Below, piece by piece: positions 1 to 64,000 of a DNA stretch of 64,000 bases. This DNA comes from Patescibacteria group bacterium (GTDB lineage: Bacteria; Patescibacteriota; Minisyncoccia; Phycocordibacterales; UBA9973): positions 8,430 to 72,429 of the forward strand of contig JAGWUB010000002.1 of assembly GCA_028868715.1 (NCBI GenBank), written 5' to 3'. The notes under the pieces are model-generated. The model did no database searches, was not told the origin of the DNA, and saw only the letters and a list, made by a program, of their open reading frames with translations. Each line of letters opens with the position of its first letter. Within the stretch, counting starts at the first letter, position 1. The position numbers were made by a program, and so were the translations under genes.

Positions 1-138
1 AAGATAAACCAAGTCAATGAACTCAAGGAAGAATTTTCTGAATTAGAAGGAGAGAGTAGCCTTCTTACCCATGAATTATTAAAAATTAAATCAGAAGAAG
101 AAAAACTCAAAGAAAAAATAAACACACTGGAACAATAG
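1..138 (+). CDS. 3' end (partial) of an upstream gene; C-terminal coiled-coil tail (…ELKEEFSELEGESSLLTHELLKIKSEEEKLKEKINTLEQ*)
   Basis: Frame +1 is open from the window edge to TAG at 136-138. The heptad-like, charged sequence looks coiled-coil. The N-terminus is outside the window. Confidence 0.3.
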   Translation, partial: KINQVNELKEEFSELEGESSLLTHELLKIKSEEEKLKEKINTLEQ

Positions 139-186
139 AAGCTCCAAATAGTTTGTGTTATAATATATACTGTAGCTTTTTTAAAA

Positions 187-579
187 TTGCATATTATGTC
201 AAACGAAAAAAAAAGTATATTGATAGTTGATGATAAAATTTCCACTATGTCTTCTTTGCTTAACATGCTTACAACTGAAGGCTTTAATGTGATCCAAGCG
301 ACAAATGGTGAGGAGGGCCTAAAAAATGCTTTTCAATTTCATCCTGATATTATTTTACTTGATATAGTGATGCCCATTATGGATGGTTTGACAATGCTTA
401 AAATTCTGAGACGTGATACTTGGGGGCGGAATGTCCCCGTTGTCGTTTTAACAAATTTAGATAATGACAATAGCGCTGTTGCTGCCCTTGATAGTTTAGC
501 TTACGATTACTTAATCAAAAATCAAACCAAGGATGAGGAGATAATGCAGATAATAAAAAATAAAATTAACCAGCAATGA
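187..579 (+). CDS. Stand-alone response-regulator receiver (CheY-like REC) domain protein
   Basis: ILIVDD…DIILLDIVMPIMDGLTML…VVVLTNL…YDYLIKN carries the phospho-acceptor Asp pocket and the conserved T/K positions of REC domains. There is no output domain. The stop overlaps the start of the next ORF (ATGA). Confidence 0.75.
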   Translation: MHIMSNEKKSILIVDDKISTMSSLLNMLTTEGFNVIQATNGEEGLKNAFQFHPDIILLDIVMPIMDGLTMLKILRRDTWGRNVPVVVLTNLDNDNSAVAALDSLAYDYLIKNQTKDEEIMQIIKNKINQQ

Positions 580-1289
580 TTCAATTTTCTAAAAAAATAA
601 TAATTATCTTTCTATTCTTCTTTATTTTTTTAAATTTTTCTCATACTTCTGCCGTAGAAAATATAACTCCAACCATAACATTATTTCCAACGATATATTA
701 TGCTGGGGATGAAGTTTTACATATAGAAGGACGGGCACAACCAAGCTCAAATGTTGAAATTGTTTTTAATTCAATTGACTGGGCGCCAAAAAGTTTTACC
801 GTAGGGAGTGATGCTAGTGGTAAATGGGTTTTTCTTCAGAGATTGTATCTAGAGGAGGGAAGGTGGGAAGTAAAAGCTCGAAATACCATAGACACGACAT
901 CTCAATCCGTTTGGTCTGATTCGGCGGATTTTATTTCTGTACCAACAGTTTTTGTGTTTGCTGGTATAAAAATAAAATTTTCTACGTTAAATGTACTTTT
1001 GATCGCTAGTTTAGCTTCTTTTGTGCTTATTATAATCCTATCAATTTTTAGATTTAAATCAGTTCAAAAAGAAGTCAGGGCTTTTCGCCTCGGATCTACC
1101 GAAAGACTAATAAAAGGAAGAATAGACGATGTGCGCCGAGATATAACCGAGGAATTGTGGCGTTTAGAGAAAAAACTAAAGCAAAGCGGATCTTTTACCC
1201 CAGAAGAGGCTGAGCATCGGGAAAAGCTCCTAGTGGAATTAAGAAAATATGAGAAAGAAATGGAGGAAGACATAATGGGTGTTTTGTAA
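576..1289 (+). CDS. Single-pass membrane protein: signal/TM segment, extracytoplasmic beta-rich domain, TM helix, cytoplasmic charged coiled-coil tail
   Basis: Hydrophobic N-terminus (IIIIFLFFFIFLNF), a second hydrophobic span (VLLIASLASFVLIIILSIF) and a K/E/R-rich C-terminus. Appears translationally coupled to the REC gene. No recognisable family. Confidence 0.45.
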   Translation: MIQFSKKIIIIFLFFFIFLNFSHTSAVENITPTITLFPTIYYAGDEVLHIEGRAQPSSNVEIVFNSIDWAPKSFTVGSDASGKWVFLQRLYLEEGRWEVKARNTIDTTSQSVWSDSADFISVPTVFVFAGIKIKFSTLNVLLIASLASFVLIIILSIFRFKSVQKEVRAFRLGSTERLIKGRIDDVRRDITEELWRLEKKLKQSGSFTPEEAEHREKLLVELRKYEKEMEEDIMGVL

Positions 1290-1319
1290 TAATAACCATA
1301 TAAGTGATATAATATAAGC

Positions 1320-2291
1320 ATGAAAAATATTTTCATTACAAGAGAAATACAAGCAGAAACCATAAAAACACTAAGAGACAAAGGATACAATATAACAATT
1401 GGTAAAAAAAAGACTCCTCTAACTCAACAAGAAATAATCAAAGAAATAAAGGGTAAAAACTATGATGCGGTCATTACCTTACTCACTGACAAAATAGACG
1501 GAAAAGTTTTTGACGCCAGCCCAGCTACCAAACTTTTCGCTAATTATGCTGTCGGCTATGACAATATTGACCTAGTCGAAGCTACTAAAAGAGGAATTAG
1601 TGTAACTAACACACCCGGAGATTATGTAGATGGTGTGGCCCAGCATGCGATAGCTCTTTTACTTGCTTTGATGTCTCGGCTCGTAGAAGCAGATACCTTT
1701 GTGCGAAAAGGAAAATATAAGGGATGGGATCCAATGCTTTTCCTGGGATATAAATTAAAAGGTAAAACTGTGGCTGTCATAGGTACCGGCAGAATAGGTG
1801 AACAAGTGGCCTACAAACTTCACTGTGGTTTTGGTACAAAAATAATTTATTACGATACAGTAAAAAATGAAAGAATAGAAAAAGATTGTGATGCGCAATT
1901 AATGACTTCTCTAGATGAAGCACTTTCGGTGGCGGATATAATTTCTATCCATGTTCCACTTTTACCTTCTACCCATCATCTAATAAATAAAGAAAATTTA
2001 AAGAAAATGAAACCTTCTGCATATATTATCAATACTTCCCGTGGCCCAGTGATTGATGAAAATGCTCTAGTCTATGCTCTTAAAAATGGTGAGATACGTG
2101 GTGCAGGTTTGGATGTGTATGAATTTGAACCAAAACTTGCAAAAGGGCTCACGAAATTAAAGAATACAGTACTGTCGCCCCACATCGCCTCAGCACAATT
2201 TGAATCAAGAGAAGAGATGGGAAGAATTTTAGCAGAAAATGTTATAGATTTTTTTGAAGACAGAATACCTAGAAATAAAGTCAATAAATAA
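1320..2291 (+). CDS. D-isomer-specific 2-hydroxyacid dehydrogenase (glycerate/hydroxypyruvate reductase or D-lactate dehydrogenase-like), NAD(P)-binding
   Basis: GYDNIDL…TNTPG substrate-domain motif, GTGRIGEQVA Rossmann motif, and the catalytic R/E/H context (…TSRGPVIDE…LDVYEFEP…SPHIASA). Confidence 0.8.
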   Translation: MKNIFITREIQAETIKTLRDKGYNITIGKKKTPLTQQEIIKEIKGKNYDAVITLLTDKIDGKVFDASPATKLFANYAVGYDNIDLVEATKRGISVTNTPGDYVDGVAQHAIALLLALMSRLVEADTFVRKGKYKGWDPMLFLGYKLKGKTVAVIGTGRIGEQVAYKLHCGFGTKIIYYDTVKNERIEKDCDAQLMTSLDEALSVADIISIHVPLLPSTHHLINKENLKKMKPSAYIINTSRGPVIDENALVYALKNGEIRGAGLDVYEFEPKLAKGLTKLKNTVLSPHIASAQFESREEMGRILAENVIDFFEDRIPRNKVNK

Positions 2292-2297
2292 AAACTT

Positions 2298-3752
2298 ATG
2301 GAACCGCAGATGGGAAAACTTATAGTGGCTAGGCATGGAGAGTCCGAGTGGAACAAAGCCAATTTATTTACCGGTAAAACTGATGTACATTTGAGCACGA
2401 ATGGATTTAAAGCATCAGAAGAATTGGGTGCTCTAATCAAAGATATTGAAATACATAAAGTTTTTGCTTCCACTCAAGCACGCACTATAGAGACAGAGGT
2501 CTGTATGATGAGTGGAGGAAAACAATGTTGTTCTGAAAATATACACTATTCCAGTGCGCTAAATGAAAGAGATTATGGAGATTATACTGGAAAAAATAAG
2601 CTAGAAAAAGAACATGAATTAGGGAAAGAGGAGTCTGATACACTTCGCCGTGCTTGGAATTATCCCATACCCAACGGGGAAACTTTAAAAATGGTATACG
2701 AGCGGTCAGTTCCTTTTTTTCTGCAAGAAATTTTACCAGTTTTAAGAAATAGCGAGAACGTGCTCATTGTTTCGCACGGAAATACCGTGCGATCTCTTTT
2801 GAAATACATAGAAAAAATTTCAGATATAGATATAGAGAAAGTAGAAATGCCATTTAATGAAATTTTTATTTACGACCTCGATCACGACGGACATTTTATA
2901 AATAAAGAAATAAGGAAAATAGGTGATAAAGTGAAGCCTGTGCAAGAAAGCAGAGTAAGGTCACTGACACAAATTGTAGCTACCATCGGTCCAGCTTCTT
3001 CTGAATACGTTGTGTTAAATGAAATGGTAAAAGCAGGTATGGATATGGCTAGACTAAATTTTTTCTGGCCGGAACCAGAAGAAATAAAAAAAAGAATTGG
3101 ACTGATAAAAAAAACTGCCAAAGAGAACAACACTAATATTAAAATATTAGTAGATTTACCAGGGCCTAGACTACAAGATAAAGACGGGCATATATATGAC
3201 ATCAATGCTTCTAAAGCTATAACCGCCAAAGACAAGGAATTAATAAAATTTGCGATAGAAAATGATGTAGATTACTTATCGGTATCCTTTGTTGGAAATA
3301 AACAAGATATTTTGGACTGTAGGGAGGAAATAAAAAAATGGAATGGTAGACAAAAAATCATCGCTAAAATTGAACGAGCAGTGGCTATAGAAAACATAGA
3401 TGAAATAATAGCAAATGCAGATGCAATCATGATAGCCAGAGGGGATTTGGGAAACGAAATACCCATTGAGAAAATACCATTTGCCCAAGATGATATTATT
3501 AAAAAATGTAAACAAGTTGGTAAACCAGTGATCACCGCAACCCAAATGCTCTATTCTATGAAAGACAACCCATCTCCGACTCGTGCTGAAGCCACCGACG
3601 TGGTCAATGCTGTCATGGAAGGTTCAGATGCTGTTATGCTCTCTGAGGAAACATCTATTGGAAAATATCCCATCAGGGCAGTGTATGTGATGGAGCACTT
3701 GGCGCTTGAAGCAGAATTACATTTAAAAAATCCTAAGTTCAACACTTTTTAA
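2298..3752 (+). CDS. Fusion protein: N-terminal 2,3-BPG-dependent phosphoglycerate mutase (histidine-phosphatase, ~aa 1-205) joined to a minimal pyruvate-kinase-like A-domain barrel (~aa 215-484) that lacks the B (lid) and C domains
   Basis: The N-terminal part has RHGESEWN, LNERDYGDYTG and SHGNTVRSL, the dPGM hallmarks. The C-terminal part has IVATIGPAS, MIARGDLGNEIP, ITATQMLYSM and PTRAEATDVVNAV, matching PK motifs. The NFSHG and DTKGPEIRT motifs are degenerate (ARLNFFWPE and VDLPGPRLQ), and there is no ~100-aa B-domain insertion or C-terminal domain. Confidence 0.7.
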   Translation: MEPQMGKLIVARHGESEWNKANLFTGKTDVHLSTNGFKASEELGALIKDIEIHKVFASTQARTIETEVCMMSGGKQCCSENIHYSSALNERDYGDYTGKNKLEKEHELGKEESDTLRRAWNYPIPNGETLKMVYERSVPFFLQEILPVLRNSENVLIVSHGNTVRSLLKYIEKISDIDIEKVEMPFNEIFIYDLDHDGHFINKEIRKIGDKVKPVQESRVRSLTQIVATIGPASSEYVVLNEMVKAGMDMARLNFFWPEPEEIKKRIGLIKKTAKENNTNIKILVDLPGPRLQDKDGHIYDINASKAITAKDKELIKFAIENDVDYLSVSFVGNKQDILDCREEIKKWNGRQKIIAKIERAVAIENIDEIIANADAIMIARGDLGNEIPIEKIPFAQDDIIKKCKQVGKPVITATQMLYSMKDNPSPTRAEATDVVNAVMEGSDAVMLSEETSIGKYPIRAVYVMEHLALEAELHLKNPKFNTF

Positions 3753-3754
3753 TT

Positions 3755-5002
3755 ATGGCTATTATTTCAAAACTAGAAGCCAAAGAAATTTTAGATTCTA
3801 GGGGGAACCCCACCGTCCAAGCCTCCTGTCGGCTACAAGATGGAACAATAGAAATTGCCTCAGTGCCATCTGGAGTAAGTACCGGTAAATATGAAGCATT
3901 TGAGCTTAGAGATAATGATATGAATAGATATAGAGGCAAAGGGGTAGAGAGGGCTGTGGGAAACATAAATGGAGAAATTTCAGAATTTTTAGTTGGAAAA
4001 GAATTGGACCAGAATACTCTAGATGAGGCTCTGATAAATTTAGATGGTACAAAAAATAAACAAAGACTTGGGGCAAATGCCATACTGGCAGTTTCGCTGG
4101 CTTTTGCGAGAGCCTCAGCTAAAGAGAAGGGAATACCACTTTTTAAGTACCTAGCAAATATATATTTTAAAAATGAAAATGAAAGAATGTATAAAATTCC
4201 ACAACCAGTTTTCAATACCATAGAGGGTGGTAAGCATTCAGATAGCGGACTATCTTTTCAGGAGTTTTTATTAGTTCCACAAGAATTTGAAAATATAAAA
4301 ATAAAATTAGAAGTAATAAAAAAGATATTTATATCCTTAAAAGATCTACTGGTAAAAGATGGGTATGAAGTAAATCTAGGTGATGAAGGTGGATTTTCTC
4401 CAAAGCTTTCATCTGATGAGAAAGTTTTAGAATATTTCAATATGGCTATTTCTTCTGCTGGCTATAATGCAGATCAAGTAAAAATTGGACTAGATGTTGC
4501 TGCCACGACTTTTTTCAAAGATGGCCTTTATCTTATAAAAGAGAATAAATTAAATACGCGAGAAATGATAGAAATGTATAAAAAATTATGTGAGCAATAC
4601 AAAATAATTTCAATTGAAGATGGGCTCAACGAAGAAGATTTTGCTGGGTTTGCGGAAATGAATAAAGCATTAGGTCAGATGATAAATATTGTGGGAGACG
4701 ATATTACTGTCACCAACATTGATCTAATTAAAAACGCAATAAATAATAAATCCATCAACACTCTCCTCATCAAACCAAATCAAATTGGCACACTTTCGGA
4801 AACTATGCAGGCCATCAGATTGGCAAAAGAAAATAATATTAAAACTTTCATATCTCACAGAGGTGGCGAGACAGAGGATACTTTTGTTGCTGATTTGGCA
4901 GTCGCCGTGGGCGCTGATTTTATAAAGGCCGGTGGCCCAACTAAGCCGGAGCGAATAGTAAAATATCATAGACTGATAGAGATAGAAGAGCTTATTAAAT
5001 GA
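3755..5002 (+). CDS. eno: Enolase (phosphopyruvate hydratase)
   Basis: AIISKLEAKEILDSRGNPTVQA…SVPSGVSTGKYEAFELRD is the canonical enolase N-terminus, and the C-terminal barrel motifs (IKPNQIGTLSET, SHRGGETED) are present. Starts 3 nt after the PGM::PK ORF. Confidence 0.9.
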   Translation: MAIISKLEAKEILDSRGNPTVQASCRLQDGTIEIASVPSGVSTGKYEAFELRDNDMNRYRGKGVERAVGNINGEISEFLVGKELDQNTLDEALINLDGTKNKQRLGANAILAVSLAFARASAKEKGIPLFKYLANIYFKNENERMYKIPQPVFNTIEGGKHSDSGLSFQEFLLVPQEFENIKIKLEVIKKIFISLKDLLVKDGYEVNLGDEGGFSPKLSSDEKVLEYFNMAISSAGYNADQVKIGLDVAATTFFKDGLYLIKENKLNTREMIEMYKKLCEQYKIISIEDGLNEEDFAGFAEMNKALGQMINIVGDDITVTNIDLIKNAINNKSINTLLIKPNQIGTLSETMQAIRLAKENNIKTFISHRGGETEDTFVADLAVAVGADFIKAGGPTKPERIVKYHRLIEIEELIK

Positions 5003-5033
5003 CTTTTTAAGCCTATTCTGTTATATTCTCTCT

Positions 5034-5855
5034 ATGTCTAAATTATCTGTGGGAATTGTTGGCTTGCCAAACGTTGGAAAATCTACGCTTTTTAATGCGC
5101 TTACTAAAAAGGGTGTGCCAGCAGAAAATTATCCTTTTTGTACCATTGATCCATCAGTAGGAATTGTTCCGGTTCCAGATGAAAGGCTAGATAAGCTTTC
5201 AGCTATGAGTAAGTCCAAGAAAACCATACCGGCGGTGGTAGAGTTTGTGGATATCGCAGGTCTGGTTAAAGGAGCTTCTACTGGAGCTGGACTCGGTAAT
5301 AAATTTTTGTCTCACATACGTGAGGTGGACGCTATTATTGAAGTGGTCCGAATTTTTGAGGATAAAGACATGATTCATGTGCACGATAAAGTGGACCCAC
5401 TTTTTGATATTGAAGTTATAAATTTTGAATTAGAACAAGCTGGAATTAAAAAGCCAACACTATATGTATTAAATACATCAGAAGCATCTGACAATGTAAA
5501 AAAAGATTTTATCTCAAGTCTTCCTGGGCCTTACTTAGAAGTAGACCCGATTTTTGGTACAGGATTAGATAATTTAATTAAATCTAGTTACGATTTATTG
5601 AACTTGATTACCTTCTTTACCACTGGAGAGGATGAGTCTAGAGCCTGGACAACCAAGCGGGACGCTAAAGCTCCAGAAGCAGGACGATCTATTCACAACG
5701 ATTTTAAGGAAAAATTTATTCGCGCGGAAGTAATAAACTGGAAAGATTTACTTGATTGTGGGTCTTATGCAGTTGCTCGATCAAAAGGACTAGTACGCAC
5801 CGAAGGCAAGGAGTACGTCGTACAAGACGGCGATGTTATCGAGTTTTTGGTGTAG
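5034..5855 (+). CDS. ychF: Ribosome-binding ATPase YchF/OLA1-like (Obg family), short form lacking the central helical insertion
   Basis: GIVGLPNVGKSTLFNALT P-loop, DIAGLVKGAS G3 region, and a C-terminal TGS-like segment (EGKEYVVQDGDVIEFLV). At 273 aa it is ~90 aa shorter than E. coli YchF. Confidence 0.7.
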   Translation: MSKLSVGIVGLPNVGKSTLFNALTKKGVPAENYPFCTIDPSVGIVPVPDERLDKLSAMSKSKKTIPAVVEFVDIAGLVKGASTGAGLGNKFLSHIREVDAIIEVVRIFEDKDMIHVHDKVDPLFDIEVINFELEQAGIKKPTLYVLNTSEASDNVKKDFISSLPGPYLEVDPIFGTGLDNLIKSSYDLLNLITFFTTGEDESRAWTTKRDAKAPEAGRSIHNDFKEKFIRAEVINWKDLLDCGSYAVARSKGLVRTEGKEYVVQDGDVIEFLV

Positions 5856-6378
5856 CTGGTTTCTTCTTCTTATATTTTTTTACTTTCACTGCCACCTTCT
5901 TTATTTTTGGTTGAGCCTTTACTTTTATTGGCTTCTTCAAGCCCTCAATCTCATGCATGAGTAATGTGAGTGTGTTTTCTATATTTTTAAATTTCTCATT
6001 TTCTATTTGTTCATGTCTTTCTTCTTCTTCATCCTCAGAAATTTCTTCCACGTCCTCCTGAATTTCATCCACATCTTTTTGAATTTCATCCACGTCCTCC
6101 TGAATTTCATCCACATCTTTTTGAATTTCTTCAATGTCCTCTGACACTTCCTCCAGTTCCTCACTTTGTCTATTCACAGTGATTTGAATAAAAATTGAAA
6201 GGTAAATCGCTTCCAAGGATACTGCTGTTGTCAAAATTAATAAAATGCTTGAGGTATCAAAACCCAAAAATCGCAATCCAAAAATACCTATAAAAAAGAT
6301 TGTGTGAATTATTAAAGACCCAGTTGACCCGATAGCTGCCGTTAAGTTTTTAGAAAAATCATTAAATTTATCATTCAT
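5836..6378 (-). CDS. Membrane-anchored protein with an acidic 7-aa tandem repeat (DVDEIQE/K x5) and a lysine-rich basic C-terminal tail
   Basis: N-terminal hydrophobic helices, the repeat (EEIQKDVDEIQEDVDEIQKDVDEIQEDVEE) encoded by 21-nt DNA tandem repeats at ~6034-6153, and the C-terminal KVKAQPKIKKVAVKVKKYKKKKPATPKTR. The 3' end overlaps ychF by 20 nt on the opposite strand. Confidence 0.5.
   Translation of the reverse strand: MNDKFNDFSKNLTAAIGSTGSLIIHTIFFIGIFGLRFLGFDTSSILLILTTAVSLEAIYLSIFIQITVNRQSEELEEVSEDIEEIQKDVDEIQEDVDEIQKDVDEIQEDVEEISEDEEEERHEQIENEKFKNIENTLTLLMHEIEGLKKPIKVKAQPKIKKVAVKVKKYKKKKPATPKTR
6034..6153 (-). repeat. Near-perfect 21-nt tandem repeats (~5.5 copies) inside the coding region
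   Basis: cacgtcctcctgaatttcatc alternates with cacatctttttgaatttcatc, directly visible in the sequence. Confidence 0.85.
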
Positions 6379-6425
6379 AATTAGTCTTATTTATTATCTA
6401 ATCCTTATATGATATACTTTTTTAT

Positions 6426-6977
6426 ATGAATGCACAATCAAAAGTTCTTAAATGGTCCCTTATTATTGGTATTGTTATCGTGATTAACTTGTTTTTTAAT
6501 TACTCTCTTTCTTTGGTTTATAAACATCCGGTATACGAAAACTTTTGCCCGAATACAGCTCAAACCATCGAGACTATTAACACAAGAGAGCAGTGTATTC
6601 AGATAGGTGGACAGTGGAATGGCAATGTCTATGCGGTGCCTGCGCCTGTACCAGTAGAAAAAATAGCACAACCACAAGGTTATTGTGACCAGCAATTTAC
6701 TTGCCGAAATACTTTCGAAGCTTCACAAAAAGTATATGATAGAAATGTATTTATTACTCTGGTTCTCTTGGGTGCTATTTGTGTGGCGGTTGGAACTTTT
6801 CTCGGAGTAAATATGCTGATCAGTATTGCACTGTCTATCGCTGGGGTTTTATCATTTGTTATTGCCTCAATGCGATATTGGAGCTCTGCTGATGATCTAA
6901 TAAAAGTTGTTATTTTAGGAATTGCACTCGCTATTTTAGTTTGGGTGGCTATGAAAAAATTTAAAGATAATAAGTAA
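6426..6977 (+). CDS. Hypothetical membrane protein (N-terminal TM, Cys-containing extracytoplasmic segment, C-terminal TM helices)
   Basis: Hydrophobic segments at both ends and a coherent ORF with no antisense alternative. No family recognised. Confidence 0.4.
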   Translation: MNAQSKVLKWSLIIGIVIVINLFFNYSLSLVYKHPVYENFCPNTAQTIETINTREQCIQIGGQWNGNVYAVPAPVPVEKIAQPQGYCDQQFTCRNTFEASQKVYDRNVFITLVLLGAICVAVGTFLGVNMLISIALSIAGVLSFVIASMRYWSSADDLIKVVILGIALAILVWVAMKKFKDNK

Positions 6978-6981
6978 AAAT

Positions 6982-7851
6982 ATGTTTGAAAATTGGAAAA
7001 TATTTGAAGGTACTTACGTCAACCCCATCGTCCTAAAAGACAGAATGACAACGATAGAGGAGGTAAGACAAAGCTCCAAGGACAAAAATAAGGAAGTGAA
7101 TGAAGCTATTTTGGAGCGTTTGAAAATTATTGAAGTAAAATATTTATCAAAAGACAAAAAAGTTTATTTAGGGCAGATAGTCATCGATAAAGATTTGGCT
7201 GACAATATCTTGAAATTGTTTGATTATATTGAAAAAATGAATAACAACACTGATACAGCAGATGATAAGAAATTTTTTATAGAAAAAATAATACCGATAT
7301 CAAATGAAAAATATAAAGACAACGATGCTCTGTCTATGGAAGACAACAATACCTCTGCATTTAATTACAGATTAATAGAAGGAAAAAACAGATTATCTTC
7401 ACACGCCTTTGGTTTTTCTATAGATATAAACCCCAAGGATAATCCGGTTATGATTAATGGAGTAGTAAGTCAACCAAGAAATGGCAAGTATGATGAAAAA
7501 AATTCAAATACCTTAACCCCGCATCATAAGGTGGTAGAATTTTTAAAACAACGAGGATTTGAATGGGGTGGAGACTGGAAGTCTTCAAAAGATTACCATC
7601 ATTTTCAAAAGATCCTTCCCACCAAAGAGTACCTAAAGAATTATATTGATAACGCAATTGATAACACAGAAGAAAATATTTTAGATACACTTGGAAAGTT
7701 ATTTATCAATAGTTACAAATTGGAACATTTTCAGGCACTACTCAATTTTGTTAAAAATGATGTTATTATCAGCAAAATTGGCAAAGAACAATACTTGAAA
7801 TTTTTTAATCTTTTAAACGAGCAAATACATAATGCACAAATACGATCATAA
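6982..7851 (+). CDS. Hypothetical protein with a C-terminal LAS-type (peptidase M15 / VanY-like) metallopeptidase signature
   Basis: SSHAFGFSIDINP (H…D zinc-ligand motif) and GFEWGGDWKSSKDYHHFQ (WGG-W…D-HF motif of M15 D-Ala-D-Ala / L-Ala-D-Glu peptidases). The call rests on motifs only. Confidence 0.4.
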   Translation: MFENWKIFEGTYVNPIVLKDRMTTIEEVRQSSKDKNKEVNEAILERLKIIEVKYLSKDKKVYLGQIVIDKDLADNILKLFDYIEKMNNNTDTADDKKFFIEKIIPISNEKYKDNDALSMEDNNTSAFNYRLIEGKNRLSSHAFGFSIDINPKDNPVMINGVVSQPRNGKYDEKNSNTLTPHHKVVEFLKQRGFEWGGDWKSSKDYHHFQKILPTKEYLKNYIDNAIDNTEENILDTLGKLFINSYKLEHFQALLNFVKNDVIISKIGKEQYLKFFNLLNEQIHNAQIRS

Positions 7852-10663
7852 GAAAATTGAAAAAAAATGGCAAAATATTTGGGAGAAAAAGGGAGTTTAT
7901 CATGCCGATGATAAATCTAAGAAACCCAAGTATTATACTTTAATTGAATTCCCATATCCTTCCGGTGATGGCCTTCATGTAGGACACCCTAGGCCGTACA
8001 TAGGTATGGATGTTATTTCTAGAAAAAGACGAATGCAAGGGTACAACGTACTTTACCCGATAGGTTGGGACGCCTTTGGATTGCCGACAGAAAACTATGC
8101 CATAAAGACTGGTAAGGATCCCAGAGTGGTTACCAAGAAAAATACTGACACTTTTAGAAAACAAATAAAGTCTTTAGGGGTTTCCTTTGATTGGTCACGA
8201 GAAATTAATACCACTGACCCAAAATATTATAAATGGACCCAATGGATATTTTTACAATTTTATAAAAAGGGCTTAGCTTATAAGGCTAAGATGACCATTA
8301 ATTGGTGCCCAAAGGATAAAATAGGTTTAGCCAACGAAGAAGTGATAAATGGGTGTTGCGAGAGGTGTGGCACACCAGTTGAAAAGCGAGAGAAAGAACA
8401 GTGGATGCTGGGCATTACTAAATATGCTGAGAGATTGGATAAAGATTTAGATACCGTTGATTATTTACCACAAATAAAAATAGGGCAGAGGAATTGGATA
8501 GGGAAGTCTGTGGGCGCAGAGATAGAATTTAAAATATCTTCAACCAACGAAAGTATAAAAGTATTCACCACTCGACCAGACACTATTTTCGGCGCTACAT
8601 TTATTGCGTTAGCTCCTGAGGTGGCAAAGAAAATAACAGGTAAAGATTTTGGCATAAAAGTAGATACCGATCGAGAGAATAAAGAAAAAATTGGTATAGA
8701 TACTGGGTTGAAGGCTAAAAATCCTGCGAGCGGTGAACAAATACCCGTATTCGTAGTCAATTATGTATCCGCAGATTATGGCACAGGAGCTATAATGGGA
8801 GTACCGGCGCACGATGAAAGAGATTTTGAATTTGCGAAAAAATATAATTTACCAATTATAGATGTGGTAATACCCATTAGAGTTGATAATACCAATCCTC
8901 ATATTTCTGGTAAAAAAATTGTTGAAAGAAAAGCTGTTCAAGCAATAATTAGAAATCCAAAAAATGGAAAAATTCTTTGTTTAAATTGGAAGGCTCATCC
9001 ATGGACTACGTTTGTGGTTGGTGGAGTGGAAAAAGGAGAAGATATTCTAGAAGCCGCAAGACGAGAAGTGTTAGAAGAAACAGGTTATAAAAATATAAAA
9101 TTTATAAGAGTATTAGGTGGCCAAGTAAGAAGTGAGTTTTTTGCAGCACATAAAGACGAAAATAGAGTTGCATATTTTAATGCTATTTTATTTGAACTAG
9201 AGAACGAAGATAGGATCGAAGTTTCAAGAGAAGAAATTGAAAAACATGAAGTTGTATGGAAGGACCCAAAAGATATTCGTTCTGATACTATGCAATGTGG
9301 AGAGCTAGATATTTGGCTTGAAAGACTAAAAAATGAAAACGCTGTTAATGCAGAGAATGGTATTCTAACTAACTCTGGAAAATTTAATGGCATGGACAGT
9401 GAAAATGCTAAGAAGGAAATCATTAAATTTGTTGGTGTAGAGGAAAAAACAACCTTCAAGCTTCGGGATTGGATATTCTCTAGACAGAGGTACTGGGGTG
9501 AACCAATACCTATTATTCATTGTAGTAAATGTGGTATGGTTCCAGTTCCTGAAAAAGATTTGCCCGTAGAGCTTCCTAAGGTAAAAAATTATCAGCCGAC
9601 GGATAGTGGCGAATCACCACTGGCCAATATTTCTAAATGGGTCAATGTAAAATGTCCAAAGTGTAAAGGGGGAGCATTGAGGGAGACAGATACTATGCCA
9701 AACTGGGCAGGCTCAAGCTGGTATTACCTTAGATATACAGACCCTAAAAATAAAAATGCATTTGCTGACAAGAAAAATTTGAAATACTGGACACCAGTAG
9801 ATTGGTACAACGGTGGCAACGAACACACCACGCTTCATCTTTTATATTCTCGTTTTTGGCACAAATTTCTGTATGATTTAAAGCTCGTACCAACTTCCGA
9901 GCCGTACATGAAGCGTACTTCTCATGGCATGATTCTCGGTGAAGGGGGAGTAAAGATGTCTAAATCAGTCGGCAACGTCATCAACCCAAACGAAATCGTA
10001 AAAATATATGGAGCCGATACAATGCGAGTTTACGAAATGTTTATGGGGCCGTTCGATCAGTCTGTGGCTTGGAGTGACGAAGCGATCATAGGTCCACGAA
10101 GATTTTTAGAAAAAGTTTGGAAGTTGGGGGAGCTGGTAGAGAAAAATTCAGTCCGTGTCGGAGCCCGCTTGCGGGTAAAGCGGCGTGATTTTTCTCTACC
10201 AGATTCCACTATAGCTAAACTCTTAAACAAGACAATAAAAAAAGTTTCTGAAGATATAGAAGCTATGCATTTCAATACCGCCATTTCTGCAATGATGATA
10301 CTTGCTACAGAAATGCAAAAATCAGAATCTGTTTCAGAAAAAGATTTCAAAATGTTTTTACAAATTTTAGCCCCATTCGCACCACACATTACCGAAGATC
10401 TCTGGCAGACACTCGGAGAGAAAAAATCTATCGATCTTTCCGTTTGGCCCAAGTGGGATGAAAATTTAATTCAAGACGAAGAGGTGACCATAATAGTTCA
10501 AGTAAATGGCAAAGTACGCGGACAATTTAAAGCTTCTGTAGACATAAGTGAGGCTGAAGCTAAAAGCAAAGCAGAGAATTTACCAGAAGTTAGGAAATGG
10601 ATAACCACAGGTGTCAAGAGGTTTGTGTTTATCCCCAGAAAACTTATTAACATTGTAGTTTAG
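7832..10663 (+). CDS. leuS: Leucyl-tRNA synthetase carrying an inserted NUDIX hydrolase domain (~aa 365-485)
   Basis: HIGH (DGLHVGHPRPY) and KMSKS (VKMSKSVGNV) motifs, the TTRPDTIFGATF and GTGAIMGVPAHDERD editing-domain motifs, and RDWIFSRQRYWGEPIP. Between LPIIDVV and FKLRDW lies a ~145-aa extra segment containing a perfect Nudix box, GGVEKGEDILEAARREVLEETGY. Confidence 0.9.
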   Translation: MHKYDHKKIEKKWQNIWEKKGVYHADDKSKKPKYYTLIEFPYPSGDGLHVGHPRPYIGMDVISRKRRMQGYNVLYPIGWDAFGLPTENYAIKTGKDPRVVTKKNTDTFRKQIKSLGVSFDWSREINTTDPKYYKWTQWIFLQFYKKGLAYKAKMTINWCPKDKIGLANEEVINGCCERCGTPVEKREKEQWMLGITKYAERLDKDLDTVDYLPQIKIGQRNWIGKSVGAEIEFKISSTNESIKVFTTRPDTIFGATFIALAPEVAKKITGKDFGIKVDTDRENKEKIGIDTGLKAKNPASGEQIPVFVVNYVSADYGTGAIMGVPAHDERDFEFAKKYNLPIIDVVIPIRVDNTNPHISGKKIVERKAVQAIIRNPKNGKILCLNWKAHPWTTFVVGGVEKGEDILEAARREVLEETGYKNIKFIRVLGGQVRSEFFAAHKDENRVAYFNAILFELENEDRIEVSREEIEKHEVVWKDPKDIRSDTMQCGELDIWLERLKNENAVNAENGILTNSGKFNGMDSENAKKEIIKFVGVEEKTTFKLRDWIFSRQRYWGEPIPIIHCSKCGMVPVPEKDLPVELPKVKNYQPTDSGESPLANISKWVNVKCPKCKGGALRETDTMPNWAGSSWYYLRYTDPKNKNAFADKKNLKYWTPVDWYNGGNEHTTLHLLYSRFWHKFLYDLKLVPTSEPYMKRTSHGMILGEGGVKMSKSVGNVINPNEIVKIYGADTMRVYEMFMGPFDQSVAWSDEAIIGPRRFLEKVWKLGELVEKNSVRVGARLRVKRRDFSLPDSTIAKLLNKTIKKVSEDIEAMHFNTAISAMMILATEMQKSESVSEKDFKMFLQILAPFAPHITEDLWQTLGEKKSIDLSVWPKWDENLIQDEEVTIIVQVNGKVRGQFKASVDISEAEAKSKAENLPEVRKWITTGVKRFVFIPRKLINIVV

Positions 10664-10681
10664 GTATAGTACAATAGACCT

Positions 10682-12787
10682 ATGTATTCAAATATATTTC
10701 ATAGGATTTCTTTATTATCACTTTTTGTAGTTGTAGTATTATTACCAATATTTTTCTTGCCTTTTGTTAATGTTTCAATTGAAACTGGCAAAGGACTATT
10801 TTTAGTAGTTGGTCTTCTGGTTTCAGTAATTCTTTGGATAATTGTTAGATTTTCTGACGGAAAAATTGGATTACCAAGGTCTATGGTTCTTGCTGCCGGC
10901 GGAGGCATTGTCTTAGTTTCTCTTTTGTCATCTCTTTTCTCCGGAGCACTCGGTGCAACTCTTTTTGGTACAATGTTTGACGTCGGTACTTTTTGGTTTA
11001 TTTTTGCCTGTTTTCTTTTAATGCTGATATCTTCTATTATTTTCCGCGATCCTAAAAATTCCAGAATAGTTTTATTTGGGACAATACTTTCCTCTGGTGT
11101 ACTTTTAATTTTCCAAGTATTACATTTATTTTTAGCTAAGTTCTTATCTCTAGGAGTTTTAGCAAGTAAAACTGATAATCTTTTAGGTTCTTGGAACGCA
11201 CTTGGTATTTTTGCTGGTTTCTTTGTTGTATCCTCGCTGTTTGCGATTGAGTTTTTCCCGATTGCTAAAAGATTGAAAATAATATTAGGAGCATTGACTA
11301 TATTTTCAACATTATTGATTGCGATTGTTAACTTTGTTTTAGTATGGGAAATTCTAGGTATCTTTGCTTTGCTTATCTTTGTGTACAAGATTTCTATTAA
11401 CGCCAACCAAATGCAAGGTGAGACTAAAGTTCAATTCCCAATCTTTTCTTTTGTGATAGTTTTGTTATCTCTCTTCTTCTTTATGTCATCTAGTTTTATC
11501 GGGGGATTTTTGCCTACAAAATTAGGAGTAATCAACAATGAGGTCAGCCCATCCTTTACATCTACAATGTCTGTAACCAAATCAGTTATTCAAGCAAGCC
11601 CAATTTTTGGTATAGGTCCAAATAGATTTGGAGATGCTTGGGCGCTTTATAAACCCACCATTATAAATTCTAGTCAGTTTTGGGATGTAGCCTTTAATTC
11701 TGGTTCTGGTTTGATACCGACATTGACTGCTACTACCGGAATACTCGGCATTCTTAGTTGGCTTGTTTTTCTCGTACTATTTATTTTTACGGGTGTTAAA
11801 TGGCTATTCTTTAGTATAAAAAATAACGTGAGTCTAGAAACCGTATCCTTCTTCTTCCTATCTCTTTACTTGTTTATTTCTTCTTTCTTTTACTTCACTG
11901 GTACGGTCATATTCCTGCTCGCCTTTGTATTTGCCGGAGTGTTTATCGGGTTAGTTTCTTCAACTCGTAAAAATGGGGAAATCTCTATGTCATTTTTCGA
12001 TGATCATCGAAAGAGTTTTTTCTTCATGCTTTTCCTTATCATATTAATGATTGCTTCCGCTGCAATTGGCTTTAATTATATTCAACGTTTCGTTTCTGTT
12101 CCTTACTTCACAAAAACACTTTCCACAGGAAGTGTACCAGAGGCAGAAACTTCAATAAACAAAGCTTTGTTGTTAAATTCTAATGATTTATACCTTCGAA
12201 CCTATGCGCAAGTATATCTGGCTAAATTAAATGCCATAGTTTCTAAAGGATCAGCTACTTTATCTGACGCAGACAAAGCGGATCTACAAAGTTCTTTTGA
12301 TCAAGCTGTAAATGGTGCACAACTAGCGACAGTCTACGATTCAAAGAATTACCTAAATTTCCAAATGCTAGGATCAGTATTTCAAACCGCGGGTTTGATC
12401 GGAGTGAAAGATGCTTACAGTAAAGCGCTGGATGCGTATAAAAAAGCTTCAGAACTAAATCCAGCTAATCCAAGAATAAAACTTCTTTTGTCCAATGTCT
12501 CTGGCGCCCTTAATCAAACACAAGACGCAAAAACTTACGCCAATCAGGCGCTGACCCTAAAGCCAGACTATATTGATGCCTTGATTACTTTGGCTCAGAT
12601 ATCAAAAAATGAAGGTGATATCACCACAGCAATTTCGTATGCTGAACAAGCCCTTGCAATATCTCCAACCAATAAAGATCTAATAAACTATGTGGATTCT
12701 TTGAAAAACGGAACTTATGCTAACACACCAGCTCCGACAACAGATACTACAACCACAACCCCAACACCTACTCCAAAAAAGAGATAG
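10682..12787 (+). CDS. Polytopic membrane protein (>=10 TM helices) with C-terminal TPR repeats and a Thr/Pro-rich tail; possibly an O-antigen-ligase/Wzy_C-like glycosyl-carrier protein
   Basis: Long hydrophobic N-terminal two-thirds. The C-terminus has TPR-like helices (AYSKALDAYKKASELNP…, YANQALTLKPDYIDALITLAQ…, YAEQALAISPTN) and ends TTDTTTTTPTPTPKKR. The family assignment is inference. Confidence 0.45.
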   Translation: MYSNIFHRISLLSLFVVVVLLPIFFLPFVNVSIETGKGLFLVVGLLVSVILWIIVRFSDGKIGLPRSMVLAAGGGIVLVSLLSSLFSGALGATLFGTMFDVGTFWFIFACFLLMLISSIIFRDPKNSRIVLFGTILSSGVLLIFQVLHLFLAKFLSLGVLASKTDNLLGSWNALGIFAGFFVVSSLFAIEFFPIAKRLKIILGALTIFSTLLIAIVNFVLVWEILGIFALLIFVYKISINANQMQGETKVQFPIFSFVIVLLSLFFFMSSSFIGGFLPTKLGVINNEVSPSFTSTMSVTKSVIQASPIFGIGPNRFGDAWALYKPTIINSSQFWDVAFNSGSGLIPTLTATTGILGILSWLVFLVLFIFTGVKWLFFSIKNNVSLETVSFFFLSLYLFISSFFYFTGTVIFLLAFVFAGVFIGLVSSTRKNGEISMSFFDDHRKSFFFMLFLIILMIASAAIGFNYIQRFVSVPYFTKTLSTGSVPEAETSINKALLLNSNDLYLRTYAQVYLAKLNAIVSKGSATLSDADKADLQSSFDQAVNGAQLATVYDSKNYLNFQMLGSVFQTAGLIGVKDAYSKALDAYKKASELNPANPRIKLLLSNVSGALNQTQDAKTYANQALTLKPDYIDALITLAQISKNEGDITTAISYAEQALAISPTNKDLINYVDSLKNGTYANTPAPTTDTTTTTPTPTPKKR

Positions 12788-12790
12788 CAG

Positions 12791-14470
12791 ATGAATAAGA
12801 TACTGAGGATTCTTGGCAAAGAATATGGGAATGTAAACCAGGCAGCACTTCTCTTAGGTATTTTTGCCTTTCTTTCGCAGATTTTAGCACTTTTCCGTGA
12901 TCGGTTCATGGCGCATTTTATTGGTCCTTCACCCACACTGGATGCTTATTATGCTGCTTTTCGTGTCCCAGACTTGATCTTTATCTCCATAGCCTCCCTA
13001 GCTTCTATCACGGTGCTCATCCCTTTTTTGGTGGAAAAAATGGATGATGGAAAAGTAACCCCTAAAGCTCAGAAATTTTTGAATGAAGTTTTCACTATTT
13101 TTTTTCTTACGATGATCTTGGTTTCATTTGTAGTTTTTTTACTTTTACCTATTCTGATACCATTTATCGCGCCAGGGTTTACTCCAGTTATGCAAGGAAA
13201 ATTAATTGTACTTTCACGCATAATGTTACTTTCTCCTATATTGATGGGACTTTCAAATCTCTTTGGCACGGTAACTCAGCTTTTTCGTAAATTTTTTATT
13301 TATTCCTTAAGCCCAATTCTTTATAACATCGGAATTATTATCGGAGTTGTGTTTATCTATCCTATCTTTGGAGTTTATGGTTTAGCCATCGGCGTTGCCC
13401 TCGGAGCCTTGATGCACTTTACTGTGCAAATACTTGCTTCATATAGCTGTGGATTCGTACCCAAGTTCTCAATATCTGTAAATTTTAAGGAAATAAAAAA
13501 AGTTGCGATGATTTCACTTCCACGCACCCTTGGTTTGTCTTTTAACAATATTGCCCTTATTTCCATAATTGCATTCGCGTCTTTTCTAAAGAGTGGTTCA
13601 ATATCTATCTATAATTTTGCGGACAATCTCCAATCTGTACCACTAAACATTATTGGCATATCATATGCTGTAGCTGCTTTTCCAACATTAACTAAATCAA
13701 TTTCTCTAGGAAAAATGGACGACTTTAGAAAACATTTAAAATCTGCCGCTCGGGCTATTACGTTTTGGTCAATCCCGGTTATCTTTCTTTTTATTGTTGT
13801 TCGTGCACAAATCGTGCGTGTGATACTTGGATCGGGATCATTTTCCTGGGACAACACCCGCCTAGTCGCGGCTTGTTTGGCCATCTTTTCAGTATCAATT
13901 TTGGCTCAGGGAATTACTACACTACTTTCTCGTGCCTATTATGCCAATGGCGACACCAAACGTCCCCTTATAGTTAATTTTTCTTGCTCAATATTAATTG
14001 TAATTTTGTCCTATATATTTATTCACTTTTTTGAAACCATGCCAATGTTACGGTACTTTATAGAATCAATGCTAAAAGTTAATGATATTCCGGGTACGGA
14101 AGTATTGATGTTGCCACTCGCATATTCTGCAGGTACTATTTTGAATGCAGTACTACACTGGTATTTTGTTCGTAAAGATTTTATGCACGGTGAATCTTTT
14201 ATTACGACTACTTTCTTTCAGAGCTTGGGAGCATCATTTTTCTTGGGCCTAGTCGCTTACTTGAGTTTAAATATTCTTGCGCCATTTTTTGGCACGACCA
14301 CTTTTTTAGGAGTGTTTTTGCAAGGATTTTTATCTGGACTTTTGGGTATAGCAGCCGCAATTTTAATATTACATTTACTTAAAAATCAGGAGTTAAAGGA
14401 TGTTCTAAAAACTCTTAAAACTAAGTTCTGGGATGTAAAAGTCATAGCACCATCCCAAGAAGAGCTGTAG
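12791..14470 (+). CDS. murJ: Lipid II flippase MurJ (MviN)
   Basis: N-terminal LSQILALFRDRFMAHFIGPSPTLDAYYAAFRVPDLIF is the conserved MurJ signature, and the ~14-TM architecture fits. Confidence 0.85.
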   Translation: MNKILRILGKEYGNVNQAALLLGIFAFLSQILALFRDRFMAHFIGPSPTLDAYYAAFRVPDLIFISIASLASITVLIPFLVEKMDDGKVTPKAQKFLNEVFTIFFLTMILVSFVVFLLLPILIPFIAPGFTPVMQGKLIVLSRIMLLSPILMGLSNLFGTVTQLFRKFFIYSLSPILYNIGIIIGVVFIYPIFGVYGLAIGVALGALMHFTVQILASYSCGFVPKFSISVNFKEIKKVAMISLPRTLGLSFNNIALISIIAFASFLKSGSISIYNFADNLQSVPLNIIGISYAVAAFPTLTKSISLGKMDDFRKHLKSAARAITFWSIPVIFLFIVVRAQIVRVILGSGSFSWDNTRLVAACLAIFSVSILAQGITTLLSRAYYANGDTKRPLIVNFSCSILIVILSYIFIHFFETMPMLRYFIESMLKVNDIPGTEVLMLPLAYSAGTILNAVLHWYFVRKDFMHGESFITTTFFQSLGASFFLGLVAYLSLNILAPFFGTTTFLGVFLQGFLSGLLGIAAAILILHLLKNQELKDVLKTLKTKFWDVKVIAPSQEEL

Positions 14471-14528
14471 ATTACTTTTCAGCCTTTGAATTATTGGTTT
14501 TTTCGGCTTTTTCTGCTAGAATTATAAA

Positions 14529-16286
14529 ATGTTTGTAAAAAAGATTTTTCAGCATATTTGGCCACGAATAATGAAATATAAATGGTCATTTTTCCTGACC
14601 TTTGTATTTTATGCATTTAGGGTTTTATTTGATTCAGTCCTAAAGACTCTTTATTTTAAAAAAATCATTGATGTGTTATCAATCCCAGGAATAAACAAAG
14701 CAGCATTTTCAACTGTTCTTATTCATCTCGTAATTATCAACATTTTGATTTTAGTGGGAGGGTATGTTTTTTCACGTCTGGGATCTTGGTGTATAGTTTA
14801 TTTTCAAAATAATGTAATGCGTGAACTTGCCGATTATTCTTTTGGCAAGATGATCAATCATTCATATAATTTTTTCTCAAACCGCTTTACGGGTAGCCTA
14901 GTCACAAAATCAAGGCGCTTTGTTCGTGCCTTTGAAGTGATGCACGATACTCTCATCTTTAATTTTTGGATGACCTTTATTACCTTGCTTGGTATTTTCG
15001 TGGTTTTATTTATCCAGGCTCCCACGATTGCCATTGTCTTTTTCGTTTGGGTTATTTTATATCTGATAATAATTTCTTTCTTTATCAGAAGAAGAATGAG
15101 ATACGATATTATTAAAGCAGAAGCTGATTCTAGGGTGGGGGGAAGATTGGCAGACGTTTTTTCAAACATCTTTGCCCTAAAAGTTTTTTCGGCCAAAGAA
15201 CGTGAAAAAACTTCTTTTGGTAAAGTAACTGAAAACGAACAATATCACCGTGGTAACTCATGGTATTTTGGAAACAAACAAGATGCCTTGCAGGCTGGGT
15301 TGATGACTGCTGTGCAGGCAGTCGTGTTGTATATAATAATAAAATTTTGGTTGGCAGGTACGATGAGTACTGGTACAGTTGTCCTAATTCAGATATATAT
15401 GGTATCTGTGTTTGATAGATTGTGGGACTTGGGTAAGGCGCTGACAAGATTTATGGAATCCGTTGCCGACATGAAAGAAGTTATAGATATTTTTGAAATT
15501 CAACCAGATATTTTAGATCCCCAAAATCCAGAAAAATCAAAAATGACACTAGGGAACATAGAGTTTGATAACATTAATTTTCGCTATGGTTCAGGGAACA
15601 AGGTTTTAAGTAATTTTAATTTGAAAATATCCGCAGGTGAAAAAGTTGGCTTGATCGGACATTCTGGTGCTGGTAAATCAACTATCACTAAACTTCTTTT
15701 AAGGTTTGTGGATGTGTCTTCTGGGAGCATAAAAATTGATAATCAAGATATACGCAATGTAACTCAAGACGACTTACGGAATGCGATTTCCTATGTACCC
15801 CAAGAACCAATGCTTTTTCATCGCACTATTAGCGAAAACATAACTTATGGCAAGCCGGATGCGACAGAGGAAGAAATAATTTCTGCGGCTCGTCGCGCTC
15901 ATGCACATGAATTTATTTCTACACTGCAAAATGGATATGATACGCTCGTAGGGGAGCGAGGCGTGAAGCTCTCTGGCGGAGAACGTCAACGGATTGCCAT
16001 CGCGAGGGTAATGCTTACTCATACACCTATTTTAATTTTAGATGAAGCTACTAGCTCTCTCGATAGTGTTAGTGAATCTTATATTCAAGATGCCTTTAAT
16101 GAACTTATGAAAGGTAAAACTACAATAATCATAGCCCACCGACTTTCCACCATTCAAAAAATGGATAGAATTATTGTTTTAGACAATGGTCACATAGTGG
16201 AAGAGGGAACGCATAAAGAGCTTTTAAAAAAAGGTGGCATATATGCCGATCTTTGGGATCACCAAACCGGTGGATTTTTAGATTAA
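14529..16286 (+). CDS. ABC transporter, fused permease/ATPase exporter (MsbA/lipid-A-flippase-like)
   Basis: Six-TM N-terminal domain, then Walker A (GHSGAGKST), the LSGGERQRIAIAR signature and Walker B (ILILDEATS). Confidence 0.85.
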   Translation: MFVKKIFQHIWPRIMKYKWSFFLTFVFYAFRVLFDSVLKTLYFKKIIDVLSIPGINKAAFSTVLIHLVIINILILVGGYVFSRLGSWCIVYFQNNVMRELADYSFGKMINHSYNFFSNRFTGSLVTKSRRFVRAFEVMHDTLIFNFWMTFITLLGIFVVLFIQAPTIAIVFFVWVILYLIIISFFIRRRMRYDIIKAEADSRVGGRLADVFSNIFALKVFSAKEREKTSFGKVTENEQYHRGNSWYFGNKQDALQAGLMTAVQAVVLYIIIKFWLAGTMSTGTVVLIQIYMVSVFDRLWDLGKALTRFMESVADMKEVIDIFEIQPDILDPQNPEKSKMTLGNIEFDNINFRYGSGNKVLSNFNLKISAGEKVGLIGHSGAGKSTITKLLLRFVDVSSGSIKIDNQDIRNVTQDDLRNAISYVPQEPMLFHRTISENITYGKPDATEEEIISAARRAHAHEFISTLQNGYDTLVGERGVKLSGGERQRIAIARVMLTHTPILILDEATSSLDSVSESYIQDAFNELMKGKTTIIIAHRLSTIQKMDRIIVLDNGHIVEEGTHKELLKKGGIYADLWDHQTGGFLD

Positions 16287-16359
16287 ACAAACTGGACAAA
16301 ATAGAAAAAAAGTAGTATTGTGACTTTGGAAAAGTATACTCTTTAGGAGGAAGGTGTAT

Positions 16360-16494
16360 ATGTTTTGGATGATAGTTGAAGTTGCGTTAGGTGTTGTCGT
16401 TGCATCTGTAATCTACTTTTTTATCTTCGTTGGGCGGATTGTTAGTCGTGGCACAAGGGCGCAACGATTGATCGACGAACATTTCGACAGATAG
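16360..16494 (+). CDS. Putative 44-aa small membrane protein (MFWMIVEVALGVVVASVIYFFIFVGRIVSRGTRAQRLIDEHFDR)
   Basis: Strong SD (AGGAGGAAGG) 6 nt upstream of the ATG, and a single TM helix followed by a basic tail. Too short for the ORF track; not verified. Confidence 0.3.
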   Translation: MFWMIVEVALGVVVASVIYFFIFVGRIVSRGTRAQRLIDEHFDR

Positions 16495-16599
16495 ACCGTG
16501 AATCAATCGCGGACAAAATGGCTTCTTGAACAATATGTTTCGAGGAGCCATTTAAACTTTATGCTGAAATTTTATAGGTTTTCTGTTAATATAGAATAA

Positions 16600-18402
16600 A
16601 TGGATTTAAAACACATACGAAATTTTTCAATTATAGCCCACATAGACCATGGTAAAAGTACCTTGGCTGATAGAATGCTGGAAATTACCCACACAGTGCC
16701 AGAGCGTAAAATGCGTGATCAAATGCTGGATTCCATGGAGCTGGAGCGTGAGCGAGGTATTACTATCAAGATGCAACCAGTTCGCATGGAATACGTTTTA
16801 AACGGTGAAAAATACATTTTAAACCTCATAGACACTCCAGGGCATATAGACTTCTCTTACGAGGTCTCAAGGGCTTTAAAGGCCGTAGAAGGCTCTATTT
16901 TACTGATTGACTCTACGCAGGGTGTACAGGCACAAACGCTTACCACGCTCGCTTTAGCGCGCGAGGGAGGCCTAAAAATAATCCCAGTACTATCCAAAAT
17001 AGATTCTCCACTCGCCAGAACAACTGATATAAAAGAAGAAGTAGTAAAGCTTTTAAATTGTGATCCAAATGAAATTTTATTAGTTTCTGGCCGCACCGGC
17101 GAAGGAGTAGAGAATCTTTTAAAAGAAGTTGTAAAGCAAATACCAGAGCCAAAAGAAACCCATAAAGGGGAGAACGTTTTACGGGCACTTGTTTTTGATT
17201 TTAAATATTCAAATCATCGTGGAGTAATTGTATTTGTGCGAGTACTTGATGGAAAAGTAAGGAAAGGTGATAGCTTACTTTTTGCGGTTTCGGGGGAAAA
17301 GTTTACTGCTCTTGAAGTCGGAACTTTCTCTCCAGAGGAAACTCCACGTGACTATCTCTCTGCTGGAGACACGGGGTATATAGTCACCGGTATCAAGAAA
17401 CCAGGCATAGCATCCGTCGGAGACACAATTACAATTTCTAAAAATCCACTTCCTGCTTTTCCGGGGTATATGCAACCTCTCCCAGTAGTCTGGGCTAGTG
17501 TATTTCCTGAAGATGCAGATGATTTTGCAGAATTAAAACTAGCCTTGGGTAAATTAAAGCTCTCAGACTCGGCTTTTTCATATGAGGAAGAATCTTCAGG
17601 ATCTTTAGGTAAAGGATTTCGCTGTGGATTTTTAGGGATGTTACATTTAGAAATTATTACTGAACGCTTAAAACGCGAGTTTAATCTACAGTTGGTAATT
17701 ACCACACCTTCAATTACTTATGAAGTTTTGATGAAAAACGGCAAACGAGAAAAAGTTTATTCACCCTATCATTTTCCAGATGATAGTAATGTGGAAAAAG
17801 TTTTTGAACCTTGGGTGACGATAAAGATAATAACTCCAGCAAATTATCTAGGGAGTATTATGCAACTCTTATTTGACCATGAATCTGAAATAGGCGAGAC
17901 GGAAAACTTTGGAGACAACCGTTCCTCTGTTTCTGTAAAAATGCCACTCCGCGAGCTGATGCGTAATTTTTTCGATGAGTTAAAAAGCACGTCTTCAGGG
18001 TACGGGTCTATCTCCTATGAAGTAGAGGGAATGCGTGAGGCCAATGTAACTAGGCTGGATATGCTAGTTGCCGATGAAGTAGTGCCAGCTTTCTCTAAAG
18101 TGATTTCTAGAAAAAGAGTAGAGATTGAAGCTGAAAAGGCAGTAGAAAAATTGCAAAAACTTTTGCCGAGGCAGATGTTTTCTTTGAAAATTCAAGGTAA
18201 GGCTCTGGGCCGAATTATTTCCTCACGCTCGCTTTCTGGTATGAAAAAGGACGTCACTCAACACATGTACGGTGGTGATATTACTCGAAAAATGAAACTT
18301 CGCGAGAAACAGAAAAAGGGTAAGAAGAAAATGAAAGAAAGAGGAAGAGTAAATATTCCCCAAGATGTATTCTTGAAGATGATGCGCACTGGCGAGAATT
18401 AA
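16600..18402 (+). CDS. lepA: Elongation factor 4 (LepA) GTPase
   Basis: IRNFSIIAHIDHGKSTLADRML, DTPGHIDF and a LepA-specific C-terminal domain. 600 aa. Confidence 0.9.
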   Translation: MDLKHIRNFSIIAHIDHGKSTLADRMLEITHTVPERKMRDQMLDSMELERERGITIKMQPVRMEYVLNGEKYILNLIDTPGHIDFSYEVSRALKAVEGSILLIDSTQGVQAQTLTTLALAREGGLKIIPVLSKIDSPLARTTDIKEEVVKLLNCDPNEILLVSGRTGEGVENLLKEVVKQIPEPKETHKGENVLRALVFDFKYSNHRGVIVFVRVLDGKVRKGDSLLFAVSGEKFTALEVGTFSPEETPRDYLSAGDTGYIVTGIKKPGIASVGDTITISKNPLPAFPGYMQPLPVVWASVFPEDADDFAELKLALGKLKLSDSAFSYEEESSGSLGKGFRCGFLGMLHLEIITERLKREFNLQLVITTPSITYEVLMKNGKREKVYSPYHFPDDSNVEKVFEPWVTIKIITPANYLGSIMQLLFDHESEIGETENFGDNRSSVSVKMPLRELMRNFFDELKSTSSGYGSISYEVEGMREANVTRLDMLVADEVVPAFSKVISRKRVEIEAEKAVEKLQKLLPRQMFSLKIQGKALGRIISSRSLSGMKKDVTQHMYGGDITRKMKLREKQKKGKKKMKERGRVNIPQDVFLKMMRTGEN

Positions 18403-18498
18403 AACCTACTGTTTTAATCTAAAGATAGGGGAGTAAAGCAATATCATACTTAATATGATTAATATACTGATTACTGCCCAAATAATTTGAATCTTCTT

Positions 18499-18527
18499 TT
18501 GATGTTTTTTATTGAAAAGCATATAAT
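18499..18527 (+). promoter_or_regulatory. Sigma-70-like promoter candidate (TTGATG - 17 nt - TATAAT) upstream of the 18548 gene
   Basis: -35 at 18499-18504 and -10 at 18522-18527 with 17-nt spacing, about 20 nt before the start codon. Confidence 0.3.
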
Positions 18528-18547
18528 ACAATGTATCATATCACATT

Positions 18548-18931
18548 ATGCGAGATTTTCAACAAAAAAAAAGATGGAGAAGTGTGGTAGAGTCTTGGCC
18601 GGTTTTGACAATTTTGGGCATATTGTTACTGCTTTTTGCTTGGGGGATAATCGGCCTTTGGAGTAAGATGCAAATTACAGCAGAAAACAAGAAAATAGCG
18701 GAAAATCAACTAAAGGAATTAAAGGAAAAACAGGCAATATTCTCAGCAGACGTTGCAAAATTAAATAGTCAAAGTGGTATGGAGGAAACAATTCGGGAAA
18801 GGTTTCCGGTAGTGAAAGAAGGCGAAGGTTTGATAGTAGTGGTGGATGATAAAAATAAAACAGAGGCGCCAAAAACTGAGACTGGAGGATTTTTCTCTTT
18901 CTTATATTTCTGGAAAGGCTGGTTTAAATAA
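18548..18931 (+). CDS. Septum-formation-initiator-like (FtsB/DivIC-type) small bitopic protein
   Basis: N-terminal TM helix, then a coiled coil (KKIAENQLKELKEKQAIFSADVAKLNSQ). The architecture suggests the family but it is not diagnostic. Confidence 0.35.
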   Translation: MRDFQQKKRWRSVVESWPVLTILGILLLLFAWGIIGLWSKMQITAENKKIAENQLKELKEKQAIFSADVAKLNSQSGMEETIRERFPVVKEGEGLIVVVDDKNKTEAPKTETGGFFSFLYFWKGWFK

Positions 18932-18933
18932 AG

Positions 18934-19004
18934 TGCGGGATACGAGAATCGAACTCGTGTCTAATCCTTGGGAAGGACTCGTTCTACCACTAGACCAATC
19001 CCGC
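18934..19004 (-). tRNA. tRNA-Gly (anticodon CCC)
   Basis: The reverse complement GCGGGAT…AGTCC-TTCCCAA-GGATT…CGAG-TTCGATT-CTCG-ATCCCGC-A folds as a cloverleaf with a 7-bp acceptor stem, TTCGATT T-loop and CCC anticodon. No encoded CCA. Confidence 0.8.
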
Positions 19005-19089
19005 ATTTTCATAGTCAAATATATTCCAATTTTTATACATTGACAAGTATGCTATAATATAAATATTAGAAGATAAGAATATAAATAAT

Positions 19090-19326
19090 ATGCAAAACGT
19101 AACTATTTACTCAACCCCTACATGCCACTTTTGCCAGATGGCTAAAGAGTTTTTTAAGGCTAATAACGTGGCTTATACCGAATACAATGTCGCTAGCGAC
19201 CTTGAAAAAAGGAAAGAAATGATAGAAAAAAGCCAGCAAATGGGTGTACCCGTCATTATAATTGGAAACGATTTGACTGTTGGTTTTGACAAGCCTAGAA
19301 TATCTAAATTGCTCGGGGTTGCTTAA
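19090..19326 (+). CDS. Glutaredoxin-like protein (NrdH/YruB-type thioredoxin fold, CHFC active site)
   Basis: IYSTPTCHFCQMAKEFF…GVPVIIIG is the classic Grx/NrdH layout. Confidence 0.7.
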   Translation: MQNVTIYSTPTCHFCQMAKEFFKANNVAYTEYNVASDLEKRKEMIEKSQQMGVPVIIIGNDLTVGFDKPRISKLLGVA

Positions 19327-19346
19327 TAAAACTTAAACATAAAAAA

Positions 19347-19374
19347 AGAACCCAATCAAGGGTTCTTTTTTTTA
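19347..19374. terminator. Rho-independent terminator (agaaccc-aatcaa-gggttct followed by T9); likely bidirectional
   Basis: Perfect 7-bp stem followed by a T-run, with an A-run on the 5' side. Sits between convergent genes. Confidence 0.5.
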
Positions 19375-19384
19375 TTATATTTAG

Positions 19385-19534
19385 TTAGATAACTTTTTCA
19401 CCTCTCACAAGTCTCAGGACGATTATTATTAGTGCGATTACCAAAAAAATGTGAATGAATCCTCCCAAGGTATACGAGGTTACTACGCCTAGGAGCCACA
19501 AGATGACTAAGATGACGGCTATTGTTGTAAGCAT
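19385..19534 (-). CDS. lmo0937-family small hydrophobic protein (DUF5670-like), 49 aa: MLTTIAVILVILWLLGVVTSYTLGGFIHIFLVIALIIIVLRLVRGEKVI
   Basis: Sequence pattern typical of this widespread ~50-aa family (…VILxxLWLLG…GGxIHxLLVIA…). Not in the ORF track because it is under 60 aa. Confidence 0.5.
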   Translation of the reverse strand: MLTTIAVILVILWLLGVVTSYTLGGFIHIFLVIALIIIVLRLVRGEKVI

Positions 19535-19619
19535 GTTTTTTATTTTATTAATTAATATATTCGACCAAATTATCTATCGGTACTATAGATGACGATTTAG
19601 AAGTAGAAGAATTACATTA

Positions 19620-20771
19620 TCACATAATAGTATTTGTTGGTATAGAGACGCTAAAAACGCTACCTTTTTTTTGTACGCTTTGAACTTTTACTGAACCTCC
19701 ATGAATTTCTGCAACCCATTTTACGATAGCCAGTCCGAGGCCTACGTTATTTTCGTGAGATCTTTGAAATTTATCTGCTCGATAAAATCTTTCAAATACA
19801 TGAGGTAAATCTTCTTCAGATATCCCGATTCCATCGTCAGCCACACTTATGGTGATAAGATTTTTTGATTTTTTAACACTGATTTTTGTATGACCATTTT
19901 TACGTCCATAAATTATAGAATTCTTAACAAGATTTATTATCATCTTGGCCAAGTATCCCTCATCTCCAAGCATTATTATGCGTGGCATTTCCGAGGAGGT
20001 AATTGAAATATTTTTTTTATAGGCGAGGGGCTTACATTGTCCTACAACTTTTTTGACCAAAACCCTTAAGTCTAATTTTTTATAAACAATTCTGTTTTTT
20101 AATTCCCAAGCTTTAGAAGTTATGAGCGACAGATCTGTAAGAATTTTGGCGAGGCGTCCAATCTCATAATTTATATCTTTAAGCGCAGTTCTCATTGGCT
20201 TTGGTTTCTTTGATATGTGTCTCATGGCTAGATCGACATTTCCTTTAATTATTGCGAGTGGAGTGCGAAGCTCATGAGTCGCATCGGCGATTGATTCTAC
20301 TTTCCACCTTTCTACTTCAAGGAGCCTTTTGGATTCCTTAATCTGATCTACCTCTTTACGTTCAGTTATGTCTCTTATATTGCATTGAATAACGAGTTCA
20401 CCACCAGCTAGATAAGAATTGCTCACAAACTCGACAGAAACTAGTTTACCGGCCTTAGTTTCTAGAGGCAAATCTTCGTAACGTACATAACCCTCATTTT
20501 GTAAAATTTTAAAAACATCCTTAGACGCCCTCACATTTCTGAAGGCTCCTACTTCCCACAACTTTTTATTTAAGAATTCTTCTTTAGAATACTCAAGTAA
20601 TTTAATCAAAAATGGATTTACATCGGTAATTTGACCAGTCTCTGAATCGAGCATTAGTATTCCATCGTGAGCTGACTCAAAAAGTCGGCGATATTTTACC
20701 TCCGACGCCAGCAACTTCTTGTTTATATTATTGGAAACTTTTTTTATCTTTTTACCTAACTTTTTTTTCAT
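19620..20771 (-). CDS. Sensor histidine kinase with N-terminal PAS domain, cytoplasmic (no TM)
   Basis: PAS-like N-terminus (SAHDGILMLDSETGQITDVNP…), H-box HELRTPLAII, and HATPase_c N/G boxes (NLVKNSIIYG, DDGIGI, GLGLAIV). Confidence 0.85.
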   Translation of the reverse strand: MKKKLGKKIKKVSNNINKKLLASEVKYRRLFESAHDGILMLDSETGQITDVNPFLIKLLEYSKEEFLNKKLWEVGAFRNVRASKDVFKILQNEGYVRYEDLPLETKAGKLVSVEFVSNSYLAGGELVIQCNIRDITERKEVDQIKESKRLLEVERWKVESIADATHELRTPLAIIKGNVDLAMRHISKKPKPMRTALKDINYEIGRLAKILTDLSLITSKAWELKNRIVYKKLDLRVLVKKVVGQCKPLAYKKNISITSSEMPRIIMLGDEGYLAKMIINLVKNSIIYGRKNGHTKISVKKSKNLITISVADDGIGISEEDLPHVFERFYRADKFQRSHENNVGLGLAIVKWVAEIHGGSVKVQSVQKKGSVFSVSIPTNTIM

Positions 20772-20780
20772 TGTTTTAGA

Positions 20781-21485
20781 TTATTCTTTTAAAACAAATC
20801 CAACCCCACGCACAGTGTGGATTAATGGCTTTTTGTTGCCTTTGTTTATCTTAGAACGAAGGTATTTTATGTGGACATTTAACTCATTTCCAACCTCTTT
20901 AAACGTTGGCCCCCAAGCATGGTCTATGAGGTCACGTCTTTTGACAGCTTCACCTTTGCGGGAGATAAGAGTATCTAACAGCTTATACTCTTTTGGGGTA
21001 AGGGGAATGACAACTCCTCCTCGAGTCACTTCATGTTTTTTCTTATCCATAACCAAATTAGCAACCTTAAGCATATCTTCATCAGTTGTTTTTCTGCGAC
21101 GCAAAATTGCACGAATTCTAGAAAACAATTCAATCAAACTGAAGGGTTTTATTAGATAATCATCTGCGCCGGCGTCGAGTCCAAAAACTTTATCTTCAAT
21201 GGCACCTCTGGCAGTGAGCATGATTACCGGTGTGTGAATGTGGCGAGCTCTGAGTTCTCTGCAAATGGCAAAACCATCTTTACTCGGAAGCATAACGTCT
21301 AAAAGAATCAAGGAGTAATTATTTCTCATTGCCTTACTCAAACCTTCCTCTCCGTCATAAGCTACATCAACAGAATAGCGCTCTTCCTTCAATGCTTTTT
21401 TAAGTATATTAACTAATTTTTTTTCATCTTCAATTATTAAAATTGCCATGACATTAATTCTATCATTTTCAATATATTTGCGCAA
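20781..21485 (-). CDS. OmpR-family response regulator (REC + winged-helix DNA-binding domain)
   Basis: AILIIEDE…LILLDVMLPSKDGF…IMLTA receiver domain, then the trans_reg_C motifs (LTPKEYKLLDTL…, VWG…YLRSKI). Confidence 0.85.
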   Translation of the reverse strand: MRKYIENDRINVMAILIIEDEKKLVNILKKALKEERYSVDVAYDGEEGLSKAMRNNYSLILLDVMLPSKDGFAICRELRARHIHTPVIMLTARGAIEDKVFGLDAGADDYLIKPFSLIELFSRIRAILRRRKTTDEDMLKVANLVMDKKKHEVTRGGVVIPLTPKEYKLLDTLISRKGEAVKRRDLIDHAWGPTFKEVGNELNVHIKYLRSKINKGNKKPLIHTVRGVGFVLKE

Positions 21486-21622
21486 TACATAATTAGCCTT
21501 ATTATTAAGTTTATATTAAAGTTATGCACAATGTATTAACAGGTTTTATCACTTTTTTAGTTGGTAATGCTTGACTACGCTTGAATATTAGAATACAATT
21601 ATTAAGATTAGATTAAATTACT

Positions 21623-22135
21623 ATGAACAAAAAGCAAGAGGTAAAATCACAGAAAATATTAACTCAAGCATATACTGACTACAAAGATATGCTTAGTAAG
21701 CGAGCTTTTTTTAAAGTGAACGATCGGGTGGTTAGTGAATACTTGGTACAAGATACTTTTATAAAAACTTGGAAATATCTTATGAAAGGAGGGAAGATAG
21801 AAATAATGGGAGCTTTTCTCTATCACGTTTTGAACAATCTTATCGTAGATGAATATAGAAAACATAAAACAACTTCTCTCGACTCGCTTTTAGAAAAAGG
21901 ATTTGAGCCACGCGCTGAAGATCACGAGCGGATCTTTGATGCCTTGGATGGAAAGACTTCATTTGGGCTAATAGAGCATCTGCCTAGAATATATAAGAAA
22001 GTAATACGTATGAAATATGCCCAAGATTTATCGCTTAAAGAAATGTCTCAAATCACCGGAAAATCAAAAAATGTCATTGCGGTGCAAACTCATAGGGGAT
22101 TAGAGAAACTTAAATTATTGTATAATCCTGCTTAG
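21623..22135 (+). CDS. ECF-type RNA polymerase sigma factor (sigma-70 regions 2 and 4)
   Basis: Region-2-like segment (…QDTFIKTWKYL…) and a region-4 HTH (LSLKEMSQITGKSKNVIAVQTHRGLEKLK). Divergent from the two-component-system operon. Confidence 0.7.
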   Translation: MNKKQEVKSQKILTQAYTDYKDMLSKRAFFKVNDRVVSEYLVQDTFIKTWKYLMKGGKIEIMGAFLYHVLNNLIVDEYRKHKTTSLDSLLEKGFEPRAEDHERIFDALDGKTSFGLIEHLPRIYKKVIRMKYAQDLSLKEMSQITGKSKNVIAVQTHRGLEKLKLLYNPA

Positions 22136-22140
22136 TCTTT

Positions 22141-22386
22141 TTGTGTCCTCGGCAGGATATCTCGGTTTACCACCGCGGGTGCTTTTCCGTTTAGTTTTAC
22201 TAAACATGGAAAAGCCTTTCGCTTCCTGCCCGAAATAAAGCAGTTTATTTCTCTCGGACACAGTTGTGTCCTCGGCAGGATATCTCGGTTTACCACCGCG
22301 GGTGCTTTTCCGTTTAGTTTTACTAAACAAGGAAAAGCCTTTCGCTTCCTGCACGAAATAAAGCAGTTTATTTCTCTCGGACACAC
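22141..22386. repeat. Two tandem 123-bp direct repeats (~97% identical). On the minus strand each ends with the last 17 nt of the adjacent tRNA-Arg (TCCTGCCGAGGACACAA).
   Basis: Unit 1 is 22141-22263 and unit 2 is 22264-22386, differing at 3 positions. The same 17-mer starts the tRNA region at 22387. Each unit contains a strong nested hairpin (gcttttcc-gtttagt-ttt-actaaac-at-ggaaaagc) and an AT hairpin (aaataaa-gcag-tttattt). Confidence 0.85.
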
Positions 22387-22389
22387 TTG

Positions 22390-22461
22390 TGTCCTCGGCA
22401 GGAATCGAACCTGCAACTACTCCTTAGGACGGAGTCGTTATATCCATTTAACTACGAAGAC
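22390..22461 (-). tRNA. tRNA-Arg (anticodon CCT)
   Basis: The reverse complement GTCTTCG-TA-GTTA…ACTCC-GTCCTAA-GGAGT-AGTT-GCAGG-TTCGATT-CCTGC-CGAGGAC-A is a clean cloverleaf of 72 nt. Confidence 0.8.
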
Positions 22462-22546
22462 ATTTTAAACTACCTATTTATAAGATAACATATAAAAATC
22501 CATTTGAAAATTTGGTTTTTTTACCTATTTTTGCTAGTATTTATAT

Positions 22547-22795
22547 ATGTCTCCAGAGGAAAGAGAGCTTTTAAATAGAAGCGTAAAGCTTGCCGAAGAG
22601 AATAATGAAATGTTACATTCAATGCATCGCTCTCTGCGCTTACAGCGCATTATGAGTATTGTATATTGGGTGTTTATAATTGGTTCGGCTATCGGTGCAT
22701 ATTATATAATTGCACCATATCTGAATCAGTTAAAGAGCTTATATGAAAGTGGTGCAGGAGATGTTTTGAGAAATATAAATAATATGCCTAGGTAG
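22547..22795 (+). CDS. Hypothetical small membrane protein (82 aa)
   Basis: A single hydrophobic helix (IVYWVFIIGSAIGAYYIIAPYL). The stop overlaps the 5' end of tRNA-Phe by 10 nt, so the real 3' end is uncertain. Confidence 0.3.
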   Translation: MSPEERELLNRSVKLAEENNEMLHSMHRSLRLQRIMSIVYWVFIIGSAIGAYYIIAPYLNQLKSLYESGAGDVLRNINNMPR

Positions 22796-22857
22796 CTCAG
22801 TGGTAGAGCGCAGCCCTGAAGAGGCTGGCGTCGGGTGTTCAATTCACCCCCTAGGCA
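22786..22857 (+). tRNA. tRNA-Phe (anticodon GAA)
   Basis: GCCTAGG-TA-GCTC-AGTGGTA-GAGC-G-CAGCC-CTGAAGA-GGCTG-GCGTC-GGGTG-TTCAATT-CACCC-CCTAGGC-A. Confidence 0.85.
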
Positions 22858-22911
22858 CATAAAGAAGATTTCTAACTATACATTATTAAAAGCACAGAGT
22901 ATAATTAAAAA

Positions 22912-23919
22912 ATGAGCTATTCTGGACTTGTTAAAACCCTAGCAACAATACTAGTGTTATTTGTGGTTGTTGCGGGAGGATATTTATTTTGGGAAAACTC
23001 TAAACTTAACAAAGGGCTTAATAATCAAGCTTTAGATAAAAACACGCTACCGTCTCCAGAAATTTCTAAATTACCACTTGATACTCAGGATAAAAATATT
23101 AAAAATCCCACTGAGATAGGGTCAAACACCACAGTAGTACAAAAAAATACCACGACCAAAAGCACTACTCAGGCAAAAGACTTTTATAAAGTTCCTGAGA
23201 ATCCAGATATTAAGACATTAACTGGGGATCAAGGAATTACAGAAAAACCCTATTATAATATTAAATTTTTGGGATTTAATTCAGCCGTAATTATTGATTC
23301 ATTTGGCAATACACAAGAAATGGTTGCCGACTCATTTTTAGGGACCGTAGATGGCATCTCTGTAAATGGCATGGGGCAAGATGGCGCATCTGTTACTTTC
23401 AGTTCTGAAAATACATATAAGTTTGAGTTTTATCCGAAAGATTATTCATTTATTACAATTAAATATGGATTTGGTAATCGTGCAGGTAATTTAATGACTA
23501 TTCATTACGAAAATAATTATAAGCCATGGGATGGAGTGATTAAGTTCGAGACCAACTCAAAAGGTGTTGTTGCAGCAACTTACACAAAGGAAAATGGAGG
23601 AAAGCCAACTATTATTACTCCCTTCGCAGCTGTTTATGGAAAAATGGCTGCTGACGAGACAGGTCCAGATGTAAAGATTGTTGGCAAAGATCAGGGTGAT
23701 GGAAATGTACTTATAACGATAACAGCAACTGACCCTTCCGGCATACATGATATTTATTATTATTTAGATGAGAAAGTCGGTCCTCCTTTGAGTTATACTG
23801 GACCATTTACTATAAATAAATCTAAGATCACCACAGATTTAAGGGCTTCAGCTGTTGATTTAGTTGGAAATTTAGGGTGGTCAGATTTCTTTGATATAAA
23901 AAATCTTAGATCATTCTAG
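22912..23919 (+). CDS. Membrane-anchored extracytoplasmic protein with a C-terminal CHB_HEX_C-like (chitobiase/hexosaminidase C-terminal, Fn3-like) domain
   Basis: N-terminal TM helix. The C-terminal segment (GPDVKIVG…ITITATDPSGIHDIYYYLDEKVGPPLSYTGPFTINKS…LRASAVDLVGNLG) has the Y-x-L-D…Y-x-x-P-I…ARA-x-D-x-x-GN pattern of that domain family. Confidence 0.4.
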   Translation: MSYSGLVKTLATILVLFVVVAGGYLFWENSKLNKGLNNQALDKNTLPSPEISKLPLDTQDKNIKNPTEIGSNTTVVQKNTTTKSTTQAKDFYKVPENPDIKTLTGDQGITEKPYYNIKFLGFNSAVIIDSFGNTQEMVADSFLGTVDGISVNGMGQDGASVTFSSENTYKFEFYPKDYSFITIKYGFGNRAGNLMTIHYENNYKPWDGVIKFETNSKGVVAATYTKENGGKPTIITPFAAVYGKMAADETGPDVKIVGKDQGDGNVLITITATDPSGIHDIYYYLDEKVGPPLSYTGPFTINKSKITTDLRASAVDLVGNLGWSDFFDIKNLRSF

Positions 23920-23924
23920 GCAGA

Positions 23925-24401
23925 CTAAATAGAGCGTACTTTTACGCTATTTTTCTTTTCTTTATCTACCTTTTGCATTTTAACGCTCAAGAGTCCATGT
24001 TTTTCTGTCGCTTCAACTTCTTCAGGCTCCACTTCAGCAGGCAGAGATATTGTACGAGAAAATTTACCCCAATATAATTCCTTAGTAAAATAGTCAGATT
24101 CGTCTATAGTTCTGTTTTCTTCACGTTTACCGCGGATGGTTATGATATCTCTGCCAATGGTTAATTCTAAATCTTCCGGTCGAACTCCAGCCACCATTGT
24201 TTGTATTATTATTTCTTTTTCTGTTTGGTAGACGTCTACAGCCAACTCCGCTTCATCTGGTTCTTCTTCAATCCAGTCGTTACTTGATTTTTTGTCGTCC
24301 TTGTTTAATTCGTTTGAATATCTCCTTAGGTCTTCTTGTTCGTCCTTCATGCTTATGCTTCCGGTCAACCTTTCAAAAAAACTCCTTTTTTTATTTTCCA
24401 T
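23925..24401 (-). CDS. Hsp20/alpha-crystallin family small heat-shock protein
   Basis: Alpha-crystallin domain (VDVYQTEKEIIIQTMVAGVRPEDLELTI…ITIRGKREE…GKFSRTISLPAEVEPEEVEATEKHGLLSVKMQK). Confidence 0.8.
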   Translation of the reverse strand: MENKKRSFFERLTGSISMKDEQEDLRRYSNELNKDDKKSSNDWIEEEPDEAELAVDVYQTEKEIIIQTMVAGVRPEDLELTIGRDIITIRGKREENRTIDESDYFTKELYWGKFSRTISLPAEVEPEEVEATEKHGLLSVKMQKVDKEKKNSVKVRSI

Positions 24402-24456
24402 AATTTTTTATTTCAGCCCAAGGCTGATCCGCCTTTGGCGGAAATTAATCTACTAA

Positions 24457-25146
24457 TTAACTCATCCTTCTTACTTTTTCAAAAAGTAACATTACGACGA
24501 CAGTGACGACCCACAAGAAAGCAAACACTTTCAGAAAATCGCTTCCGCCATTTCTTATTATAAAAAAATTAAAGATACTATGCAAGGAGATGGCAAAGAA
24601 TAAGCCTACTGCAACATGCCAATATTTTCTCAATCCTTTGTAATGAAATGCAATTCCCAAAGCAATACCAAGAATTCCACTCGAAACGGTGTGTAAAAGA
24701 GTAGAACCCAAGAATCTAAGTTCTCCGGTGAGCAGACTTACGGTAGTCGCACCTATGCTCAAAGAAAGTGGTTTAATTAAAAACAGTGCATTTTCAAGGG
24801 CTGCAAAGCCCAAGGCTGCAGTGATAAGATAAATAGGCCACTCTACTGGTTCATCGATATCATTTGTTCCATAAACCACTACCAATACAGCTATATATTT
24901 TAATATTTCTTCCGCGCTAGCCCAACCAATCAGTCGCCAAGTATTACTACTGACATAAGTTTGGATAAATTTTTCAATTGGCAAAACACAAATGACCGCA
25001 GTCATGCCCAAAATAAAAACTATAGTCAGTAATCCCTTTGGCTGAACTCTTTTTTCTTCTTCTTTAACCCAAAACCACAACCACAAAAGAGAGGGGAGAA
25101 TTCCACCAAAGAATGCTAAAGCTAAAATTTTTGGATCGTTAAACAT
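24457..25146 (-). CDS. PrsW-family intramembrane metalloprotease (anti-sigma-factor protease-like)
   Basis: Polytopic membrane protein with the PrsW motifs: EExxK (ASAEEILKY), FAALEN, the TLLHTVSSG His motif, and HSIFN. Confidence 0.55.
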   Translation of the reverse strand: MFNDPKILALAFFGGILPSLLWLWFWVKEEEKRVQPKGLLTIVFILGMTAVICVLPIEKFIQTYVSSNTWRLIGWASAEEILKYIAVLVVVYGTNDIDEPVEWPIYLITAALGFAALENALFLIKPLSLSIGATTVSLLTGELRFLGSTLLHTVSSGILGIALGIAFHYKGLRKYWHVAVGLFFAISLHSIFNFFIIRNGGSDFLKVFAFLWVVTVVVMLLFEKVRRMS

Positions 25147-27283
25147 TTGATTTATCGTGTGCTCCTTTGAGGGGCCATTTTTCTACCATTAAAAAATTCT
25201 TATGGTCTGGTAAAATAGACCAAATTTCTTCAGTCACAAAAGGCATAAATGGATGCAATAATTTTATGGAGTTTTCCAATATATAATAAAGTGTCTCTCC
25301 ATAGCCGTCCTTACCCTTGGATTCTTCGATAATCTCGTCTGCGAATCGGTGCCATATATAAGCATACAACTTTTCTGCTGCTAAATAGAATCGGAAATTG
25401 TCCATATCAAATGTTATATCTTTAGCCATTGTATTCCATTCATCTACCAACTCTTTTTTTAAGCCACCTTCTCTTTTGATCGAGAGAACATAGCGAGTAA
25501 TGTTCCAAATTTTATTAGCAAAATTTTTGTATGCTTTTACTTTTCCTAAATCAAACTTTCCATCTGCGCCAGGTCCAATACCTACAATCATAGACATCCG
25601 TAAGGCATCAGCACCGTATTCATTTATGATTTCAATTGGGTCTATGCCATTACCTTGCGACTTACTAAATTTCTGTCCCTTGGCATCGCGGAGCATCCCA
25701 TGCAAGTAGACGGTTTCAAATGGAATTTCGCCTATTAAATATTGTGACATCAAAATCATTCTAGCAACCCAGAAAAAAAGAATTTCATAGCCGGGGTTTA
25801 TTACACTAGTTGGATGGAAGTTCTTTAAATCTTTAGCACTTATATCTGGCCAGCCAAGAGTAGAAAAAGTCCAAAGTCCAGAAGAAAACCATGTGTCCAA
25901 GGTGTCTTCATCTTGAGTCCAGCCTTCGCCATTAGGAGCTTCGATTCCACAGTAGGTCTCATTTTCTTTATACCAGACTGGAATTCTGTGGCCGTACCAA
26001 ATTTGTCGGCTGATACACCAATCGCGTAAGTTTTCTATCCAATTAAAGTAAACCTTTTCAAAATGGTCAGGGAGTATTTTTATATCCTTATTTCTCACAG
26101 GTTCCAGCATCAATTCTTTTAGTGATTTATTGTCACGGTCAGGAATTTTTTTATTTACATCCACAAACCACTGGAGCATTATTTGTGGTTCGATTATTCC
26201 ACCTGAGCGTTCGGCGGTAGCTACACGATTTATATAATTTTCATCTATGGAAACGAGTAATCCTTTGGCTTTTAATTTTTCAACTATTTTTTCTCGGGCG
26301 TCCAGAATCTTCATCCCAGCAAATTCTTGGGCAACTGGTAAGAGTTTTCCGTATTTATCTATAATTTGTTCTTTGTCTAGTTTGTATTTTTCCGCTAAAG
26401 CGAAGTCTTCGTGTGAGTGCCAAGGAGTGATGGTCATTACCCCTGTGCCAAATTCCATATCAATCATATCATCCTTGATTACAGTGGCTTCTATTGGCCC
26501 ATTTATCCATTCTAGTTGGATCTTTTGTCCATGAGTATACTTTGCATAGCGTTTATCGTCCGGATGCATTACCACATATTTATCACCAAATTTTGTTTCT
26601 GGTCTTGCCGTGGCTATCTCAAAAGGTCCGTATTTAAAGGTATAAAATTTATTTTTCTGTTCCACATAAACTATCTCATCATCCGAGATGACTGTTTGCC
26701 CCTTAGGATCCCAATTCACGATACGATGCCCCCTATAAATTAATCCATCATCATACATTTTTTTAAACGTAGTTCTTACGGCGAGATTTCGCGCTTTGTC
26801 CAAAGTGAAAGCTTCGCGGGACCAATCTAAGGAGGCGCCGATTTTTCGTAGTTGGGTAACTATAGTTTTCCTACTATCAGCGACAAATTCATCTACGCGT
26901 TCTAAAAATTTTTCTCGGCCGATGTCTCTTTTTTTTAAACCCTCCTTCTCAAGAATTTTGGAAACTTTTGAATCAGTGGCTATAGCAGCGTGATCCGTGC
27001 CAGGGAGCCAGAGAGTTCTTTTGCCCAGCATGCGGTTGTAGCGAATCATGGTGTCTTGCATAGAATCCTCCAACACGTGTCCGAGGTGTAGTACGCCGGT
27101 GGCATTTGGGGGAGGCAGAACAATGGAAAAATAAGGTGCATCAGCTTTAGCTATACCTTTTTCTACACATATATCGGGATTAAAAAAACCACTATCTTCC
27201 CATAGTTTGTAAATCCGATCTTCAGTATTTTTCGGATCATAAGGCCTCAGCAGTCTCTCGTCCACCCCGTTAGAGATTTCCAT
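25139..27283 (-). CDS. valS: Valyl-tRNA synthetase (short form, 714 aa)
   Basis: PPPNATGVLHLGHV (HIGH), GTDHAAIATD, the TARPETKFGD and GTGVMTITPWHSHED editing-domain motifs, and KFSKSQGNG (KMSKS). The C-terminal coiled-coil extension is short or absent. Confidence 0.85.
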   Translation of the reverse strand: MEISNGVDERLLRPYDPKNTEDRIYKLWEDSGFFNPDICVEKGIAKADAPYFSIVLPPPNATGVLHLGHVLEDSMQDTMIRYNRMLGKRTLWLPGTDHAAIATDSKVSKILEKEGLKKRDIGREKFLERVDEFVADSRKTIVTQLRKIGASLDWSREAFTLDKARNLAVRTTFKKMYDDGLIYRGHRIVNWDPKGQTVISDDEIVYVEQKNKFYTFKYGPFEIATARPETKFGDKYVVMHPDDKRYAKYTHGQKIQLEWINGPIEATVIKDDMIDMEFGTGVMTITPWHSHEDFALAEKYKLDKEQIIDKYGKLLPVAQEFAGMKILDAREKIVEKLKAKGLLVSIDENYINRVATAERSGGIIEPQIMLQWFVDVNKKIPDRDNKSLKELMLEPVRNKDIKILPDHFEKVYFNWIENLRDWCISRQIWYGHRIPVWYKENETYCGIEAPNGEGWTQDEDTLDTWFSSGLWTFSTLGWPDISAKDLKNFHPTSVINPGYEILFFWVARMILMSQYLIGEIPFETVYLHGMLRDAKGQKFSKSQGNGIDPIEIINEYGADALRMSMIVGIGPGADGKFDLGKVKAYKNFANKIWNITRYVLSIKREGGLKKELVDEWNTMAKDITFDMDNFRFYLAAEKLYAYIWHRFADEIIEESKGKDGYGETLYYILENSIKLLHPFMPFVTEEIWSILPDHKNFLMVEKWPLKGAHDKSNV

Positions 27284-27350
27284 AATATATTAAAATGATT
27301 TAACCAATATAATAAGACTTGAATCTCGTTATCTCTAACGGGGTCCATCC

Positions 27351-28538
27351 CTAAATAATATCACATTTAAGCTTTAGATTACCAGTTGCTTTGATAGTAT
27401 CCATTTTAGGTACTTTCTTTTTGTTTTTAATATAATTTAAATACCCAGCAATGCCGATCATCAGTGAATTATCTCCCGTGAGTTCTTTTTGTGGCAGAAG
27501 TAGCTTAATTTTATATTGCTTGGCAAGCTTTTTCATCTCTCTTTGTAGGTGTATGTTGCAAGCCACCCCGCCACCGACGATGATAGTTTTGATTTTATAT
27601 TTCTCAATTGCCTTGGCTGTTTTGTAGATTATTGGTTCAATAGCCGCGTTTTCAAATTCTAGAGCAATTTGCATTTTTGTTTCCTCACTAATCTTGGGTA
27701 ATCCACCAAGGTCTCTAATCAAATAAAGCACCGCGGTTTTCAATCCAGAATAAGAAAATTTAAAATCTTTAGATTTCAGCATTGGGCGGGGAAGAGCGAA
27801 AGAAAAACCAATCTTTTCAGGGTCGCTGTCTCCGCGTGCTCGCGGAGCGCTCCCTCTCGGCTCGACAGCCTGCGAGAGACCCTTCGAAGATTGTTTTTCT
27901 TTTGCTCTTAATTCTTCCGCAAGTTTTGAAATCTGAGGACCGCCTGGGTAGTCCAAGCCTAGCATGCGGGCGACTTTGTCGTAGGCTTCACCGATAGCAT
28001 CGTCTAAGGTTTCACCAATTATTTCATACTGCATCCATTTTTTACTGACGATCAACTGTGTATGTCCACCAGAGACTAAAAGCGAAAGCATAGGTGTTTT
28101 CACTTTTTCAACTTTGAATTTTCCCTTATTAGTTTTTACATTTTTCTTTCCGAACACCGAAAGTATATGCCCCTCCATGTGATTGGTGGGTATCAAAGGC
28201 ACATTCCATTTTTTTGCCAAATCTTTAGCAAATGTAATTCCTTCCCACAGACACATTTCCAAACCGGGGCCGTAAGTCACCGCTACTGCATCTACAGGAG
28301 TCTTTTTTTTACCAAGCTTAGACTCTATCATCACTTGCTCAAATAAAATTGGCAAATTTTTAGCATGTTCTCGCTTGGCGAGGGCAGGGTATACTCCGCC
28401 ATATGGGATATGTTTTGGTATTTGCGAATTGGAAGCATCTGCCAAAATCTTAAAAGAAGCATTTTGAGTGCCTCCACCCACTTCCATTATGGTTATCCCC
28501 GTATCATCGCAAGATGTTTCTATACTTAATATTTTCAT
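27351..28538 (-). CDS. tsaD: tRNA N6-adenosine threonylcarbamoyltransferase TsaD (Kae1/YgjD) with a ~30-aa GC-rich in-frame insertion
   Basis: MKILSIETSCDDTGI, HMEGH, and FALPRPM…FSYSGLKTAV. The extra segment …KEKQSSKGLSQAVEPRGSAPRARGDSDPEK… is encoded by a GC-rich double-hairpin stretch at ~27795-27885. Confidence 0.85.
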   Translation of the reverse strand: MKILSIETSCDDTGITIMEVGGGTQNASFKILADASNSQIPKHIPYGGVYPALAKREHAKNLPILFEQVMIESKLGKKKTPVDAVAVTYGPGLEMCLWEGITFAKDLAKKWNVPLIPTNHMEGHILSVFGKKNVKTNKGKFKVEKVKTPMLSLLVSGGHTQLIVSKKWMQYEIIGETLDDAIGEAYDKVARMLGLDYPGGPQISKLAEELRAKEKQSSKGLSQAVEPRGSAPRARGDSDPEKIGFSFALPRPMLKSKDFKFSYSGLKTAVLYLIRDLGGLPKISEETKMQIALEFENAAIEPIIYKTAKAIEKYKIKTIIVGGGVACNIHLQREMKKLAKQYKIKLLLPQKELTGDNSLMIGIAGYLNYIKNKKKVPKMDTIKATGNLKLKCDII

Positions 28539-28623
28539 AAATTGTAGGATGATTATATCCTATTTGTGAGATTTTTTCTAATGAGTTATACTATCGTATT
28601 ATTAGGTATAATAAATACATTTT

Positions 28624-29109
28624 ATGAATACAAAAGAATTTTTTATTAAAACATTGAAAGATGAACAGAAGAAATTTAGAGACGTAATCGAGGCTTTGCC
28701 CGAGGATCAGTTTTCTCACAAGGTTCACGACAGAGCTCGCGAGGCAGGGAATCTAGCAGCTCAGCTTACAGCTCAATGGGAAGCAATTTCTGGAATACTA
28801 ATCAGTGGGGTTCCAGCTTTTAACGCTCATGCAATGAAAGCTAAAACTAGAGCAGAAATGCTTTCAGTTTTTGATACAGGATATAGCTATCTCTTGAAGA
28901 ATGTAGAAAATATTTCTATTGAAGATTGGGAAAATGGCAACGGCGTCCTAGATATGGGCCCAAATGGTAAATGGGAAGACAAAAAATATAATATGTCTTG
29001 GGGTTTTCTTTTTGATGCAATTCATCACCGAGGACAACTCTCTACATACCTTCGTGCGATGGGAGCAAAAGTTCCTTCAATCTACGGCCCTAGCGCAGAT
29101 ACTCAATAA
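28624..29109 (+). CDS. DinB_2/YfiT-like (DinB superfamily) metal-dependent protein
   Basis: Four-helix-bundle family signature IHHRGQLSTYLR near the C-terminus. 161 aa. Confidence 0.6.
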   Translation: MNTKEFFIKTLKDEQKKFRDVIEALPEDQFSHKVHDRAREAGNLAAQLTAQWEAISGILISGVPAFNAHAMKAKTRAEMLSVFDTGYSYLLKNVENISIEDWENGNGVLDMGPNGKWEDKKYNMSWGFLFDAIHHRGQLSTYLRAMGAKVPSIYGPSADTQ

Positions 29110-29121
29110 CTAAATTAATTG

Positions 29122-29193
29122 TGCGCGGTGAGGGGATTGAACCCCCGGCCTACTCTACGTCAAAGAGTCGCTCTACCACTGAGCTAACCGCGC
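29122..29193 (-). tRNA. tRNA-Val (anticodon GAC)
   Basis: The reverse complement GCGCGGT-TA-GCTC-AGTGGTA-GAGC-G-ACTCT-TTGACGT-AGAGT-AGGCC-GGGGG-TTCAATC-CCCTC-ACCGCGC-A. Confidence 0.85.
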
Positions 29194-29285
29194 ATGTAGT
29201 GATACTACATTTTTTTGGCAATCCTTTCAAGCCTCAAAATAAAGCCCCCATACGCAACCATTAGCAAGCTCTATAAAAATTAAAT

Positions 29286-30035
29286 TTATGGTGCAAATTT
29301 TTCTAATAGCTTGAGCTCGTCTTTAGTGTTTGGTTGCAGGCCTTCAATCAGGTGAGACACTGGTACTGCTTCTACCTTTTTATTTTGATTACAGGCCAAT
29401 TTGATAAGGTCAGTCAGGTAGTATTCTCCTTGCGCATTTTCATTCTTAAGTTTATCAATATTTTCCCACAGCCAGTCCGCATCAAAGGCATACATTGCCG
29501 GATTTAATTCTTTGATTAATTTTTCTTTTTCTGTGGCATCTTTGAATTCAATTATATCTACAACTTGTTTATCTGGTCCTCGTATTATTCTACCGAAGTG
29601 TCTTAGCCCAGATCTCCACTCTTCAAAATCTGGCACAAGTACTGTAGCTATGGTTATTGTTGGTTTTTTCTCTAGGTGTTTAGAAATTATACGCTCCATG
29701 GTTTCTTTGGAAATAGTTGGTTGATCAGTGGAGATAACCAATATTGTTTTATGAGCTTTGTGTACTGAACTCTTGGCTGACTTTACAGCGTGTCCAGTAC
29801 CGAGCTGTAGAGCTTGTTCAACGTAAATATGATCGCTGCCAAGCACTTCCTTTATTCTTTCTTTTTTATGACCAACGACAATTACGGGTTTAATAGTTAA
29901 ATTTAAACTTGAAACTGCATCCAGGACGTGTTGCAAAAATGGACGCCCCCTAAACATAGCAAGCGCCTTTGGGTCATCAGAATTCATGCGCTTACTTTTT
30001 CCTCCAGCTAAAATTATAATTTGAACATTTTTCAT
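29286..30035 (-). CDS. Sugar-1-phosphate nucleotidyltransferase (GlmU N-terminal uridylyltransferase-like domain only)
   Basis: IILAGGKSKRM…ALQLGTGHAV matches the GlmU/NTP_transferase signatures. There is no LbH acetyltransferase domain. Confidence 0.6.
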   Translation of the reverse strand: MKNVQIIILAGGKSKRMNSDDPKALAMFRGRPFLQHVLDAVSSLNLTIKPVIVVGHKKERIKEVLGSDHIYVEQALQLGTGHAVKSAKSSVHKAHKTILVISTDQPTISKETMERIISKHLEKKPTITIATVLVPDFEEWRSGLRHFGRIIRGPDKQVVDIIEFKDATEKEKLIKELNPAMYAFDADWLWENIDKLKNENAQGEYYLTDLIKLACNQNKKVEAVPVSHLIEGLQPNTKDELKLLEKFAP

Positions 30036-30050
30036 TAATCAAGATTAACA

Positions 30051-30638
30051 TTAACTTTCCCTTTTTTCAATTTCCTTTAGAATTTTCGGAATTTTTTTAA
30101 AGTCTAATATTAAAATTTCTCGCATTGAGCCATCATATAGTGCTGCAGCCGGATGATAAAGAGGTAAGAAATATTTGGTAGACATACCTTTAAATGGCTT
30201 TATCAATAGTTTTCCATGCGCATTTGAAATTTGCAGATCAGGGAAAAAATTATTCATTGCGTGGCGACCGAGAAAAATTATGAGTGCGGGCGAAATTATT
30301 TTTAATTCATCCAAAAGCCATTGTCGGCATGCTGATTTTTCTTCGGGCAGGGGATCACGATTGTTCGGTGGGCGATATTTTACGATATTAGTGATATAGA
30401 TGTCATCCCTTTTGAGATTAATTGTGGATAGCATTTCGTCTAGAAATTTTCCAGCGGCACCGACAAATGGCCGGCCAAGTTCATCTTCTTTTTTGCCTGG
30501 GGCTTCGCCAATAAACATAATTTGGGCAGTGGCACTGCCAAAGCCCGGTACTGCTTGAGTAGCTACTTTCTTTAAGTCACATTCACATTCCTGTATCCAT
30601 TTTTTATGGAGATTTTCTAGTTTTTGTTCCTTATCCAT
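30051..30638 (-). CDS. Uracil-DNA glycosylase, family 4 (Fe-S type)
   Basis: GEAPGKKEDELGRPFVGAAGKFLDEML is the family-4 UDG motif A, and the Cys ligands (ECECD…) are present. Confidence 0.8.
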   Translation of the reverse strand: MDKEQKLENLHKKWIQECECDLKKVATQAVPGFGSATAQIMFIGEAPGKKEDELGRPFVGAAGKFLDEMLSTINLKRDDIYITNIVKYRPPNNRDPLPEEKSACRQWLLDELKIISPALIIFLGRHAMNNFFPDLQISNAHGKLLIKPFKGMSTKYFLPLYHPAAALYDGSMREILILDFKKIPKILKEIEKRES

Positions 30639-30667
30639 TGTTTACAATATATCAGCATAATTTGGAA

Positions 30668-31360
30668 TTACAAACCTTTTATAAATTTTTCTGCAGACTT
30701 TATATCTTCCTGGCAATTTACGGTTTCCCAAAATTTAAAGGTAAATGCTCGAAGGGGATATGTATCAAGATTTTCAAACAGTGTATGGGGTAGCCCTAGC
30801 TCGCCATCTCTGGTGGAGATAGGTAGAAAATCAAAAACTCTGTTATCAAAAATACCAAATCCATTAAAAAATACATCTTCAACATATTTTTCTGCGGTAT
30901 CGTGTCTTGTAAACCCTAAAATATTTTCATTTTCAATTTCAATTCCCAAATAACCCTTCGGCATAATTTTTATTGAGACACCTAACCCGATTGATTTCTT
31001 TTGTATGGCGTTTCTAATTTCAGATTCCATTAATAGATCATCGCCATTGCAGATACAAAAAAGCTCACCTTTTTTTATTAGGTCTTTGCAAGTCATTAGA
31101 GCATCCATGGTACCTTTTTGTTCTTTTTGGATTCGATAAAATACATTATGACCCCGATAATTTTCTTTAAAATACTTTTTGATTTGCATACCGAGCTGGT
31201 CATTTACCACAAAGATGACGTCAGTTACATTTTCTAAATAAGGCTCCACAACGTGTTTCAATAGTGGTTCACCTAAAATCGGAATCATTCCTTTGGGTAT
31301 TTTGTTTGTTGCTGGCAAGAACCTAGTTCCATTACCAGCTGCTAGGATTATGAGTTTCAT
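30668..31360 (-). CDS. NTP_transferase-family sugar-phosphate nucleotidyltransferase (short RmlA/GalU-like)
   Basis: LIILAAGNGTRFLP…KGMIPILGEPLL nucleotide-binding motif. 230 aa. Confidence 0.6.
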   Translation of the reverse strand: MKLIILAAGNGTRFLPATNKIPKGMIPILGEPLLKHVVEPYLENVTDVIFVVNDQLGMQIKKYFKENYRGHNVFYRIQKEQKGTMDALMTCKDLIKKGELFCICNGDDLLMESEIRNAIQKKSIGLGVSIKIMPKGYLGIEIENENILGFTRHDTAEKYVEDVFFNGFGIFDNRVFDFLPISTRDGELGLPHTLFENLDTYPLRAFTFKFWETVNCQEDIKSAEKFIKGL

Positions 31361-31457
31361 TTGTGGCTAAGTATACAGAATTTAACTTACTTTTTCAATT
31401 GTGATTAAAGATGTGCTATAATGGACGGATTAAAAGTTAGATAATTAAAATTAATTT

Positions 31458-31901
31458 ATGAAAAAAAATTCAATAATTATAATCGTAGTGGTTTTACTAG
31501 CTGTTGTCGTAATGTTTTTTGTTTTAAAAGGTTCTGGTAAAAAGGAAGAAAATAATTTAACAGCTCCAATAACTCAAAACAGCACTGGAGCTCAGCTGTT
31601 TTCTAGTTCACCCATGGCGCAATATGCTTACCTTATTTCTGGTCCTACTCTGGATTCGAAAGCGGAGGAAGCAACAATGGGTTTTACAATTACAAAAAAA
31701 GCTTTGCCAGATGGTTCAATGCAAATTACTCTTAACTCTCAAAACGCAGAATACAAGACTCAAACTTATACCGTAAAGGCAGGGGAGAAGCTTTACTTTG
31801 TAGAGAAATTCCTTGCGGATGATAGTGAAAATGCTGACAAAAATCTCAAAGATGATACCGCTATCCTCGTAGATGCGAACGGTTATATCGTTGCTCAATA
31901 A
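31458..31901 (+). CDS. Hypothetical secreted protein (N-terminal TM/signal peptide)
   Basis: IIIIVVVLLAVVVMFFVL signal anchor; no family recognised. Confidence 0.35.
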   Translation: MKKNSIIIIVVVLLAVVVMFFVLKGSGKKEENNLTAPITQNSTGAQLFSSSPMAQYAYLISGPTLDSKAEEATMGFTITKKALPDGSMQITLNSQNAEYKTQTYTVKAGEKLYFVEKFLADDSENADKNLKDDTAILVDANGYIVAQ

Positions 31902-31970
31902 GAAATAAATTAACTACACCATTGACAATAGCATGTAATAATGTTATTAATTTGCTTGGAGGTAGTAATT

Positions 31971-32273
31971 ATGAAACCAACAAGAGATAGTGTGTTGAGT
32001 TTTATAAGCGATTGGTCGGGTAACTCGGTGGAAAGTCTATTACAGAAGGAACAAAATCCATTGGGGACTGCACTTGAGGAGATTTGCACAATGTGCTGTT
32101 TAGAGTTTTCTAGAACTTTCGTTGTGATGAATCCAAAAACATTTACTCTCGGTGAATTGATAAATCAATTGATCGACGATGAGTACTACAGTAGTGCTCA
32201 GCGGTACCGAGAACTCGTTGAAATGGCCAGGTTGGCCGAGGAGAAAGAAATCGAGGAATCATTATGGGTATGA
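31971..32273 (+). CDS. Hypothetical small protein (100 aa from the MKPTRD start), locally GC-rich
   Basis: GGAGGT SD 7 nt upstream of the ATG at 31971. The track ORF begins 30 nt earlier. The 3' end overlaps the next small ORF (ATG within 32264-32273). Confidence 0.35.
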   Translation: MKPTRDSVLSFISDWSGNSVESLLQKEQNPLGTALEEICTMCCLEFSRTFVVMNPKTFTLGELINQLIDDEYYSSAQRYRELVEMARLAEEKEIEESLWV

Positions 32274-32494
32274 TAACAAATGATATTGCGGAGCAAGCGG
32301 CTTCGCAAGAGCAGCGTGTTGAGCTCTCACCGCAGGGTGAAGAGTCGGCGCTAGACATTGACCCTTATCTTCTCATCGTTTCCAAAAACGATGAGGAAGA
32401 CTCGTCCTTAGCTATTGCCCAAAGGGCAGCCTTCAAGGCGCGAGGAGGATATAGACCTCGTGGACGCCACGGCCGCAGCGGAGCAATAATTTGA
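32264..32494 (+). CDS. Hypothetical small protein with an Arg/Gly-rich C-terminal tail (…ARGGYRPRGRHGRSGAII)
   Basis: Translationally coupled to the upstream ORF. GC content is noticeably above the local average. No family recognised. Confidence 0.3.
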   Translation: MGMITNDIAEQAASQEQRVELSPQGEESALDIDPYLLIVSKNDEEDSSLAIAQRAAFKARGGYRPRGRHGRSGAII

Positions 32495-32512
32495 AATAGT
32501 GATCATCTAAAG

Positions 32513-32546
32513 AAAGCCGGCACCTGGAGGACGCCGGCTTTTATAA
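32513..32546. terminator. Rho-independent terminator (aaagccggc-…-gccggcttt + TTTT); probably bidirectional
   Basis: GC-rich 9-bp stem followed by T's; the complementary strand has an A-run/T-run as well. Lies between convergent genes. Confidence 0.5.
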
Positions 32547-32547
32547 T

Positions 32548-32901
32548 TTATATGTGACCCATATGGGTATCTTTAAAACCAGTGTCAAATTTTAGACCAT
32601 AGCCAAGTACTCTATCCATGCTTATATGTGCTATCCAGATAATTAAAATTGGTAAAGTTATGTAAATATGAAATACCAAGAAAATGATGAGCAATAAGAA
32701 AGGGGCGACATAAGTATGTCCAATATTATAAATTAAAGCTCCAATTTTTGAGTCTTTGAAATATCCAATCATAAATAAATCAGGAGTAAAGATAAGTATA
32801 AAAAATAGCCACCAGCTTACACCTATAATTGAGTAAGCCCATATGGCTGTGACCAGAAAGACAAAAGCCTCCAATTTTAATATAAGCGTTATTTTTTTCA
32901 T
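32548..32901 (-). CDS. DUF4260-like small polytopic membrane protein
   Basis: Four hydrophobic helices and a C-terminal …HISMDRVLGYGLKFDTGF… motif reminiscent of the DUF4260 family. Weak call. Confidence 0.35.
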   Translation of the reverse strand: MKKITLILKLEAFVFLVTAIWAYSIIGVSWWLFFILIFTPDLFMIGYFKDSKIGALIYNIGHTYVAPFLLLIIFLVFHIYITLPILIIWIAHISMDRVLGYGLKFDTGFKDTHMGHI

Positions 32902-32929
32902 TTACATTTTTTATTGTAACACAAATCTG

Positions 32930-33001
32930 TGACCCCACAGAGAATCGAACTCTGATTACCGCCTTGAAAAGGCGATGTCCTAACCGTTAGACGATGGGGC
33001 C
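32930..33001 (-). tRNA. tRNA-Glu (anticodon TTC)
   Basis: The reverse complement GGCCCCA-TC-GTCT-AACGGTTA-GGAC-A-TCGCC-TTTTCAA-GGCGG-TAAT-CAGAG-TTCGATT-CTCTG-TGGGGTC-A closely resembles bacterial tRNA-Glu. Confidence 0.85.
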
Positions 33002-33046
33002 ATAATTATTTATTTGCCAATGAAACTTACACTTTCTTTAACCTGT

Positions 33047-33101
33047 GCCTTCTAAAAAGGCGATGTCCACTATATTCTAACTTGGTTAGACGATGGTGCC
33101 A
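33047..33101 (-). pseudogene. Degenerate partial copy of tRNA-Glu (5' half through the anticodon arm, D-arm disrupted, no T-arm)
   Basis: ggcgatgtcc…ttagacgatggtgcca parallels the genuine tRNA-Glu 5' region (ggcgatgtcctaaccgttagacgatggggcca) about 45 nt away, with a 13-nt insertion and point differences. Confidence 0.4.
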
Positions 33102-33163
33102 TTAACATAATGTATATTATATTATTTTTGAGAAAATCGCAAAAAGTGTTAGATTAAAGGCGA

Positions 33164-33250
33164 GGAGACGTGGCTGAGTGGTTGAAGGCACCAGTTTCGA
33201 AAACTGGCATCGGGGCAACTCGATCGTGAGTTCAAATCTCACCGTCTCCG
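33164..33250 (+). tRNA. tRNA-Ser (anticodon CGA), long variable arm
   Basis: GGAGACG-TG-GCTG-AGTGGTTGA-AGGC-A-CCAGT-TTCGAAA-ACTGG-[CATCGGGGCAACTCGATC]-GTGAG-TTCAAAT-CTCAC-CGTCTCC-G. Confidence 0.85.
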
Positions 33251-33316
33251 CATTGACTTGCAAAATTGCTACAGGGTATAATTGTATATTATAAAGTTTT
33301 TTAATTAAATAAATTT

Positions 33317-33763
33317 ATGAATACTAAAAATCTTATTATATCTATAGTTGTTATTTTGGTTGTAGTCTTAGGTTTCTATATTATTATGCGTAAAAATTCA
33401 GAGGCTCCAATGCCATACTCAACTTATGGCACTACCACTCCTTCGGTAGATAATTCTGTATCAAATAACACAACCCCTAAACCCGCCACAACGACTCCAG
33501 CAATCAAACCAGTTAGTCATAACGTAACTATTCAGAATATGGCTTTCAGTCCATCTTCTTTAACTATAAAAAAAGGGGAAATGGTAGTATGGACTAATAA
33601 GGATTCTGTCCCTCATACAGTAGTTGCAAACGATGGAGGATCAAAAAGTTCCACGTTAAATCCTGGGCAATCTTATGCTTTCACATTCAATAATGCTGGA
33701 AGTTTTGCCTATCACTGCGGTATCCATCCTTCTATGAAGGGTACAGTTGTGATTACTCAATAA
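33317..33763 (+). CDS. Secreted type-1 copper (cupredoxin; plastocyanin/pseudoazurin-like) protein
   Basis: N-terminal signal anchor and a Thr/Pro-rich linker. The C-terminal ligand set is H(PHTV)…C-x-x-H-x-x-x-M (YHCGIHPSMKG), typical of blue-copper proteins. Confidence 0.7.
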   Translation: MNTKNLIISIVVILVVVLGFYIIMRKNSEAPMPYSTYGTTTPSVDNSVSNNTTPKPATTTPAIKPVSHNVTIQNMAFSPSSLTIKKGEMVVWTNKDSVPHTVVANDGGSKSSTLNPGQSYAFTFNNAGSFAYHCGIHPSMKGTVVITQ

Positions 33764-33768
33764 AAAAA

Positions 33769-34698
33769 TTATTTAGTGTGTAAAAAAAGATAAATATCTT
33801 CTAGCGCACGGACAGCATCGCCAGCAGCGATGTTGTTTTGATGATAGAGGACGTCGGTGCAATCTCCAGCTGCCCAAACTCCAGAAACTTCAGTTTTTTG
33901 ATTTAATGGATTTATTTTTACGCGTCCGATTTGATCCAGAGGAATCAAAGCTTTTGCAAAATCAGTATTTGGAATTTGTCCCACCTCTACGAAAATACCC
34001 GATACTTTCAGCTCTTTTTGCTCGCCGGTAACTTTATCTTTATAAACCAAACCATCCACAAACTTGTCTCCTTGTATTTCCAAAATATCTACATTTTTGA
34101 TTGCTTTCATTTTTGGATTTTTCAAAACCTTCTCCACCGTAATTTCATCGGCGCGAAAATCTCCTCGAGCAAGCAAAGTCACTGATTTACAGTAGGCGAG
34201 TAGTTGGGCCGCAGTTTCAAATCCAGCATTACCTCCACCGACTACAGCTACATCCATATCTGAGAATAATGGTCCATCACATGAGGCGCAGTAGGTGAGT
34301 CCTTTATGCTCTAGTTGGTCGGCATTTTTGGCTTCTAATTTTCTGCGTCCACTACCACTAGCTATTAAAATTGTTTTTGTTAAAAATTTTTCTCCTGATT
34401 CGCTAGCAACTTCAAAAATGTCCCCATTCTTGGATATGGCAATTGCTTTTTCACCTTCTTTTATTTCCAAGGTTTGACCCTCGCCAGTATTCGCCAGCAC
34501 ATGGGCTTTGAAATTTGCGGCTAAATCGTTCCCAGACAGCGTTGTAGTCCCAATCCAGTTGCTAATTTGTTCTGAGACAATAGATTGTCCACCCCATTCG
34601 TGTATTAGCATAAGGGTTTGCAGTCTTTTGCGCGCAGCGTAAACCGCCGCCGCTGTTCCAGCAGGTCCACCACCAATAATAATTAAATCGTAAGTCAT
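33769..34698 (-). CDS. trxB: Thioredoxin-disulfide reductase
   Basis: DLIIIGGGPAGTAAAVYAAR FAD site, redox-active CASCDG, and the VVGGGNAGFE NADPH site. Confidence 0.85.
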   Translation of the reverse strand: MTYDLIIIGGGPAGTAAAVYAARKRLQTLMLIHEWGGQSIVSEQISNWIGTTTLSGNDLAANFKAHVLANTGEGQTLEIKEGEKAIAISKNGDIFEVASESGEKFLTKTILIASGSGRRKLEAKNADQLEHKGLTYCASCDGPLFSDMDVAVVGGGNAGFETAAQLLAYCKSVTLLARGDFRADEITVEKVLKNPKMKAIKNVDILEIQGDKFVDGLVYKDKVTGEQKELKVSGIFVEVGQIPNTDFAKALIPLDQIGRVKINPLNQKTEVSGVWAAGDCTDVLYHQNNIAAGDAVRALEDIYLFLHTK

Positions 34699-34732
34699 AC
34701 CTTACATTATACACTAGGAGTCAAGTTTTTTC

Positions 34733-35914
34733 CTATTTCTTTCTGCGGAGAAATGCTGGAACAGCGCTCCAGTCATCAGCGTCATCATCTATAATGATAT
34801 CTTCTTGAACGTTTGTTTTTCTTACAAAATCATTGTTTGGTTTAGTTGTGGCTTGGATAGTGTTATTTACTTCTTTTTTAATCACGGCTGGAGTTTCATC
34901 TTTTACAAAAGTTTGACTCGTCAGACCGATGCCACCAAAAAGACTTTTCTTTGGCATGTCGGTAGGGAAGCTGGTAGCAATGACGGTAACTTTCAATTCT
35001 CCTTTCTTTAGTTTTTCATCGCGAATAGTACCAAAGATTACTTTAGCATCTTTATCGATTGATTCAGTGATTATCTTTGCTGCTTCTTGGATTTCTTGGA
35101 TTGTTAGGTCATCTCCACCAGAGATAGCAAAGAGAACTCCCTTAGCACCATGGATTGAAATTTCAAGGAGAGGGGAATTGATAGCCGCCACAGCTGCTTT
35201 TTCGGCACGTTTATCGCCGGAAGCAGTACCGATACCCATGAGGGCACTACCAGCGTCAGACATGACAGCTTTAATATCTGCGAAGTCAACATTTATGATT
35301 CCAGGGGTAGTAATCAGATCTGAAATGCCTTCCACGGCCTGACGTAAAATGTCATCGCAACTAGCGAAAGCATCTTTAAAATTAGTACTTTGATCAGCCA
35401 ATTGAAGCAGTTTATCGTTTGGAATTATAATAATTGCATCTACCTCTTTAGATAGTTCCTCAATACCTTTTTCAGCTATTTTCATTCGATGATTTCCTTC
35501 AAAGAAAAAAGGTTTGGTAGTGACAGCAACAGTGAGGATACCTTGCTCTCTGGCTGCACGTGCGACTATAGGAGCTGCACCAGTACCAGTACCTCCTCCC
35601 ATTCCACAGGCAATGAAAATCATGTCTGCTCCCTTGATCACATCTTGAATTTCTGATTTGGTTTCTTCCGCTGCTTTTTTACCAATCTCTGGATCCATTC
35701 CAGCACCGAGACCTTTGGTAAGATTTTTTCCGATATGTATTTTTTTCTCTGCGAGTGAGTGGTGTAGGTCTTGTGTGTCAGTATTCATGCAGATAAAGGT
35801 AATGCCTTTAACCTTGGAATTAATCATATGGTTAACAGCATTTTTACCTGATCCGCCTATTCCGACGACCATTATACGAGCAAAACTCTCTATTTCTTGG
35901 TTTATTTTTGGCAT
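34733..35914 (-). CDS. ftsZ: Cell division GTPase FtsZ
   Basis: [13 protein letters not shown] tubulin signature, NTDTQDL, and a C-terminal conserved tail peptide. Confidence 0.95.
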
Positions 35915-36063
35915 AATTTTACTTAATTAACGATTTGGTTTATATATGGATGACCATATAACAACGGCACTCGGATATAAAGCAAGTAAACTTGACTCAT
36001 ACTCCTCGCTTGTTGTTATAAAACCATACTACCACTAGGGCAAAAAAAAGCAAACTCTCATAC

Positions 36064-37278
36064 CTAAGGCATTAGTTGTTTTACGCTTGACTTTACTATG
36101 CTTTTTAGGTTTTGGAAAAGACCCGAAAATGAGTTTTCAGAATATCTATCACCACCCTTAGTCGAGGCCAAAAGGCCAATAGCCACAAACCAAGCTGGAT
36201 CACGAAGCTTGGTTTTTGCATTGCCAAAAAGTTCAGTCGTTCCAACAGTCGAAGGAAGTTTCAATATAGACTTTGATAATTCTTCTAGTTTAGAAATATT
36301 TGCACCACCACCGACAAATACCATACCGGCTGGTAAAAGTTCAGACCTCTTAATTTTTTTCAAATTATTTTCTATCGATTCAAAAATATCACACAGCCTT
36401 GCCTCGATAATTTCATCAAGTTTCTTTTTTGAAAATTCTTCTTTGGTGCCTACCTGCAGGGAAGAGTAAGTTCCAAGCTTCAAGCTCTCGGCTTTTTCAA
36501 GTGGAATCTTGAACCCTAGCGCAATATCGTTTGTAATATCACAAGAGCCAATCTGGAAAGTATGGATTGAGATTAATGACCCATTTTCAAAGACTGACAA
36601 TGAAGTCGTCTCTGCACCTATATCTACCAAGGCCACTCCGACGATCTTTTGTTTTTCAGATAAAACAATATTGGACAGAGCTACTGGTGTGGCTATTATG
36701 TTTATGGTTTCTACACCGGCTCTAGCTACAACTTCAAGCAGATCTTCCAAATGTTGCACGGAGTAGGTGACAAAAAGAGCCTTAGCTTCAAGCTTAGTTC
36801 CACGCATTCCCTCCAAGCGACCCAACACTTCCTTTCCATCGAGTCGGAAAGATAGGGGATACATTTGGATGACTTTTTTATTGTTTAAATTTAAATTGTC
36901 TTCGCAGTCTTGCAAAGCTCTGTTTATATCTAGATTTGTTACTTCACCGTTAGCTTTGGAAATGATAGCTTCACCTCCGCTTGTTTCACTTTTTAAACTA
37001 ATACCGCTGACAGATACAAAAGCTCGTTTTATTTTTATTCCCGAAGATTTTTCTGCTTGATTAAGCGCATTTTTTAGAGAGGTTATGGCAGAGTTTGTGT
37101 CTACAATGTAGCCGTGTCTTACTCCGAGGCTTGGAGCTTCGCCCGCGCCAATAATTTTAGGATTTTTTTCTCCCGAAATAAATTCTCCCACTACGACTCT
37201 TGTCATTTGGGATCCTATGTCTATCCCCACCGAAATATTTTTTATCATATGCTTGTTCTGCTTTCTCCATTCTAGCAC
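36064..37278 (-). CDS. ftsA: Cell division protein FtsA (actin-like ATPase)
   Basis: ISVGIDIGSQMTRVVVGE and the actin-fold phosphate motifs. The likely true start is the internal MIKNISVGIDIG at 37245, because the track start overlaps ybeY by 122 nt. Confidence 0.85.
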   Translation of the reverse strand: MLEWRKQNKHMIKNISVGIDIGSQMTRVVVGEFISGEKNPKIIGAGEAPSLGVRHGYIVDTNSAITSLKNALNQAEKSSGIKIKRAFVSVSGISLKSETSGGEAIISKANGEVTNLDINRALQDCEDNLNLNNKKVIQMYPLSFRLDGKEVLGRLEGMRGTKLEAKALFVTYSVQHLEDLLEVVARAGVETINIIATPVALSNIVLSEKQKIVGVALVDIGAETTSLSVFENGSLISIHTFQIGSCDITNDIALGFKIPLEKAESLKLGTYSSLQVGTKEEFSKKKLDEIIEARLCDIFESIENNLKKIKRSELLPAGMVFVGGGANISKLEELSKSILKLPSTVGTTELFGNAKTKLRDPAWFVAIGLLASTKGGDRYSENSFSGLFQNLKSIVKSSVKQLMP

Positions 37279-37609
37279 TATGTTTCATTCCTTTCAAATG
37301 AAGCATTCCGTGTATAACTAAAAAACCCAAGAATTGGCTAAAAGTTTTCTCAAAACTTTTAGCTTCACGCCTTATGACAGCATTACACAACACGAGCTCG
37401 CCCTCATTTTTATGTAAAGGAAAAGATAATATATTTGTAGGTTTATTTTTATTCCGGTAAGTGGTATTTATTTTTTTTGATGTTTTTTCATCTACAAAGG
37501 CCACCGACAGGGAATAGTCCTTGCCCAAGATATCGTCCTTAATTTTCACAAAAGGCAAGCTTGGTAGCTTGCCTTTTGTTTGATTTATCATAGAAAAATT
37601 ATTTTGCAT
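37157..37609 (-). CDS. ybeY: rRNA maturation endoribonuclease YbeY
   Basis: HGMLHLKGMKH zinc-binding motif (H-x-x-x-H-x-x-x-x-x-H) in a ~150-aa protein. Confidence 0.75.
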   Translation of the reverse strand: MQNNFSMINQTKGKLPSLPFVKIKDDILGKDYSLSVAFVDEKTSKKINTTYRNKNKPTNILSFPLHKNEGELVLCNAVIRREAKSFEKTFSQFLGFLVIHGMLHLKGMKHSARMEKAEQAYDKKYFGGDRHRIPNDKSRSGRIYFGRKKS

Positions 37610-37611
37610 GA

Positions 37612-37839
37612 TTACTTCATTTTGCCCATCTTCTTGAGCTTCTCAATTTCCTGCCTTCTGCCCATTCTCTTTAAAGCACTTCTTTTTGTTTTAAGCTTGG
37701 ATTCTTTTCTCAAGTTATAGCGAGACTTCTTCACATGACGCACTATGCCCGATTCTTGCATTTTACGTGTAAAGCGACGCAAAATACTAGAGTTATTTTC
37801 GTTTGGATTTTTCTTCACTTCTATTACTACTTTTGCCAT
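37612..37839 (-). CDS. rpsU: 30S ribosomal protein S21
   Basis: The 75-aa basic protein …ILRRFTRKMQESGIV…KLKTKRSALKR… follows the S21 pattern. Confidence 0.75.
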   Translation of the reverse strand: MAKVVIEVKKNPNENNSSILRRFTRKMQESGIVRHVKKSRYNLRKESKLKTKRSALKRMGRRQEIEKLKKMGKMK

Positions 37840-37928
37840 ATAGCCATAAGGTTAACATAAAAAAGATTTTTAGCAAGTTCTTATAAGGTATTATTGACTT
37901 TTTCACAAAAAAAGCTAATATACTATAT

Positions 37929-38402
37929 ATGAATCAGACAACCGACTATATCACGGAAGAAAAACGAAAATCACTTGAACTAGAGCTTGCTGACCTGAAG
38001 GGACCTAAAAGAAAGAAAATTTTAGAAAACTTAGAGTACGCTAAGTCTTTGGGAGATTTATCAGAAAACGCAGAATATCATCAAACCCGCGAAGACCAAG
38101 GTAAGCTCGAAGAACGAATTGCTAAAATAGAAAAGATCCTTCAATCTTCAGAGGTAGTATCGGGAAAGGGCTCTGGTGGAGACACGGTTGGAATCGGCTC
38201 TACGGTAGTCGTCCAAAGAGAAAATAGTAAAGAATCTAAGACTTACATCATCGTGGGCTCCGAAGAAGTAAATATGGCCGAAGGCAGAATATCCAACAGA
38301 TCACCCTTTGGCGAGGCACTTTTTGGCAAAAAGAAAGGCGAAAAGGTATCCTTTAGTACTCCAGGTGGAGCGGTAAGCTATAAAATAGTAAATGTTTCCT
38401 AA
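37929..38402 (+). CDS. greA: Transcription elongation factor GreA
   Basis: N-terminal coiled coil with LGDLSENAEYH, and a C-terminal FKBP-like domain. A TTGACT-16-TAATAT promoter-like element at 37894-37921 ends 7 nt before the ATG, possibly a leaderless start. Confidence 0.85.
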   Translation: MNQTTDYITEEKRKSLELELADLKGPKRKKILENLEYAKSLGDLSENAEYHQTREDQGKLEERIAKIEKILQSSEVVSGKGSGGDTVGIGSTVVVQRENSKESKTYIIVGSEEVNMAEGRISNRSPFGEALFGKKKGEKVSFSTPGGAVSYKIVNVS

Positions 38403-38424
38403 AAATATTTCAGTAAATTAAAAT

Positions 38425-39888
38425 ATGTCTTCAATTGACGAAATTAGAGAGGCTAGAATAAAAAAACTTAACCTTTTAAAAGATAAAGGTGTAAATCCTT
38501 ATCCAGCGGAATCAAAAAGGGAAATCCCACTCAAAGAAGCAGTTGATAATTTTGATACTCTAGAAAAAAATAAAGATACAAAATGGATTGCCGGAAGAAT
38601 TATGTCTATCCGTGGTCAGGGAGCTATTGTTTTTATAACTTTAAATGACGGCACGGGAACTTTTCAAGGTTTACTTAAAAAAGATATTCTTGGCGCTGAC
38701 AAACTGGATTTTTTTAGCGAAGTTGTTGATATCGGAGACTTTGTGGAGATACAAGGAACCTTTTTCAATACCAATAGGGGAGAAAAAACGCTGGAGACCA
38801 AAGACTGGAGGATGCTTAGTAAGAGTTTGAGACCATTGCCAGAAAAGTGGCATGGATTAGTGGACATAGAAGAGAGATTCCGCAAACGCTATTTGGATAT
38901 TTTAATGAATCCAGAGATAAAAGAACTTTTTGAAAAGAAATCAAAGTTTTGGGATGCGACTCGTAATTTTTTGAAAAAGGAAAATTTTCTAGAAGTTGAA
39001 ACTCCGACGATTGAAGTGACCACTGGTGGCGCAGAAGCGCGACCTTTTAAAACTTATCACAACGATTTTGATATAGATGTTTTTATGAGAATTTCAGTCG
39101 GTGAACTTTGGCAGAAGAGATTGCTTGCAGCTGGTTTACCAAGAGTTTTTGAAATTGGCCGAGTGTATAGAAACGAAGGCTCAAGTCCGGAGCACACCCA
39201 AGAATTTACCGGTATGGAATTTTACGCTGGGTACATGGACTATAAAGAGGGAACAGAGTTCACTGAAAAAATGATTAAAGAAGTAGTGATGGAAACATTT
39301 GGCACTCTGCAATTTGAAACTCATGGACACAAGGTTGACTTGTCTCTAAAGTGGGAACGCATTCCTTACGTAGATACAATCAAGAAACTGATAAATATTG
39401 ATGTACTTTCTGCCACCGAGAAAGAAATGATAAAAAAACTGGAGGAGCTAGGAGTAAAATATGAAGGTACCAATAAAGAACGCTTGACTGATTCACTTTG
39501 GAAATATTGCCGAAAACAAATTGTGGGGCCAGCTTGGCTGGTTGATGTTCCAAAACTCGTTTCGCCACTTTCAAAAGCAAAACCAGAAAACCCATTATTG
39601 ACCGAGCGGGTGCAACTCATTTTAGCTGGGGCTGAAATGACAAATGGATTTTCGGAATTAAATGATCCGATAGATCAAAATGAAAGATTTGAAATTCAAA
39701 GAAAACTGATTGAGGGAGGGGACGAAGAGGCAATGATGCCGGATGATGAATTTGTGGAAATGCTCGAGCACGGTATGCCTCCAGCTTTTGGCTTTGCCTA
39801 TGGGGAAAGATTGTTTGCTTTCTTGGTAGATAAACCTCTCCGCGAAATACAGATGTTTCCTCTAATGAGACCTAAAAATAAAGAATAG
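38425..39888 (+). CDS. lysS: Lysyl-tRNA synthetase (class II)
   Basis: N-terminal OB anticodon-binding domain and class II motifs 1-3 (…FEIGRVYRNEG…, GFSELNDP, GFAYGERL). Confidence 0.9.
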   Translation: MSSIDEIREARIKKLNLLKDKGVNPYPAESKREIPLKEAVDNFDTLEKNKDTKWIAGRIMSIRGQGAIVFITLNDGTGTFQGLLKKDILGADKLDFFSEVVDIGDFVEIQGTFFNTNRGEKTLETKDWRMLSKSLRPLPEKWHGLVDIEERFRKRYLDILMNPEIKELFEKKSKFWDATRNFLKKENFLEVETPTIEVTTGGAEARPFKTYHNDFDIDVFMRISVGELWQKRLLAAGLPRVFEIGRVYRNEGSSPEHTQEFTGMEFYAGYMDYKEGTEFTEKMIKEVVMETFGTLQFETHGHKVDLSLKWERIPYVDTIKKLINIDVLSATEKEMIKKLEELGVKYEGTNKERLTDSLWKYCRKQIVGPAWLVDVPKLVSPLSKAKPENPLLTERVQLILAGAEMTNGFSELNDPIDQNERFEIQRKLIEGGDEEAMMPDDEFVEMLEHGMPPAFGFAYGERLFAFLVDKPLREIQMFPLMRPKNKE

Positions 39889-39913
39889 AAGCCGTTAATA
39901 TTAAAAAAGAAAA

Positions 39914-39950
39914 AAGCCTCACTTTGGCGCGGAACCAAAGCGAGGCTTTT
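39914..39950. terminator. Rho-independent terminator after lysS (13/14-bp stem aagcctcactttgg/ccaaagcgaggctt + TTTT)
   Basis: A long GC-containing hairpin followed by a T-run, 26 nt after the lysS stop. Confidence 0.45.
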
Positions 39951-40203
39951 CGGTATCCCGGTTGCGGATAGGATACCTTAAGATAGATAAGATTATATAA
40001 AGAACTAATTTTTTCACCTAGTGGTGAAAAAGTGGGGCTCTACTCGGCGAAGATGCAAGAGCCCCCAAGGAGGGGTGTGTATGACGCTATCAGTCATGCA
40101 ACACCTACTTTAGATATTACAGCTTTTTAAGAGTAAAAGCATGCCAAGTTATCCACAGGAGGGGCTTGGCGTTATTTTCCTATGTGGAATATAATATATA
40201 ACA

Positions 40204-40250
40204 AGTGGGAAAAAGTGGGAAAAATACCAGTAATGTTTTTTAGTGGAAAA
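40204..40250 (+). promoter_or_regulatory. Candidate MraZ operator: direct repeats AGTGGGAAAA x2 (10-bp period) plus AGTGGAAAA, immediately upstream of mraZ
   Basis: MraZ proteins bind arrays of TGGG(A/N) direct repeats with ~10-bp phasing in their own promoter (E. coli, Mycoplasma). Here two perfect 10-mers sit at 40204-40223 and a third variant at 40242-40250. An additional GTGGGG lies at 40032. Confidence 0.5.
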
Positions 40251-40260
40251 TAAGAAATTT

Positions 40261-40707
40261 ATGCTCATCGGCGAATACATACATACAATAGATGCAAAAA
40301 ATAGAATGTCTTTGCCAGCAAAATTTCGCAAGGAGCTCGGAAAGAAAGTAATTATTACCCCCGGGCTAGATCAATGTTTGTTCATTTTTACAAGTAAAGA
40401 ATGGGTGAAGGTAAGTAAAAAACTTTCTGACTCAAATTCAGATTTATCTTTTCTTAAAGCCGACCAGAGAAGTTTTAATAGATATATGTTTGGCCGAGCC
40501 GCAGAAGCAGAAGTGGATTCAATTGGCAGAATACTGATACCAGAATTTTTAAAAGAAAAAATAGGATTGAAAAATACGGCAGCAATCGTGGGAGTAGAGG
40601 ATAGGGTTGAAGTTTGGAGTGAGCAGGCTTGGTCAGCGCAAAAGGAAGTAGTAGAAAAACAAGCCGAGCAATTAGCAGAGAAGTTGGGAGGTGGGGGAGC
40701 AATGTAG
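40261..40707 (+). CDS. mraZ: Transcriptional regulator MraZ
   Basis: MLIGEYIHTIDAKNRMSLPAKFR…GLDQCLFIF…VGVEDRVEVW is the duplicated MraZ fold. The ATG at 40261 is preferred over the upstream GTG at 40243. Confidence 0.85.
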   Translation: MLIGEYIHTIDAKNRMSLPAKFRKELGKKVIITPGLDQCLFIFTSKEWVKVSKKLSDSNSDLSFLKADQRSFNRYMFGRAAEAEVDSIGRILIPEFLKEKIGLKNTAAIVGVEDRVEVWSEQAWSAQKEVVEKQAEQLAEKLGGGGAM

Positions 40708-41620
40708 CTTTATGCAAAGCATACACAAGACAGTTCTTTTAAATGAAACAATAGAAGGTTTGGATTTAAATAATAAATCAATCGTGTTAGATGCGACTTT
40801 TGGTGGGGGAGGGCACAGCTTGGAGATTTGCAATAGATATCCTGGCATAAAAATAATCGCCCTAGACCAAGACGCTTCGGCTTTCACTAAAGCTAAAAAA
40901 AAGTTTAAGAATGTAAAATGTGAAATTAGTTTTGCAAACGATAACTTTAGAAATTTAGATAAAGTTTTAGGAGAGAAAAAAGTAGACGGCATTATTTTTG
41001 ATTTAGGCTTAAGTTCTGACCAGCTAGAGAATTCTGGACGAGGATTTTCTTTTACCAAGAATGAACCACTCTCGATGCAAATGCAAATGCAAAGCAAAGA
41101 GAATAAAAATTCTAAAGGAGAAGAACTTACGGCAGAAGAAATAGTAAATACTTGGGAAGAGAAGAACTTGGCTGACATTATCTATGGTTATGGTGAAGAA
41201 AAATTTGCCAGAAGAATAGCCAAAGGAATAGTCGAAGCTAGAGCAAAGAAAAAGATTGAAACCACCTTTGACTTAGTGAAAATTATTGAGGATTCGGTTC
41301 CAGCATTTTACAAAAGAGGGAGGTTGCACTTTGCCACCAGAACCTTTCAAGCCCTACGCATAGCAGTCAACGATGAACTTGGTGCCCTAGAAGAAGGGCT
41401 GGCAAAAGGATTCAGTTCACTTTCGGCAGGTGGCAGAATGTCAGTTATCTCATTTCATAGCCTAGAGGACAGGATTGTGAAGAGATTTTTTAAACAAAAA
41501 GAGCGGGATGGTTTGGCAAAATTAATAAATAAAAAGCCAATCACACCCCAAAAAGAAGAAATTATTAATAACAATAGATCTAGAAGTGCGAAGCTAAGAT
41601 CTTTAGAGAAAATAAAATAA
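40691..41620 (+). CDS. rsmH: 16S rRNA (cytosine1402-N4)-methyltransferase RsmH (MraW)
   Basis: HKTVLLNETIEGLD…VLDATFGGGGHS SAM-binding motif and SFHSLEDRIVK. An alternative start is the ATG at 40709. Confidence 0.85.
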   Translation: MGEQCSFMQSIHKTVLLNETIEGLDLNNKSIVLDATFGGGGHSLEICNRYPGIKIIALDQDASAFTKAKKKFKNVKCEISFANDNFRNLDKVLGEKKVDGIIFDLGLSSDQLENSGRGFSFTKNEPLSMQMQMQSKENKNSKGEELTAEEIVNTWEEKNLADIIYGYGEEKFARRIAKGIVEARAKKKIETTFDLVKIIEDSVPAFYKRGRLHFATRTFQALRIAVNDELGALEEGLAKGFSSLSAGGRMSVISFHSLEDRIVKRFFKQKERDGLAKLINKKPITPQKEEIINNNRSRSAKLRSLEKIK

Positions 41621-41621
41621 C

Positions 41622-41978
41622 ATGAAAACAATAGGCATAAAAGTAAGAAATTATACAAATGAAGTAAATATCATAAACAACAATGATATTGAAAGACGTG
41701 TACTTAAGATTATGCTTTTAGCCTTTGGAATTCTCTCTATTTTATATGTTGTCTTTTTGGGTAATATGATTTTTAATATTGTAGAACGTCGCAACCTAGA
41801 AGCCGACGCACGGACACTTTCTAATCAAGTAGGGGATCTGGAAGCTAATTATCTATATATGTCAGACAAGGTTGATCTCCCATTTTCATATTCACTAGGG
41901 TTTAAAGAAATAACACCAAGCTTTGCTACTCGCACTTCGCTCGGTCTTGTACCTAAGAGTAACAGTAATGAAATCTAG
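41622..41978 (+). CDS. ftsL: FtsL-like cell-division bitopic membrane protein
   Basis: Position between rsmH and ftsI, with a single TM helix followed by a short coiled coil. Assigned from synteny and architecture. Confidence 0.45.
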   Translation: MKTIGIKVRNYTNEVNIINNNDIERRVLKIMLLAFGILSILYVVFLGNMIFNIVERRNLEADARTLSNQVGDLEANYLYMSDKVDLPFSYSLGFKEITPSFATRTSLGLVPKSNSNEI

Positions 41979-43686
41979 TTTTATATTTAGATCTAGAATT
42001 ATTCTCGTCTGTATTATTATCTTTAGTTTAGTGCTTATAACTAAACTTTTTTTAGTGCAAATTGTACACCGGAGCGCTTATGAAGAAGTAGCATTGCGTC
42101 AGTACGCTACTCCGTCGTCTGATATTTTTGAACGCGGTACTATTTATTTTGAACGTAAAGATGGACAGCTCATTTCTGCGGCTACGCAGACACTTGGTTA
42201 CAAACTAGCAATCTATCCTGCCAAGGTTGCTAACGCCGAAGATACTTACCAAAAATTATCCAAAATAATACCAAATACTGATTACACTGCATTTATTGCC
42301 AAAGCCGCAAAGAAGGACGACCCCTATGAAGATATTGTAGGTCATCTTTCCAAAGAACAGGCCGACAACGTATCGCTTCTAAAACTTCCAGGAGTTAATA
42401 TTTTTAAAGAAAAGTGGCGCTTCTATCCCGGTGACCAACTTGCTTCTCATACCTTAGGAATTGTGGCCTACAAGGGGAATGATTTGAGTGGACGCTACGG
42501 TCTCGAACGACAATACGATCCTATTCTCACGAGAGACGCAAACAATCCATATGTGAATTTTTTCGCGGAAGTATTTTCAAATATCAATGATACTTTTTTC
42601 AAAAATAAAACACGAGAAGGGGATGTCGTCAGTACAATAGAACCACTAGTGCAAGAATTTTTAGATAAAAAATTAACTGAGGTAAAAGAAAAATATAACG
42701 TTGATTCTATTGGTGGAATAATCATGAATCCTACTGACGGCTCTATTTATGCCATGGGTGTGAAGCCAGATTTTAACCCAAATGACTTTTCACAAGTTAA
42801 AGATGTTTCTGTTTTTGGCAACCCCTTGATCGAGCATGTTTTAGAATTTGGATCGGTGGTCAAGCCCTTGGTGATGGCTGGAGCCTTGGATGCTGGAGTG
42901 CTTACCGCCAATACAACCTATAACGACAAAGGGGAAGTTACCATTGAAAAACACCAAATATACAATTTCGATAAAAAGGCGCGAGGCCCAGGTACGAGTA
43001 TGCAAGATGTTTTAAATCAATCACTCAATACTGGAATGGTTTTCGTGGAAGAAAAACTAGGTAGAAAAAATCTACGGGATTACTTGCTAGCTTACGGACT
43101 CAAAGACAAGACAGGGATTGATCTGCCGAACGAGACGAGCGGACTAGTTTCCGGCATCTTAAATAGTCCACGTGAAATTGAATATGCCAATGCCGCCTTT
43201 GGTCAGGGAATAGCTTTTACACCGATGGAGCTAATTCGAGCTTTAGCCTCATTATCAAATGGTGGAAATTTAGTAGTGCCACATGTTGTCAAAGAAATAA
43301 GATATGATGATGGAACTACTAAAGAAATGACCTATCCCACTACGCCTACAAAAATTTCTAAAGCAACCTCACAAGAAATTACTCGCATGTTGGTGACCGT
43401 AATGGATAAATCATTAAAAGGGGGTCTGGCAAAAATGGATCATTATAGTGTGGCCGTAAAAACTGGTACGGCGCAAGTTGCAGATAATACCACCGGAGGA
43501 TATTATAAAGACAGGAATAACCATTCTTTCTTTGGATATTTTCCAGCCTATGATCCGAAGTTTATAGTATTTCTCTATGCCATCAATCCCAAAGGCGTTC
43601 CGTATGCGTCACAAACGTGGGCTGATCCATTTTTAGATATCACAAAGTTTTTATTAAATTATTATGAAGTACCACCAGACAGGTAA
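41923..43686 (+). CDS. ftsI: Peptidoglycan D,D-transpeptidase (PBP2/FtsI-type class B penicillin-binding protein)
   Basis: N-terminal TM and a PBP dimerisation domain. Transpeptidase motifs are SVVKP (SxxK), SLNT (SxN) and KTGTA (KTG). Confidence 0.85.
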   Translation: MLLALRSVLYLRVTVMKSSFIFRSRIILVCIIIFSLVLITKLFLVQIVHRSAYEEVALRQYATPSSDIFERGTIYFERKDGQLISAATQTLGYKLAIYPAKVANAEDTYQKLSKIIPNTDYTAFIAKAAKKDDPYEDIVGHLSKEQADNVSLLKLPGVNIFKEKWRFYPGDQLASHTLGIVAYKGNDLSGRYGLERQYDPILTRDANNPYVNFFAEVFSNINDTFFKNKTREGDVVSTIEPLVQEFLDKKLTEVKEKYNVDSIGGIIMNPTDGSIYAMGVKPDFNPNDFSQVKDVSVFGNPLIEHVLEFGSVVKPLVMAGALDAGVLTANTTYNDKGEVTIEKHQIYNFDKKARGPGTSMQDVLNQSLNTGMVFVEEKLGRKNLRDYLLAYGLKDKTGIDLPNETSGLVSGILNSPREIEYANAAFGQGIAFTPMELIRALASLSNGGNLVVPHVVKEIRYDDGTTKEMTYPTTPTKISKATSQEITRMLVTVMDKSLKGGLAKMDHYSVAVKTGTAQVADNTTGGYYKDRNNHSFFGYFPAYDPKFIVFLYAINPKGVPYASQTWADPFLDITKFLLNYYEVPPDR

Positions 43687-44782
43687 AAGAATAGATAAGT
43701 TTTTTTTAGTGGTTTTATTTATACTTATTTCTCTCGGGATGGTGATGTTTGTTTCTGCTTCATTAGGACTTTTAGTTAAAAGTCCTAAAATTTTTTATTC
43801 GGTACTTTTTAATCAAATATTTCTCGGTCTTGGTTTGGGTCTTATCGGGATGTATTTTACTTTTAAGTTAAATTATAAATTTTGGCGACAATATTCTTTG
43901 TATATACTAATCGCCACAGTGTTTTTAACCTTAGCCGTTTTTATACCCCACGTTGGCACCAATCAAGGCACTGGAGCAGTCAGATGGATAAGACTTGGTT
44001 TCTTTTCATTTCAGCCGGTAGAATTTTTGAAATTTGGTTTTATAATTTATTTCGCGGCATGGCTGTCTTGGGCTAAAACCAGAGTTCAAGATTTCAAATT
44101 TAGTATGTTGCCCTTGGTGATATTGCTTGGACTTATTGCAGTAATTTTGTTTAAACAACCAGATACTAAAAGTTTTATTTTAATTTCCATAACCGGACTA
44201 TCAATGTTGTTTATTTCTGGAGTGCCAGTTAAATATATTTTAGGTGTCGGCGCTGGCGCTGTTGTGGTGCTTGCACTTCTGGTATACTCTACGCCTTATC
44301 TCCAAGCGCGAGTAAAAACATTTATTGATCCATCCAATGATCCCCGTGGATCTGCTTTTCAAATACAGCAGTCACTTATTGCCTTAGGCGGTGGAGGAAT
44401 TTTTGGGCGAGGGCTTGGTCAAAGTATCCAAAAGTTTAGCTATTTACCGGAACCGCAAGGGGATTCAATTTTTGCAGTTTTAGGGGAGGAGCTTGGCTTT
44501 GTCGGAGTATTCGCGACAATAACTCTCTATATCCTTTTTGCCTTACGAGGGTTTAGGATTGCCAATCATTCTCCAGATTTATTTAGTAGACTTCTAGTCT
44601 CTGGAATTGTTATACTGATTACAATGCAGTCGTTTATGCATATTGCCTCTGTTACCGGAGTCTTTCCACTAACAGGCGTGCCACTGCCTTTTATGAGCCA
44701 TGGAGGTACCTCACTAATGATATACCTCACAGCCATGGGCGTCGTGCTTCAGATATCAAAGTTGCAGCAACATAATACATAA
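43664..44782 (+). CDS. ftsW: SEDS-family peptidoglycan glycosyltransferase FtsW/RodA
   Basis: Ten-TM protein with GAVRWIRLG…QPVEF, …LPEPQGDSIFAVLGEELG… and PLPFMSHGGTS motifs. Confidence 0.85.
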   Translation: MKYHQTGKRIDKFFLVVLFILISLGMVMFVSASLGLLVKSPKIFYSVLFNQIFLGLGLGLIGMYFTFKLNYKFWRQYSLYILIATVFLTLAVFIPHVGTNQGTGAVRWIRLGFFSFQPVEFLKFGFIIYFAAWLSWAKTRVQDFKFSMLPLVILLGLIAVILFKQPDTKSFILISITGLSMLFISGVPVKYILGVGAGAVVVLALLVYSTPYLQARVKTFIDPSNDPRGSAFQIQQSLIALGGGGIFGRGLGQSIQKFSYLPEPQGDSIFAVLGEELGFVGVFATITLYILFALRGFRIANHSPDLFSRLLVSGIVILITMQSFMHIASVTGVFPLTGVPLPFMSHGGTSLMIYLTAMGVVLQISKLQQHNT

Positions 44783-44797
44783 CAAAATATTAAATTT

Positions 44798-45931
44798 ATG
44801 AAAATTGTTTTTACTGGTGGGGGAACAGGCGGACACTTTTATCCCATTATTGCTATCGTTCAAAAAGTTAATGAAATAATTGATAAGGAGAAAATAATAG
44901 GGGCAAAACTCTATTATATTTCTGACAGTCCTTACGACAAGGAAGTTCTTTTTGAAAACGGACTTTTATACGAGGAGGTATCTGCTGGTAAAATGCGCAG
45001 ATATTTTTCTTGGAAAAACTTCACTGATATTTTTAAAACAGGCTTTGGTATCATTAATGCAGTTTTTAAACTATTTTCAATTTATCCTGATGTTGTCTTT
45101 GGAAAGGGCGGATATGCATCTTTTCCAGTTATTTTCGCTGCTCGCTTGCTAAATATTCCAGTTATAATTCATGAATCAGACTCTGCTCCAGGGCGGGTAA
45201 ATCTTTGGTCTGGTCGTTTTGCAAAAAAAGTAGCAATTTCTTTCCAAGATGCCGCGAATTATTTTCCAAAAAAGACGACAGCTTGGACTGGGCAACCAAT
45301 CAGAACTGAAATTGAGCACCCTGCTCCACAAAAAGAAGCATTTGAATATTTTAAACTGGAATCACAGTTGCCAGTTATTTTAGTTTTGGGAGGCTCTCAA
45401 GGTGCAGAGCTAATAAATAACACTGTGCTTGATGCTCTGCCACGGCTAGTAAAAAATTATCAGATTATTCATCAAACCGGTGTCAGAAATTTTAAAAATG
45501 TTAGTGAGCGCGCGGCAGTTGTCTTGGATGACAATCCAAATAAACTACGATATATATCCATGTCATTTTTAAATCCACTAGCGATGAAGATGGCAGCCAG
45601 TGTGGCAACTATTGTGATTTCCAGAGCTGGCTCCACAATATTTGAAATTGCCTCTTGGGGAGTGCCATCAATTTTGGTTCCATTTACTTCGTCCAACGCC
45701 GATCATTCCAAGAAGAATGCCTTCAATTATGCTCGCGCAGGTGCTTGCAGTGTTATTGAAGAGGCGAATATGACTGCCAATATTTTGAGTTCAGAAATCG
45801 AAAGAATAACTGGAAATAAATCAGAATTAGAGCGAATGACTCAAAGCGCCAAGGATTTCAATAAACCCGGTGCTGCCGAAAAGATTGCTCACGCCATCAT
45901 AGACTTGGCCTTATCTCACGAATCCCGTTAG
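44798..45931 (+). CDS. murG: Undecaprenyl-PP-MurNAc-pentapeptide-UDP-GlcNAc GlcNAc transferase MurG
   Basis: IVFTGGGTGGHFYPIIAI G-loop and the C-terminal GT-B domain (LVLGGSQGA…). Confidence 0.9.
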   Translation: MKIVFTGGGTGGHFYPIIAIVQKVNEIIDKEKIIGAKLYYISDSPYDKEVLFENGLLYEEVSAGKMRRYFSWKNFTDIFKTGFGIINAVFKLFSIYPDVVFGKGGYASFPVIFAARLLNIPVIIHESDSAPGRVNLWSGRFAKKVAISFQDAANYFPKKTTAWTGQPIRTEIEHPAPQKEAFEYFKLESQLPVILVLGGSQGAELINNTVLDALPRLVKNYQIIHQTGVRNFKNVSERAAVVLDDNPNKLRYISMSFLNPLAMKMAASVATIVISRAGSTIFEIASWGVPSILVPFTSSNADHSKKNAFNYARAGACSVIEEANMTANILSSEIERITGNKSELERMTQSAKDFNKPGAAEKIAHAIIDLALSHESR

Positions 45932-45988
45932 AAGAACTAAGAAACGAAAAAGCCACCGGGAGCATAGCTTCTTCGGTGGCGACATTAA

Positions 45989-46273
45989 TCAACATCCATT
46001 TTCATTTTTTTCAATGACATGAGCACAAAACACTCTTGTCTTTGAGCCGTATACCATGTAAAACGGCCCGCCACACTTAGAAGGCCCCGTTATTCCCTCT
46101 AGTAAACTTTTGGGAATTTCTGGAATCCATAGAACAACAGATTTTCCACGATTCAGCTCCCAGTAAAGTCGATCTTTTTCCAAAAGGGAGGAAAAGCATC
46201 TTTTGACTTTACTGAATGGTTTATTTTTTAGATAAACTTCATAAGTTCCTAAAGCTTGAAAACTAGGATGCAT
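45989..46273 (-). CDS. Hypothetical protein (94 aa)
   Basis: Intact ORF with no family recognised; it sits between convergent neighbours. Confidence 0.25.
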   Translation of the reverse strand: MHPSFQALGTYEVYLKNKPFSKVKRCFSSLLEKDRLYWELNRGKSVVLWIPEIPKSLLEGITGPSKCGGPFYMVYGSKTRVFCAHVIEKNENGC

Positions 46274-46381
46274 CTAACTTACCTCCTTTATGAACGTATC
46301 TTATTCCTTTGTGAATGTATATTATTCTCATCACAGTGTCAATTGTTAGAAAAATAATGAAATAAATGCTAAAATAGGTAC

Positions 46382-47824
46382 ATGTCAGAAAAAGATACAG
46401 GAAAAAAAAATGCCAGCGTGGTGACTCGTTTTGCCCCTAGCCCAACGGGTTTTATGCACGTTGGTGGCGTACGTACGGCTCTGTTTGCGTGGCTTTGGGC
46501 TAGAAAAAATAATGGCATTTTCATTTTGCGGATTGAAGACACAGACAAGGAGAGGGAAGTAGAGGGCTCCATAGAGCATATAATCGAATCCTTGAAATGG
46601 CTCGGATTAGATTTTGATTATGGCCCCGAAAAAGATGGCCCAAATGCCCCATATATTCAATCAGAAAGATTAGAAATTTATAAAAAGTATGCACAAACTT
46701 TGATTGAAAAAGGTTTTGCTTACGCAGATCCATATACTGGCGACGAAGTAGAAAAATTTAGAAAAGCAGCAGAAGAAAATAAAAAACCTTTTTTGTATCG
46801 CGAACACCGGCCAAAGACTTTTGAAGTTTGGGATGGTGCCAAACCACTTCGTTTCAAAACTCCAGAAATAAAAAGTTATAAATGGAATGACTTGGTGCAA
46901 GGAGATTTGTCTGCTGGGCCTGAAGCGCTAGATGATTTTATCTTGATCAAGAGCGATGGATTTCCGACTTATAATTTTGCGCACATTGTGGATGATATAG
47001 AAATGCAAGTGACGCACGTGGTGCGTGGCCAAGAATTCATTTCCTCCACTCCTAAATATCTCTCTGTGTACGAAGCGCTTGGAGTGACTCCACCGCTTTA
47101 TGCCTCTATGCCCCATATTATGGCCACCGGTGGTAATAAAAAACTCAGCAAACGTGACGGCGCTAAGGATATTTTAGACTACAAAAAAGAAGGTTACTTG
47201 GCTGAAACGATGATAAATTATTTGGCCTTCTTGGGTTTCAATCCAGGTGGTGAGCGAGAAATATTTACCCCAGAGGAACTCATAAAAGTTTTTGAGCTAA
47301 ATAGAATTCAACGCTCTGGCGCCAAATGGAACGATGAAAAATTGGATTGGTTTAACAAAGAACATATAAAATTATTACCAAAAGAAGAAATAGAAAAAAA
47401 TATTTTAGAATGGTTACCGCCTGAAATGAAAAATCCAAAAATTATTCCAGTAATTTTGGAAAGAATTTCAAAGTGGAGCGATATCACCAATATGGTTGGG
47501 GCAGGGGAGCTAGACTTCTTTTTTAAAGCACCCGAATATGCAAAGGAAAAACTTATTTATAAAAATTCTTCGCTAGAAAAAATTACTGGTAATCTAAAAT
47601 CAGCGATTAAAGCCCTAGAAAGTTTATCCGAAAATAATTTTACTGTAGAAAATATTAAAACTGAATTGATGAAAATAGCCGATAGTCTAGACAACAGAGG
47701 TGAACTGTTGCATCCAGTACGTTTTGCGCTTTCTGGGTTAGATAAGTCACCCGATCCGTTTGTTATAGCTTCAATTTTGGGTAAAAATGAAACTTTATCA
47801 CGTTTACAAAAAGCGATTACCTAA
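46382..47824 (+). CDS. gltX: Glutamyl-tRNA synthetase
   Basis: VVTRFAPSPTGFMHVGGVRTALF (HIGH region) and KLSKRDG (KMSKS). Confidence 0.9.
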   Translation: MSEKDTGKKNASVVTRFAPSPTGFMHVGGVRTALFAWLWARKNNGIFILRIEDTDKEREVEGSIEHIIESLKWLGLDFDYGPEKDGPNAPYIQSERLEIYKKYAQTLIEKGFAYADPYTGDEVEKFRKAAEENKKPFLYREHRPKTFEVWDGAKPLRFKTPEIKSYKWNDLVQGDLSAGPEALDDFILIKSDGFPTYNFAHIVDDIEMQVTHVVRGQEFISSTPKYLSVYEALGVTPPLYASMPHIMATGGNKKLSKRDGAKDILDYKKEGYLAETMINYLAFLGFNPGGEREIFTPEELIKVFELNRIQRSGAKWNDEKLDWFNKEHIKLLPKEEIEKNILEWLPPEMKNPKIIPVILERISKWSDITNMVGAGELDFFFKAPEYAKEKLIYKNSSLEKITGNLKSAIKALESLSENNFTVENIKTELMKIADSLDNRGELLHPVRFALSGLDKSPDPFVIASILGKNETLSRLQKAIT

Positions 47825-49088
47825 GTCTATATTTCTAGGAATATTGCTAATAATTTTTGTTTTAACACCAATAGTTTTTTCCTATGCCCAAACGGCGCAA
47901 GATATTGCAAATAAAATAACTCAGAAAAATGCTGACATTGCGAAATTGGAGGAAGAATTGAAAGTTTACCAAGGCCAGCTGGATATGCTCGGAAAGCAAA
48001 AAAATTCTTTGAATGTTTCCATAAAAGAGTTGGATCTAACTAGAAAAAAATTAGTTACAGATATTTCGGTGACTCAAGGTAAAATTGATGCAACCAATTT
48101 AGAGATACAATCATTGAGCTCTGATATTGGTGACAAGGAAGGGGCAATATTAAACCATAAAAATTCTACCGCTTTACTTCTGCGAGAGACGAATGAATTT
48201 GAAATAGAAAACATGATTTTTACCGTCCTTTCCAAGAATAATTTTACCGAAGTATGGAATGATATAGACAACAGAGCCTCAGTCAGAGAAAAAATAATAG
48301 AAAATATAGGAATATTAGAGACGACCAAAGGCGCCCTAGAAGATACTAGATCATCTACTATCACTGCCAAAAATGAACTTGTGAGCCTAAAATCAAAGCT
48401 AGCTGACCAGCAAAAAATTGTAGTACAAAATACTAATGAAAAAAATAAACTATTGGCTCAAACAAAAAATAGTGAGGCAAGTTACCAAGCGCTGCTGGCG
48501 GATCGTTTAGCCAAAAAAAATGCTTTCGAGCAAGATTTGCGCAACTATGAATCGCAGCTGAAATATATTTTGGATCCATCTTCATTACCAGGGAGCGGAG
48601 TTTTAAGTTGGCCACTTGATAAAATATTTGTAACCCAAATGTTCGGTCAACCTGGAGCTGATGGTAAACGCCTGTTTGTTAATGGTAGCCATAACGGAGT
48701 TGATTTCAGGGCATCTATTGGAACACCGGTCAAGGCTATGGCCGACGGAGTTGTCGCTGGAACAGGGGATACAGATGTGCAATGTCCGGGAGTTTCTTTT
48801 GGTCGCTTTGTGCTTATCAAATACAACAATGGCTTAGCTAGTACCTATGGGCATTTATCACTTATAAAAGTTAGTGCTGGTGAACAGGTCACTCGAGGTG
48901 AAATAGTTGGTTATAGTGGCAATACGGGCTATTCTACGGGGCCACATCTACATGTCTCGGTATATGCGCGAGATGCGGTTGACCTAAAAACTTTACCAAG
49001 TAAATCTTGTCCAGGCAGAGTTCTTACTCAACCAATTTCTCCGATCAATGCCTATCTTGACCCTCTATACTATTTGCCACCTCTATAA
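47787..49088 (+). CDS. M23-family metallopeptidase with N-terminal signal peptide and long coiled coil (EnvC/NlpD-like murein hydrolase or activator)
   Basis: Coiled-coil N-terminal half, then M23 motifs (HNGVDFRASIGTPV, GNTGYSTGPHLHVS). Confidence 0.8.
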   Translation: MKLYHVYKKRLPKSIFLGILLIIFVLTPIVFSYAQTAQDIANKITQKNADIAKLEEELKVYQGQLDMLGKQKNSLNVSIKELDLTRKKLVTDISVTQGKIDATNLEIQSLSSDIGDKEGAILNHKNSTALLLRETNEFEIENMIFTVLSKNNFTEVWNDIDNRASVREKIIENIGILETTKGALEDTRSSTITAKNELVSLKSKLADQQKIVVQNTNEKNKLLAQTKNSEASYQALLADRLAKKNAFEQDLRNYESQLKYILDPSSLPGSGVLSWPLDKIFVTQMFGQPGADGKRLFVNGSHNGVDFRASIGTPVKAMADGVVAGTGDTDVQCPGVSFGRFVLIKYNNGLASTYGHLSLIKVSAGEQVTRGEIVGYSGNTGYSTGPHLHVSVYARDAVDLKTLPSKSCPGRVLTQPISPINAYLDPLYYLPPL

Positions 49089-49091
49089 CCT

Positions 49092-49298
49092 ATGGTAAAA
49101 TTAAAATGTATGCCAAATAAAATAAAAAATTCTGCCCAGCATGGCAGAAAAAATAGTGGATTCGTTGAGCTAATAGTACTTATCGTAATAGCTCTGCTAT
49201 TAATGAAATATTACAATATAAACGTATCTACGGTATTAGGCTGGGGCAATGCCTTCTTGAAGTGGTTTACCTCATACTTTGGTTCTATTTTAAAATAA
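49092..49298 (+). CDS. Hypothetical small membrane protein (68 aa)
   Basis: One TM helix (VELIVLIVIALLLM); follows the M23 gene at a 3-nt spacing. Confidence 0.3.
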   Translation: MVKLKCMPNKIKNSAQHGRKNSGFVELIVLIVIALLLMKYYNINVSTVLGWGNAFLKWFTSYFGSILK

Positions 49299-49547
49299 AA
49301 AAGCCGGCCACCCTTAATTTAAGCAGTGGCTAGCATTTTATAAACTATAAGTATTTGGTAACGATGATCTCAATATAAATATTAGTCTCGTACTCAATAC
49401 TCACATATATAGAGACGGCACTCATTTAGATTTATTACACAGATATAGGGTCACAAAACATATATTGTGCGACACGCACCCATATTACCAACAAAGCTCT
49501 TTACCCCTATCCCCTCATACCTCAAATCAACAACTTGGACTTTATAA

Positions 49548-49952
49548 TTATTTACACGAACTTGAGAGCGCGTACCCTGCGGCTTCGGCCTCTGATGACG
49601 TACTAAAATAAACTCTATTTTCTGGTTTGATAGTTTTGCCTGCGGAGCAGCCAATTGTATAATACTTGGCTCCCCTACTGGATGCGAAAAAATTTTTGCC
49701 AGATAGGGAATTTGAGCTCTGAATAGTCTGTGAGGTATTACTTATAGGCTCTACGGCTTTAATTACGCCTGCAGTCTGGCTGTCGGCTACCGATAAGGCT
49801 TGATTTGGATACTCAATTTTTATGCCTGAGCCAGAATTGGCCTTAGATAGTCTACCTAGCTCAAATGAGCTGATTCCCACTAAAATTACAATAATTATGA
49901 CTAAAATATTCTTCCCTTTCTCACTCTCAATAAATTGCTTGATTTTTTCCAT
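49548..49952 (-). CDS. Hypothetical secreted/membrane-anchored protein with a C-terminal Cys…ENRVYF…EA…AGY…C segment resembling the Ada-type zinc-binding fold
   Basis: The start is taken at MEKIKQF (TM helix follows); the track start at 50018 would overlap rpmA. The C-terminus …YYTIGCSAGKTIKPENRVYFSTSSEAEAAGYALSSSCK matches only part of the Ada_Zn_binding pattern. Low confidence. Confidence 0.3.
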   Translation of the reverse strand: MEKIKQFIESEKGKNILVIIIVILVGISSFELGRLSKANSGSGIKIEYPNQALSVADSQTAGVIKAVEPISNTSQTIQSSNSLSGKNFFASSRGAKYYTIGCSAGKTIKPENRVYFSTSSEAEAAGYALSSSCK

Positions 49953-50009
49953 ACAATTGGTTATAGTGTAGTACAAGTAAATTTTAGCATTAAATAATAT
50001 AACAGCAAT

Positions 50010-50282
50010 ATGGCACATAGAAAAGCCGGCGGTACCGCCAAAAACTTAAGAGATTCAAACCCAAAATACCTAGGTATAAAGCTTGCTGACGGCCAAAAGG
50101 CTCAATCTGGCTCTATTATCGTCCGACAGCGTGGTACAGCTATCATGGCGGGTACAAATGTATCTACAGGCAAAGATCACACTCTTTTCGCTCTAAAGCC
50201 TGGTACAGTTAAATTTGGCTCTAGGCGCAAAGTATCCTTTAATGGCAAGACTGTCGTGAAAAAGATGGTCAATGTAATATAA
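50010..50282 (+). CDS. rpmA: 50S ribosomal protein L27
   Basis: [24 protein letters not shown]…SIIVRQRGT… is canonical L27. Confidence 0.85.
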
Positions 50283-50297
50283 ATAAAACTATACCTA

Positions 50298-50329
50298 AAA
50301 AAATCCCCTATTTGGGGATTTTTTATTTT
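50298..50329 (+). terminator. Rho-independent terminator after rpmA (aaatcccc-tattt-ggggattt + T-run)
   Basis: Perfect 8-bp stem followed by a T-run, 16 nt after the stop. Confidence 0.55.
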
Positions 50330-50521
50330 GTGCTATATTTTTAAGTAGCTCACCTTTAGTTTTTTCCTATCGGCTATGGTAAATAAAGAGACGATTTTCT
50401 GTTAGCACACAATTTCATTTGACTTGTTTTTCTCTAAACCCATAGCTACAAAGCCCTTGCCAAAATATAATCATCCATGATTATTGGCAAGGGCCTTTCC
50501 TTTTTATATTAAAATTTAGAT

Positions 50522-50959
50522 TTACTCCACGATAAGTTTAAATGAAGATTTTTTGCCGTTAACATCAACCAAGATCTCATATTCTCCTACTTCTTTTATT
50601 GGCTTTTCTAATTTTATTGCGCCCTCATCAATACTGGCGTGGTATTCCTTCTGCATAGCGTCTACGATGTCTCTACGGTGTATTCCAGAAAATAAGTGAC
50701 CTTTATCATCAGTTCTGCCAGACATGTGAAGCACTTTACCTTTCAACTCTTCTAGATTTTTCATTAAAAGGTCTGTCTGCACTTCCCTTTCTATTTCAAT
50801 ATTTTTCTTGCGGAGTTCTAATTCAGCTACAGCTTTTGCGGTGGCCATCTCAACTAATTTTCTAGGCAATAAAAAATTCATCGCATAACCATCATTGACC
50901 TCTTTGATGTCATGTCTTTTCCCTACCCTAGGTACATCTTTTAAGAATATGACCTTCAT
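50522..50959 (-). CDS. rplI: 50S ribosomal protein L9
   Basis: MKVIFLKDVPRVGKRHDIKEVNDGYAMNFLLP N-domain, a linker helix, and the C-domain. Confidence 0.8.
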   Translation of the reverse strand: MKVIFLKDVPRVGKRHDIKEVNDGYAMNFLLPRKLVEMATAKAVAELELRKKNIEIEREVQTDLLMKNLEELKGKVLHMSGRTDDKGHLFSGIHRRDIVDAMQKEYHASIDEGAIKLEKPIKEVGEYEILVDVNGKKSSFKLIVE

Positions 50960-50965
50960 AAATTA

Positions 50966-52180
50966 TTAATTAGAATTTAATAATTCGACTGCTTTGTCCA
51001 TTTGTGGATCCTTTTTAGCATCTAGGTCTGCCTTGGTGAATTCTACTGGATAATCTGGGGTCAAACCTTTTTCAGAGATAGATACACCATTTGGAGTTAG
51101 CCATTTGGCTACGGTAATTTTTAAAATAGTATTTGGAGTCACATCTACGACTTCCTGTACCGAACCCTTGCCGAAGCTTTGAGCACCCACGAGCTTTGCT
51201 CGGCCATTATCCTGCATAGCCCCAGCTAATATTTCAGACGCTGAAGCAGAACCACCATCTATGAGAATTACAAATTTTAATTTATCGCTAAAGATATTAT
51301 AGCCTCTACTTCTGTATATATTTGGTTTTTTACTGGTGCCATAGTCTTCAGTCACCACAATTTTTCCCTCAGGTAAAAACCAGCTTGCCATGTCCACAGA
51401 AGCATCCAAATATCCGCCGGGATTTCCTCGTAAATCGAGCACGAGCTTATCATCCTTTGACAAAACAAATTCCTTCATGGCGTTTCGGAAAAGGTTTGCG
51501 GAGTTTGCAGAAAAACTATAAAGTTTTATTACAAAAATTCCATCCTTTCTTTGTTCGGTATCAAGAGTTGGAATATTAATAATATCGCGAACAACTTTTA
51601 TTTCCATTGGATCTGGATTTCCTTCGCGTAAAATTGTGAGGGTGACTGTCGTTCCTTTTTCTCCGCGGATTAATTTAATTGCTTCTTCAATAGACAAATT
51701 AGTAGTAACTTTTTTATCTATTTTTAAAATTTTGTCACCAGATTTAATATTGGCGTTATAAGCTGGAGTACCCTTTAGTGGAGCTATCACTGTCAAAACT
51801 TTATCTTTTATCCCGACTTCCATACCGATTCCGCTGAAATTACCAGCTATTTGATCCTCAAATGACTTTGCCTCGTCTGGCTTAAAAAACATGCTGTACG
51901 GGTCATTTAGAGAGCCTATAAGCCCAGAAATCGCTCCATAGACCCTGTCTTGATCACTGGTTTTACTTGCTCCAGGATATTTTTCATTGATTGTATTCCA
52001 AACTTTCCAGAAAGGAGCAAAGTCGGCTTGGGTGGTCACTGCTGTCTCTTTGTTGGTAAGCATTACCTTGTCTATCTCAGGTCTGTGTCCGTAGCCGATA
52101 TAAATACCTAAAACAAAAAATACACCAACTAGAGATATGGTGATAACAATCTGTCTTATTTTAGAAATATTTTGTGGCAT
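50966..52180 (-). CDS. S41-family C-terminal processing peptidase (CtpA/Prc-like) with PDZ domain
   Basis: N-terminal TM, a PDZ segment (…IKSGDKILKID…), and the S41 catalytic region (LRGNPGGYLDASV…, …GSASASEILAGA… Ser/Lys dyad context). Confidence 0.8.
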   Translation of the reverse strand: MPQNISKIRQIVITISLVGVFFVLGIYIGYGHRPEIDKVMLTNKETAVTTQADFAPFWKVWNTINEKYPGASKTSDQDRVYGAISGLIGSLNDPYSMFFKPDEAKSFEDQIAGNFSGIGMEVGIKDKVLTVIAPLKGTPAYNANIKSGDKILKIDKKVTTNLSIEEAIKLIRGEKGTTVTLTILREGNPDPMEIKVVRDIINIPTLDTEQRKDGIFVIKLYSFSANSANLFRNAMKEFVLSKDDKLVLDLRGNPGGYLDASVDMASWFLPEGKIVVTEDYGTSKKPNIYRSRGYNIFSDKLKFVILIDGGSASASEILAGAMQDNGRAKLVGAQSFGKGSVQEVVDVTPNTILKITVAKWLTPNGVSISEKGLTPDYPVEFTKADLDAKKDPQMDKAVELLNSN

Positions 52181-52188
52181 TTTGTATT

Positions 52189-52446
52189 TTATATTTTTTC
52201 TTCACTCTGTCCGACTACTTCTTGTGGTGCACTCTCACTAGTATGAAAATCACTATTTTCTCTGAAATTATCAAAAGGTTTGGTGACCTGCGTAGCTTTA
52301 TACTCTTTGTTTAACATATAACTATAATAAATTACTATCAAACCAGACAAGGTGAACAAGACGTTTTTCCAAGAATAAGGAAAACCGAGGTATGGCAGAA
52401 GTGCCACCCAGACGCCTAAAATTAAAAGTATACGTTCTCTACGCAT
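52189..52446 (-). CDS. Hypothetical small membrane protein (85 aa)
   Basis: Two hydrophobic helices; coherent ORF. Confidence 0.3.
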   Translation of the reverse strand: MRRERILLILGVWVALLPYLGFPYSWKNVLFTLSGLIVIYYSYMLNKEYKATQVTKPFDNFRENSDFHTSESAPQEVVGQSEEKI

Positions 52447-52470
52447 GGATGTATTGTATCAATAGGAGCA

Positions 52471-53532
52471 TTAATATGCAATAACACTAGCAGAAAGACC
52501 ATCAGTAGGCACTTGGGTTCCTGGCTCGAATATCTTTGTGTTTAGAAGTAATAGGAAAATTATAATTGCGAGAACAGCTAGCCCTCTGCCAATCATGGCT
52601 GGATGCTGAAATTCTTTCTTGATAAATATTACTAGGATTAAGGCGAAGATCATTATCAATGCGATCCCGGAATAGATATAAGCCACATATTCTCGCGGTG
52701 AAGTTAGAATTTTTTGGATAAAAGATTTTATATTAGAAATTGTTAAATCATTTCCGGTTGTTGCGATAGAAGAATTTGTTTCCTCACCCAACACTCGCAC
52801 TGCAGTCGGAGTGGCTGTGATTGCTTTTGGAATTGCAGTCGGAGTATTTGCCACCGCCTTCGGCGGGGTCCCGCCAACGGCGGTGATTTTTGGTTTTGCC
52901 ACAGGAGTGATGATAGTTGTTTTTGTCTCTGTAGGTGTCGTGGTTGGGGCGCTTGGAACGGCTACTGGAGTGCCAAAAAATTGTGCTACAAAAACAGTGT
53001 TTTTGCCCTCATATATGCCATTTGCGACCCCAATACCGATCTCGGTGTAGTTTGGCTTTACTATATTAGCCCGATGAGTTGGTGAGTTCATCCAAGCCTG
53101 AGCCACATCTTGTGATTCAAAGAAATTTACCGCCAAATTCTCCCCTGCCATACTATAATCATAGCCAACTTGATCAAGCCAATACCATGGAGTTTTGCCA
53201 TCAGGACTAGTGTGAGCAAAATATCCACGAGTAGCCATATCGTTTGCTTTTAGTTGTGCTGCTTGAGTAAGTAAACTGTTCTCAGTTAGTGGAGCGAGAT
53301 TATTTTGCGCGCGCTCTTCATTTGTTAGCGTTGTCAGTACTCCTGGTAAAACAGAAGCCAAAAAACTTGTCTTATCAAAGACGACAAATACTTGAATCAG
53401 AAAACCAAGTTCAATCACAATAATTACAAACAAGATCAATATCGTAGACTCACGTCGCAAAAAATGCGGTTTGTAATTATTTTCGCCGTGTGGCACAAAG
53501 TATTTTTTCAGCCACTTAGTAAATTTTTGCAT
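52471..53532 (-). CDS. CAP/SCP/PR-1-like domain protein, membrane-anchored, with Thr/Pro-rich linker and C-terminal TM helix
   Basis: CAP motifs (GYFAHTSPDG, MAGENLA, WMNSPTHRANI), a TTTPTETKTT…TPTA linker, and a C-terminal hydrophobic segment. Confidence 0.7.
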   Translation of the reverse strand: MQKFTKWLKKYFVPHGENNYKPHFLRRESTILILFVIIVIELGFLIQVFVVFDKTSFLASVLPGVLTTLTNEERAQNNLAPLTENSLLTQAAQLKANDMATRGYFAHTSPDGKTPWYWLDQVGYDYSMAGENLAVNFFESQDVAQAWMNSPTHRANIVKPNYTEIGIGVANGIYEGKNTVFVAQFFGTPVAVPSAPTTTPTETKTTIITPVAKPKITAVGGTPPKAVANTPTAIPKAITATPTAVRVLGEETNSSIATTGNDLTISNIKSFIQKILTSPREYVAYIYSGIALIMIFALILVIFIKKEFQHPAMIGRGLAVLAIIIFLLLLNTKIFEPGTQVPTDGLSASVIAY

Positions 53533-53624
53533 TGTGTAAATTATACATTAAAAATCTCTAATGTCAATACTGTGATTACTCGAAATATGTATATGTATTA
53601 TAATACTTTTTCTGCTTTCATCAA

Positions 53625-53661
53625 ACAAAAAAGAACTCCCCTATTATGGGAGTTCTTTTTT
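53625..53661. terminator. Bidirectional rho-independent terminator (aagaactccc-…-gggagttctt flanked by A- and T-runs)
   Basis: Perfect 10-bp stem, located just 3' of the 53680..56175 minus-strand gene. Confidence 0.5.
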
Positions 53662-53679
53662 GTTTCTACTTAATTTATC

Positions 53680-56175
53680 TTAGGTCTTTGGGGTGTCTGG
53701 ATGCTTACTGAAAGGAATTAGATTTGTAGGGATAGGTATATTAAGAGAAGGACACATAATGTTGTTTATCTCAGTTGTCGTAGTTAGATAAACTATACCT
53801 GTTGGTATCTTAAGATTCCAAGGAGTAAGAATTTTATCTTTATGCGCTAATTGAAATGCTTTTACATTTTTATCTGTCTGAGCTCCAAAAACTCCATCTT
53901 CTTTGATTCCAGCCTTCAAGAAATCATTCAAGAATTTTTGAACTTTTTTAACCGCAGCAACATTATTATTCTTTTTACCCATCTTTAGATACTTGTCTAA
54001 GTAAATTCCGCAAGAAGTTTCTGCGCCGAGAACTTTACCATCTGTAGAAGCTCCGAGAACTCTACCACCTCCGATGTATCCCCCGCCAAAAGAAGTTCCA
54101 CCAGTATTATCTACGCAGTTGCCACTATTATCTATATGTTTACCAGCTGGAACAGTTGTTTGAGTTCCATCAATATTTGGGCAGACGTCAGGTTGAGTAA
54201 CAGTAATAGATGCATTAGCGGAATTATTCTCTCCATTTGGATCGCGAGTAGAACTGGAAGTGTTTGCTGTGTTTAAAATAACTTGTTCATTTGTAGCACT
54301 GTTTGAAACAGTAGCGGTGATATGAAGTGTTGCACTGCTATCATTTGCTAAGGTGCCAACTGTCCAAACTCCTGTTCCAGAAACGTAAGCTCCAGCACCG
54401 TCATCAGAAACATATGTGACTCCAGCTGGAAGTACATCGTTTACTACCACACTGTTTGCGCTATCAGGACCAGCGTTGTGGACTGTTATCGTGTATACAA
54501 CATTGCTTCCAATGTTTGGAGTCTGATTATCTACTGACTTGGCAATAGAAAGATCTGAACTTGTTCTTACTTCATCAGCAGCAAAACTTGCACTTACTGA
54601 AAGGTTTGCTGTTATATTTGTGTCAGTTCGTGGATTGGTTGTTGAAGTGTCGCTCCAATCTACAAAGTGGTAGCCAAGATTTGGAACTGCTGTGACCGCT
54701 GTGCCGTTTGCACCATAGTTAACTGTTTGTGGTGTAGTGCCAGTGATACTTCCATTAGCATTTGCAGTGTAAGTAAGAGTGAAAGTATCAATAGTAAAGT
54801 TTGCGATACAGGTTGTATCAGCTGTCAAAGTAACTGAACCATCTGTACAATCAGCATCTCCTCCCCAGCCGGTAAAGGTTGATCCCGTACTTGGAGTAGC
54901 ACTAATTGGTACTACTGTTCCCGTGTCGTATGTTCCGCTACCTGAAGTTGTTCCATCTCCAGTTCCAGCCTTATTGATTGTAAGAGTAAATCTGTCAGGA
55001 GCATTAGCAGCAAAGGTCGCAGAAATAGTGTGATTTGCTGTTATGTTTGAAAAGGTATAAGTCGTGACAACTCCTACAGATGAACTATCTACCAAAACAT
55101 CAGCGACGTGAAAACCACTATCAGGAGTTATTGTGTAAACTTGAGATGAACCATAATCTTTCGTTGTTACGCCTGTAGGGGTAACTGTACCATTTGCACC
55201 AGATGATGCGGTGATGGTGAAAGTGTCAATTGCAAAGTTTGCAGTTACACTAATATTTCCTTGAACATTTGAGTCAGTCCGTGGATTAGTTGTTGAAGCA
55301 TCGCTCCAATCTACAAAGTGGTAGCCAAGATTTGGAACCGCTGTGACCGTTGTGCCGTTTGCACCTTGGTTGACAGTCTGTGGCGAGGTACCAGTAATTG
55401 TACCGTTTGCACCAGCTGTGTAAGTCAAAGTGAATTGAGTTATAGGAATAAATGTATTTGTAATTGTACATGTGTATACATGCCCAGCAACGATGGTAAT
55501 ACTTCCATTTGCACAATCAGTGCTGTAGCTTGGAGTATAGCCTGAAGAATTAGATTCAGTTATAGAGTAAGGTCCGGCTACAATATCAGTAGGAGTATCT
55601 AAAGTAACTACAGTATTACCAACTTTAAATGGAGCAAAAGCACTTCCTAGAGCATTACTTCCAGAAACTACTTTGTGAATTACAACTGTACCGTTATTGG
55701 AAGGAGGCACATGTACACAAGTGGCAATAGTTGCGCTTGTATCACCTTGGTTGTCTTTGCCTGGAGGAGTGCTGTGGTAAAGCTTGGCTATAATAGAGAA
55801 ATTACCTGTGGTTGTATAAGTATGCGTACCTGTGAAAGTAAACGTGAAAGGTACATGACCAGAGTTTGGAGTGAAGGTTCCTAACCCATCTGTTACAGTT
55901 GTATCTCCCCAGTCAATCTCTACAGCATATTGACTAGCATCCCCAGGAGGAGCAATACCTGCCCCATTTCCAGAAACAGTTACAGGATTGAAAAGAGGAT
56001 TAGTTGCACAGTTGTTAAAATTAAATGGAGGAGTATGATTTCCACTTATTGGGTCTGAAATACTTGTAATCGCAATCGTTGGACTAGTAGCCGCTAAAAC
56101 TCTAAATACTCCGACCATGCCAAGGATCATTGCGAGCATGATAACTGGAGACAAAAACTTTAATAATTTTTTCAT
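53680..56175 (-). CDS. Large secreted cell-surface protein (831 aa) with Listeria-Bacteroides repeats (InlB B-repeat type), a DUF11 repeat and a C-terminal PG_binding_1-like domain
   Basis: Signal peptide. Repeated [38 protein letters not shown] units (FVDWSD is the List_Bact_rpt hallmark). DUF11-like segment ([49 protein letters not shown]…). C-terminal …[31 protein letters not shown] (LxxxG-x-DG-x-FG-xxT-xxAV-xxFQ). Internal DNA repeats of ~165 bp (54620-54785 and 55283-55447, about 90% identical). Confidence 0.75.
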
Positions 56176-56426
56176 AATGTTTGGTAAAATTAATTTTTTA
56201 CCTAATTAAATATAATAATAATAACGACTTTTCTTAATAATTTATTAACCAAAATACTATAAATTTAAAACCCAGTCTAACACACCATAAAGAGAGCTGT
56301 CAAATAATTGGGGGATATCCTGTGGATATGAAAATCTATAAAAAAGCACATTAAAATAACCTCACAGACTATGACGCTAGGGTATGTGAATATTTACAAC
56401 TTATTAATAATGTTTAGAAATATGTA

Positions 56427-57650
56427 CTAGAAAGCATTAGTGCCGAGGGGGCTACCCAAGCCAGTCGGACCGTCATACCCTGCCACAGCGGTACAGAGTA
56501 AATTTCCGCAAGATCCATTGCTTCCAGAGATGATGTCATGCAAATTATTTAAAACATTTGCATAAGGGAAACCATTGTTGATTGTGCTAGTGTTGCCAGC
56601 CAAAGCATAAGTCGCAGCGATGATCGGTGAAGCTAGGCTCGTGCCACCCACTTTAAACCAACCAGACCTTCCCTGATAGCGGACACTATCATAAACTGCA
56701 GCTCCAGAATTTGGATCAGCGTCGGCCGAAACATCAGCGACTGCGCGATTGCTACAGATAGATGGATTTAGAAAATTCTGGAAACTTGGTTGAGTTTCAT
56801 ATGCCGAGCAACCACTTCCCGCTCCGCTCCAAGCAGTTTCACCTACATAATTGTTTCCATTCAAAGTCAAAGTCGTACCACCCACTGCAGTGACATATTT
56901 GGAAGCTGCCGGATACTCTACTCCATAACCACTGTCTCCAGAACTAAAAGTTATTGCGATTCCGGGCTTGTTGAAATGGCCGTCATAAGTAGTTGTCGTT
57001 TCACTAGAAAACTCTCCCCCACCCCAAGAATTTGATATGACATTTGCACCCATCGTTTGAGCCCTATCTTCTGCAGCGATTAAATTAGCAAAACTATTTG
57101 AGTCTGCTTCCACTAAAAGTATACTGCAGTTTTGGCAAAGAGCGTGAGCTGTCTCTACATCTAATGCAATTTCCAAAGACCAGCCGGCATTTGTAGATGG
57201 ATAACTTGTATCCCCTCTCTGGCTGACTTTTTGGAAGCATGGAGTCGCACTTGAAACTGCGCAATTGTTCATTGATGGTAAACCAAACTTTGAGCTGTAA
57301 GTATTTAAGTCAGATAAAATATTTGGATCGTTATAAGCATCTACGATTGCGATGATTTGTTTAGTGTTTGCGGTGCCACTCAAATTGTATGCACCACGGA
57401 GTTGCGCAGGGCCAAAACCCGCAGGTAGAGATGTAGCCTTTGGTTGACCATTTGCATCTACTACCACTCGTGAATGGCATCTAGCGCTTACGCCACTCTC
57501 ACCAGGGCTACATACTGGAATATGGTTGACTGCCACAGCAGACATATGATTTTGGGCTGCCTCTGGAAGCGAATTTAATCCACCGGCCATTGCTGGACTG
57601 GTTAATAATATTAAAGATAATACAAGAATAGAAATAAATTTTTTTATCAT
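56427..57650 (-). CDS. Secreted serine-carboxyl peptidase (S53 sedolisin-like; S8/S53 superfamily), apparently without a long pro-domain
   Basis: Signal peptide. IAIVDAYNDPN…DLNTYSSKFGLP, SLEIALDVE, SNSWGG, SSGDSG and the catalytic-serine motif GGTSLASPIIAATYALAG. Confidence 0.6.
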   Translation of the reverse strand: MIKKFISILVLSLILLTSPAMAGGLNSLPEAAQNHMSAVAVNHIPVCSPGESGVSARCHSRVVVDANGQPKATSLPAGFGPAQLRGAYNLSGTANTKQIIAIVDAYNDPNILSDLNTYSSKFGLPSMNNCAVSSATPCFQKVSQRGDTSYPSTNAGWSLEIALDVETAHALCQNCSILLVEADSNSFANLIAAEDRAQTMGANVISNSWGGGEFSSETTTTYDGHFNKPGIAITFSSGDSGYGVEYPAASKYVTAVGGTTLTLNGNNYVGETAWSGAGSGCSAYETQPSFQNFLNPSICSNRAVADVSADADPNSGAAVYDSVRYQGRSGWFKVGGTSLASPIIAATYALAGNTSTINNGFPYANVLNNLHDIISGSNGSCGNLLCTAVAGYDGPTGLGSPLGTNAF

Positions 57651-57726
57651 AAATTTTTATTAGACTGATAATTAGATATTTATTATAAAACAATCAACAG
57701 GGCGCGCAAACAAGTTATCCACATAC

Positions 57727-57756
57727 AAAAAACCACCCAAAATGGGTGGTTTTTTG
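57727..57756. terminator. Bidirectional rho-independent terminator (aaaaaccaccc-aaaat-gggtggttttt)
   Basis: Perfect 11-bp stem including A/T runs, 3' of the 57779..58921 gene. Confidence 0.55.
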
Positions 57757-57778
57757 AAATAAAGTTATAAAGCTTTAT

Positions 57779-58921
57779 TTAGTCATTTTCTCTTTCTCTT
57801 GTATTTATTCCAAGATTAACTCTGCCAGTTTGAAGATTTAAACTTTGGTTTCCCTTTAGAGAATTGCCATCATTTTCATTTTCATCAGCATCATTGTCAT
57901 CGTGTCCATGTTTTGCAACAGAGCTGACACATTGACCTTGGTTTCGGAAGGTTGGATTAGTAAAAGTCATCCAGCCACCTTTTTTACAATCATCTTTGCT
58001 TTGAGGACCAGTTATTAATACTGGATTTACAATAAAGGATGCAGAGATAGTGTGGTTGGCAGTAACATTACTAAAAGTATATGTTGAAACTGCACCTACT
58101 GAAACACTATCAACGAGAACATCCGCTACCCTAAAACCACTGTTTGCAGTTATGGTGAATATTTGGTTTGATCCACTGTTTATTACGACTGCACCTGTAG
58201 GTGATATTGTACCATCGGCACCAGCTGAAGCTGTGATAGTAAATGTATTAACCACTGGGTTTGCTGCGAAGGATGCTGCGATTGTGTGGTTGGCAATAAC
58301 ATTCGTAAATGTGTATGTGCTAACTGCTCCAACCGAAGTACCATCTACTAAAACATCAGCGACATGAAAGCCACTAACCGCGGCGATCGCAAATGTTTGG
58401 TTTTGCCCATCAGTAACTAATACTGAACCGCTTGGTGTGATAGAGCCATTAGCTCCAGCGGTAGCGGTGATTGTACGCAATGCAATAGCTGCACCACTTA
58501 CTGTGGTAAGGGCACCAGTTCGTGCACCACCTTTATAATTGTCAGACCATGTTCCAGTTATTTTTCCGTCAGTTCCAATTGTACCAGTTACATGAAGGAC
58601 TGTCTGTGGAGTGACCGCATCTGCCGTAGCTGTGTAGTTTGCAAGAAAATCAATTGAGTTTCCTGAAACAGTACCCGATGTGATGACCCATGTATAAACG
58701 TTTGTTCCTGCTGGACTTCCTCCATGACCAGTAAGGTTTCCGGAGCTATCCTGCACTAGAGACAAATCATGAGAATATTGAGTACCTAAGTATTCCATAT
58801 TCACTACATAGTTCCCCGTCGCGTTATATGCTGGAGCTGTAGCTTGAGCTCTTAGCGCGAAAGATGTGACCAATAATGCTAATACGACAAATATACCTCC
58901 AAATATTTTTATTTTTTTCAT
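57779..58921 (-). CDS. Secreted protein: novel N-terminal domain shared with the 61321..62232 protein, two Listeria-Bacteroides repeats, and an acidic Asp/Asn-rich C-terminal tail
   Basis: Signal peptide MKKIKIFGGIFVVLALLVTSFALRAQA. The N-domain has TGNYVV…LGTQYSHDL…G.LTG.GG.P.G…SG.VSGNSI.F…YT. There are two ~75-aa repeats ([32 protein letters not shown]). Confidence 0.7.
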   Translation of the reverse strand: MKKIKIFGGIFVVLALLVTSFALRAQATAPAYNATGNYVVNMEYLGTQYSHDLSLVQDSSGNLTGHGGSPAGTNVYTWVITSGTVSGNSIDFLANYTATADAVTPQTVLHVTGTIGTDGKITGTWSDNYKGGARTGALTTVSGAAIALRTITATAGANGSITPSGSVLVTDGQNQTFAIAAVSGFHVADVLVDGTSVGAVSTYTFTNVIANHTIAASFAANPVVNTFTITASAGADGTISPTGAVVINSGSNQIFTITANSGFRVADVLVDSVSVGAVSTYTFSNVTANHTISASFIVNPVLITGPQSKDDCKKGGWMTFTNPTFRNQGQCVSSVAKHGHDDNDADENENDGNSLKGNQSLNLQTGRVNLGINTREREND

Positions 58922-59133
58922 AAGATTTAATTAATTAGTAATAATTATTTGATAATAGATTGCAAGTTCACAAAATCGACTCAGGTGAACCTGCAAATAT
59001 ATATACGTATCATCATAGTAAAATCTTTCGTGACTAAATTTTATGAGTGCTTAGAAAATTTTTGTCAAACGAAAAACAGGATCCACTTTTAAAAGTGAAC
59101 CCTGTCTGTTGTTACTATCTTGAAACACGTGAA

Positions 59134-59718
59134 CTAATTCCTCAGCCTAGCCGGATTGCCGAGCTTGTTTTTGTCGATATATTTAAATTCACCAAAGGGG
59201 TCATTTTTAACCTCTTTAGTGATTGCATATAAACTCCATAAGCAAGTTGGAGTACCCGCCTTGCATGCAGTGCCACCGTCGTAGACGATCTTGACGAAGT
59301 ATCTATAGCGATGAGATTTGCCGTCCGAGCCGACATACTCACCCTCAACTTGGTTTGTAAGCCAGCCTTTAGACATATCGGTAAGACCACCATCGCCACC
59401 GCGATCGAGGCGGTAGTCATGGTTGCAGTCTCTCTTACTCAACCAACTGTCGCTCCATCTCATAATTAACTTAATGCTAGCGAAGTCAGTACCCCCACGA
59501 TAAAGGTTGTCACTTATTCTGTCCGAGGTGTCAAATGTTCCCTTGAAGATATGTGACTGGTAGTTGTACCCGAACTGGTCGAAGCCCAAAATGACCTTGT
59601 TTCGAACAGCGTCAATTATGACGCCGTCTTTGATCTTTATGCAGTCTGCCTGAGCCCAGATTGAAGTTGTAAAAAGAACCAAGAGTGCTATTGCACTCAA
59701 AATAATTTTCCCTCTCAT
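59134..59718 (-). CDS. Secreted hypothetical protein (Cys-containing, 194 aa from the MRGK start), locally GC-rich
   Basis: AGGAGA SD precedes the ATG at 59718. Signal peptide MRGKIILSAIALLVLFTTSIWAQA. The leader and signal peptide are near-identical at DNA level to those of the next gene. Confidence 0.5.
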   Translation of the reverse strand: MRGKIILSAIALLVLFTTSIWAQADCIKIKDGVIIDAVRNKVILGFDQFGYNYQSHIFKGTFDTSDRISDNLYRGGTDFASIKLIMRWSDSWLSKRDCNHDYRLDRGGDGGLTDMSKGWLTNQVEGEYVGSDGKSHRYRYFVKIVYDGGTACKAGTPTCLWSLYAITKEVKNDPFGEFKYIDKNKLGNPARLRN

Positions 59719-59867
59719 TTTAATTCTCCTGGAATTTATTTCAAAAAATACAACCAAAATGGTTGTGTATCCATAAAAATTATACCAAGATTACGTTCTT
59801 CTGTCAATTACAACAAAAAAGCGGACCTCTGTTTAAAGAAGCCCGCGAATGATGTGAAAAAAACGAT

Positions 59868-60905
59868 TTAATTGTTTGCATGAACCTTCGGCCGGTTCGT
59901 GAATGATGTATCAGCGTCAATCGCAGCACCCGAAGGGTTAGATATGGTTTTACACCCAACACCATAGCCAAGACCCGAAATGGCATTGTTGATCATCTTG
60001 TCGTTGTTGCCAACGTCGGAGATGCCAGCCTGGTACGATGAGTTGAAGCATAGGTCGCTGGAGATCGTGTTGTTCACCGCTTTGATATTGGTCGCAGTAT
60101 TTGGAGCTGAATAATCAGCAGCAAGGTTGGTGAGATAAACGCCAACATCATTGTTGACGAGTACATTATCTGTCACCTTGGTATTGACTGTATACGGACA
60201 ATCATTACCATCCGGACACTGACCATACCCAGCACCACCAACCACAATGATTCCACCCGAGGCCGAACCATCGCCTGGAAATCCAATGTAAGAATTTCCC
60301 GAAACCCGATTTTTCATTACTGAAGCACTTGCGCCGTAACCTATCTGTATACCGTTCATGGCAATGAAGTAAACATGTCCGTCGCCGGTAACAGTATTGC
60401 CTTGGATCGTAGCCTGTACTCCAGTACCATTTGTGACTATGCCACTTTTTTGGTAACCAGTTACGGTGTTACCGGCAATTTTACCAGTCACCCCACCACC
60501 AGCGAAAAATCCACGCCAATAGATACCTACGCCATGTTGAGTACCATCGTGCGGTGACTCTCCGATATCGTGAATATTGCTATTCAAAATATCCAGCGTG
60601 ATGTCGCCAGCGTCGCCGTTAGCGACGACACCGAAGTAGTTGGCACCGTAGATCTCAGCACCCTTGATAACTCCGCTTGATCCTGGGCCGTAGTAGACGC
60701 CGATGTTGCAAGTAGTAGCATCCACCGGACCGGTGACCAACGTTGGGTTAATGAGGACCGCCGTCATGTTTATACCGTCGCGAAGGAATCCTGTTGGGCT
60801 ACATTTTGGTTGAGGAGGCAGCGTTGTTTGCGCCGACACTGTCATTGCAAAAGTTGTAAAAAGAACTAAGAGTGCTATTGCACCCAAAACAATTTTAATC
60901 TTCAT
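59868..60905 (-). CDS. Secreted right-handed parallel beta-helix (PbH1) repeat protein (pectate-lyase-fold; adhesin or glycan-degrading enzyme candidate), locally GC-rich
   Basis: GGAG SD upstream of the ATG at 60905 (the track ORF extends to 61028). Signal peptide MKIKIVLGAIALLVLFTTFAMTVSAQT. PbH1-like turns (GNTVTGY, IQGNTVTGD, NRVSGNSY, VTDNVLVNNDVGVYL, AVNNTISS, MINNAISG). Confidence 0.6.
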   Translation of the reverse strand: MKIKIVLGAIALLVLFTTFAMTVSAQTTLPPQPKCSPTGFLRDGINMTAVLINPTLVTGPVDATTCNIGVYYGPGSSGVIKGAEIYGANYFGVVANGDAGDITLDILNSNIHDIGESPHDGTQHGVGIYWRGFFAGGGVTGKIAGNTVTGYQKSGIVTNGTGVQATIQGNTVTGDGHVYFIAMNGIQIGYGASASVMKNRVSGNSYIGFPGDGSASGGIIVVGGAGYGQCPDGNDCPYTVNTKVTDNVLVNNDVGVYLTNLAADYSAPNTATNIKAVNNTISSDLCFNSSYQAGISDVGNNDKMINNAISGLGYGVGCKTISNPSGAAIDADTSFTNRPKVHANN

Positions 60906-61014
60906 CTCTAGTCTCCTGTTGAAGTTATTGAATTGATTTGAAAAAACACAGCCTGAATTGGCTGTGAATCCGAGAAATAATATACCAAAATTATGTTTGG
61001 TTGTCAACAGGGTA

Positions 61015-61050
61015 AAACAAAAAACCACCTATTTATAGGCGGTTTTTTGT
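61015..61050 (-). terminator. Rho-independent terminator for the 61063..61245 gene (aaaaccacc-tatttata-ggcggtttt)
   Basis: Hairpin followed by a T-run on the minus strand, immediately 3' of the small gene. Confidence 0.45.
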
Positions 61051-61062
61051 TATGAAGAATTA

Positions 61063-61245
61063 TTATTCGTTTGTGAGCGAGTTCTTAATTTCTTCACGCA
61101 ACTCTGGGGTGTCAGTATGGCCATGATCATTGATGACGTGATGCATCACCAATGGCATTACTTCTGCCTCTGTCCCCGATATCACTACCGAGCAATTTTT
61201 CTCACTCGGCATTTTTCTACAATCCGATACTTTTCTTTGTTCCAT
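61063..61245 (-). CDS. DUF1059-like small metal-binding protein (60 aa)
   Basis: The C-x(6)-C…EAEVMPLVMHHVINDHGH pattern resembles DUF1059 (C…C…TEEEL…H…HG). Recognised from motif memory; moderate at best. Confidence 0.4.
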   Translation of the reverse strand: MEQRKVSDCRKMPSEKNCSVVISGTEAEVMPLVMHHVINDHGHTDTPELREEIKNSLTNE

Positions 61246-61320
61246 AATTTTTATCGTTAATTAATAATTATTTACCTAACCAACCATGAGTATATACTGT
61301 TAACTATATTAATTTATAAT

Positions 61321-62232
61321 TTAGTTGGCAATATCTCCCTCAAACACATCATTAGTTCCATCACTATTTGATTTATCTTGCCAATGGCGATATGTTAAAG
61401 TTTTATTAGAACTATTGTACTCAAAGTTCCAACTAGAATTATTTTCAGTTATTGGAGCTCCAAAAACTGAATGAATGAAGCTACTTCTACTTTTACATGC
61501 ATCTGAGGAAGTAGTGCAAACACTTGGATCAAAAGAAGTGGCAGTAACTGTTTCAGATACAAATCCCTGGAATTTACCTTTTATACCTCCAGTTATTGAC
61601 GTACCATGATGATTGCTTTGTGAACATTTACCAGGGCTTTCTCCATCAATAGTGATAAAGGTGCCGTCCTTATAGGCAGTTCTTACTAAATACGTACCAT
61701 CTCCATTTGCTGTTACTGTAAAAAATAAATTATAAGTATCATTTGCCCACTCAGGACCGCAAGATGAACCATCAGGAGATCCTGAGCTTATTGGTCCAAT
61801 ATGATTTACATATGTAATTGACTTTGCTAGGCCAGAAGTTGTATGCCATTCCCAGGGGAATGTGCCACTTATTGTGCCATCAGAAGCAATCGTTCCTGTA
61901 ATATTCCAAGTTGAACCAACAGCATATGGTCCTGTGTATGTTAAAGTAAATGATATTGTGTTTCCAGAAACAATACCATTTGTAATTAACTCAGCAGTTT
62001 GACCAGCTAATGCATATGGTGAATCACCGGATGGATATCCTCCAGTCCCTGTGAATGTACCATCTGGATTCATCGTAAGCACCATATCGTGTGAGTAAGT
62101 TCCCAAAACTAACCAAGTATAAGTTCCTGTTACATCCCAATTAGGCAATGCTACTGCATGCGCTGGTGAGGCCATTAGAAATGGAGTCAACACAAACGCG
62201 ATGCTAAGAAAAACACTTAATATTTTTTTCAT
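61321..62232 (-). CDS. Secreted hypothetical protein sharing its N-terminal domain with the 57779..58921 protein
   Basis: Signal peptide MKKILSVFLSIAFVLTPFLMASPAHA. The N-domain …TGTYTWLVLGTYSHDMVLTMNPDGTFTGTGGYPSG…SGNTISFTLTYTGPY… parallels …TGNYVVNMEYLGTQYSHDLSLVQDSSGNLTGHGGSPAG…SGNSIDFLANYTATA…. Confidence 0.5.
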   Translation of the reverse strand: MKKILSVFLSIAFVLTPFLMASPAHAVALPNWDVTGTYTWLVLGTYSHDMVLTMNPDGTFTGTGGYPSGDSPYALAGQTAELITNGIVSGNTISFTLTYTGPYAVGSTWNITGTIASDGTISGTFPWEWHTTSGLAKSITYVNHIGPISSGSPDGSSCGPEWANDTYNLFFTVTANGDGTYLVRTAYKDGTFITIDGESPGKCSQSNHHGTSITGGIKGKFQGFVSETVTATSFDPSVCTTSSDACKSRSSFIHSVFGAPITENNSSWNFEYNSSNKTLTYRHWQDKSNSDGTNDVFEGDIAN

Positions 62233-62447
62233 ATATTTTATAAAAATTAAATTTAATAATTTATTAATAATAAGTCCAAATAATCGCCATACAGGACTAC
62301 TTATAAACTGTGCCGAAGCTAAGTGAATTATATTTCATTTTACAAATATTTATTAACTCAATTTTAATCAAACAAGTGGATATTTAAAACCAGTCCATAT
62401 CTAAAGACCATTTTTTATATTGTCAGAACGAACTTTTTGTAGTATAA

Positions 62448-63722
62448 TTGTTCTTAAACCATTTTGATTGTATGAAGGACATGATAATTAAAAAGAAATC
62501 AGATAAAGTCGAAGAAGAGCTTGCTCGCGGAGCGGAAATTTCTATTATTGCTCTCTTTGATCAGCTCATAGAAAAAGCTTACGCCAGTCGCGCTTCAGAC
62601 ATTCATATTGATCCCCTAGTAAAGTCCGTGCGAGTTCGTTTTCGTATCGACGGAGTTTTGCAAGATGCATACTCATTTCCAAAAGAAATAAATAACGAAA
62701 TAATTTCTCGTATTAAAATTTTATCCAGACTGCGAACTGATGAACATCAAGCCACCCAAGATGGCAGATTTCGCTATGTGCTCTACGAGGAAAATAACAA
62801 GCCAAATAAATTTATAGATTTTCGCGTTTCCATCGTACCTACTTATCATGGCGAAAATGCGGTACTGCGTTTACTTTCTGACAAAAATGAACAAGCTACC
62901 CTAGAAGACCTCGGCTTTAGCGAAAGCGATCAGAAAAAAATAGAGGAAGCAATGAAAAAGACAAATGGGATGATCCTCTCCACGGGTCCGACTGGCTCCG
63001 GTAAGACCACCACCATGTATACCCTGATCAAGATGCTCAATTCTTCTGATGTTTCCATCATTACCATTGAAGACCCGATAGAATACGCTGTGGACGACAT
63101 CGAACAAATCCAAGTCAACTCTCGCTTCGGGCTAACCTTTGCCAACGGCTTGCGCTCCATACTGCGTCAAGATCCAAACATTATTATGGTGGGTGAAATC
63201 CGCGACAAAGAAACAGCCAGCATCGCCGTAAACACTGCCCTGACTGGTCACCTACTACTTTCTACTCTTCACACTAATGATGCGGCCACTACCCTACCTC
63301 GCTTGCTAGACATGGGCATAGAGGAATATCTAGTGGCTTCTACTGTATCCGTAGCCATCGGTCAAAGGCTCGTGCGAAAAATTTGCAAAGACTGCAAAGA
63401 AAAAATCCCAATGACTCATGCCATGAAAGAAGCTTTGGCGCAGACTCCGTATGCCAGCCTTCTGGTAAATAGTGATTTTGTACATAAAGGTAAAGGTTGC
63501 GATGCATGTGATGGCAGTGGCTACCGAGGCAGAATTTGTATCAACGAAGTGCTCGTGGCCGACAGTGAAATCCGTGAAGCCATCTTACGCCGAGCCTCGG
63601 CAAATGAAATAAAAAAAATTGCGGTAAAAAACGGCATGACCACCATGTTTGAAGATGGCTTTCAAAAAGTGATAAAAGGATTAACTACTGTAGAAGAAGT
63701 TTTGCGTGTTATCCATGAGTAA
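62448..63722 (+). CDS. pilB: Type IV pilus / type II secretion assembly ATPase (PilB/GspE family), short form without the N1 domain
   Basis: Walker A LSTGPTGSGKTTT, Asp box ITIEDPIEY, His box, Walker B, and the C-terminal tetracysteine motif (CKDCKEK…CDACDGSGYRGR). Confidence 0.85.
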   Translation: MFLNHFDCMKDMIIKKKSDKVEEELARGAEISIIALFDQLIEKAYASRASDIHIDPLVKSVRVRFRIDGVLQDAYSFPKEINNEIISRIKILSRLRTDEHQATQDGRFRYVLYEENNKPNKFIDFRVSIVPTYHGENAVLRLLSDKNEQATLEDLGFSESDQKKIEEAMKKTNGMILSTGPTGSGKTTTMYTLIKMLNSSDVSIITIEDPIEYAVDDIEQIQVNSRFGLTFANGLRSILRQDPNIIMVGEIRDKETASIAVNTALTGHLLLSTLHTNDAATTLPRLLDMGIEEYLVASTVSVAIGQRLVRKICKDCKEKIPMTHAMKEALAQTPYASLLVNSDFVHKGKGCDACDGSGYRGRICINEVLVADSEIREAILRRASANEIKKIAVKNGMTTMFEDGFQKVIKGLTTVEEVLRVIHE

Positions 63723-63765
63723 CCCCGAGTAGTAGAATAAATTCACTACGGGGTAAATTTCTAAT

Positions 63766-64000
63766 ATGGAAAAAAATAAAAAAATAAAAAAGAAGTCGCT
63801 AGTCGACCTAGTTAAAGGAATATCGTTCACTCGCCTCTCAATCAAAGATCAAACTTTTTTTGTGAAGCGATTGTCTTTTTTGATCAAGGCTGGCATACCG
63901 ATGCGCGAGAGCTTGGTCATGATCCGAGAACAAACTCGCAAAAAAGGATATGCCCTAATTTTAGATACAGTGATTGACAATGTTTCGAATGGACAAAATC
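63766..64000 (+). CDS. pilC: Type IV pilus / T2SS inner-membrane platform protein (PilC/GspF family), 5' part only; continues beyond the window
   Basis: …GISFTRLSIKDQTFFVKRLSFLIKAGIPMRESLVMI… is the conserved first cytoplasmic domain of GspF/PilC. The ORF is open to the window end. Confidence 0.7.
   Translation, partial: MEKNKKIKKKSLVDLVKGISFTRLSIKDQTFFVKRLSFLIKAGIPMRESLVMIREQTRKKGYALILDTVIDNVSNGQN

What the first reader, a model, noticed from the sequence alone, without database searches (positions are those of the whole stretch)
1320..5002. Phosphoglycerate-mutase::pyruvate-kinase-like fusion embedded in a compact lower-glycolysis module (2-hydroxyacid DH - PGM::PK - enolase)
ORF 2298-3752 joins a complete dPGM histidine-phosphatase domain (RHGESEWN, LNERDYGDYTG, SHGNTVRSL) to a pyruvate-kinase A-domain barrel (IVATIGPAS, MIARGDLGNEIP, ITATQMLYSM, PTRAEATDVVNAV). 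That barrel has no B/lid domain and no C-terminal regulatory domain, and its K+/substrate motifs are degenerate (NFSHG becomes NFFWPE; DTKGPEIRT becomes DLPGPRLQD). Enolase starts 3 nt downstream, and a D-2-hydroxyacid dehydrogenase sits immediately upstream. The physical fusion of the 3PG-to-2PG and PEP-to-pyruvate catalysts flanking enolase suggests a channelled mini-pathway. Alternatively the PK-like barrel has been repurposed, for example as a PEP-utilising/HpcH-like or regulatory pseudo-enzyme. The upstream dehydrogenase could then be the fermentative sink (D-lactate) or a glycerate entry point.
Basis: partly seen in the sequence, partly recalled or inferred. Interest (0 to 1): 0.7.

Follow-up and report, generated by a model that had tools for sequence, protein, structure and literature searches.

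The report
Lid-less mini pyruvate kinase fused to phosphoglycerate mutase
A tiny-genome (Patescibacteria) bacterium encodes a real, conserved fusion of phosphoglycerate mutase to a stripped-down pyruvate kinase that has lost its lid and regulatory domains but keeps every catalytic residue; this uncharacterised enzyme form may explain why pyruvate kinase seems to be missing from many such genomes.

Summary
ORF 2298-3752 (484 aa) joins a short-form dPGM domain (aa 6-207) to a pyruvate-kinase A-domain barrel (aa 223-475). The ~111-aa B/lid domain is replaced by a ~30-aa hairpin, and there is no C domain.

It is not an assembly artefact. More than 100 protein clusters from independent assemblies share the architecture, and 8 have the reverse domain order. 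In five relatives the two halves are separate genes, three of them with an ATGA stop/start overlap.

DLPGPR resembles the K+-independent PK signature (Leu113, a basic residue at 117). All PEP/Mg2+/phosphoryl-transfer residues are invariant across the family.

The mini-PK forms a Patescibacterial clade that also occurs standalone (~265 aa). Single examples are fused to enolase and to glycerate-2-kinase. It always sits in operons with dPGM, glycerate kinase, enolase and/or a 2-hydroxyacid dehydrogenase.

Best reading: a bifunctional dPGM plus a minimal, unregulated, K+-independent PK for 3PG-to-pyruvate conversion. The phosphoryl acceptor is inferred to be ADP and is untested. A less likely but interesting alternative is PEP-dependent priming of the dPGM histidine. 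I found no literature on a lid-less PK. I classify it as a new variant of a known kind; interest is about 0.6.

The parts
1284..1313 (+). Promoter-like site (TTGTAA, 18-nt spacer, TATAAT, with TG) just upstream of the dehydrogenase start. Candidate operon promoter.
   Evidence: It is the best-scoring + strand match (10/12). The total number of matches in the region is at chance level, so this is only suggestive.
1320..2291 (+). D-isomer 2-hydroxyacid dehydrogenase of the GRHPR-like subfamily. First gene of the module.
   Evidence: Pfam 2-Hacid_dh_C and 2-Hacid_dh. The best NCBIfam hit is glyoxylate reductase PRK13243, 348 bits, below its cutoff of 455. The best PDB hit is P. horikoshii glyoxylate reductase 2dbq at 280 bits, against 157 bits for D-LDH. 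A homologue at 49-57% identity lies directly next to the PGM/PK genes in 12 related loci (11 distinct; L011 duplicates L002).
2298..3752 (+). The dPGM::mini-PK fusion ORF (484 aa).
   Evidence: AF2 model: pLDDT 91.3, pTM 0.88.
2313..2918 (+). Short-form 2,3-BPG-dependent phosphoglycerate mutase domain (aa 6-207). The catalytic His13 lies in the RHGESEWN motif.
   Evidence: TIGR01258 scores 138.9 bits, above its cutoff. It aligns over its full length (aa 7-205) to the 211-aa S. pombe dPGM 1fzt. R12, H13, N19, R62, E90, Y93, K101, R118, G161 and N162 are invariant, and H160 is at least 90% conserved, in 49 family members.
2919..2963 (+). Inter-domain linker (IGDKVKPVQESRVRS). It corresponds to the stop/start junction in relatives where the genes are split.
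   Evidence: Low pLDDT (about 59) in block 211-220. In L009, L010 and L012 the same junction is an ATGA stop/start overlap. Translation checked.
2964..3722 (+). Pyruvate-kinase A-domain (beta/alpha)8 barrel without B and C domains ('mini-PK').
   Evidence: Pfam PK 252 bits. Foldseek best hits are PKs, at rmsd 1.1-2 A over about 258 residues and 41% identity. R252, N254, D286, K357, E359, R381, D383, T415, S449 and E451 are invariant. By motif register these correspond to rabbit muscle PK R72, N74, D112, K269, E271, R293, D295, T327, S361 and E363.
3153..3212 (+). Hinge and beta-hairpin that replace the B/lid domain (DLPGPRLQDKDGHIYDINAS). It holds L287 (position 113), R291 (position 117) and the clade-invariant H298.
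   Evidence: (strands 291-294 and 297-300). All 39 Patescibacterial mini-PKs compared carry GPR followed 4-7 residues later by His.
3755..5002 (+). Enolase, starting 2 nt after the fusion's stop codon.
   Evidence: TIGR01060 491.5 bits. Pfam Enolase_N and Enolase_C. It holds the same position in L009, L010, L012 and L013, and in L004 after a toxin-antitoxin insertion.
5034..5855 (+). Short YchF-type GTPase (273 aa), 31 nt downstream. Possibly co-transcribed; not part of the metabolic module.
   Evidence: Pfam MMR_HSR1 and YchF-GTPase_C. No terminator-like site lies between it and enolase.

Best explanation
The ORF encodes a bifunctional lower-glycolysis enzyme of a Patescibacteria (Parcubacteria/Paceibacteria-type) bacterium.

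The N-terminal domain is a short-form cofactor-dependent phosphoglycerate mutase (3PG to 2PG). The C-terminal domain is a minimal pyruvate kinase, consisting only of the catalytic A barrel.

The barrel keeps the complete PEP/Mg2+/phosphoryl-transfer machinery. In place of the K+ site it has the K+-independent arrangement: Leu113 plus a basic residue, here Arg291, at position 117. The lid is reduced to a beta-hairpin carrying an invariant His298. I infer that this His substitutes for the lid's phosphate-binding Lys206. With no C domain, the enzyme should be unregulated and not a C-C-interface tetramer.

Together with the enolase encoded 2 nt downstream it converts 3PG to pyruvate, with ATP formation inferred. 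The dehydrogenase encoded upstream most likely re-oxidises NAD(P)H on a 2-oxoacid (pyruvate or hydroxypyruvate).

The fusion arose by loss of the stop codon in a closely spaced dPGM-PK gene pair (in three relatives the stop and start overlap) and is facultative in the clade.

Shown: domain identity, residue conservation, loss of B and C, clade-wide conservation, operon linkage, and interchange between fused and split forms.
Inferred: catalytic activity of both halves, ADP as the acceptor, the roles of R291 and H298, and a physical complex with partner enzymes.
For: Domain identity and boundaries.

Catalytic residues. In 49 aligned family members all are invariant. In the 120 best clusters the K-x-E, RGD, ATQ and LS-x-E motifs are present in 120/120 and R-x-N in 119/120.

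Structure. The AF2 model has pLDDT 91.3 and pTM 0.88 and shows a regular barrel and hairpin. Foldseek's best hits are PKs at rmsd 1.1-2 A.

K+-independent type. The nearest canonical PKs carry DLxGPK[IL]R. The literature signature is Leu113/Lys117 (PMC4284704, PMC8835810). PMC8835810 also reports that K+-independent M. tuberculosis PK reaches its active state by a Lys72 flip, without bending of the hinge loop. That gives a rationale for why a lid could be dispensable in this lineage.

Pathway context.
- Dehydrogenase, PGM, PK, enolase in that order: the window, L009, L010, L012 and L013, plus L004 with a toxin-antitoxin pair inserted before enolase.
- Dehydrogenase and PGM::PK without enolase nearby: L005, L014.
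- PK::PGM followed by the dehydrogenase: L001, L002, L008.
- PGM, PK, enolase: L006. PGM followed by a PK::enolase fusion: L007.
- Glycerate-2-kinase, (enolase), PK: L018-L020. One glycerate-kinase::PK fusion: P0135.

Every fusion or operon partner makes or uses the substrates around PEP.

A glycerate-kinase::PK fusion pairs an ATP consumer with a presumed ATP regenerator, which favours ADP as the acceptor.

Split genes with an ATGA overlap show that each half works as an autonomous polypeptide.
Against: No natural or engineered lid-less PK has been shown to be active, as far as I could find.

Two phosphate-binding residues of the nucleotide site, as I recall them from PK-ATP structures, are gone: Arg119 becomes Gln293, and Lys206 lay in the deleted B domain. 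His77 is replaced by Trp257.

Position 117 is Arg, not the Lys that has been characterised. Positions 114 (Pro) and 120 (Asp) do not match the K+-independent consensus Gln114 and Leu/Ile/Val120.

The dehydrogenase is GRHPR-like rather than D-LDH-like, so the proposed end of the pathway is uncertain.

I could not test whether this genome has another PK outside the 64-kb window. There is none inside it.
Confidence: 0.6

Rival explanations
1. The lid-less barrel works mainly as a PEP-dependent protein-histidine kinase. It transfers the phosphoryl group of PEP onto the catalytic His13 of the attached (or co-translated) dPGM. This primes the mutase without 2,3-BPG and releases pyruvate without making ATP.
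For: Removing the lid exposes the PEP site to a protein substrate.

The dPGM and mini-PK are joined in both orders (97 PGM-to-PK and 8 PK-to-PGM clusters). When split they are closely spaced, with a stop/start overlap in three of five genomes.

AF2 places the two domains in one confident arrangement (pTM 0.88).

There is an experimental precedent. Human PKM2 phosphorylates PGAM1 His11 from PEP, and only the de-tetramerised forms do so efficiently (PMC11183095). The mini-PK has no C domain for tetramerisation.
Against: The same mini-PK clade occurs in operons that contain glycerate-2-kinase and enolase but no dPGM within about 8 kb (L015, L016, L018-L020). One example each is fused to enolase and to glycerate kinase. 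Its core role therefore cannot depend on dPGM.

Discarding the PK-step ATP would be costly for a fermenter.

The reverse-order fusion gave no confident interface (pTM 0.55 with only 8 sequences).

I could not inspect the model coordinates, so the distance between His13 and the PEP site is unknown.
Confidence: 0.12
2. The barrel binds PEP or pyruvate but has been repurposed to a different chemistry or acceptor. Examples: PEP phosphatase, oxaloacetate decarboxylase, or phosphoryl transfer from PEP to glycerate, 3PG, Pi or AMP.
For: The nucleotide-contacting lid residues are lost and His77 is Trp. A new invariant His298 appears only in this clade. There is a weak HpcH/HpaI-like signal (E 0.0019). 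Canonical PKs are known, from my own knowledge, to have side activities such as oxaloacetate decarboxylation.
Against: The sequence is 44-60% identical to canonical PKs over the barrel. Lys269, which is needed for phosphoryl transfer, and the proton-donor Thr327 are both invariant. The HpcH score of 17.9 bits is below its cutoff. The operon logic (enolase immediately adjacent) fits PEP-to-pyruvate conversion as part of energy metabolism.
Confidence: 0.15
3. The PK-like half is a catalytically dead scaffold or regulatory pseudo-enzyme attached to an active dPGM.
For: Loss of two of the three canonical domains. NCBI names the exact protein only 'histidine phosphatase family protein'.
Against: Every catalytic and metal-binding residue is invariant across sequences down to about 50% identity, and also in standalone 265-aa versions. 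Pseudo-enzymes normally lose such residues.
Confidence: 0.05
4. The fusion is a sequencing or assembly frameshift that joins two separate genes.
For: Close relatives do have two separate genes, three of them with only a 4-nt ATGA overlap. A single indel would therefore fuse them.
Against: An independent assembly is 100% identical across the junction. About 100 further clusters from many samples and sources carry the same in-frame fusion with a 15-aa linker. The junction DNA has no long homopolymer run.
Confidence: 0.02

Closest known systems
Canonical K+-independent bacterial pyruvate kinases (for example M. tuberculosis PK 5ws9, P. aeruginosa PykA 6qxl, rabbit muscle PK E117K mutant 7r6y)
   Same: The same A-domain barrel: rmsd about 1-2 A and about 40% identity. 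The same catalytic residues. Leu at position 113 and a basic residue at 117 in the DLxGP[KR] motif (PMC8835810).
   Different: No B/lid domain (31 aa against about 111) and no C domain. Position 117 is Arg rather than Lys. Arg119 becomes Gln and His77 becomes Trp. A new invariant His sits in the hairpin. Mini-PK genes are operon-linked or fused to partner enzymes, whereas canonical PK genes of other Patescibacteria are not.
Short monomeric dPGM of Schizosaccharomyces pombe (PDB 1fzt, 211 aa)
   Same: It aligns over its full length (aa 7-205 to 9-208, E 4.5e-33). Like the window domain it is a short dPGM of about 200 residues, and all dPGM active-site residues are kept.
   Different: Here the domain is covalently joined to a PK barrel. 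Position 3 of the RHG motif varies in the family (G, Q, H, A...).
Human PKM2-PGAM1 histidine-kinase relationship (Wang et al. 2024, PMC11183095)
   Same: A PK and a dPGM-type mutase that interact physically. De-oligomerised PK is the form competent for PEP-to-His transfer.
   Different: That case is a regulated, transient interaction of two full-length proteins and depends on PGAM1 Tyr119 phosphorylation. Nothing here shows His phosphorylation; the resemblance is a lead, not a test.
Other glycolytic gene fusions, for example PGK-TPI in Thermotoga (own knowledge, not tested here)
   Same: Fusion of adjacent operon genes of the same pathway in a compact genome.
   Different: PGK and TPI are both full-size enzymes. 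Here one partner has lost two of its three domains, and the two fused steps are not consecutive.
B-less but C-containing PKs in Dehalococcoidales-labelled MAGs (L024, L027, L043)
   Same: The B domain is replaced by a 16-20-aa connector.
   Different: They keep the PK_C domain (shown for L024 and L027). They have a different junction motif (DLPGYKRRSGG), lack the hairpin His and are only 41-43% identical. This looks like an independent loss of the lid.

Membership tests
Pyruvate kinase (EC 2.7.1.40; Pfam PF00224 + PF02887; TIGR01064) | PK-type (beta/alpha)8 A-domain barrel | tested here: met
   PF00224 252 bits, E 8.5e-75. Foldseek best hits are all PKs, rmsd 1.1-2 A.
Pyruvate kinase (EC 2.7.1.40; Pfam PF00224 + PF02887; TIGR01064) | Catalytic and metal residues Arg72, Asn74, Asp112, Lys269, Glu271, Asp295, Thr327, Ser361, Glu363 (rabbit muscle PK numbering) | tested here: met
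   R252, N254, D286, K357, E359, D383, T415, S449 and E451 are invariant in 49 sequences. The motifs are present in 119-120 of 120 clusters. The mapping to rabbit numbering is by motif register and rests on my own knowledge plus PMC8835810.
Pyruvate kinase (EC 2.7.1.40; Pfam PF00224 + PF02887; TIGR01064) | B (lid) domain carrying Arg119 and Lys206 | tested here: not met
   The segment is 31 aa, against 109-113 aa in almost all canonical PKs examined. Pfam profile positions between the two matched stretches (those before position 172) are unmatched. Position 119 is Gln.
Pyruvate kinase (EC 2.7.1.40; Pfam PF00224 + PF02887; TIGR01064) | C-terminal alpha/beta (PK_C) domain | tested here: not met
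   No PF02887 hit. The protein ends about 10 residues after the last A-domain helix.
Pyruvate kinase (EC 2.7.1.40; Pfam PF00224 + PF02887; TIGR01064) | Score above the curated equivalog cutoff | tested here: met
   TIGR01064 scores 310.2 against a cutoff of 306.4, so it is marginal. All other PK equivalog and subfamily models score below their cutoffs.
Pyruvate kinase (EC 2.7.1.40; Pfam PF00224 + PF02887; TIGR01064) | Catalysis of PEP + ADP to pyruvate + ATP | not testable with these tools
   Requires an enzyme assay.
K+-independent PK subgroup (Oria-Hernandez signature L113/Q114/K117/(L,I,V)120) | Leu113 and Lys117, with Gln114 and an aliphatic residue at 120 | tested here: inconclusive
   L287 matches Leu113. 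Position 117 is basic, but Arg (R291) rather than Lys. Position 114 is Pro and position 120 is Asp. Signature taken from PMC4284704 and PMC8835810.
2,3-BPG-dependent phosphoglycerate mutase (EC 5.4.2.11; TIGR01258) | RHG catalytic His, second His (HGN), the Glu of the ERxYG motif, and substrate-binding Arg/Lys/Tyr/Asn residues | tested here: met
   R12, H13, N19, R62, E90, Y93, K101, R118, G161 and N162 are invariant. H160 is at least 90% conserved.
2,3-BPG-dependent phosphoglycerate mutase (EC 5.4.2.11; TIGR01258) | Score above the curated cutoff, and full-length similarity to a proven dPGM | tested here: met
   138.9 bits against a cutoff of 81.7. Aligns over aa 7-205 to S. pombe dPGM 1fzt.
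2,3-BPG-dependent phosphoglycerate mutase (EC 5.4.2.11; TIGR01258) | 2,3-BPG-dependent mutase activity | not testable with these tools
   Requires an enzyme assay.
HpcH/HpaI aldolase or other non-PK PEP/pyruvate TIM barrels | Profile score above the gathering threshold and better than PK | tested here: not met
   PF03328 scores 17.9 bits, below its cutoff of 25, and far below PK at 252 bits.
Glyoxylate/hydroxypyruvate reductase (GRHPR) versus D-lactate dehydrogenase, for the upstream gene | Best match and equivalog cutoff | tested here: inconclusive
   GRHPR-type hits are best: PRK13243 at 348 bits, below its cutoff of 455, and PDB 2dbq at 280 bits. D-LDH scores only 143-157 bits. Substrate preference is not testable here.

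The most novel reading that the evidence does not exclude
The lid-less, C-domain-less PK barrel is a dual-purpose PEP phosphotransferase whose open active site accepts a protein histidine. In the fusion (and in the split gene pairs) it phosphorylates the dPGM catalytic His13 directly from PEP. That makes the mutase independent of 2,3-BPG and gives feed-forward control of lower glycolysis. It would be a hard-wired bacterial counterpart of the PKM2-to-PGAM1 His11 reaction and a mechanistic bridge between pyruvate kinases and the phospho-histidine PEP-utilising enzymes (PPDK, Enzyme I).
Probability: 0.12. Interest if true: 0.85.

Novelty: new variant of a known kind. Interest (0 to 1): 0.6.

Why it matters
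1. Pyruvate kinase is a textbook three-domain enzyme whose lid is thought to be needed to bind the nucleotide and close the active site. A large natural clade that has lost both the lid and the regulatory domain, yet keeps every catalytic residue, would define the minimal catalytic unit of PK. It would also give a direct test of what the lid contributes.

2. Surveys of Candidate Phyla Radiation metabolism report PK in only about a third of genomes and PGM as missing from shallow Parcubacteria clades, possibly because divergent forms fall below the HMM thresholds used (PMC7304191). This protein is only 4 bits above the TIGR01064 cutoff, and NCBI names it just 'histidine phosphatase family protein'. 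Part of that patchiness may therefore be an annotation artefact. That would change the inferred ATP yield and fermentation capacity of these organisms.

3. The mini-PK is repeatedly fused to dPGM, in both orders, and single examples are fused to enolase and to glycerate-2-kinase. This points to a lower-glycolysis enzyme complex in ultra-small cells. It also offers a natural system for examining the debated link between PK and PGAM histidine phosphorylation.

Tried and rejected
- Literature. Six full-text searches found no description of a PGM-PK fusion or a lid-less PK: PGM/PK fusion with Patescibacteria or CPR; Parcubacteria with PK and 'B domain'; Parcubacteria with PK, enolase and LDH; 'lid domain' or 'truncated' PK; CPR with PK and glycerate kinase. 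Neither does a 2025 glycolysis review.
- Foldseek against afdb50 was unavailable. I therefore could not list UniProt/AFDB twins or check whether the inter-domain geometry is reproduced.
- AF2 on a reverse-order fusion (P0096, 8-sequence alignment) gave pLDDT 75 and pTM 0.55. This is uninformative about a shared PGM-PK interface.
- Model coordinates and PAE are not exposed. The key question, whether the dPGM domain sits over the barrel's active site, could not be answered.
- Neighbour-joining tree of A-domain columns. The Patescibacterial mini-PKs are monophyletic on the full data but in only 7 of 40 bootstraps. The reverse-order fusions are not monophyletic. The number of independent fusion events is therefore unresolved.
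- Test for a second PK. There is none in the 64-kb window. In the GTDB scan no genome with a mini-PK also contributed a canonical PK to the best 80 loci.
- Rejected: frameshift artefact; a non-PK TIM-barrel family; a pseudo-enzyme.
- The terminator-like hairpin at 2772-2792 inside the ORF is within chance expectation (5 found, 3.9 expected).

Full report
**1. Observation**

The window is low-GC (about 0.31-0.41 over the first 12 kb) and gene-dense. ORF 2298-3752 (+) encodes 484 aa.

Pfam finds His_Phos_1 at aa 8-201 (E 4.7e-33). It finds the PK barrel PF00224 (E 8.5e-75) in two stretches, the second covering aa 306-462 and matching profile positions 172-328. There is no PK_C hit. NCBIfam places the N-terminal half above the dPGM cutoff (TIGR01258, 138.9 against 81.7 bits). 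The whole protein is just above the pyruvate-kinase equivalog cutoff (TIGR01064, 310.2 against 306.4 bits).

Against solved structures, aa 219-298 align to S. aureus PK residues 20-102 and aa 299-474 to residues 181-357. The B domain is therefore excised, and the chain stops at the end of the A domain.

A D-isomer 2-hydroxyacid dehydrogenase (1320-2291) ends 6 nt upstream, and enolase (3755-5002, TIGR01060 491 bits) begins after a 2-nt spacer. A promoter-like site lies just before the dehydrogenase, and no terminator-like site separates the genes.

**2. Not an artefact, and not unique**

The exact protein is in NCBI as 'histidine phosphatase family protein [Patescibacteria group bacterium]'. 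It lies on a 288-kb contig. An independent Logan assembly of SRR32006839 is 100% identical over 2674 nt, including the junction.

The 120 best 90%-identity clusters (50-77% identity) almost all carry both Pfam domains. They come from NCBI, JGI, ENA and Logan and are named Nomurabacteria, Parcubacteria, Paceibacterota or Minisyncoccia. By motif order, 97 are PGM-to-PK and 8 are PK-to-PGM.

In five GTDB species representatives (L009, L010, L012, L013, L014) the two halves are separate genes in different frames. They are joined by an ATGA stop/start overlap in L009, L010 and L012, and by a 7-8-nt spacer in L013 and L014. The window's 15-aa linker (IGDKVKPVQESRVRS, low pLDDT) occupies that junction.

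The fusion is therefore a stop-codon loss in a closely spaced, in some genomes overlapping, gene pair. Fused and split forms are interleaved in a weakly supported neighbour-joining tree.

**3. The dPGM half**

It aligns end to end with the 211-aa S. pombe dPGM (1fzt; aa 7-205 to 9-208). R12, H13, N19, R62, E90, Y93, K101, R118, G161 and N162 are invariant, and H160 is at least 90% conserved, in 49 family members. I see no reason to doubt mutase function.

**4. The PK half is a 'mini-PK'**

AF2 (49-sequence alignment) gives pLDDT 91.3 and pTM 0.88. The model shows a regular barrel, with a two-stranded hairpin (291-294, 297-300) where the B domain should be. Foldseek's best PDB hits are all PKs, at rmsd 1.1-2 A over about 258 residues and about 41% identity.

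The residues that bind PEP and Mg2+ and stabilise phosphoryl transfer are invariant. They are R252, N254, D286, K357, E359, R381, D383, T415, S449 and E451, corresponding to rabbit muscle PK R72, N74, D112, K269, E271, R293, D295, T327, S361 and E363.

- W257 at the His77 position in 113 of the 119 clusters in which the motif was found.
- L287 at position 113.
- R291 at position 117.

Leu113 together with a basic residue at 117 is the published hallmark of K+-independent PKs (PMC4284704, PMC8835810). The nearest canonical relatives read DLxGPK[IL]R. What is truly lost is Arg119 (now Gln) and everything in the lid, including Lys206.

A His seven residues after R291 (H298) is present in all 39 Patescibacterial mini-PKs compared. 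I infer, without coordinates, that it points into the active site as a substitute for a lid residue.

PMC8835810 reports that K+-independent M. tuberculosis PK reaches its active conformation by flipping Lys72 (position 117) rather than by bending the hinge loop. This offers a rationale for why a lid could be lost in this lineage.

**5. The mini-PK is a clade with several partners**

An exhaustive phmmer search with the PK half alone returned several kinds of single-stretch, lid-less hits:
- standalone proteins of 251-269 aa (P0121, P0122, P0127 and others);
- one mini-PK::enolase fusion (P0123, 679 aa);
- one fusion of a DUF4147+MOFRL protein (glycerate-2-kinase family) to mini-PK (P0135, 690 aa).

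The last two fusions are single observations. P0123 is confirmed in an NCBI MAG (L007).

Gene contexts:
- Dehydrogenase, PGM(::)PK, enolase: the window, L009, L010, L012, L013, and L004 with a RelB/YafQ pair inserted before enolase.
- Dehydrogenase and PGM(::)PK with no enolase nearby: L005, L014.
- PK::PGM followed by the dehydrogenase: L001, L002, L008.
- PGM, PK, enolase: L006. PGM followed by PK::enolase: L007.
- Enolase then PK: L015, L016.
- Glycerate kinase, enolase, PK: L018.
- Dehydrogenase, glycerate kinase, (enolase), PK: L019, L020.

Every Patescibacterial mini-PK locus has at least one of these partners. By contrast, canonical B- and C-containing PK genes from other Patescibacteria have none of them within about 8 kb (L028, L030, L031, L037, L041, L045, L048, L053, L067, L077, L080).

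Separately, L024, L027 and L043 (the first two titled Dehalococcoidales MAGs) have PKs with a 16-20-aa connector in place of the lid, a different junction motif and no hairpin His. L024 and L027 retain PK_C. This looks like an independent loss of the lid.

**6. The dehydrogenase**

The window's enzyme is closest to archaeal glyoxylate/hydroxypyruvate reductases (2dbq, 280 bits). PGDH scores about 203 bits and D-LDH about 157 bits. It is below every NCBIfam equivalog cutoff.

In the glycerate-kinase-type operons the dehydrogenase belongs to a different subfamily and is D-LDH-like (5z20, 215 bits, with VanH/D-LDH models scoring highly).

Two readings remain:
- Both subfamilies reduce the pathway's end product, acting as a fermentative sink.
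- They interconvert hydroxypyruvate and glycerate upstream of glycerate kinase.

The window has no glycerate kinase, which slightly favours the sink reading here. Sequence similarity favours hydroxypyruvate or glyoxylate as the substrate. This is unresolved.

**7. Mechanism and rivals**

- Most likely (about 0.6): a bifunctional dPGM plus a minimal, unregulated, K+-independent PK. Acting with the adjacent enolase it converts 3PG to pyruvate, with ATP formation inferred.
- Rival, about 0.15: the barrel has been repurposed to a different acceptor or a different chemistry.
- Rival, about 0.12: PEP-dependent phosphorylation of dPGM His13. It is made attractive by the both-orders fusion, the exposed active site, the confident AF2 domain packing and the PKM2-PGAM1 precedent (PMC11183095). 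It is weakened by mini-PK operons that lack dPGM.
- Rival, about 0.05: a catalytically dead pseudo-enzyme.
- Rival, about 0.02: an assembly artefact.

**8. Novelty and significance**

Family members are in public databases with automated names, but I found no paper describing them.

Jaffe et al. (PMC7304191) report PK in only about a third of CPR genomes. They say they cannot rule out that divergent enzymes escaped their HMM thresholds, and suggest this specifically for PGM in shallow Parcubacteria clades. This protein sits right at the TIGR01064 threshold.

I classify it as a new variant of a known kind: a lid-less, C-less PK, often fused. Interest is moderately high, at 0.6.

Noticed in passing
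window 7832-10663 (+): The leucyl-tRNA synthetase (943 aa) carries a NUDIX hydrolase domain (Pfam PF00293, aa 366-482, E 8e-15). It is inserted directly after the LeuRS editing-domain match (aa 220-354).
   Followed up: no
window 5034-5855 (+): The YchF-type GTPase is only 273 aa (MMR_HSR1 at aa 6-147, YchF C-terminal domain at aa 191-272). From my own knowledge typical YchF is about 360 aa, so the central helical insertion seems to be missing. This may be another example of domain minimisation in this genome.
   Followed up: no
L004 1-72 (gene runs off the locus; Nomurabacteria MAG JAPLXQ010000010.1): A 1176-aa class-I aminoacyl-tRNA synthetase product has a recorded His_Phos_1 hit between two tRNA-synt_1 hits. 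A histidine-phosphatase domain is apparently inserted into an aaRS.
   Followed up: no
L004 7509-8049 and 9476-10513: A RelB/YafQ toxin-antitoxin pair is inserted between the PGM::PK fusion and enolase. A LAGLIDADG endonuclease gene follows enolase. Mobile elements have invaded the otherwise conserved module.
   Followed up: no
L024 118-1281, L027 7119-8294, L043 1349-2494: These PKs (L024 and L027 from Dehalococcoidales-titled MAGs) lack the B/lid domain, with a 16-20-aa connector such as 'DLPGYKRRSGG'. L024 and L027 retain the PK_C domain. This looks like an independent lid loss outside Patescibacteria.
   Followed up: partly
P0126 (691 aa), P0124 (1051 aa): Unusual PK architectures. P0126 is a full A+B PK followed by a second, divergent lid-less PK barrel where the C domain would be. 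P0124 has two PK barrels followed by an adenylate kinase domain.
   Followed up: no
L023 8001-9629: A dPGM homologue (50% identity) is directly followed by the GRHPR-like dehydrogenase (49% identity), with no PK nearby. The link between dPGM and this dehydrogenase therefore persists without the PK.
   Followed up: partly
P0096 aa 1-28, P0098 aa 1-50: The reverse-order fusions have hydrophobic N-terminal extensions, predicted as a helix at aa 2-28 of P0096 with low pLDDT. They lie upstream of a conserved 'MNS(K/R)xQI' motif. They are probably mis-called start codons, but a membrane anchor is possible.
   Followed up: no
window 576-1289 (+): A 237-aa ORF with a hydrophobic N-terminus, a second hydrophobic segment and a charged C-terminal tail. 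It has no Pfam match.
   Followed up: no

Follow-up and report, generated by a model that had tools for sequence, protein, structure and literature searches.

A Nudix hydrolase domain inserted in the editing domain of leucyl-tRNA synthetase in Patescibacteria

The leucyl-tRNA synthetase (LeuRS) encoded by the window (i.e., the whole 64,000-nucleotide stretch of Patescibacteria DNA that was analyzed) contains a Nudix domain, which interrupts the CP1 editing domain in an internal loop on its surface, at approximately position 147 of the 185-position PF13603 profile (Table 1). That this insertion is real, folded and, as predicted, catalytically competent is very nearly certain. Nor is it a rarity of one genome. 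The Nudix insert, whose spread among related LeuRS an earlier note on this DNA had asked about, was present in 118 of the 120 closest LeuRS clusters, and across much of Patescibacteria LeuRS normally carries it. The same note, which had been made from the sequence alone, knew of no description of such an architecture; consistent with this, our full-text search of the literature found no description of a Nudix domain in LeuRS or in any other synthetase. Nudix-bearing LeuRS are already found in public databases, including UniRef, where they have passed unremarked.

Table 1. Positions of leuS and of the features of its product in the window
Feature	Position	Strand	Basis
leuS ORF, 943 aa, bacterial-type leucyl-tRNA synthetase with insertion	7832..10663	+	ORF, TIGR00396, AF2 model
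HIGH motif, HVGH, aa 49-52	7976..7987	+	sequence check
CP1 editing domain before insertion, aa 220-346	8489..8869	+	PF13603
Editing-site Thr-rich motif TTRPDT, aa 246-251	8567..8584	+	at least 90% conserved in homologues
Editing-site motif GTGAIMGVPAHDERD, aa 317-331	8780..8824	+	H327, D328, R330, D331 invariant
Complete inserted Nudix module, aa 347-506	8870..9349	+	replaces Tth loop 363-377; pLDDT 90-96
Pfam NUDIX PF00293 match, aa 366-482	8927..9277	+	E=8e-15, 55.5 bits, cutoff 21.1
Nudix box GGVEKGEDILEAARREVLEETGY, aa 397-419	9020..9088	+	sequence check
Family-specific motif HKDENR, aa 440-445	9149..9166	+	K441 invariant; N444, R445 near-invariant
CP1 editing domain after insertion, aa 507-540	9350..9451	+	aligns to Tth 378 onward; pLDDT 80-92
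KMSKS motif, aa 708-712	9953..9967	+	sequence check and homologue conservation
Anticodon-binding domain PF08264, aa 791-903	10202..10540	+	Pfam

The leuS product scored 971 bits against the leuS_bact equivalog model TIGR00396 (cutoff 548.4), and its AF2 model superposes on the LeuRS of E. coli, Thermus and Neisseria with TMt of 0.73-0.80. All the features expected of leuS_bact were found, i.e., the HIGH and KMSKS motifs and a CP1 domain with the Thr-rich motif and the Asp of HDxRD, and editing is predicted. Residues 220-354 match positions 1-147 of the 185 in the PF13603 profile (E=1.1e-53), H49, G51 and H52 are invariant in 104 homologues, and HIGH, KMSKS, TTRPDT and HDERD are all conserved in the window LeuRS and its homologues. 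Judged from its sequence, this LeuRS is shown to retain its own synthetic and editing sites beside the insert. The earlier proposal that the insertion might affect editing was not borne out, as conservation of TTRPDT and HDERD is at least 90-100% among 102 homologues with the insert, and loss of editing is thus unsupported. An assembly or frameshift artefact was ruled out by the presence of the identical protein on independent contigs and by a reading frame that is kept in hundreds of homologues from independent MAGs. No feature related to leuS came up when the window was scanned for Rfam families and tRNAs. It should be noted that the window also encodes another unusual enzyme fusion, of a phosphoglycerate-mutase-like enzyme with pyruvate kinase.

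Alignment with the T. thermophilus (Tth) LeuRS placed residues 1-346 of the window protein against Tth 1-362 and residues 507 onward against Tth 378 onward, so that 160 residues stand in place of a 15-residue Tth loop and the net gain is ~145 aa. Both the ~145 extra residues and their location, between KYNLPIIDVV and the return to the catalytic core, had been proposed in the earlier note and agree with this alignment, and the LeuRS motifs and Nudix box that it quoted were all found at the verified coordinates. The suggestion that the insert replaces or extends the C-terminal end of CP1 has to be dropped, however, as the insert lies in an internal loop and residues 507-540 of CP1 are intact after it. 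The interval originally assigned to the Nudix domain (8925-9290) covers the Pfam core, but its start is out of frame (the codon boundary is at 8927) and the whole module extends beyond that core on both sides (Table 1). This module aligns over its full length with the free-standing proteins P0002, P0004, P0005 and P0007 and is, by alignment, the end-to-end equivalent of these ~160-aa family members.

The search against PF00293 identified a genuine Nudix domain with a canonical conserved box, as had been claimed. When the insert alone was used, the score was 59.7 bits (E=4e-16), and the sequence match to the profile is far beyond chance. The box residues, G397-x5-E403-x7-R411-E412-V413-x-E415-E416-x-G418-Y419, follow the pattern GX5EX7REUXEEXGU, in which the last position is Y419 and not I/L/V; among 102 LeuRS homologues this position is Tyr in 94 and Phe in 7. 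E412, E416 and G418 are found in all 102 homologues, E415 in 101 and R411 in 93, and position 403 is Glu in 90 and Gln in 11. The Nudix lobe has kept both its metal-binding and its catalytic glutamates. The other invariant basic or aromatic residues of the insert include R366, K387, K441, R445, H472 and W476. Within the protein, conservation is lowest in the Nudix region, with 45% identity vs 81-83% for the core. In the AF2 model the insert forms an alpha/beta/alpha sandwich with the box on a loop-helix-loop, as in the Nudix fold, and its pLDDT is 90-96; the Nudix domain is predicted to form a separate, confidently folded lobe, a point that the earlier note had raised for checking. We also considered an intein or another self-splicing element and rejected it, because the junctions (...DVV/IPIRV... 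and ...NAVN/AENG...) do not have the required splice residues, no Hint/intein Pfam match was found and the fold is that of Nudix. With neither intein junctions nor a Hint fold, the inserted segment should remain in the mature protein.

Among characterized Nudix enzymes, the best structural matches revealed by Foldseek were RppH (TMq 0.71-0.72) and the Aquifex Ap4A hydrolase (TMt 0.80-0.82), and the top matches of a profile search against PDB were decapping effectors, the lupin and Aquifex Ap4A hydrolases, NudC and RppH. Three independent comparisons rank ApnA hydrolases and RNA 5'-end Nudix enzymes first, and among the functions proposed earlier (hydrolysis of Ap4A, aminoacyl-adenylate or NDP-X) an Ap4A/RppH-like one best fits the fold comparisons made with the predicted model. 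The likeness to these enzymes (E. coli RppH, Aquifex aq_158, T. thermophilus Ndx1, human NUDT2 and the lupin and C. elegans hydrolases) is at the level of fold only: identity is only 16-25%, the best score with RppH models (PRK00714) was 26 bits against a cutoff of 116, and the insert has invariant motifs of its own (R366, W386-K387, HKDENR and E468-x3-H472-x3-W476). They are also free enzymes, whereas the LeuRS Nudix is embedded in a synthetase. No named subfamily among the NCBIfam Nudix models reached its cutoff; all the scores were far below, and assignment to any of these families was rejected. The best PDB sequence match was the ADP-ribose pyrophosphatase 1V8I (E=4e-5). ADP-ribose pyrophosphatases are marked by a Pro 15-16 residues downstream of the Nudix box, and Nudix diadenosine polyphosphate hydrolases by a Tyr 16-18 residues downstream. 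Positions +15/+16 of the insert are S434/E435 with no Pro in the alignment, the TIGR00052 score was 18.6 bits against a cutoff of 79.55, and superposition on the Tth ADPRase was poor (Foldseek TM ~0.5), all of which argue against an ADP-ribose pyrophosphatase. Positions +17 (F436; 86 Phe and 14 Tyr) and +18 (F437; 50 Phe and 50 Tyr) are aromatic but not consistently Tyr in an alignment of 104 sequences. Hydrolysis of aminoacyl-adenylates by the Nudix lobe, which had also been suggested, found no support.

At least 271 GTDB species genomes, most of them under a Patescibacteria label, were found to have the Nudix family, and its range probably includes DPANN archaea as well. It was embedded in leuS in ~75 of the best 80 loci examined. 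A homologue search with the insert only returned 8 matches, and the wider spread was seen in full-length, profile and genome scans; the low number is attributed to a word-index limit and not to rarity. At least four different LeuRS loops host the family domain, three of which belong to CP1 or border on it while another belongs to the zinc-binding region, and the copies vary from 1 to 3. In some lineages, LeuRS also contains Ser_hydrolase (PF06821, an alpha/beta-hydrolase), HAD and DUF559 domains.

Outside LeuRS, the family members are mostly plain ~160-aa proteins, some already mislabelled "leuS", which is a warning for annotation. Their neighborhoods are mixed (leuS twice, pth once and the rest unrelated), and most adjoin no synthetase gene. 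A free-standing copy is directly upstream of leuS in two related genomes of one lineage, another overlaps the end of pth, and P0146 is found among genes for another Nudix protein, an HD nucleotidase, an IMPase, a glyoxalase and an aldo-keto reductase. In P0347 the family domain is inside ProRS, right after the anticodon-binding domain, and a separate gene 1.3 kb from an intact proS encodes a fusion of a ProRS-like anticodon-binding domain with Nudix. Such fusions are few and their box is partly degenerate (R411 and E403 are lost); a metagenome scan for this ProRS-linked subclade found 4 loci only, none of which adjoins proS. For a census of carriers, 142 of the 150 newly returned 50%-identity representatives listed (E<=1e-30) were classified. 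The only non-Nudix carriers identified among these 142 were LeuRS, by far the most frequent, and otherwise ProRS or its anticodon-binding domain; three had N-terminal regions without an identified domain, and no ribosomal protein, EF or polymerase was a carrier. Whatever the location, the ExxEExG core is retained in 470 of 488 family domains, and degenerate boxes occur in the ProRS-linked subclade and a "HWSEDKY" subclade (E415 to Q). The Nudix family is shown to be repeatedly associated with aminoacyl-tRNA synthetases.

The insert also comes and goes. The identities of the LeuRS core and of Nudix are anticorrelated (r=-0.66), P0094 and P0103 have an empty site at the insertion position, where the short loop of P0094 reads ...VVSHIDGKAEVFVGEGY..., and the GC3 of the insert is lower than that of the host leuS gene. 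A syntenic close relative has no insert and no free-standing copy within 6 kb, and comparison with its empty site revealed no repeats or target-site duplications at the insertion boundaries. Together with repeated re-insertion into LeuRS at new sites, these results show that the Nudix family passes between lineages as an exchangeable cassette, whose gain, loss and relocation illustrate with unusual clarity how a domain can be mobile within a core translation gene.

Several known systems resemble this one in part. In the bifunctional NadM-Nudix enzymes, a HIGH-motif nucleotidyltransferase is fused to a Nudix hydrolase (PMC7824862), and NadM and class I synthetases are both of the HIGH superfamily, according to a reference as cited in that paper. 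Both systems join an adenylyl-transferring enzyme of the HIGH superfamily covalently to a Nudix domain, which can hydrolyse the adenylylated product or a relative of it in NadM-Nudix. However, in the latter the Nudix domain acts on NAD or ADP-ribose and is attached to one end of a small NMN adenylyltransferase, while the LeuRS Nudix is an internal insertion in an editing domain, belongs to another Nudix family and has no ADPRase hallmarks. Synthetases with extra modules (CP1 of LeuRS/IleRS/ValRS, INS of ProRS, N2 of ThrRS and the GNAT of an IleRS, NCBIfam NF040702) likewise have an accessory catalytic module built in, and the LeuRS Nudix is located inside one of them, CP1, itself an ancient inserted hydrolase. 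The activity of these known modules is hydrolysis of aminoacyl esters or acetylation, and no Nudix pyrophosphohydrolase is among them; the LeuRS Nudix also differs from them in its gain, loss and movement from loop to loop within short evolutionary times. The Mycoplasma mobile LeuRS without CP1 (PDB 3ZIU), which was among the structure matches of the window LeuRS, also shows that the CP1 region tolerates large natural remodelling, but by deletion and with loss of editing, whereas a foreign enzyme was added to the window LeuRS and the editing motifs were kept.

In the reading that we prefer, a whole Nudix gene-equivalent (~160 aa) is inserted in frame into a CP1 surface loop of the housekeeping LeuRS, and the protein would be bifunctional, in that the LeuRS part would charge and proofread tRNA-Leu normally and the tethered Nudix lobe would hydrolyse a nucleoside-polyphosphate compound arising at or near synthetase-tRNA complexes. 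Synthetases make Ap4A-type compounds from aminoacyl-adenylate and ATP. The leading candidate substrates would be such dinucleoside polyphosphates, free or as RNA 5' caps, with polyphosphate ends on RNA as another candidate form; the ApnA and cap substrates are favored because of the chemistry of the nearest characterized relatives, RppH and the Nudix Ap4A hydrolases. We propose tentatively, at somewhat less than even confidence, that the domain is a nucleoside-polyphosphate hydrolase tethered to the synthetase, with Ap4A-type by-products or caps as its probable substrates, and the specific claim of an ApnA- or cap-type substrate is slightly more tentative still. The broader claim that Nudix is functionally coupled to the synthetase or tRNA and is not a random passenger is rather probable. 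Ap4A is diffusible, so tethering is not obviously needed, and the alpha/beta-hydrolase and HAD domains that these LeuRS have also received in some lineages would fit LeuRS as a simply permissive carrier. Other points against the preferred reading are the subfamily scores below cutoff, the ADP-ribose pyrophosphatase as best PDB sequence match, the location of most free-standing members away from synthetase genes and the low conservation of the Nudix region. The insert could be a general nucleotide-sanitizing or salvage Nudix unrelated to leucylation, for which LeuRS, being large, essential, constitutively expressed and provided with permissive surface loops, is a mere carrier in gene-poor genomes. 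The acquisition of Ser_hydrolase, HAD and DUF559 by these LeuRS, the use of several loops with variable copy number, the insert-less syntenic relative with no copy nearby, the "house-cleaning" gene cluster of P0146 and the phosphoglycerate-mutase-like/pyruvate kinase fusion in the window are consistent with this, but the restriction of identified carriers to LeuRS and ProRS or its anticodon-binding domain among the 142 classified representatives, the operon-like adjacency to leuS and the re-insertion into LeuRS, which suggests selection for that partnership, make it unlikely, if still a serious contender.

Somewhat less probable is an RppH-like action on tRNA itself, recruited by LeuRS, ProRS or a lone anticodon-binding domain, which would take off a nucleotide cap, a 5' tri- or diphosphate or, from the acceptor end, an adduct consisting of pyrophosphate or a nucleotide. 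The CP1 and zinc-binding modules surround the tRNA acceptor end in published LeuRS-tRNA complexes. The four LeuRS sites are in these modules or at the margin of CP1, the ProRS insertion and the separate fusion gene beside an intact proS involve the anticodon-binding domain, one free-standing gene overlaps pth, whose enzyme works at the tRNA acceptor end, and E. coli RppH is among the best structural matches. On the other side, the anticodon-binding-domain fusions are few with partly degenerate boxes, members outside LeuRS are mostly plain proteins, four insertion sites and variable copy number fit poorly with a precise geometry towards the tRNA end, and there is no known reason for tRNA-Leu in particular to need such processing. 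Immunity or repair in cis, in which Nudix, and the alpha/beta-hydrolase and HAD inserts of other lineages, would destroy a nucleotide-type toxin or reverse a modification of LeuRS or tRNA (e.g., aminoacyl-adenylate mimics, or ADP-ribosyl or pyrophosphoryl adducts), would account for the turnover like that of conflict systems (cassette exchange with r=-0.66, relocation, and presence or absence in syntenic relatives), the low GC3 and the copy-number variation, and the IleRS with GNAT provides a precedent for a small-molecule-modifying domain on a synthetase. The case for it is entirely circumstantial and no toxin or partner gene was found in the neighborhoods examined. Nudix enzymes are not known to cleave the phosphoramidate or sulfamoyl linkages of known synthetase-directed antibiotics, which also speaks against this improbable explanation. 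Finally, the degenerate boxes of the "HWSEDKY" and ProRS-linked subclades would suit a non-catalytic Nudix fold with a structural, regulatory or ligand-sensing role, as in NrtR-type regulators; given that the window protein and ~97% of the family domains have intact catalytic glutamates, a pattern unexpected for a purely structural module, this is very improbable.

The domain architectures of synthetases have been surveyed for 25 years, and extra domains have time and again led to new biology, e.g., editing, signalling and resistance. In this case the extra domain is a pyrophosphohydrolase, an enzyme of another class, and it is part of the proofreading domain of an essential synthetase across a large part of a major bacterial radiation. 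That the family domain occurs in several loops and in more than one copy, and in ProRS as well as LeuRS, points to a real link of Nudix chemistry with aminoacylation, tRNA ends or Ap4A-type alarmones. More speculatively, and with little probability in our estimate, hydrolase cassettes (a horizontally exchanged Nudix and, in some lineages, alpha/beta-hydrolase and HAD) may colonize the synthetases of ultra-small symbionts, i.e., Patescibacteria and probably DPANN, as built-in repair or immunity modules, which would remove nucleotide adducts or caps from tRNA or synthetase, or destroy synthetase-directed nucleotide toxins, in conflicts among episymbionts, hosts and phages. If this is true, these cassettes would be a previously unrecognized layer of translation protection or quality control. 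Whichever activity the Nudix lobe proves to have, it would provide a first functional handle on a Nudix family of Patescibacteria, and probably DPANN, and on the packing of functions into essential proteins by symbionts with few genes.

The window ORF encodes a bacterial leucyl-tRNA synthetase (LeuRS; TIGR00396 971 bits, cutoff 548), and the HIGH-type, KMSKS and editing motifs named in the earlier note are all present in it (see table). In alignment with T. thermophilus LeuRS (Tth), residues 1–346 correspond to Tth 1–362 and the match resumes at residue 507 with Tth 378; between them, a 160-residue module (aa 347–506, nt 8870–9349) stands in place of a 15-residue Thermus loop. Pfam NUDIX matched aa 366–482 (E = 8e-15, 55.5 bits, cutoff 21.1), splitting the LeuRS editing-domain model (185 profile positions) between positions ~147 and 148, and the Nudix box is canonical (G397-x5-E403-x7-R411-E412-V-x-E415-E416-x-G418-Y419). 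In the AlphaFold2 model built from 104 homologues, the insert is predicted with the highest confidence of any region (pLDDT 90–96, against a mean of 84.8) and folds as a beta-sheet sandwich with the Nudix box on helix 405–417. Both the Pfam search and the structure prediction bear out the earlier proposal of a NUDIX domain with a textbook box inside LeuRS; the interval first given for it, 8925–9290, spans the Pfam core but is one base out of frame and falls short of the whole module.

Positions of features in the leuS region and related loci (nt positions in the window unless a homologous locus, L, is named; aa numbers of the window LeuRS; CP1, LeuRS editing domain)
Feature	Position	Strand	Remark
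leuS ORF	7832-10663	+	943 codons
HVGH	aa 49-52		
KMSKS	aa 708-712		
TTRPDT	aa 246-251		CP1 editing motif
GTGAIMGVPAHDERD	aa 317-331		CP1 editing motif
Nudix site in LeuRS	aa ~207-222		ahead of QRNWIGKS
Nudix site in LeuRS	aa 235-241		hairpin
Nudix site in LeuRS	aa 346/507		window's own; majority site
Nudix site in LeuRS	aa ~564-616		zinc region
Short YchF-type GTPase	5034-5855	+	
Short YchF-type GTPase	L095 1360-2175		
Short YchF-type GTPase	L096 3661-4479		
484-aa ORF	2298-3752	+	just upstream of enolase

Among 102 insert-bearing homologues, E412, E415, E416 and G418 hardly vary at all, 93 retain R411, and position 403 is occupied by E in 90 and by Q in 11; R366, K387, K441, N444, R445, E468, H472 and W476 are invariant residues specific to this family. 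The ExxEExG core is kept in 470 of 488 family domains, and by sequence the inserted domain looks active. LeuRS's own motifs for editing and synthesis are likewise invariant or nearly so among insert-bearing homologues, so that the effect on editing considered possible in the earlier note is without support, and the host enzyme looks intact. Minus the Nudix lobe, the model can be superposed on the LeuRS of E. coli, Neisseria and Thermus (TMt 0.73–0.80; the TMq of ~0.7 is the value expected with the lobe left unaligned). The protein is an otherwise normal LeuRS that contains a folded Nudix domain, its catalytic residues intact.

The leucine-specific domain of Thermus and E. coli LeuRS (Tth ~593–636) is absent from the window protein, in which GMILGEGG runs directly into VKMSKS (window 9900–9970, aa ~700–712). 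The YchF-type GTPases 5' of leuS are short (271–273 aa, versus 365–366 aa in locus L002 and the P0149 contig) and keep the G domain and C-terminal domain. Elsewhere in the window, the 484-aa ORF has a histidine-phosphatase (phosphoglycerate-mutase-type) domain (aa 8–201) joined to the C-terminal half of a pyruvate kinase barrel (PF00224 profile positions 172–328), an unusual glycolytic fusion or rearrangement.

Across a large clade the insert is the norm rather than an oddity. In a full-length search, PF00293 was present in 118 of the 120 best LeuRS clusters (57–75% identity), whose source labels are Patescibacteria, Paceibacterota or Nomurabacteria and which are annotated, UniRef entries included, just as leucine-tRNA ligase. 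With one genome scanned per GTDB species, the Nudix family turned up in at least 271 genomes; of the best 80, most bear the label Patescibacteria or that of a candidate phylum within it (Paceibacterota, Nomura-, Taylor-, Kaiser-, Adler-, Moran-, Falkow-, Berkelbacteria and others), and the few bearing other labels are probably mis-binned. Among 1.84 billion cluster representatives, at least 150 clusters matched at E ≤ 1e-30 and 431 at E ≤ 1e-10. One insert-bearing lineage (locus L001) reads UGA as a sense codon and CGA/CGG apparently as Trp. Its LeuRS-Nudix gene (~4460–7830 of JGI Ga0643550_000282), which gene callers split into fragments (P0006 is one), has 6 in-frame TGA codons, aligned to G, G, P, A, T, and Trp residues of the window protein lie opposite 5 of its 6 CGA and both of its CGG codons. 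This pattern fits the code reported for Absconditabacterales, in which UGA=Gly and CGA/CGG=Trp.

The Nudix family occupies at least four LeuRS sites (see table), with one to three copies per LeuRS; Pfam placed NUDIX before CP1 at L036 and found two copies at L007 and three at L025. Since minority-site copies are 60–74% identical to majority-site copies of other LeuRS, the domain has moved between LeuRS loops repeatedly. The Nudix segment also evolves more quickly than other parts of the protein (45% mean identity to the window protein, versus 81–83% for the catalytic core), and core and Nudix identities are inversely related (r = −0.66, ~117 homologues): homologues with the nearest cores (85–91%) have Nudix domains just 37–51% identical, and those with the nearest Nudix domains (70–74%) have cores 73–77% identical. 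The two overall closest LeuRS, P0094 and P0103, lack the insert. The P0094 region is collinear with the window (YchF…leuS-TPR protein-MurJ-ABC-LepA), and its leuS has a clean in-frame empty site, at which comparison with the window revealed no flanking repeats. GC3 of the window insert is 0.15, versus 0.35 for the remaining gene (8870–9349 versus the rest of 7832–10660), and the Nudix segment lies below its host gene in 59 of 72 other loci (mean difference −0.064; Wilcoxon p = 1.4e-8), which could reflect donor bias, recent transfer or relaxed codon selection. We infer that the domain is gained, lost and replaced by recombination between leuS alleles with highly conserved flanks. The contig of locus L033 (JAHJJO010000063.1) is a near-perfect palindrome with the same leuS on each arm, probably an assembly artefact.

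In addition to LeuRS, the family is inserted in a prolyl-tRNA synthetase (P0347), between the anticodon-binding and C-terminal domains, and is fused to a lone ProRS-like anticodon-binding domain in P0321 (37% identity across the domain) and P0354, whose gene is separate and lies 1.3 kb from an intact proS. The Nudix box of this subclade is partly degenerate; its low-GC contigs and prefoldin-like neighbour suggest an origin in DPANN archaea. Classification of the 142 new representatives among the 150 listed at E ≤ 1e-30 identified no carrier apart from LeuRS, ProRS (or just its anticodon-binding domain) and Nudix proteins that stand alone or in tandem, leaving 3 proteins with N-terminal regions of no assigned identity. 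Free-standing proteins of ~160 aa, in more than 100 clusters, align with the insert end to end (40–53% identity). In two related genomes such a gene lies directly upstream of leuS within window-like YchF…leuS synteny, the first preceding an insert-less LeuRS and the second 2 nt before a LeuRS that also carries the insert. Another copy overlaps the 3' end of pth; others have unrelated neighbours, and one lies within a house-cleaning-type enzyme cluster. It should be noted that P0146, P0175 and P0180 (157–168 aa, free-standing) are misnamed 'leuS' in NCBI records, an annotation error that spreads because the best database match was presumably an insert-bearing LeuRS.

Related Patescibacteria LeuRS hold further inserted enzymes (L025 4329–9434; L051; L008 3888–7325; L015 3345–6983; P0027, P0082, P0095, P0042). 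A Ser_hydrolase/alpha-beta-hydrolase with a GHSLG motif (PF06821) lies in the CP1 hairpin or zinc region; the other inserts resemble a phosphatase (HAD_2) and endonucleases (DUF559/MTES_1575). One LeuRS, ~1700 aa long, has three Nudix domains, an alpha/beta-hydrolase and a HAD domain. Proteins of ~280–390 aa (L082 4638–5507; P0376, P0375, P0369, P0238, P0225) join a C-terminal CP1-like piece with a degenerate catalytic motif ('VPLHVKEH' in place of VPAHDERD) to a Nudix domain; no LeuRS core lies within 5 kb of the L082 gene, and these may represent either CP1-remnant-Nudix proteins that stand alone or pieces of recoded genes.

The LeuRS-Nudix protein would be a bifunctional enzyme. It belongs to bacterial LeuRS and the Nudix superfamily; the insert matched none of the Nudix subfamily models, and curated models rejected membership in RppH, ADPRase or any other named subfamily. 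By three methods the nearest characterised relatives are RppH (an RNA 5'-end pyrophosphohydrolase), Nudix ApnA hydrolases and decapping enzymes, in a shallow ranking among Nudix enzymes. Synthetases are the classical source of Ap4A, and the family accompanies two different ones; we therefore tentatively prefer a synthetase-tethered lobe that would hydrolyse Ap4A-type dinucleoside polyphosphates, or caps or polyphosphate ends formed from them. Hydrolysis of aminoacyl-adenylate, as suggested in the earlier note, would be atypical Nudix chemistry and found no support.

The co-inserted Ser_hydrolase and HAD domains, the many tolerated sites and the relative with an empty site would also suit a passenger house-cleaning enzyme for which LeuRS is a mere carrier, which we consider somewhat unlikely. 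An RppH-like activity directed at tRNA ends, to which the anticodon-binding-domain fusions and the pth neighbour point, is unlikely. The turnover pattern is the sole hint of an in-cis immunity or repair module in biological conflict, a quite improbable role, and a non-catalytic Nudix is more improbable still.

The closest analogues are synthetases with accessory catalytic domains (CP1, INS, IleRS-GNAT) and the NadM-Nudix enzymes, which combine a HIGH-motif adenylyltransferase with Nudix, an architecture mentioned in PMC7824862. The LeuRS-Nudix sequences are public with Pfam annotation attached; full-text searches reaching few subscription journals, where a description may exist, turned up no paper that describes a Nudix domain within LeuRS or another synthetase. 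Given its known parts and this result, we class LeuRS-Nudix as a new, widespread and unusually mobile domain architecture, the interest of which lies in a recurrent, unexplained partnership between synthetases and Nudix.

Follow-up and report, generated by a model that had tools for sequence, protein, structure and literature searches.

In a 64-kb stretch of Patescibacteria DNA (the window, meaning the whole stretch that was analysed), an intact tRNA-Arg(CCT) gene is followed by two nearly identical 123-nt units, each of which ends in the same 17 nt as the tRNA gene itself. This arrangement raises the question of what the units are. A first interpretation of the locus, made from its letters without database searches (the sequence-only reading), had offered three answers, namely scars of serial integration and excision at the tRNA gene, a structured RNA or mini-element, amplified in tandem, that makes use of the tRNA end, or a stacked bidirectional terminator.

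Repeat units behind tRNA-Arg(CCT)

The tRNA gene (22389/22390-22461, minus strand) was called by ARAGORN and by Rfam (tRNA model, 62.6 bits); it is intact, has no encoded CCA and carries the trailer CAA. It is convergent with a sigma-factor gene (21623-22135), and the 253-nt gap from the sigma stop codon (22135) to the tRNA 3' end is filled wholly by the two units, both of which lie on the minus strand. Unit A (22264-22386) adjoins the tRNA and matched the short-form nhmmer profile of the family described below with E = 7e-34, and unit B (22141-22263), which was also matched by this profile, is distal and lies 5 nt from the sigma stop codon. Tandem Repeats Finder (TRF) placed the tandem at 22141-22403, with a period of 123, 2.1 copies, 97% matches and no indels, while a repeat search found 22141-22263 and 22264-22386 to be 98% identical. 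The units differ by three mismatches (unit A/unit B, tRNA strand): G/C at 22386/22263, T/G at 22353/22230 and T/A at 22330/22207. No other copies of the unit were found elsewhere in the 64-kb window.

The 17-mer TCCTGCCGAGGACACAA, which comprises the 3' strands of T-stem and acceptor together with the discriminator and the CAA trailer, was found by exact-match search in exactly three copies in the window, at 22141, 22264 and 22387, each on the minus strand; none were expected by chance (100 shuffles, even at two mismatches). The copy at 22387-22403, here called X0, is the tail of the tRNA, and the other two are the X copies that end unit B (22141-22157) and unit A (22264-22280). These searches confirmed the two near-identical units and their common tRNA-Arg(CCT) ending as first described.

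On the tRNA strand, unit A begins with the acceptor part of an arm that is antisense to the tRNA tail. This part, TGTGTCC (22379-22385), is the 5' strand of helix P1 according to the MFE fold and to the host-tRNA match in relatives, and it complements GGACACA of either the tRNA tail or an X copy. Hairpin hp1 (22355-22374; GAAATAAA-CTGC-TTTATTTC) splits the arm at the acceptor/T boundary. The T part, GCAGGA (22347-22352), is the 5' strand of P2 in the MFE fold, and the AGCGAA after it is a diverged complement of the T-loop, a reading drawn from the related loci L094, L009 and L063. There follow hp2 (22304-22338), a 15-bp nested hairpin with compensatory changes relative to L021 and L097, and hp3 (22286-22298; CGG-TGGTAAA-CCG), which has the junction ACCCG before it and AGATA after it. 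The X copy supplies the 3' strands of P2 and P1. In unit B, the fold placed the corresponding parts at 22256-22262 (acceptor part), 22232-22251 (hp1), 22224-22230 (T part), 22181-22215 (hp2) and 22163-22175 (hp3); its T part, GGCAGGA, pairs with TCCTGCC over 7 bp, whereas unit A has one pair fewer. All hairpins listed in the sequence-only reading were recovered, hp2 being its 15-bp nested hairpin, hp1 its AT hairpin, and the junction plus hp3 its GC-rich segment. On both strands, the fold of a single unit was much more stable than those of shuffles (z = -6.5 and -7.0).

A key feature overlooked in the earlier description is the antisense nature of the 5' part of each unit: it reverse-complements the tRNA tail, and the unit thereby closes on itself.

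Short-read assemblers can miscount tandem copies, and the copy number of two (versus one or three) is that of the deposited assembly. An artefact, which had been named as a danger at the outset, is nevertheless unlikely, as it is opposed by the three differences between the units and by the assembly graphs of two independent runs. Logan contigs from these runs (SRR32006839 and SRR32006837) carry an identical sigma gene, and both end at window position 22170, exactly 30 nt into the repeat (k-1, with k = 31). In a de Bruijn graph, a true repeat of 31 nt or more would cause a branch at just this point, and the stop thus indicates that the repeat is real.

A family of elements 3' of tRNA genes

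Sequence comparison establishes the two units as tandem copies of one member of an ORF-less family of elements with a predicted structure. Its members, about 75-190 nt long, lie directly 3' of tRNA genes, in the orientation of the tRNA, in many Patescibacteria. The survey covered about 105 loci, picked via one 17-mer and one neighbouring protein. The search of related genomes suggested in the sequence-only reading succeeded with the 17-mer, which led in a genome scan to L021, where the same tRNA is followed by a single homologous unit of 114 nt. It failed with the unique part of the unit, for which there was no exact match among GTDB species representatives (22-mer) or viral contigs (25-mer), so the unit is not a widespread exact repeat. 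A metagenome scan for AGAT, zero or one further nucleotide and the 17-mer returned one locus only (L094).

Copies of their own last 14 nt were found 60-232 nt downstream of 22 of the 155 tRNAs in related loci. These tRNAs represent at least 11 isoacceptor types and include Arg (CCT, TCG, GCG, CCG and TCT), Phe, Glu, Pro, Val, Lys and Ser. Upstream of the 155 tRNAs there were no such copies, save among tandem Arg paralogues. In a 15-mer search of whole loci (170 tRNAs, about 100 loci), all 19 copies had the same orientation as the tRNA and lay 60-232 nt downstream. When the short and long nhmmer profiles were run over 824 kb, every one of the 22 matches was located 2-142 nt past a same-strand tRNA; a repeat family scattered without tRNA association, which the first reading had held up as a counter-case, is not what was found. 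Within the sampled loci, about one tRNA in eight bears an element.

The members share a plan, read here on the tRNA strand. An intrinsic-terminator-like hairpin comes first, only in some members. It is followed by an arm, X', that reverse-complements the 3' end of the host tRNA itself, in the order trailer plus acceptor 3' strand, inserted hp1, and T-stem 3' strand plus T-loop. Next is a conserved three-way-junction core, which in the short type (that of the window) consists of hp2 and hp3 with the conserved junctions UCGAAAGG, CACCYG or GURUACWG, and MGAU, and which differs in the long type. The last part is usually X, a direct copy of the last 13-25 nt of the tRNA that begins within the T-loop. 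Pairing of X' with X closes the element in an acceptor-like and a T-like double helix, interrupted by hp1. In the relatives, the identity block starts in the T-loop and ends 0-6 nt beyond the tRNA 3' end called by ARAGORN. X' fits each host tRNA (e.g. Phe, Glu, Pro and Ser), and in L025 it tracks the variant tail of that tRNA (GGGCACAA/TTGTGCCC). The window units have the same-strand 3' position, the hp1-split antisense arm, the three-way junction and the tail copy; homologous units in relatives measure 113-151 nt.

The distribution of the family is patchy. Empty orthologous sites were found in L026, L081, L086, L096, L100, L102 and L103-106, one tRNA site can hold differing core types depending on the genome, and the arrays of L052 and L041 are chimeric or compound. 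A mobile or a dispensable element would account for these patterns too.

The comparison with Rfam proposed in the sequence-only reading was carried out, and the strongly folding unit matched no Rfam 15 family, a collection that takes in riboswitches, ribozymes, group I/II introns and sRNAs. At the gathering threshold there was no family match to the elements in the window or in 12 related loci, and at E <= 10 there was none for the window units or two long-form units. No description of such an element family was found in the literature, and it is apparently undescribed so far. The nearest paper deals with group I introns at anticodon position 35/36 of Patescibacteria tRNAs, not with their 3' flanks (PMC13011429).

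Covariation, strand preference and a possible cis-acting RNA

In the long form, which has 43 pairs, 89% of the cells were paired compared with 68% in shuffles, and 37 pairs showed double changes. None of 500 shuffles scored as high, and slid controls reached 34-41%. MAFFT misaligned hp1 and hp2 of the short form, and its helices were therefore parsed by hand and then counted by script. With the window units included, hp1 occurs as seven distinct helices (98% paired) and hp3 as eight (100% paired, versus 42% with swapped partners); the values for the other helices were 94% (hp2), 90% (P2) and 84% (P1). Conserved G-U pairs are present.

Of 22 units, 18 folded better on the tRNA-sense strand, and the difference averaged -8 kcal/mol over the set (Wilcoxon p = 2e-5). 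The two units of the window show no strand asymmetry (+0.7 to +0.9 kcal/mol), so the strand argument rests on the relatives. Taken as sequence and folding evidence, strand asymmetry and covariation point to an RNA that extends the tRNA at its 3' end. When the tRNA and both units were folded together, the global MFE structure was register-shifted and lay below the modular fold (-125.2 vs -120.7 kcal/mol), indicating that the pairing partners are interchangeable.

The explanation that we favour, with moderate confidence, is that the units are tandem copies of a family member that acts in cis as an RNA on the tRNA precursor and was duplicated in this lineage. From orientation and strand asymmetry we infer that tRNA and element may be made as one RNA, with the element transcribed as a 3' extension of the precursor. 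The antisense arm would have two possible partners, the 3' strand of the tRNA itself and the decoy copy X; pairing with the decoy would let the tRNA fold freely. The element could in this way serve as a structured 3' clamp or switch on tRNA 3'-end processing, stability or read-through. The simplest route to the tandem would be unequal recombination or slippage between the 17-nt X repeats, since recombination between them gives exactly X-unit-X-unit-X; the three substitutions would be later than the duplication. The closest relative of unit A is unit B, and vice versa, and L021 and L097, whose hp1 is identical to that of the window, have a single unit each. The second of the original three answers, an amplified structured RNA or mini-element using the tRNA end, comes close to what the comparative data give.

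About half of the relatives (L025, L009, L015, L016, L032, L094 and L095) carry a strong terminator-like hairpin between tRNA and element, which would limit co-transcription with the tRNA. The X copy usually equals the tRNA tail without mismatch, and several X-hairpin-X' palindromes are perfect, which suggests DNA-level copying rather than RNA-level selection for these parts. The acceptor-like helix is 3 nt off the tRNA register, with discriminator and trailer buried, and the element is therefore no faithful mimic of an RNase P or RNase Z substrate.

Few known genomes are as reduced as those of Patescibacteria. Provided that the family is real and undescribed, a considerable share of their tRNA genes would bear a recurrent appendage with a strong structure, each appendage being tailored to its own tRNA. 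The family would form a novel class, either of RNAs linked to tRNAs or of ultra-small mobile elements, whose strand-exchange logic can be tested, and would give an entry point to tRNA 3'-end maturation and control in organisms that are not culturable alone.

Alternative explanations and known systems

The main rival, possible although rather doubtful, is that the family consists of tiny non-autonomous mobile elements that target tRNA genes, a reading that leaves room for the element to be a structured RNA as well. The free form might, with the same doubt, be a small single-stranded circle of DNA or RNA whose X/X' stem rebuilds the duplex from T-loop to tRNA end. Equally tentative is the proposed route, by which recombination at the T-loop with a chromosomal tRNA gene would produce X-loop-X'-core-X, as for CTXphi or integron attC, and so is the view of the window's tandem as two insertions or a dimer. 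Single-strand exchange with a folded hairpin would be expected to give precisely the order X-(hairpin)-X'-core-X, and the repeat boundary falls in the T-loop, like that of classical tRNA att sites. Where orthologous sites are filled or empty, the flank homology resumes straight after X (L021 versus L086). Differing cores at one site and the mosaic arrays mentioned above also favour mobility, as do the several copies per genome at different tRNAs (L009, L037, L041 and L063) and a near-identical hp2 common to two units of L009. In a co-directional gene the sense strand serves as template for the lagging strand, and the sense fold could thus be read as one of single-stranded DNA.

However, a Pfam scan of 30 ORFs from across the window revealed no recombinase, transposase or RT. 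The within-genome copies are old and divergent, without recent bursts, and moving between tRNA species would mean rebuilding both X and X' every time, for which we know of no mechanism. The conserved G-U pairs and the large strand asymmetry under RNA parameters also favour RNA over DNA hairpins. Phage, plasmid and viral collections yielded no copies: blastn with both units gave no match in phages and, in plasmids, a single chance match of 31 nt in an Enterobacter glycosyltransferase gene. In viral contigs, the six matches to the 17-mer each lay within a coding region and had no tRNA context, and the four matches to the long-core pattern were chance ones, lacking both a tRNA and a match to the profiles.

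Integron attC and CTXphi attP(+) sites resemble the family in forming imperfect hairpins of inverse core and core with a bulge on one strand, in keeping structure above sequence, in the order expected of single-strand exchange and in occurring as tandem arrays. The attC core and inverse core are GTTRRRY and RYYYAAC. The unit junction ACAGTTGTGTCC does not fit GTTRRRY, there is no link to IntI or Xer, and the Pfam scan found no integrase cognate to an attC-type site among 30 ORFs of the window; furthermore, the arms of the family vary by locus and equal the host tRNA tail, and its G-U pairs point to RNA. MITE, REPIN and Correia-type elements are likewise 100-190 nt long and intergenic, with terminal inverted repeats and a long-hairpin fold. 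Unlike them, the family is not dispersed in the surveyed loci, every copy found being directly 3' of a same-strand tRNA, and its 'terminal inverted repeats' differ at every tRNA species, so that there is no single transposase site. The 17-mer was not found on more than one contig of any Patescibacteria genome. A dispersed MITE was rejected on the position of the profile matches, the lack of another copy in the window and the tRNA-specific arms.

Two bolder readings, either of which would be unprecedented, are unlikely: that these are the smallest integrative elements yet, in the form of ORF-less minicircles, or that a riboswitch-like core lies 3' of the tRNA. The minicircle would be a single-stranded dumbbell of 100-190 nt, DNA or RNA, with a stem formed by the duplex of the T-loop-to-end segment. 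It would enter at the T-loop by folded-strand recombination, its arms being rebuilt to suit each new tRNA, and the tandem in the window would represent two successive insertions. The riboswitch-like core would gate tRNA maturation through strand exchange among interchangeable copies of the tRNA 3' strand. Non-coding RNAs are known from the flanks of tRNAs, such as E. coli 3'ETS-leuZ, plant tRNA-snoRNA dicistrons, MHV68 tRNA-miRNA, mascRNA and plant mitochondrial t-elements. As in the present family, a structured RNA is joined to a tRNA or has tRNA-like helices, and is presumably released or active in precursor processing (here processing is presumed). To our knowledge none of these repeats the 3' strand of its own tRNA in both sense and antisense, as the window family does, and the acceptor-like helix of the family is out of tRNA register.

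That the units are a stacked bidirectional terminator or insulator, with hairpins that stop the transcripts of both the sigma gene and tRNA-Arg, is very unlikely. The units occupy the entire gap and no other terminator is present there, the window unit folds equally well on either strand, and some relatives have terminator-like hairpins inside the X/X' palindrome; stable hairpins between convergent genes are also typical of rho-independent terminators. In contrast to these, however, the units have no U tract on the tRNA strand behind any of P1, hp1, hp2 and hp3. A terminator consensus scan gave two weak 5-bp matches, both inside hp2, against 1.0 expected from shuffles, and the third of the original answers therefore finds no support in the form of a canonical terminator, although the units may still have some insulating effect. 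The family is also found in non-convergent settings, for example upstream of an 82-aa ORF in L021, L025 and L052. Moreover, termination does not require a conserved three-way junction or multi-helix core, conserved loop and junction sequences or a cognate tail copy.

Direct repeats of a tRNA tail that start in the T-loop are the textbook att signature, and the window has three such cores in a row. It is highly improbable, all the same, that they are scars of repeated integration and excision by a larger element with its own integrase (phage, ICE or island), for which the 3' end of tRNA-Arg was attB, and just as improbable that the 106-nt 'cargo' is the leftover of a deletion. As the sequence-only reading had stated, no integrase is nearby (Pfam scan of 30 ORFs across 64 kb), and the insert holds no credible ORF. 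All tail repeats lie at the short distances given above and none at kb scale (170 tRNAs in about 100 loci, flanks of about 8-10 kb). The 'cargo' is conserved and covarying and follows a fixed plan behind many tRNA species, which independent deletions would not yield. With no match in phages, plasmids or viral contigs in addition, the integration-scar reading, and with it the first of the original answers, is largely refuted.

The T-loop sublocation class of tRNA-targeted integrative elements, reportedly defined by Williams in 2002, shares with the family a direct repeat of the tail from the T-loop to just past the gene, an insert downstream, an intact tRNA and possible tandem arrays. It differs in that the insert of the family measures 60-190 nt, has no ORF and no integrase nearby, is conserved, covarying and strand-asymmetric, and includes an antisense tail copy; none of the 170 tRNAs had a full-size element. 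Island-finding programs take direct repeats of tRNA tails as att signatures, and the possibility that such repeats arise without an integrase is an annotation pitfall.

It is barely credible that the tandem was expanded in assembly or encodes a 41-residue protein repeat: 123 nt equals 41 codons and three of the six frames are open across both units, but homologous units in relatives are not multiples of 3 in length, their stems change by paired compensatory substitutions, and the candidate ORFs would overlap the tRNA.

Several other ideas were considered and dropped. A tRNA, tRNA pseudogene or tRNA-like cloverleaf was rejected because ARAGORN and the Rfam tRNA and tmRNA models matched only the real tRNA, even at E <= 10. 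A degenerate tandem duplicate of the tRNA does not agree with the arm, which is an inverted and not a direct copy; it complements the trailer and T-loop (e.g. GGAATCGAA and CCAGGGTCGAA) and does not derive from the 5' strands of the tRNA. A retroviral-type primer-binding site was rejected since the arm fits the genomic trailer CAA, not CCA. A hammerhead or HDV-like ribozyme was dropped on the grounds that the CUGAUGA of L021 is not conserved, the topology is nested and there is no Rfam match. The RNA repeats of type III toxin-antitoxin systems are tandem, about 34-45 nt long and located beside an endoribonuclease toxin gene; here there are two copies with a period of 123 nt, flanked by a sigma factor and a tRNA, and the relatives have one unit. 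Synteny could not be followed through the sigma factor, the closest homologue of which (72% identity) has no adjacent tRNA. In the window, tRNA-Arg is inverted relative to the 82-aa ORF, and a site-specific inversion tied to the units was rejected, as the same inversion occurs in L099 and L103-106, which carry no units.

Tandem units behind tRNA-Arg(CCT)

On the minus strand, the tRNA-Arg(CCT) gene (22461-22389) is followed, directly after its trailer, by unit A (22386-22264) and then by unit B (22263-22141), which lies 5 nt from the stop codon of a convergent sigma-factor gene (21623-22135). The sequence-only reading had described two 123-nt units with three differences, each ending in the tRNA tail, and this was confirmed. 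TRF detected 2.1 copies at a period of 123 nt, with 97% matches and 0 indels, in this region; the mismatches lie at 22386/22263, 22353/22230 and 22330/22207, and the 17-mer TCCTGCCGAGGACACAA occurs in triplicate, once in the tRNA tail and once at each unit's end (chance expectation 0). Folding of a single unit gave z scores of -6.5 (tRNA strand) and -7.0 (opposite strand). An identical sigma gene was found on two Logan contigs from different runs, both stopping exactly 30 nt inside the repeat. Such ends are typical of an assembly graph that branches at a true repeat, which makes the assembly artefact considered earlier unlikely.

Read on the tRNA strand, a unit begins with N-TGTGTCC, complementary to GGACACA, which spans the last part of the acceptor 3' strand, the discriminator and the trailer start. 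Next come hairpin hp1 (GAAATAAA/TTTATTTC) and GCAGGA-AGCGAA, complementary to the 3' strand of the T-stem and then, in diverged form, to the T-loop. After AGG come hp2 (a 15-bp nested hairpin), ACCCG, hp3 (CGG-UGGUAAA-CCG), AGAUA and the 17-nt copy of the tRNA tail. The 5' part of what had been termed cargo repeats the tRNA tail (X) in inverted orientation, a feature that had been missed; this arm (X') is interrupted by hp1. In the predicted fold, helices P1 (7 bp) and P2 (6-7 bp) join X' to the 3'-terminal tail copy and close the unit.

The closest relative of unit A is unit B and vice versa, and the nearest homologues are single-unit, indicating that the duplication is specific to this lineage. 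With two 17-nt repeats spaced by 123 nt, slippage or unequal exchange would give X-unit-X-unit-X exactly as observed, the three substitutions having come after duplication. Alternatively, the pair could have arisen by a second insertion.

On the plus strand (22136-22461), the sigma frame meets no further stop beyond its TAG across both units and on into the tRNA; of the six frames, three are open. This was judged coincidental, since homologous units are not multiples of 3.

Related units and their linkage to tRNA genes

A unique 22-mer of the unit had no match in 185,579 species representatives, and the 17-mer matched ~50 Patescibacteria tRNA-Arg genes. The loci compared with the window (~105, here numbered with L) were gathered via this one 17-mer and one neighbouring protein. 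In L021 (Nomurabacteria) the same tRNA precedes a single 114-nt homologous unit ending in the 17-mer; hp1 is identical to that of the window, and the changes in hp2 and hp3 are fully compensatory. L097 and L098 (Paceibacterota) carry a single unit with hp1 as in the window. The order in L025 is terminator, X', homologous core and X, its X' (TTGTGCCC) fitting the variant tail GGGCACAA of its own tRNA. In L094, the single metagenome match, a tRNA-Arg(TCT) is followed by a terminator, an inverted tail copy that extends across the T-loop (TTTTGTG--GCAGGAATCGAAC), a core rich in GC and GAGATATCCTGCCGAGGACACAA.

In the related loci, a direct copy of the final 14 nt of the tRNA lies 60-232 nt downstream of 22 of 155 tRNAs, and these 22 cover many specificities; upstream copies were absent at these 155 tRNAs except for tandem Arg paralogues. 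A whole-locus 15-mer search returned 19 tail copies, all in the same orientation and downstream within the same distance range. The block of identity starts within the T-loop (TT|CGAWTCC) and extends 0-6 nt beyond the tRNA 3' end called by ARAGORN. The antisense arm is specific to each host tRNA, for example Phe TGGTGCCTGGAA..CCAGGGTCGAA, Glu GTGACTCTA..CAGGGAAT, Ser GGAGAGG and Pro GGGGTTGC, the last with one G-U pair.

Two core types were distinguished. The short core occurs at Arg (window units, L021, L025, L097), Val (L052, L086, L043), and Phe and Glu (L009). The long core, with the plan UCGAAAGG-CGGAGCG-hairpin-CGAG-GGGGUCG-hairpin-UGUGACC-GAWUCC, was found in L037 (twice), L041, L058, L063 (twice), L015, L022, L009, L052 and L095, and a compact version was seen by sequence inspection at tRNA-Val of L097. 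All 22 profile matches in 824 kb lie on the tRNA strand, 2-142 nt past a tRNA. The finding is regarded as real, and the units as members of an apparently undescribed family whose architecture matches no system compared. The literature yielded no description of the family; PMC13011429 deals with group I introns of the anticodon loop.

The two short-form elements of L009 (4339-4560 and 5263-5490), behind tRNA-Phe and tRNA-Glu of one genome, have near-identical hp2 stems and differ in hp1, junction and hp3, a pattern pointing to mosaic descent or to gene conversion from one element to another. In other Patescibacteria, degenerate tRNA-tail copies downstream of tRNA-Arg (L041 at ~2470-2500, L044, L049, L068 and L079) contain a recurring GC-rich palindrome, CTGCCTRCCGGCAGGCAG. 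This looks like a small palindromic insertion of its own, or like a third kind of element flanking tRNAs.

Selected fold, possible role and competing explanations

In the long form (43 pairs), 89% of cells are paired, against 68% in shuffles and 34-41% in slid controls; both sides have changed in 37 of the 43 pairs, and the observed values were reached by 0 of 500 shuffles. In the short form, hp1 is 98% paired over 7 distinct helices and hp3 100% over 8 (42% with swapped partners), with hp2 at 94%, P2 at 90% and P1 at 84%. The tRNA-sense strand folds more strongly in 18 of 22 units (mean difference -8 kcal/mol, Wilcoxon p = 2e-5; up to -19 kcal/mol in long forms), window units A and B being neutral, and conserved G-U pairs are present. 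We infer that selection acts on the fold of an RNA read in the tRNA direction.

The plan, tRNA linkage, covariation and strand bias together suggest that the element would be transcribed as a 3' extension of the tRNA. The antisense arm may then pair with the decoy tail copy, leaving the tRNA free to fold, or may instead capture the tRNA's own 3' strand, a switch that would be available because the tail copies are all identical. When the tRNA is folded together with two units, the predicted structure of lowest energy does use such shifted partners (-125.2 vs -120.7 kcal/mol), and the conserved three-way junction is positioned where it could bias partner choice. The favoured reading is a clamp or switch that would act in cis on the processing, stability or read-through of the precursor; taken as a whole, transcription as a tRNA extension included, it has in our estimate about an even chance of being correct. 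Against it stand the terminator-like hairpins between tRNA and element in about half of the relatives, the patchy occupancy of orthologous sites and the perfect identity of the tail copies.

The main rival is a tiny non-autonomous mobile element. Single-strand exchange between the tRNA gene and a folded hairpin circle, as for CTXphi or attC, is expected to produce X-hairpin-X'-core-X, but no recombinase was found among the 30 window ORFs, and each new tRNA would require both arms to be rebuilt. Mobility would also fit filled and empty sites at which flank homology picks up after X (L021 vs L086), differing cores at one site, a chimera at L052 Arg, whose 5' part is long-type and whose short-type 3' part almost equals that of the window units, compound arrays (L041) and multiple copies within one genome; however, no recent identical copies were seen, and G-U pairs occur in the elements.

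Scars of serial integration and excision at an att hotspot, one possibility raised in the sequence-only reading, were judged very unlikely: tail repeats lie 60-232 nt from their tRNAs and none is of kb scale, the element matches no phage, plasmid or viral sequence, and the 30 ORFs of the window include no integrase, transposase or RT. The neighbours are LepA, DivIC, glutaredoxin, histidine kinase, response regulator, sigma factor, HSP20, PrsW and TsaD. The stacked terminator module of that reading was not supported in the form of canonical terminators. A known RNA family was rejected as well, Rfam 15 giving no match for units in the window, in 12 related loci, or for short or long units at E <= 10. 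A dispersed MITE was rejected by the position of all 22 profile matches in the 824 kb 3' of tRNAs, a decayed tandem tRNA copy by the arm being the complement of trailer and T-loop, and a protein-coding repeat was also rejected.

Neighbouring genes and other window features

Like the sigma factor, an 82-aa ORF (22547-22795, KGL67_01895) has a 100% match in a Patescibacteria MAG. This ORF is without a Pfam match and has its stop codon inside tRNA-Phe; it has 145 homologues and adjoins tRNA-Arg(CCT) and tRNA-Phe across Paceibacteria. In comparison with L095-L106, the histidine kinase/response regulator/sigma block (19620-22135) between glutaredoxin and tRNA-Arg is present only in this genome, the same position being occupied elsewhere by a GGDEF gene, a small Cys-rich ORF or nothing. 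The orientation of tRNA-Arg varies by lineage; L099 and L103-106 are inverted like the window, yet without units.

None of the six window tRNAs (18933-19004, 22389-22461, 22786-22858, 29121-29193, 32929-33001 and 33164-33251) has an encoded CCA; five of them show C-A right behind the discriminator (CAA, CAT or CAG), which makes the trailer partly CCA-like.

A 21/42-nt tandem repeat (6040-6142; 4.9 and 2.4 copies) within the minus-strand ORF 5836-6378 is probably an acidic peptide repeat. Diverged direct repeats of 117-203 nt (54581-55434 and 55004-58376) share 68-80% identity, both within and between two large ORFs on the minus strand (53680-56175 and 57779-58921), suggesting that these may encode repeat-domain surface proteins. 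Two similar terminator-like palindromes (AAAAAACCACCC..GGGTGGTTTTTT; 57727-57756 and 61018-61047) follow neighbouring uncharacterised genes.
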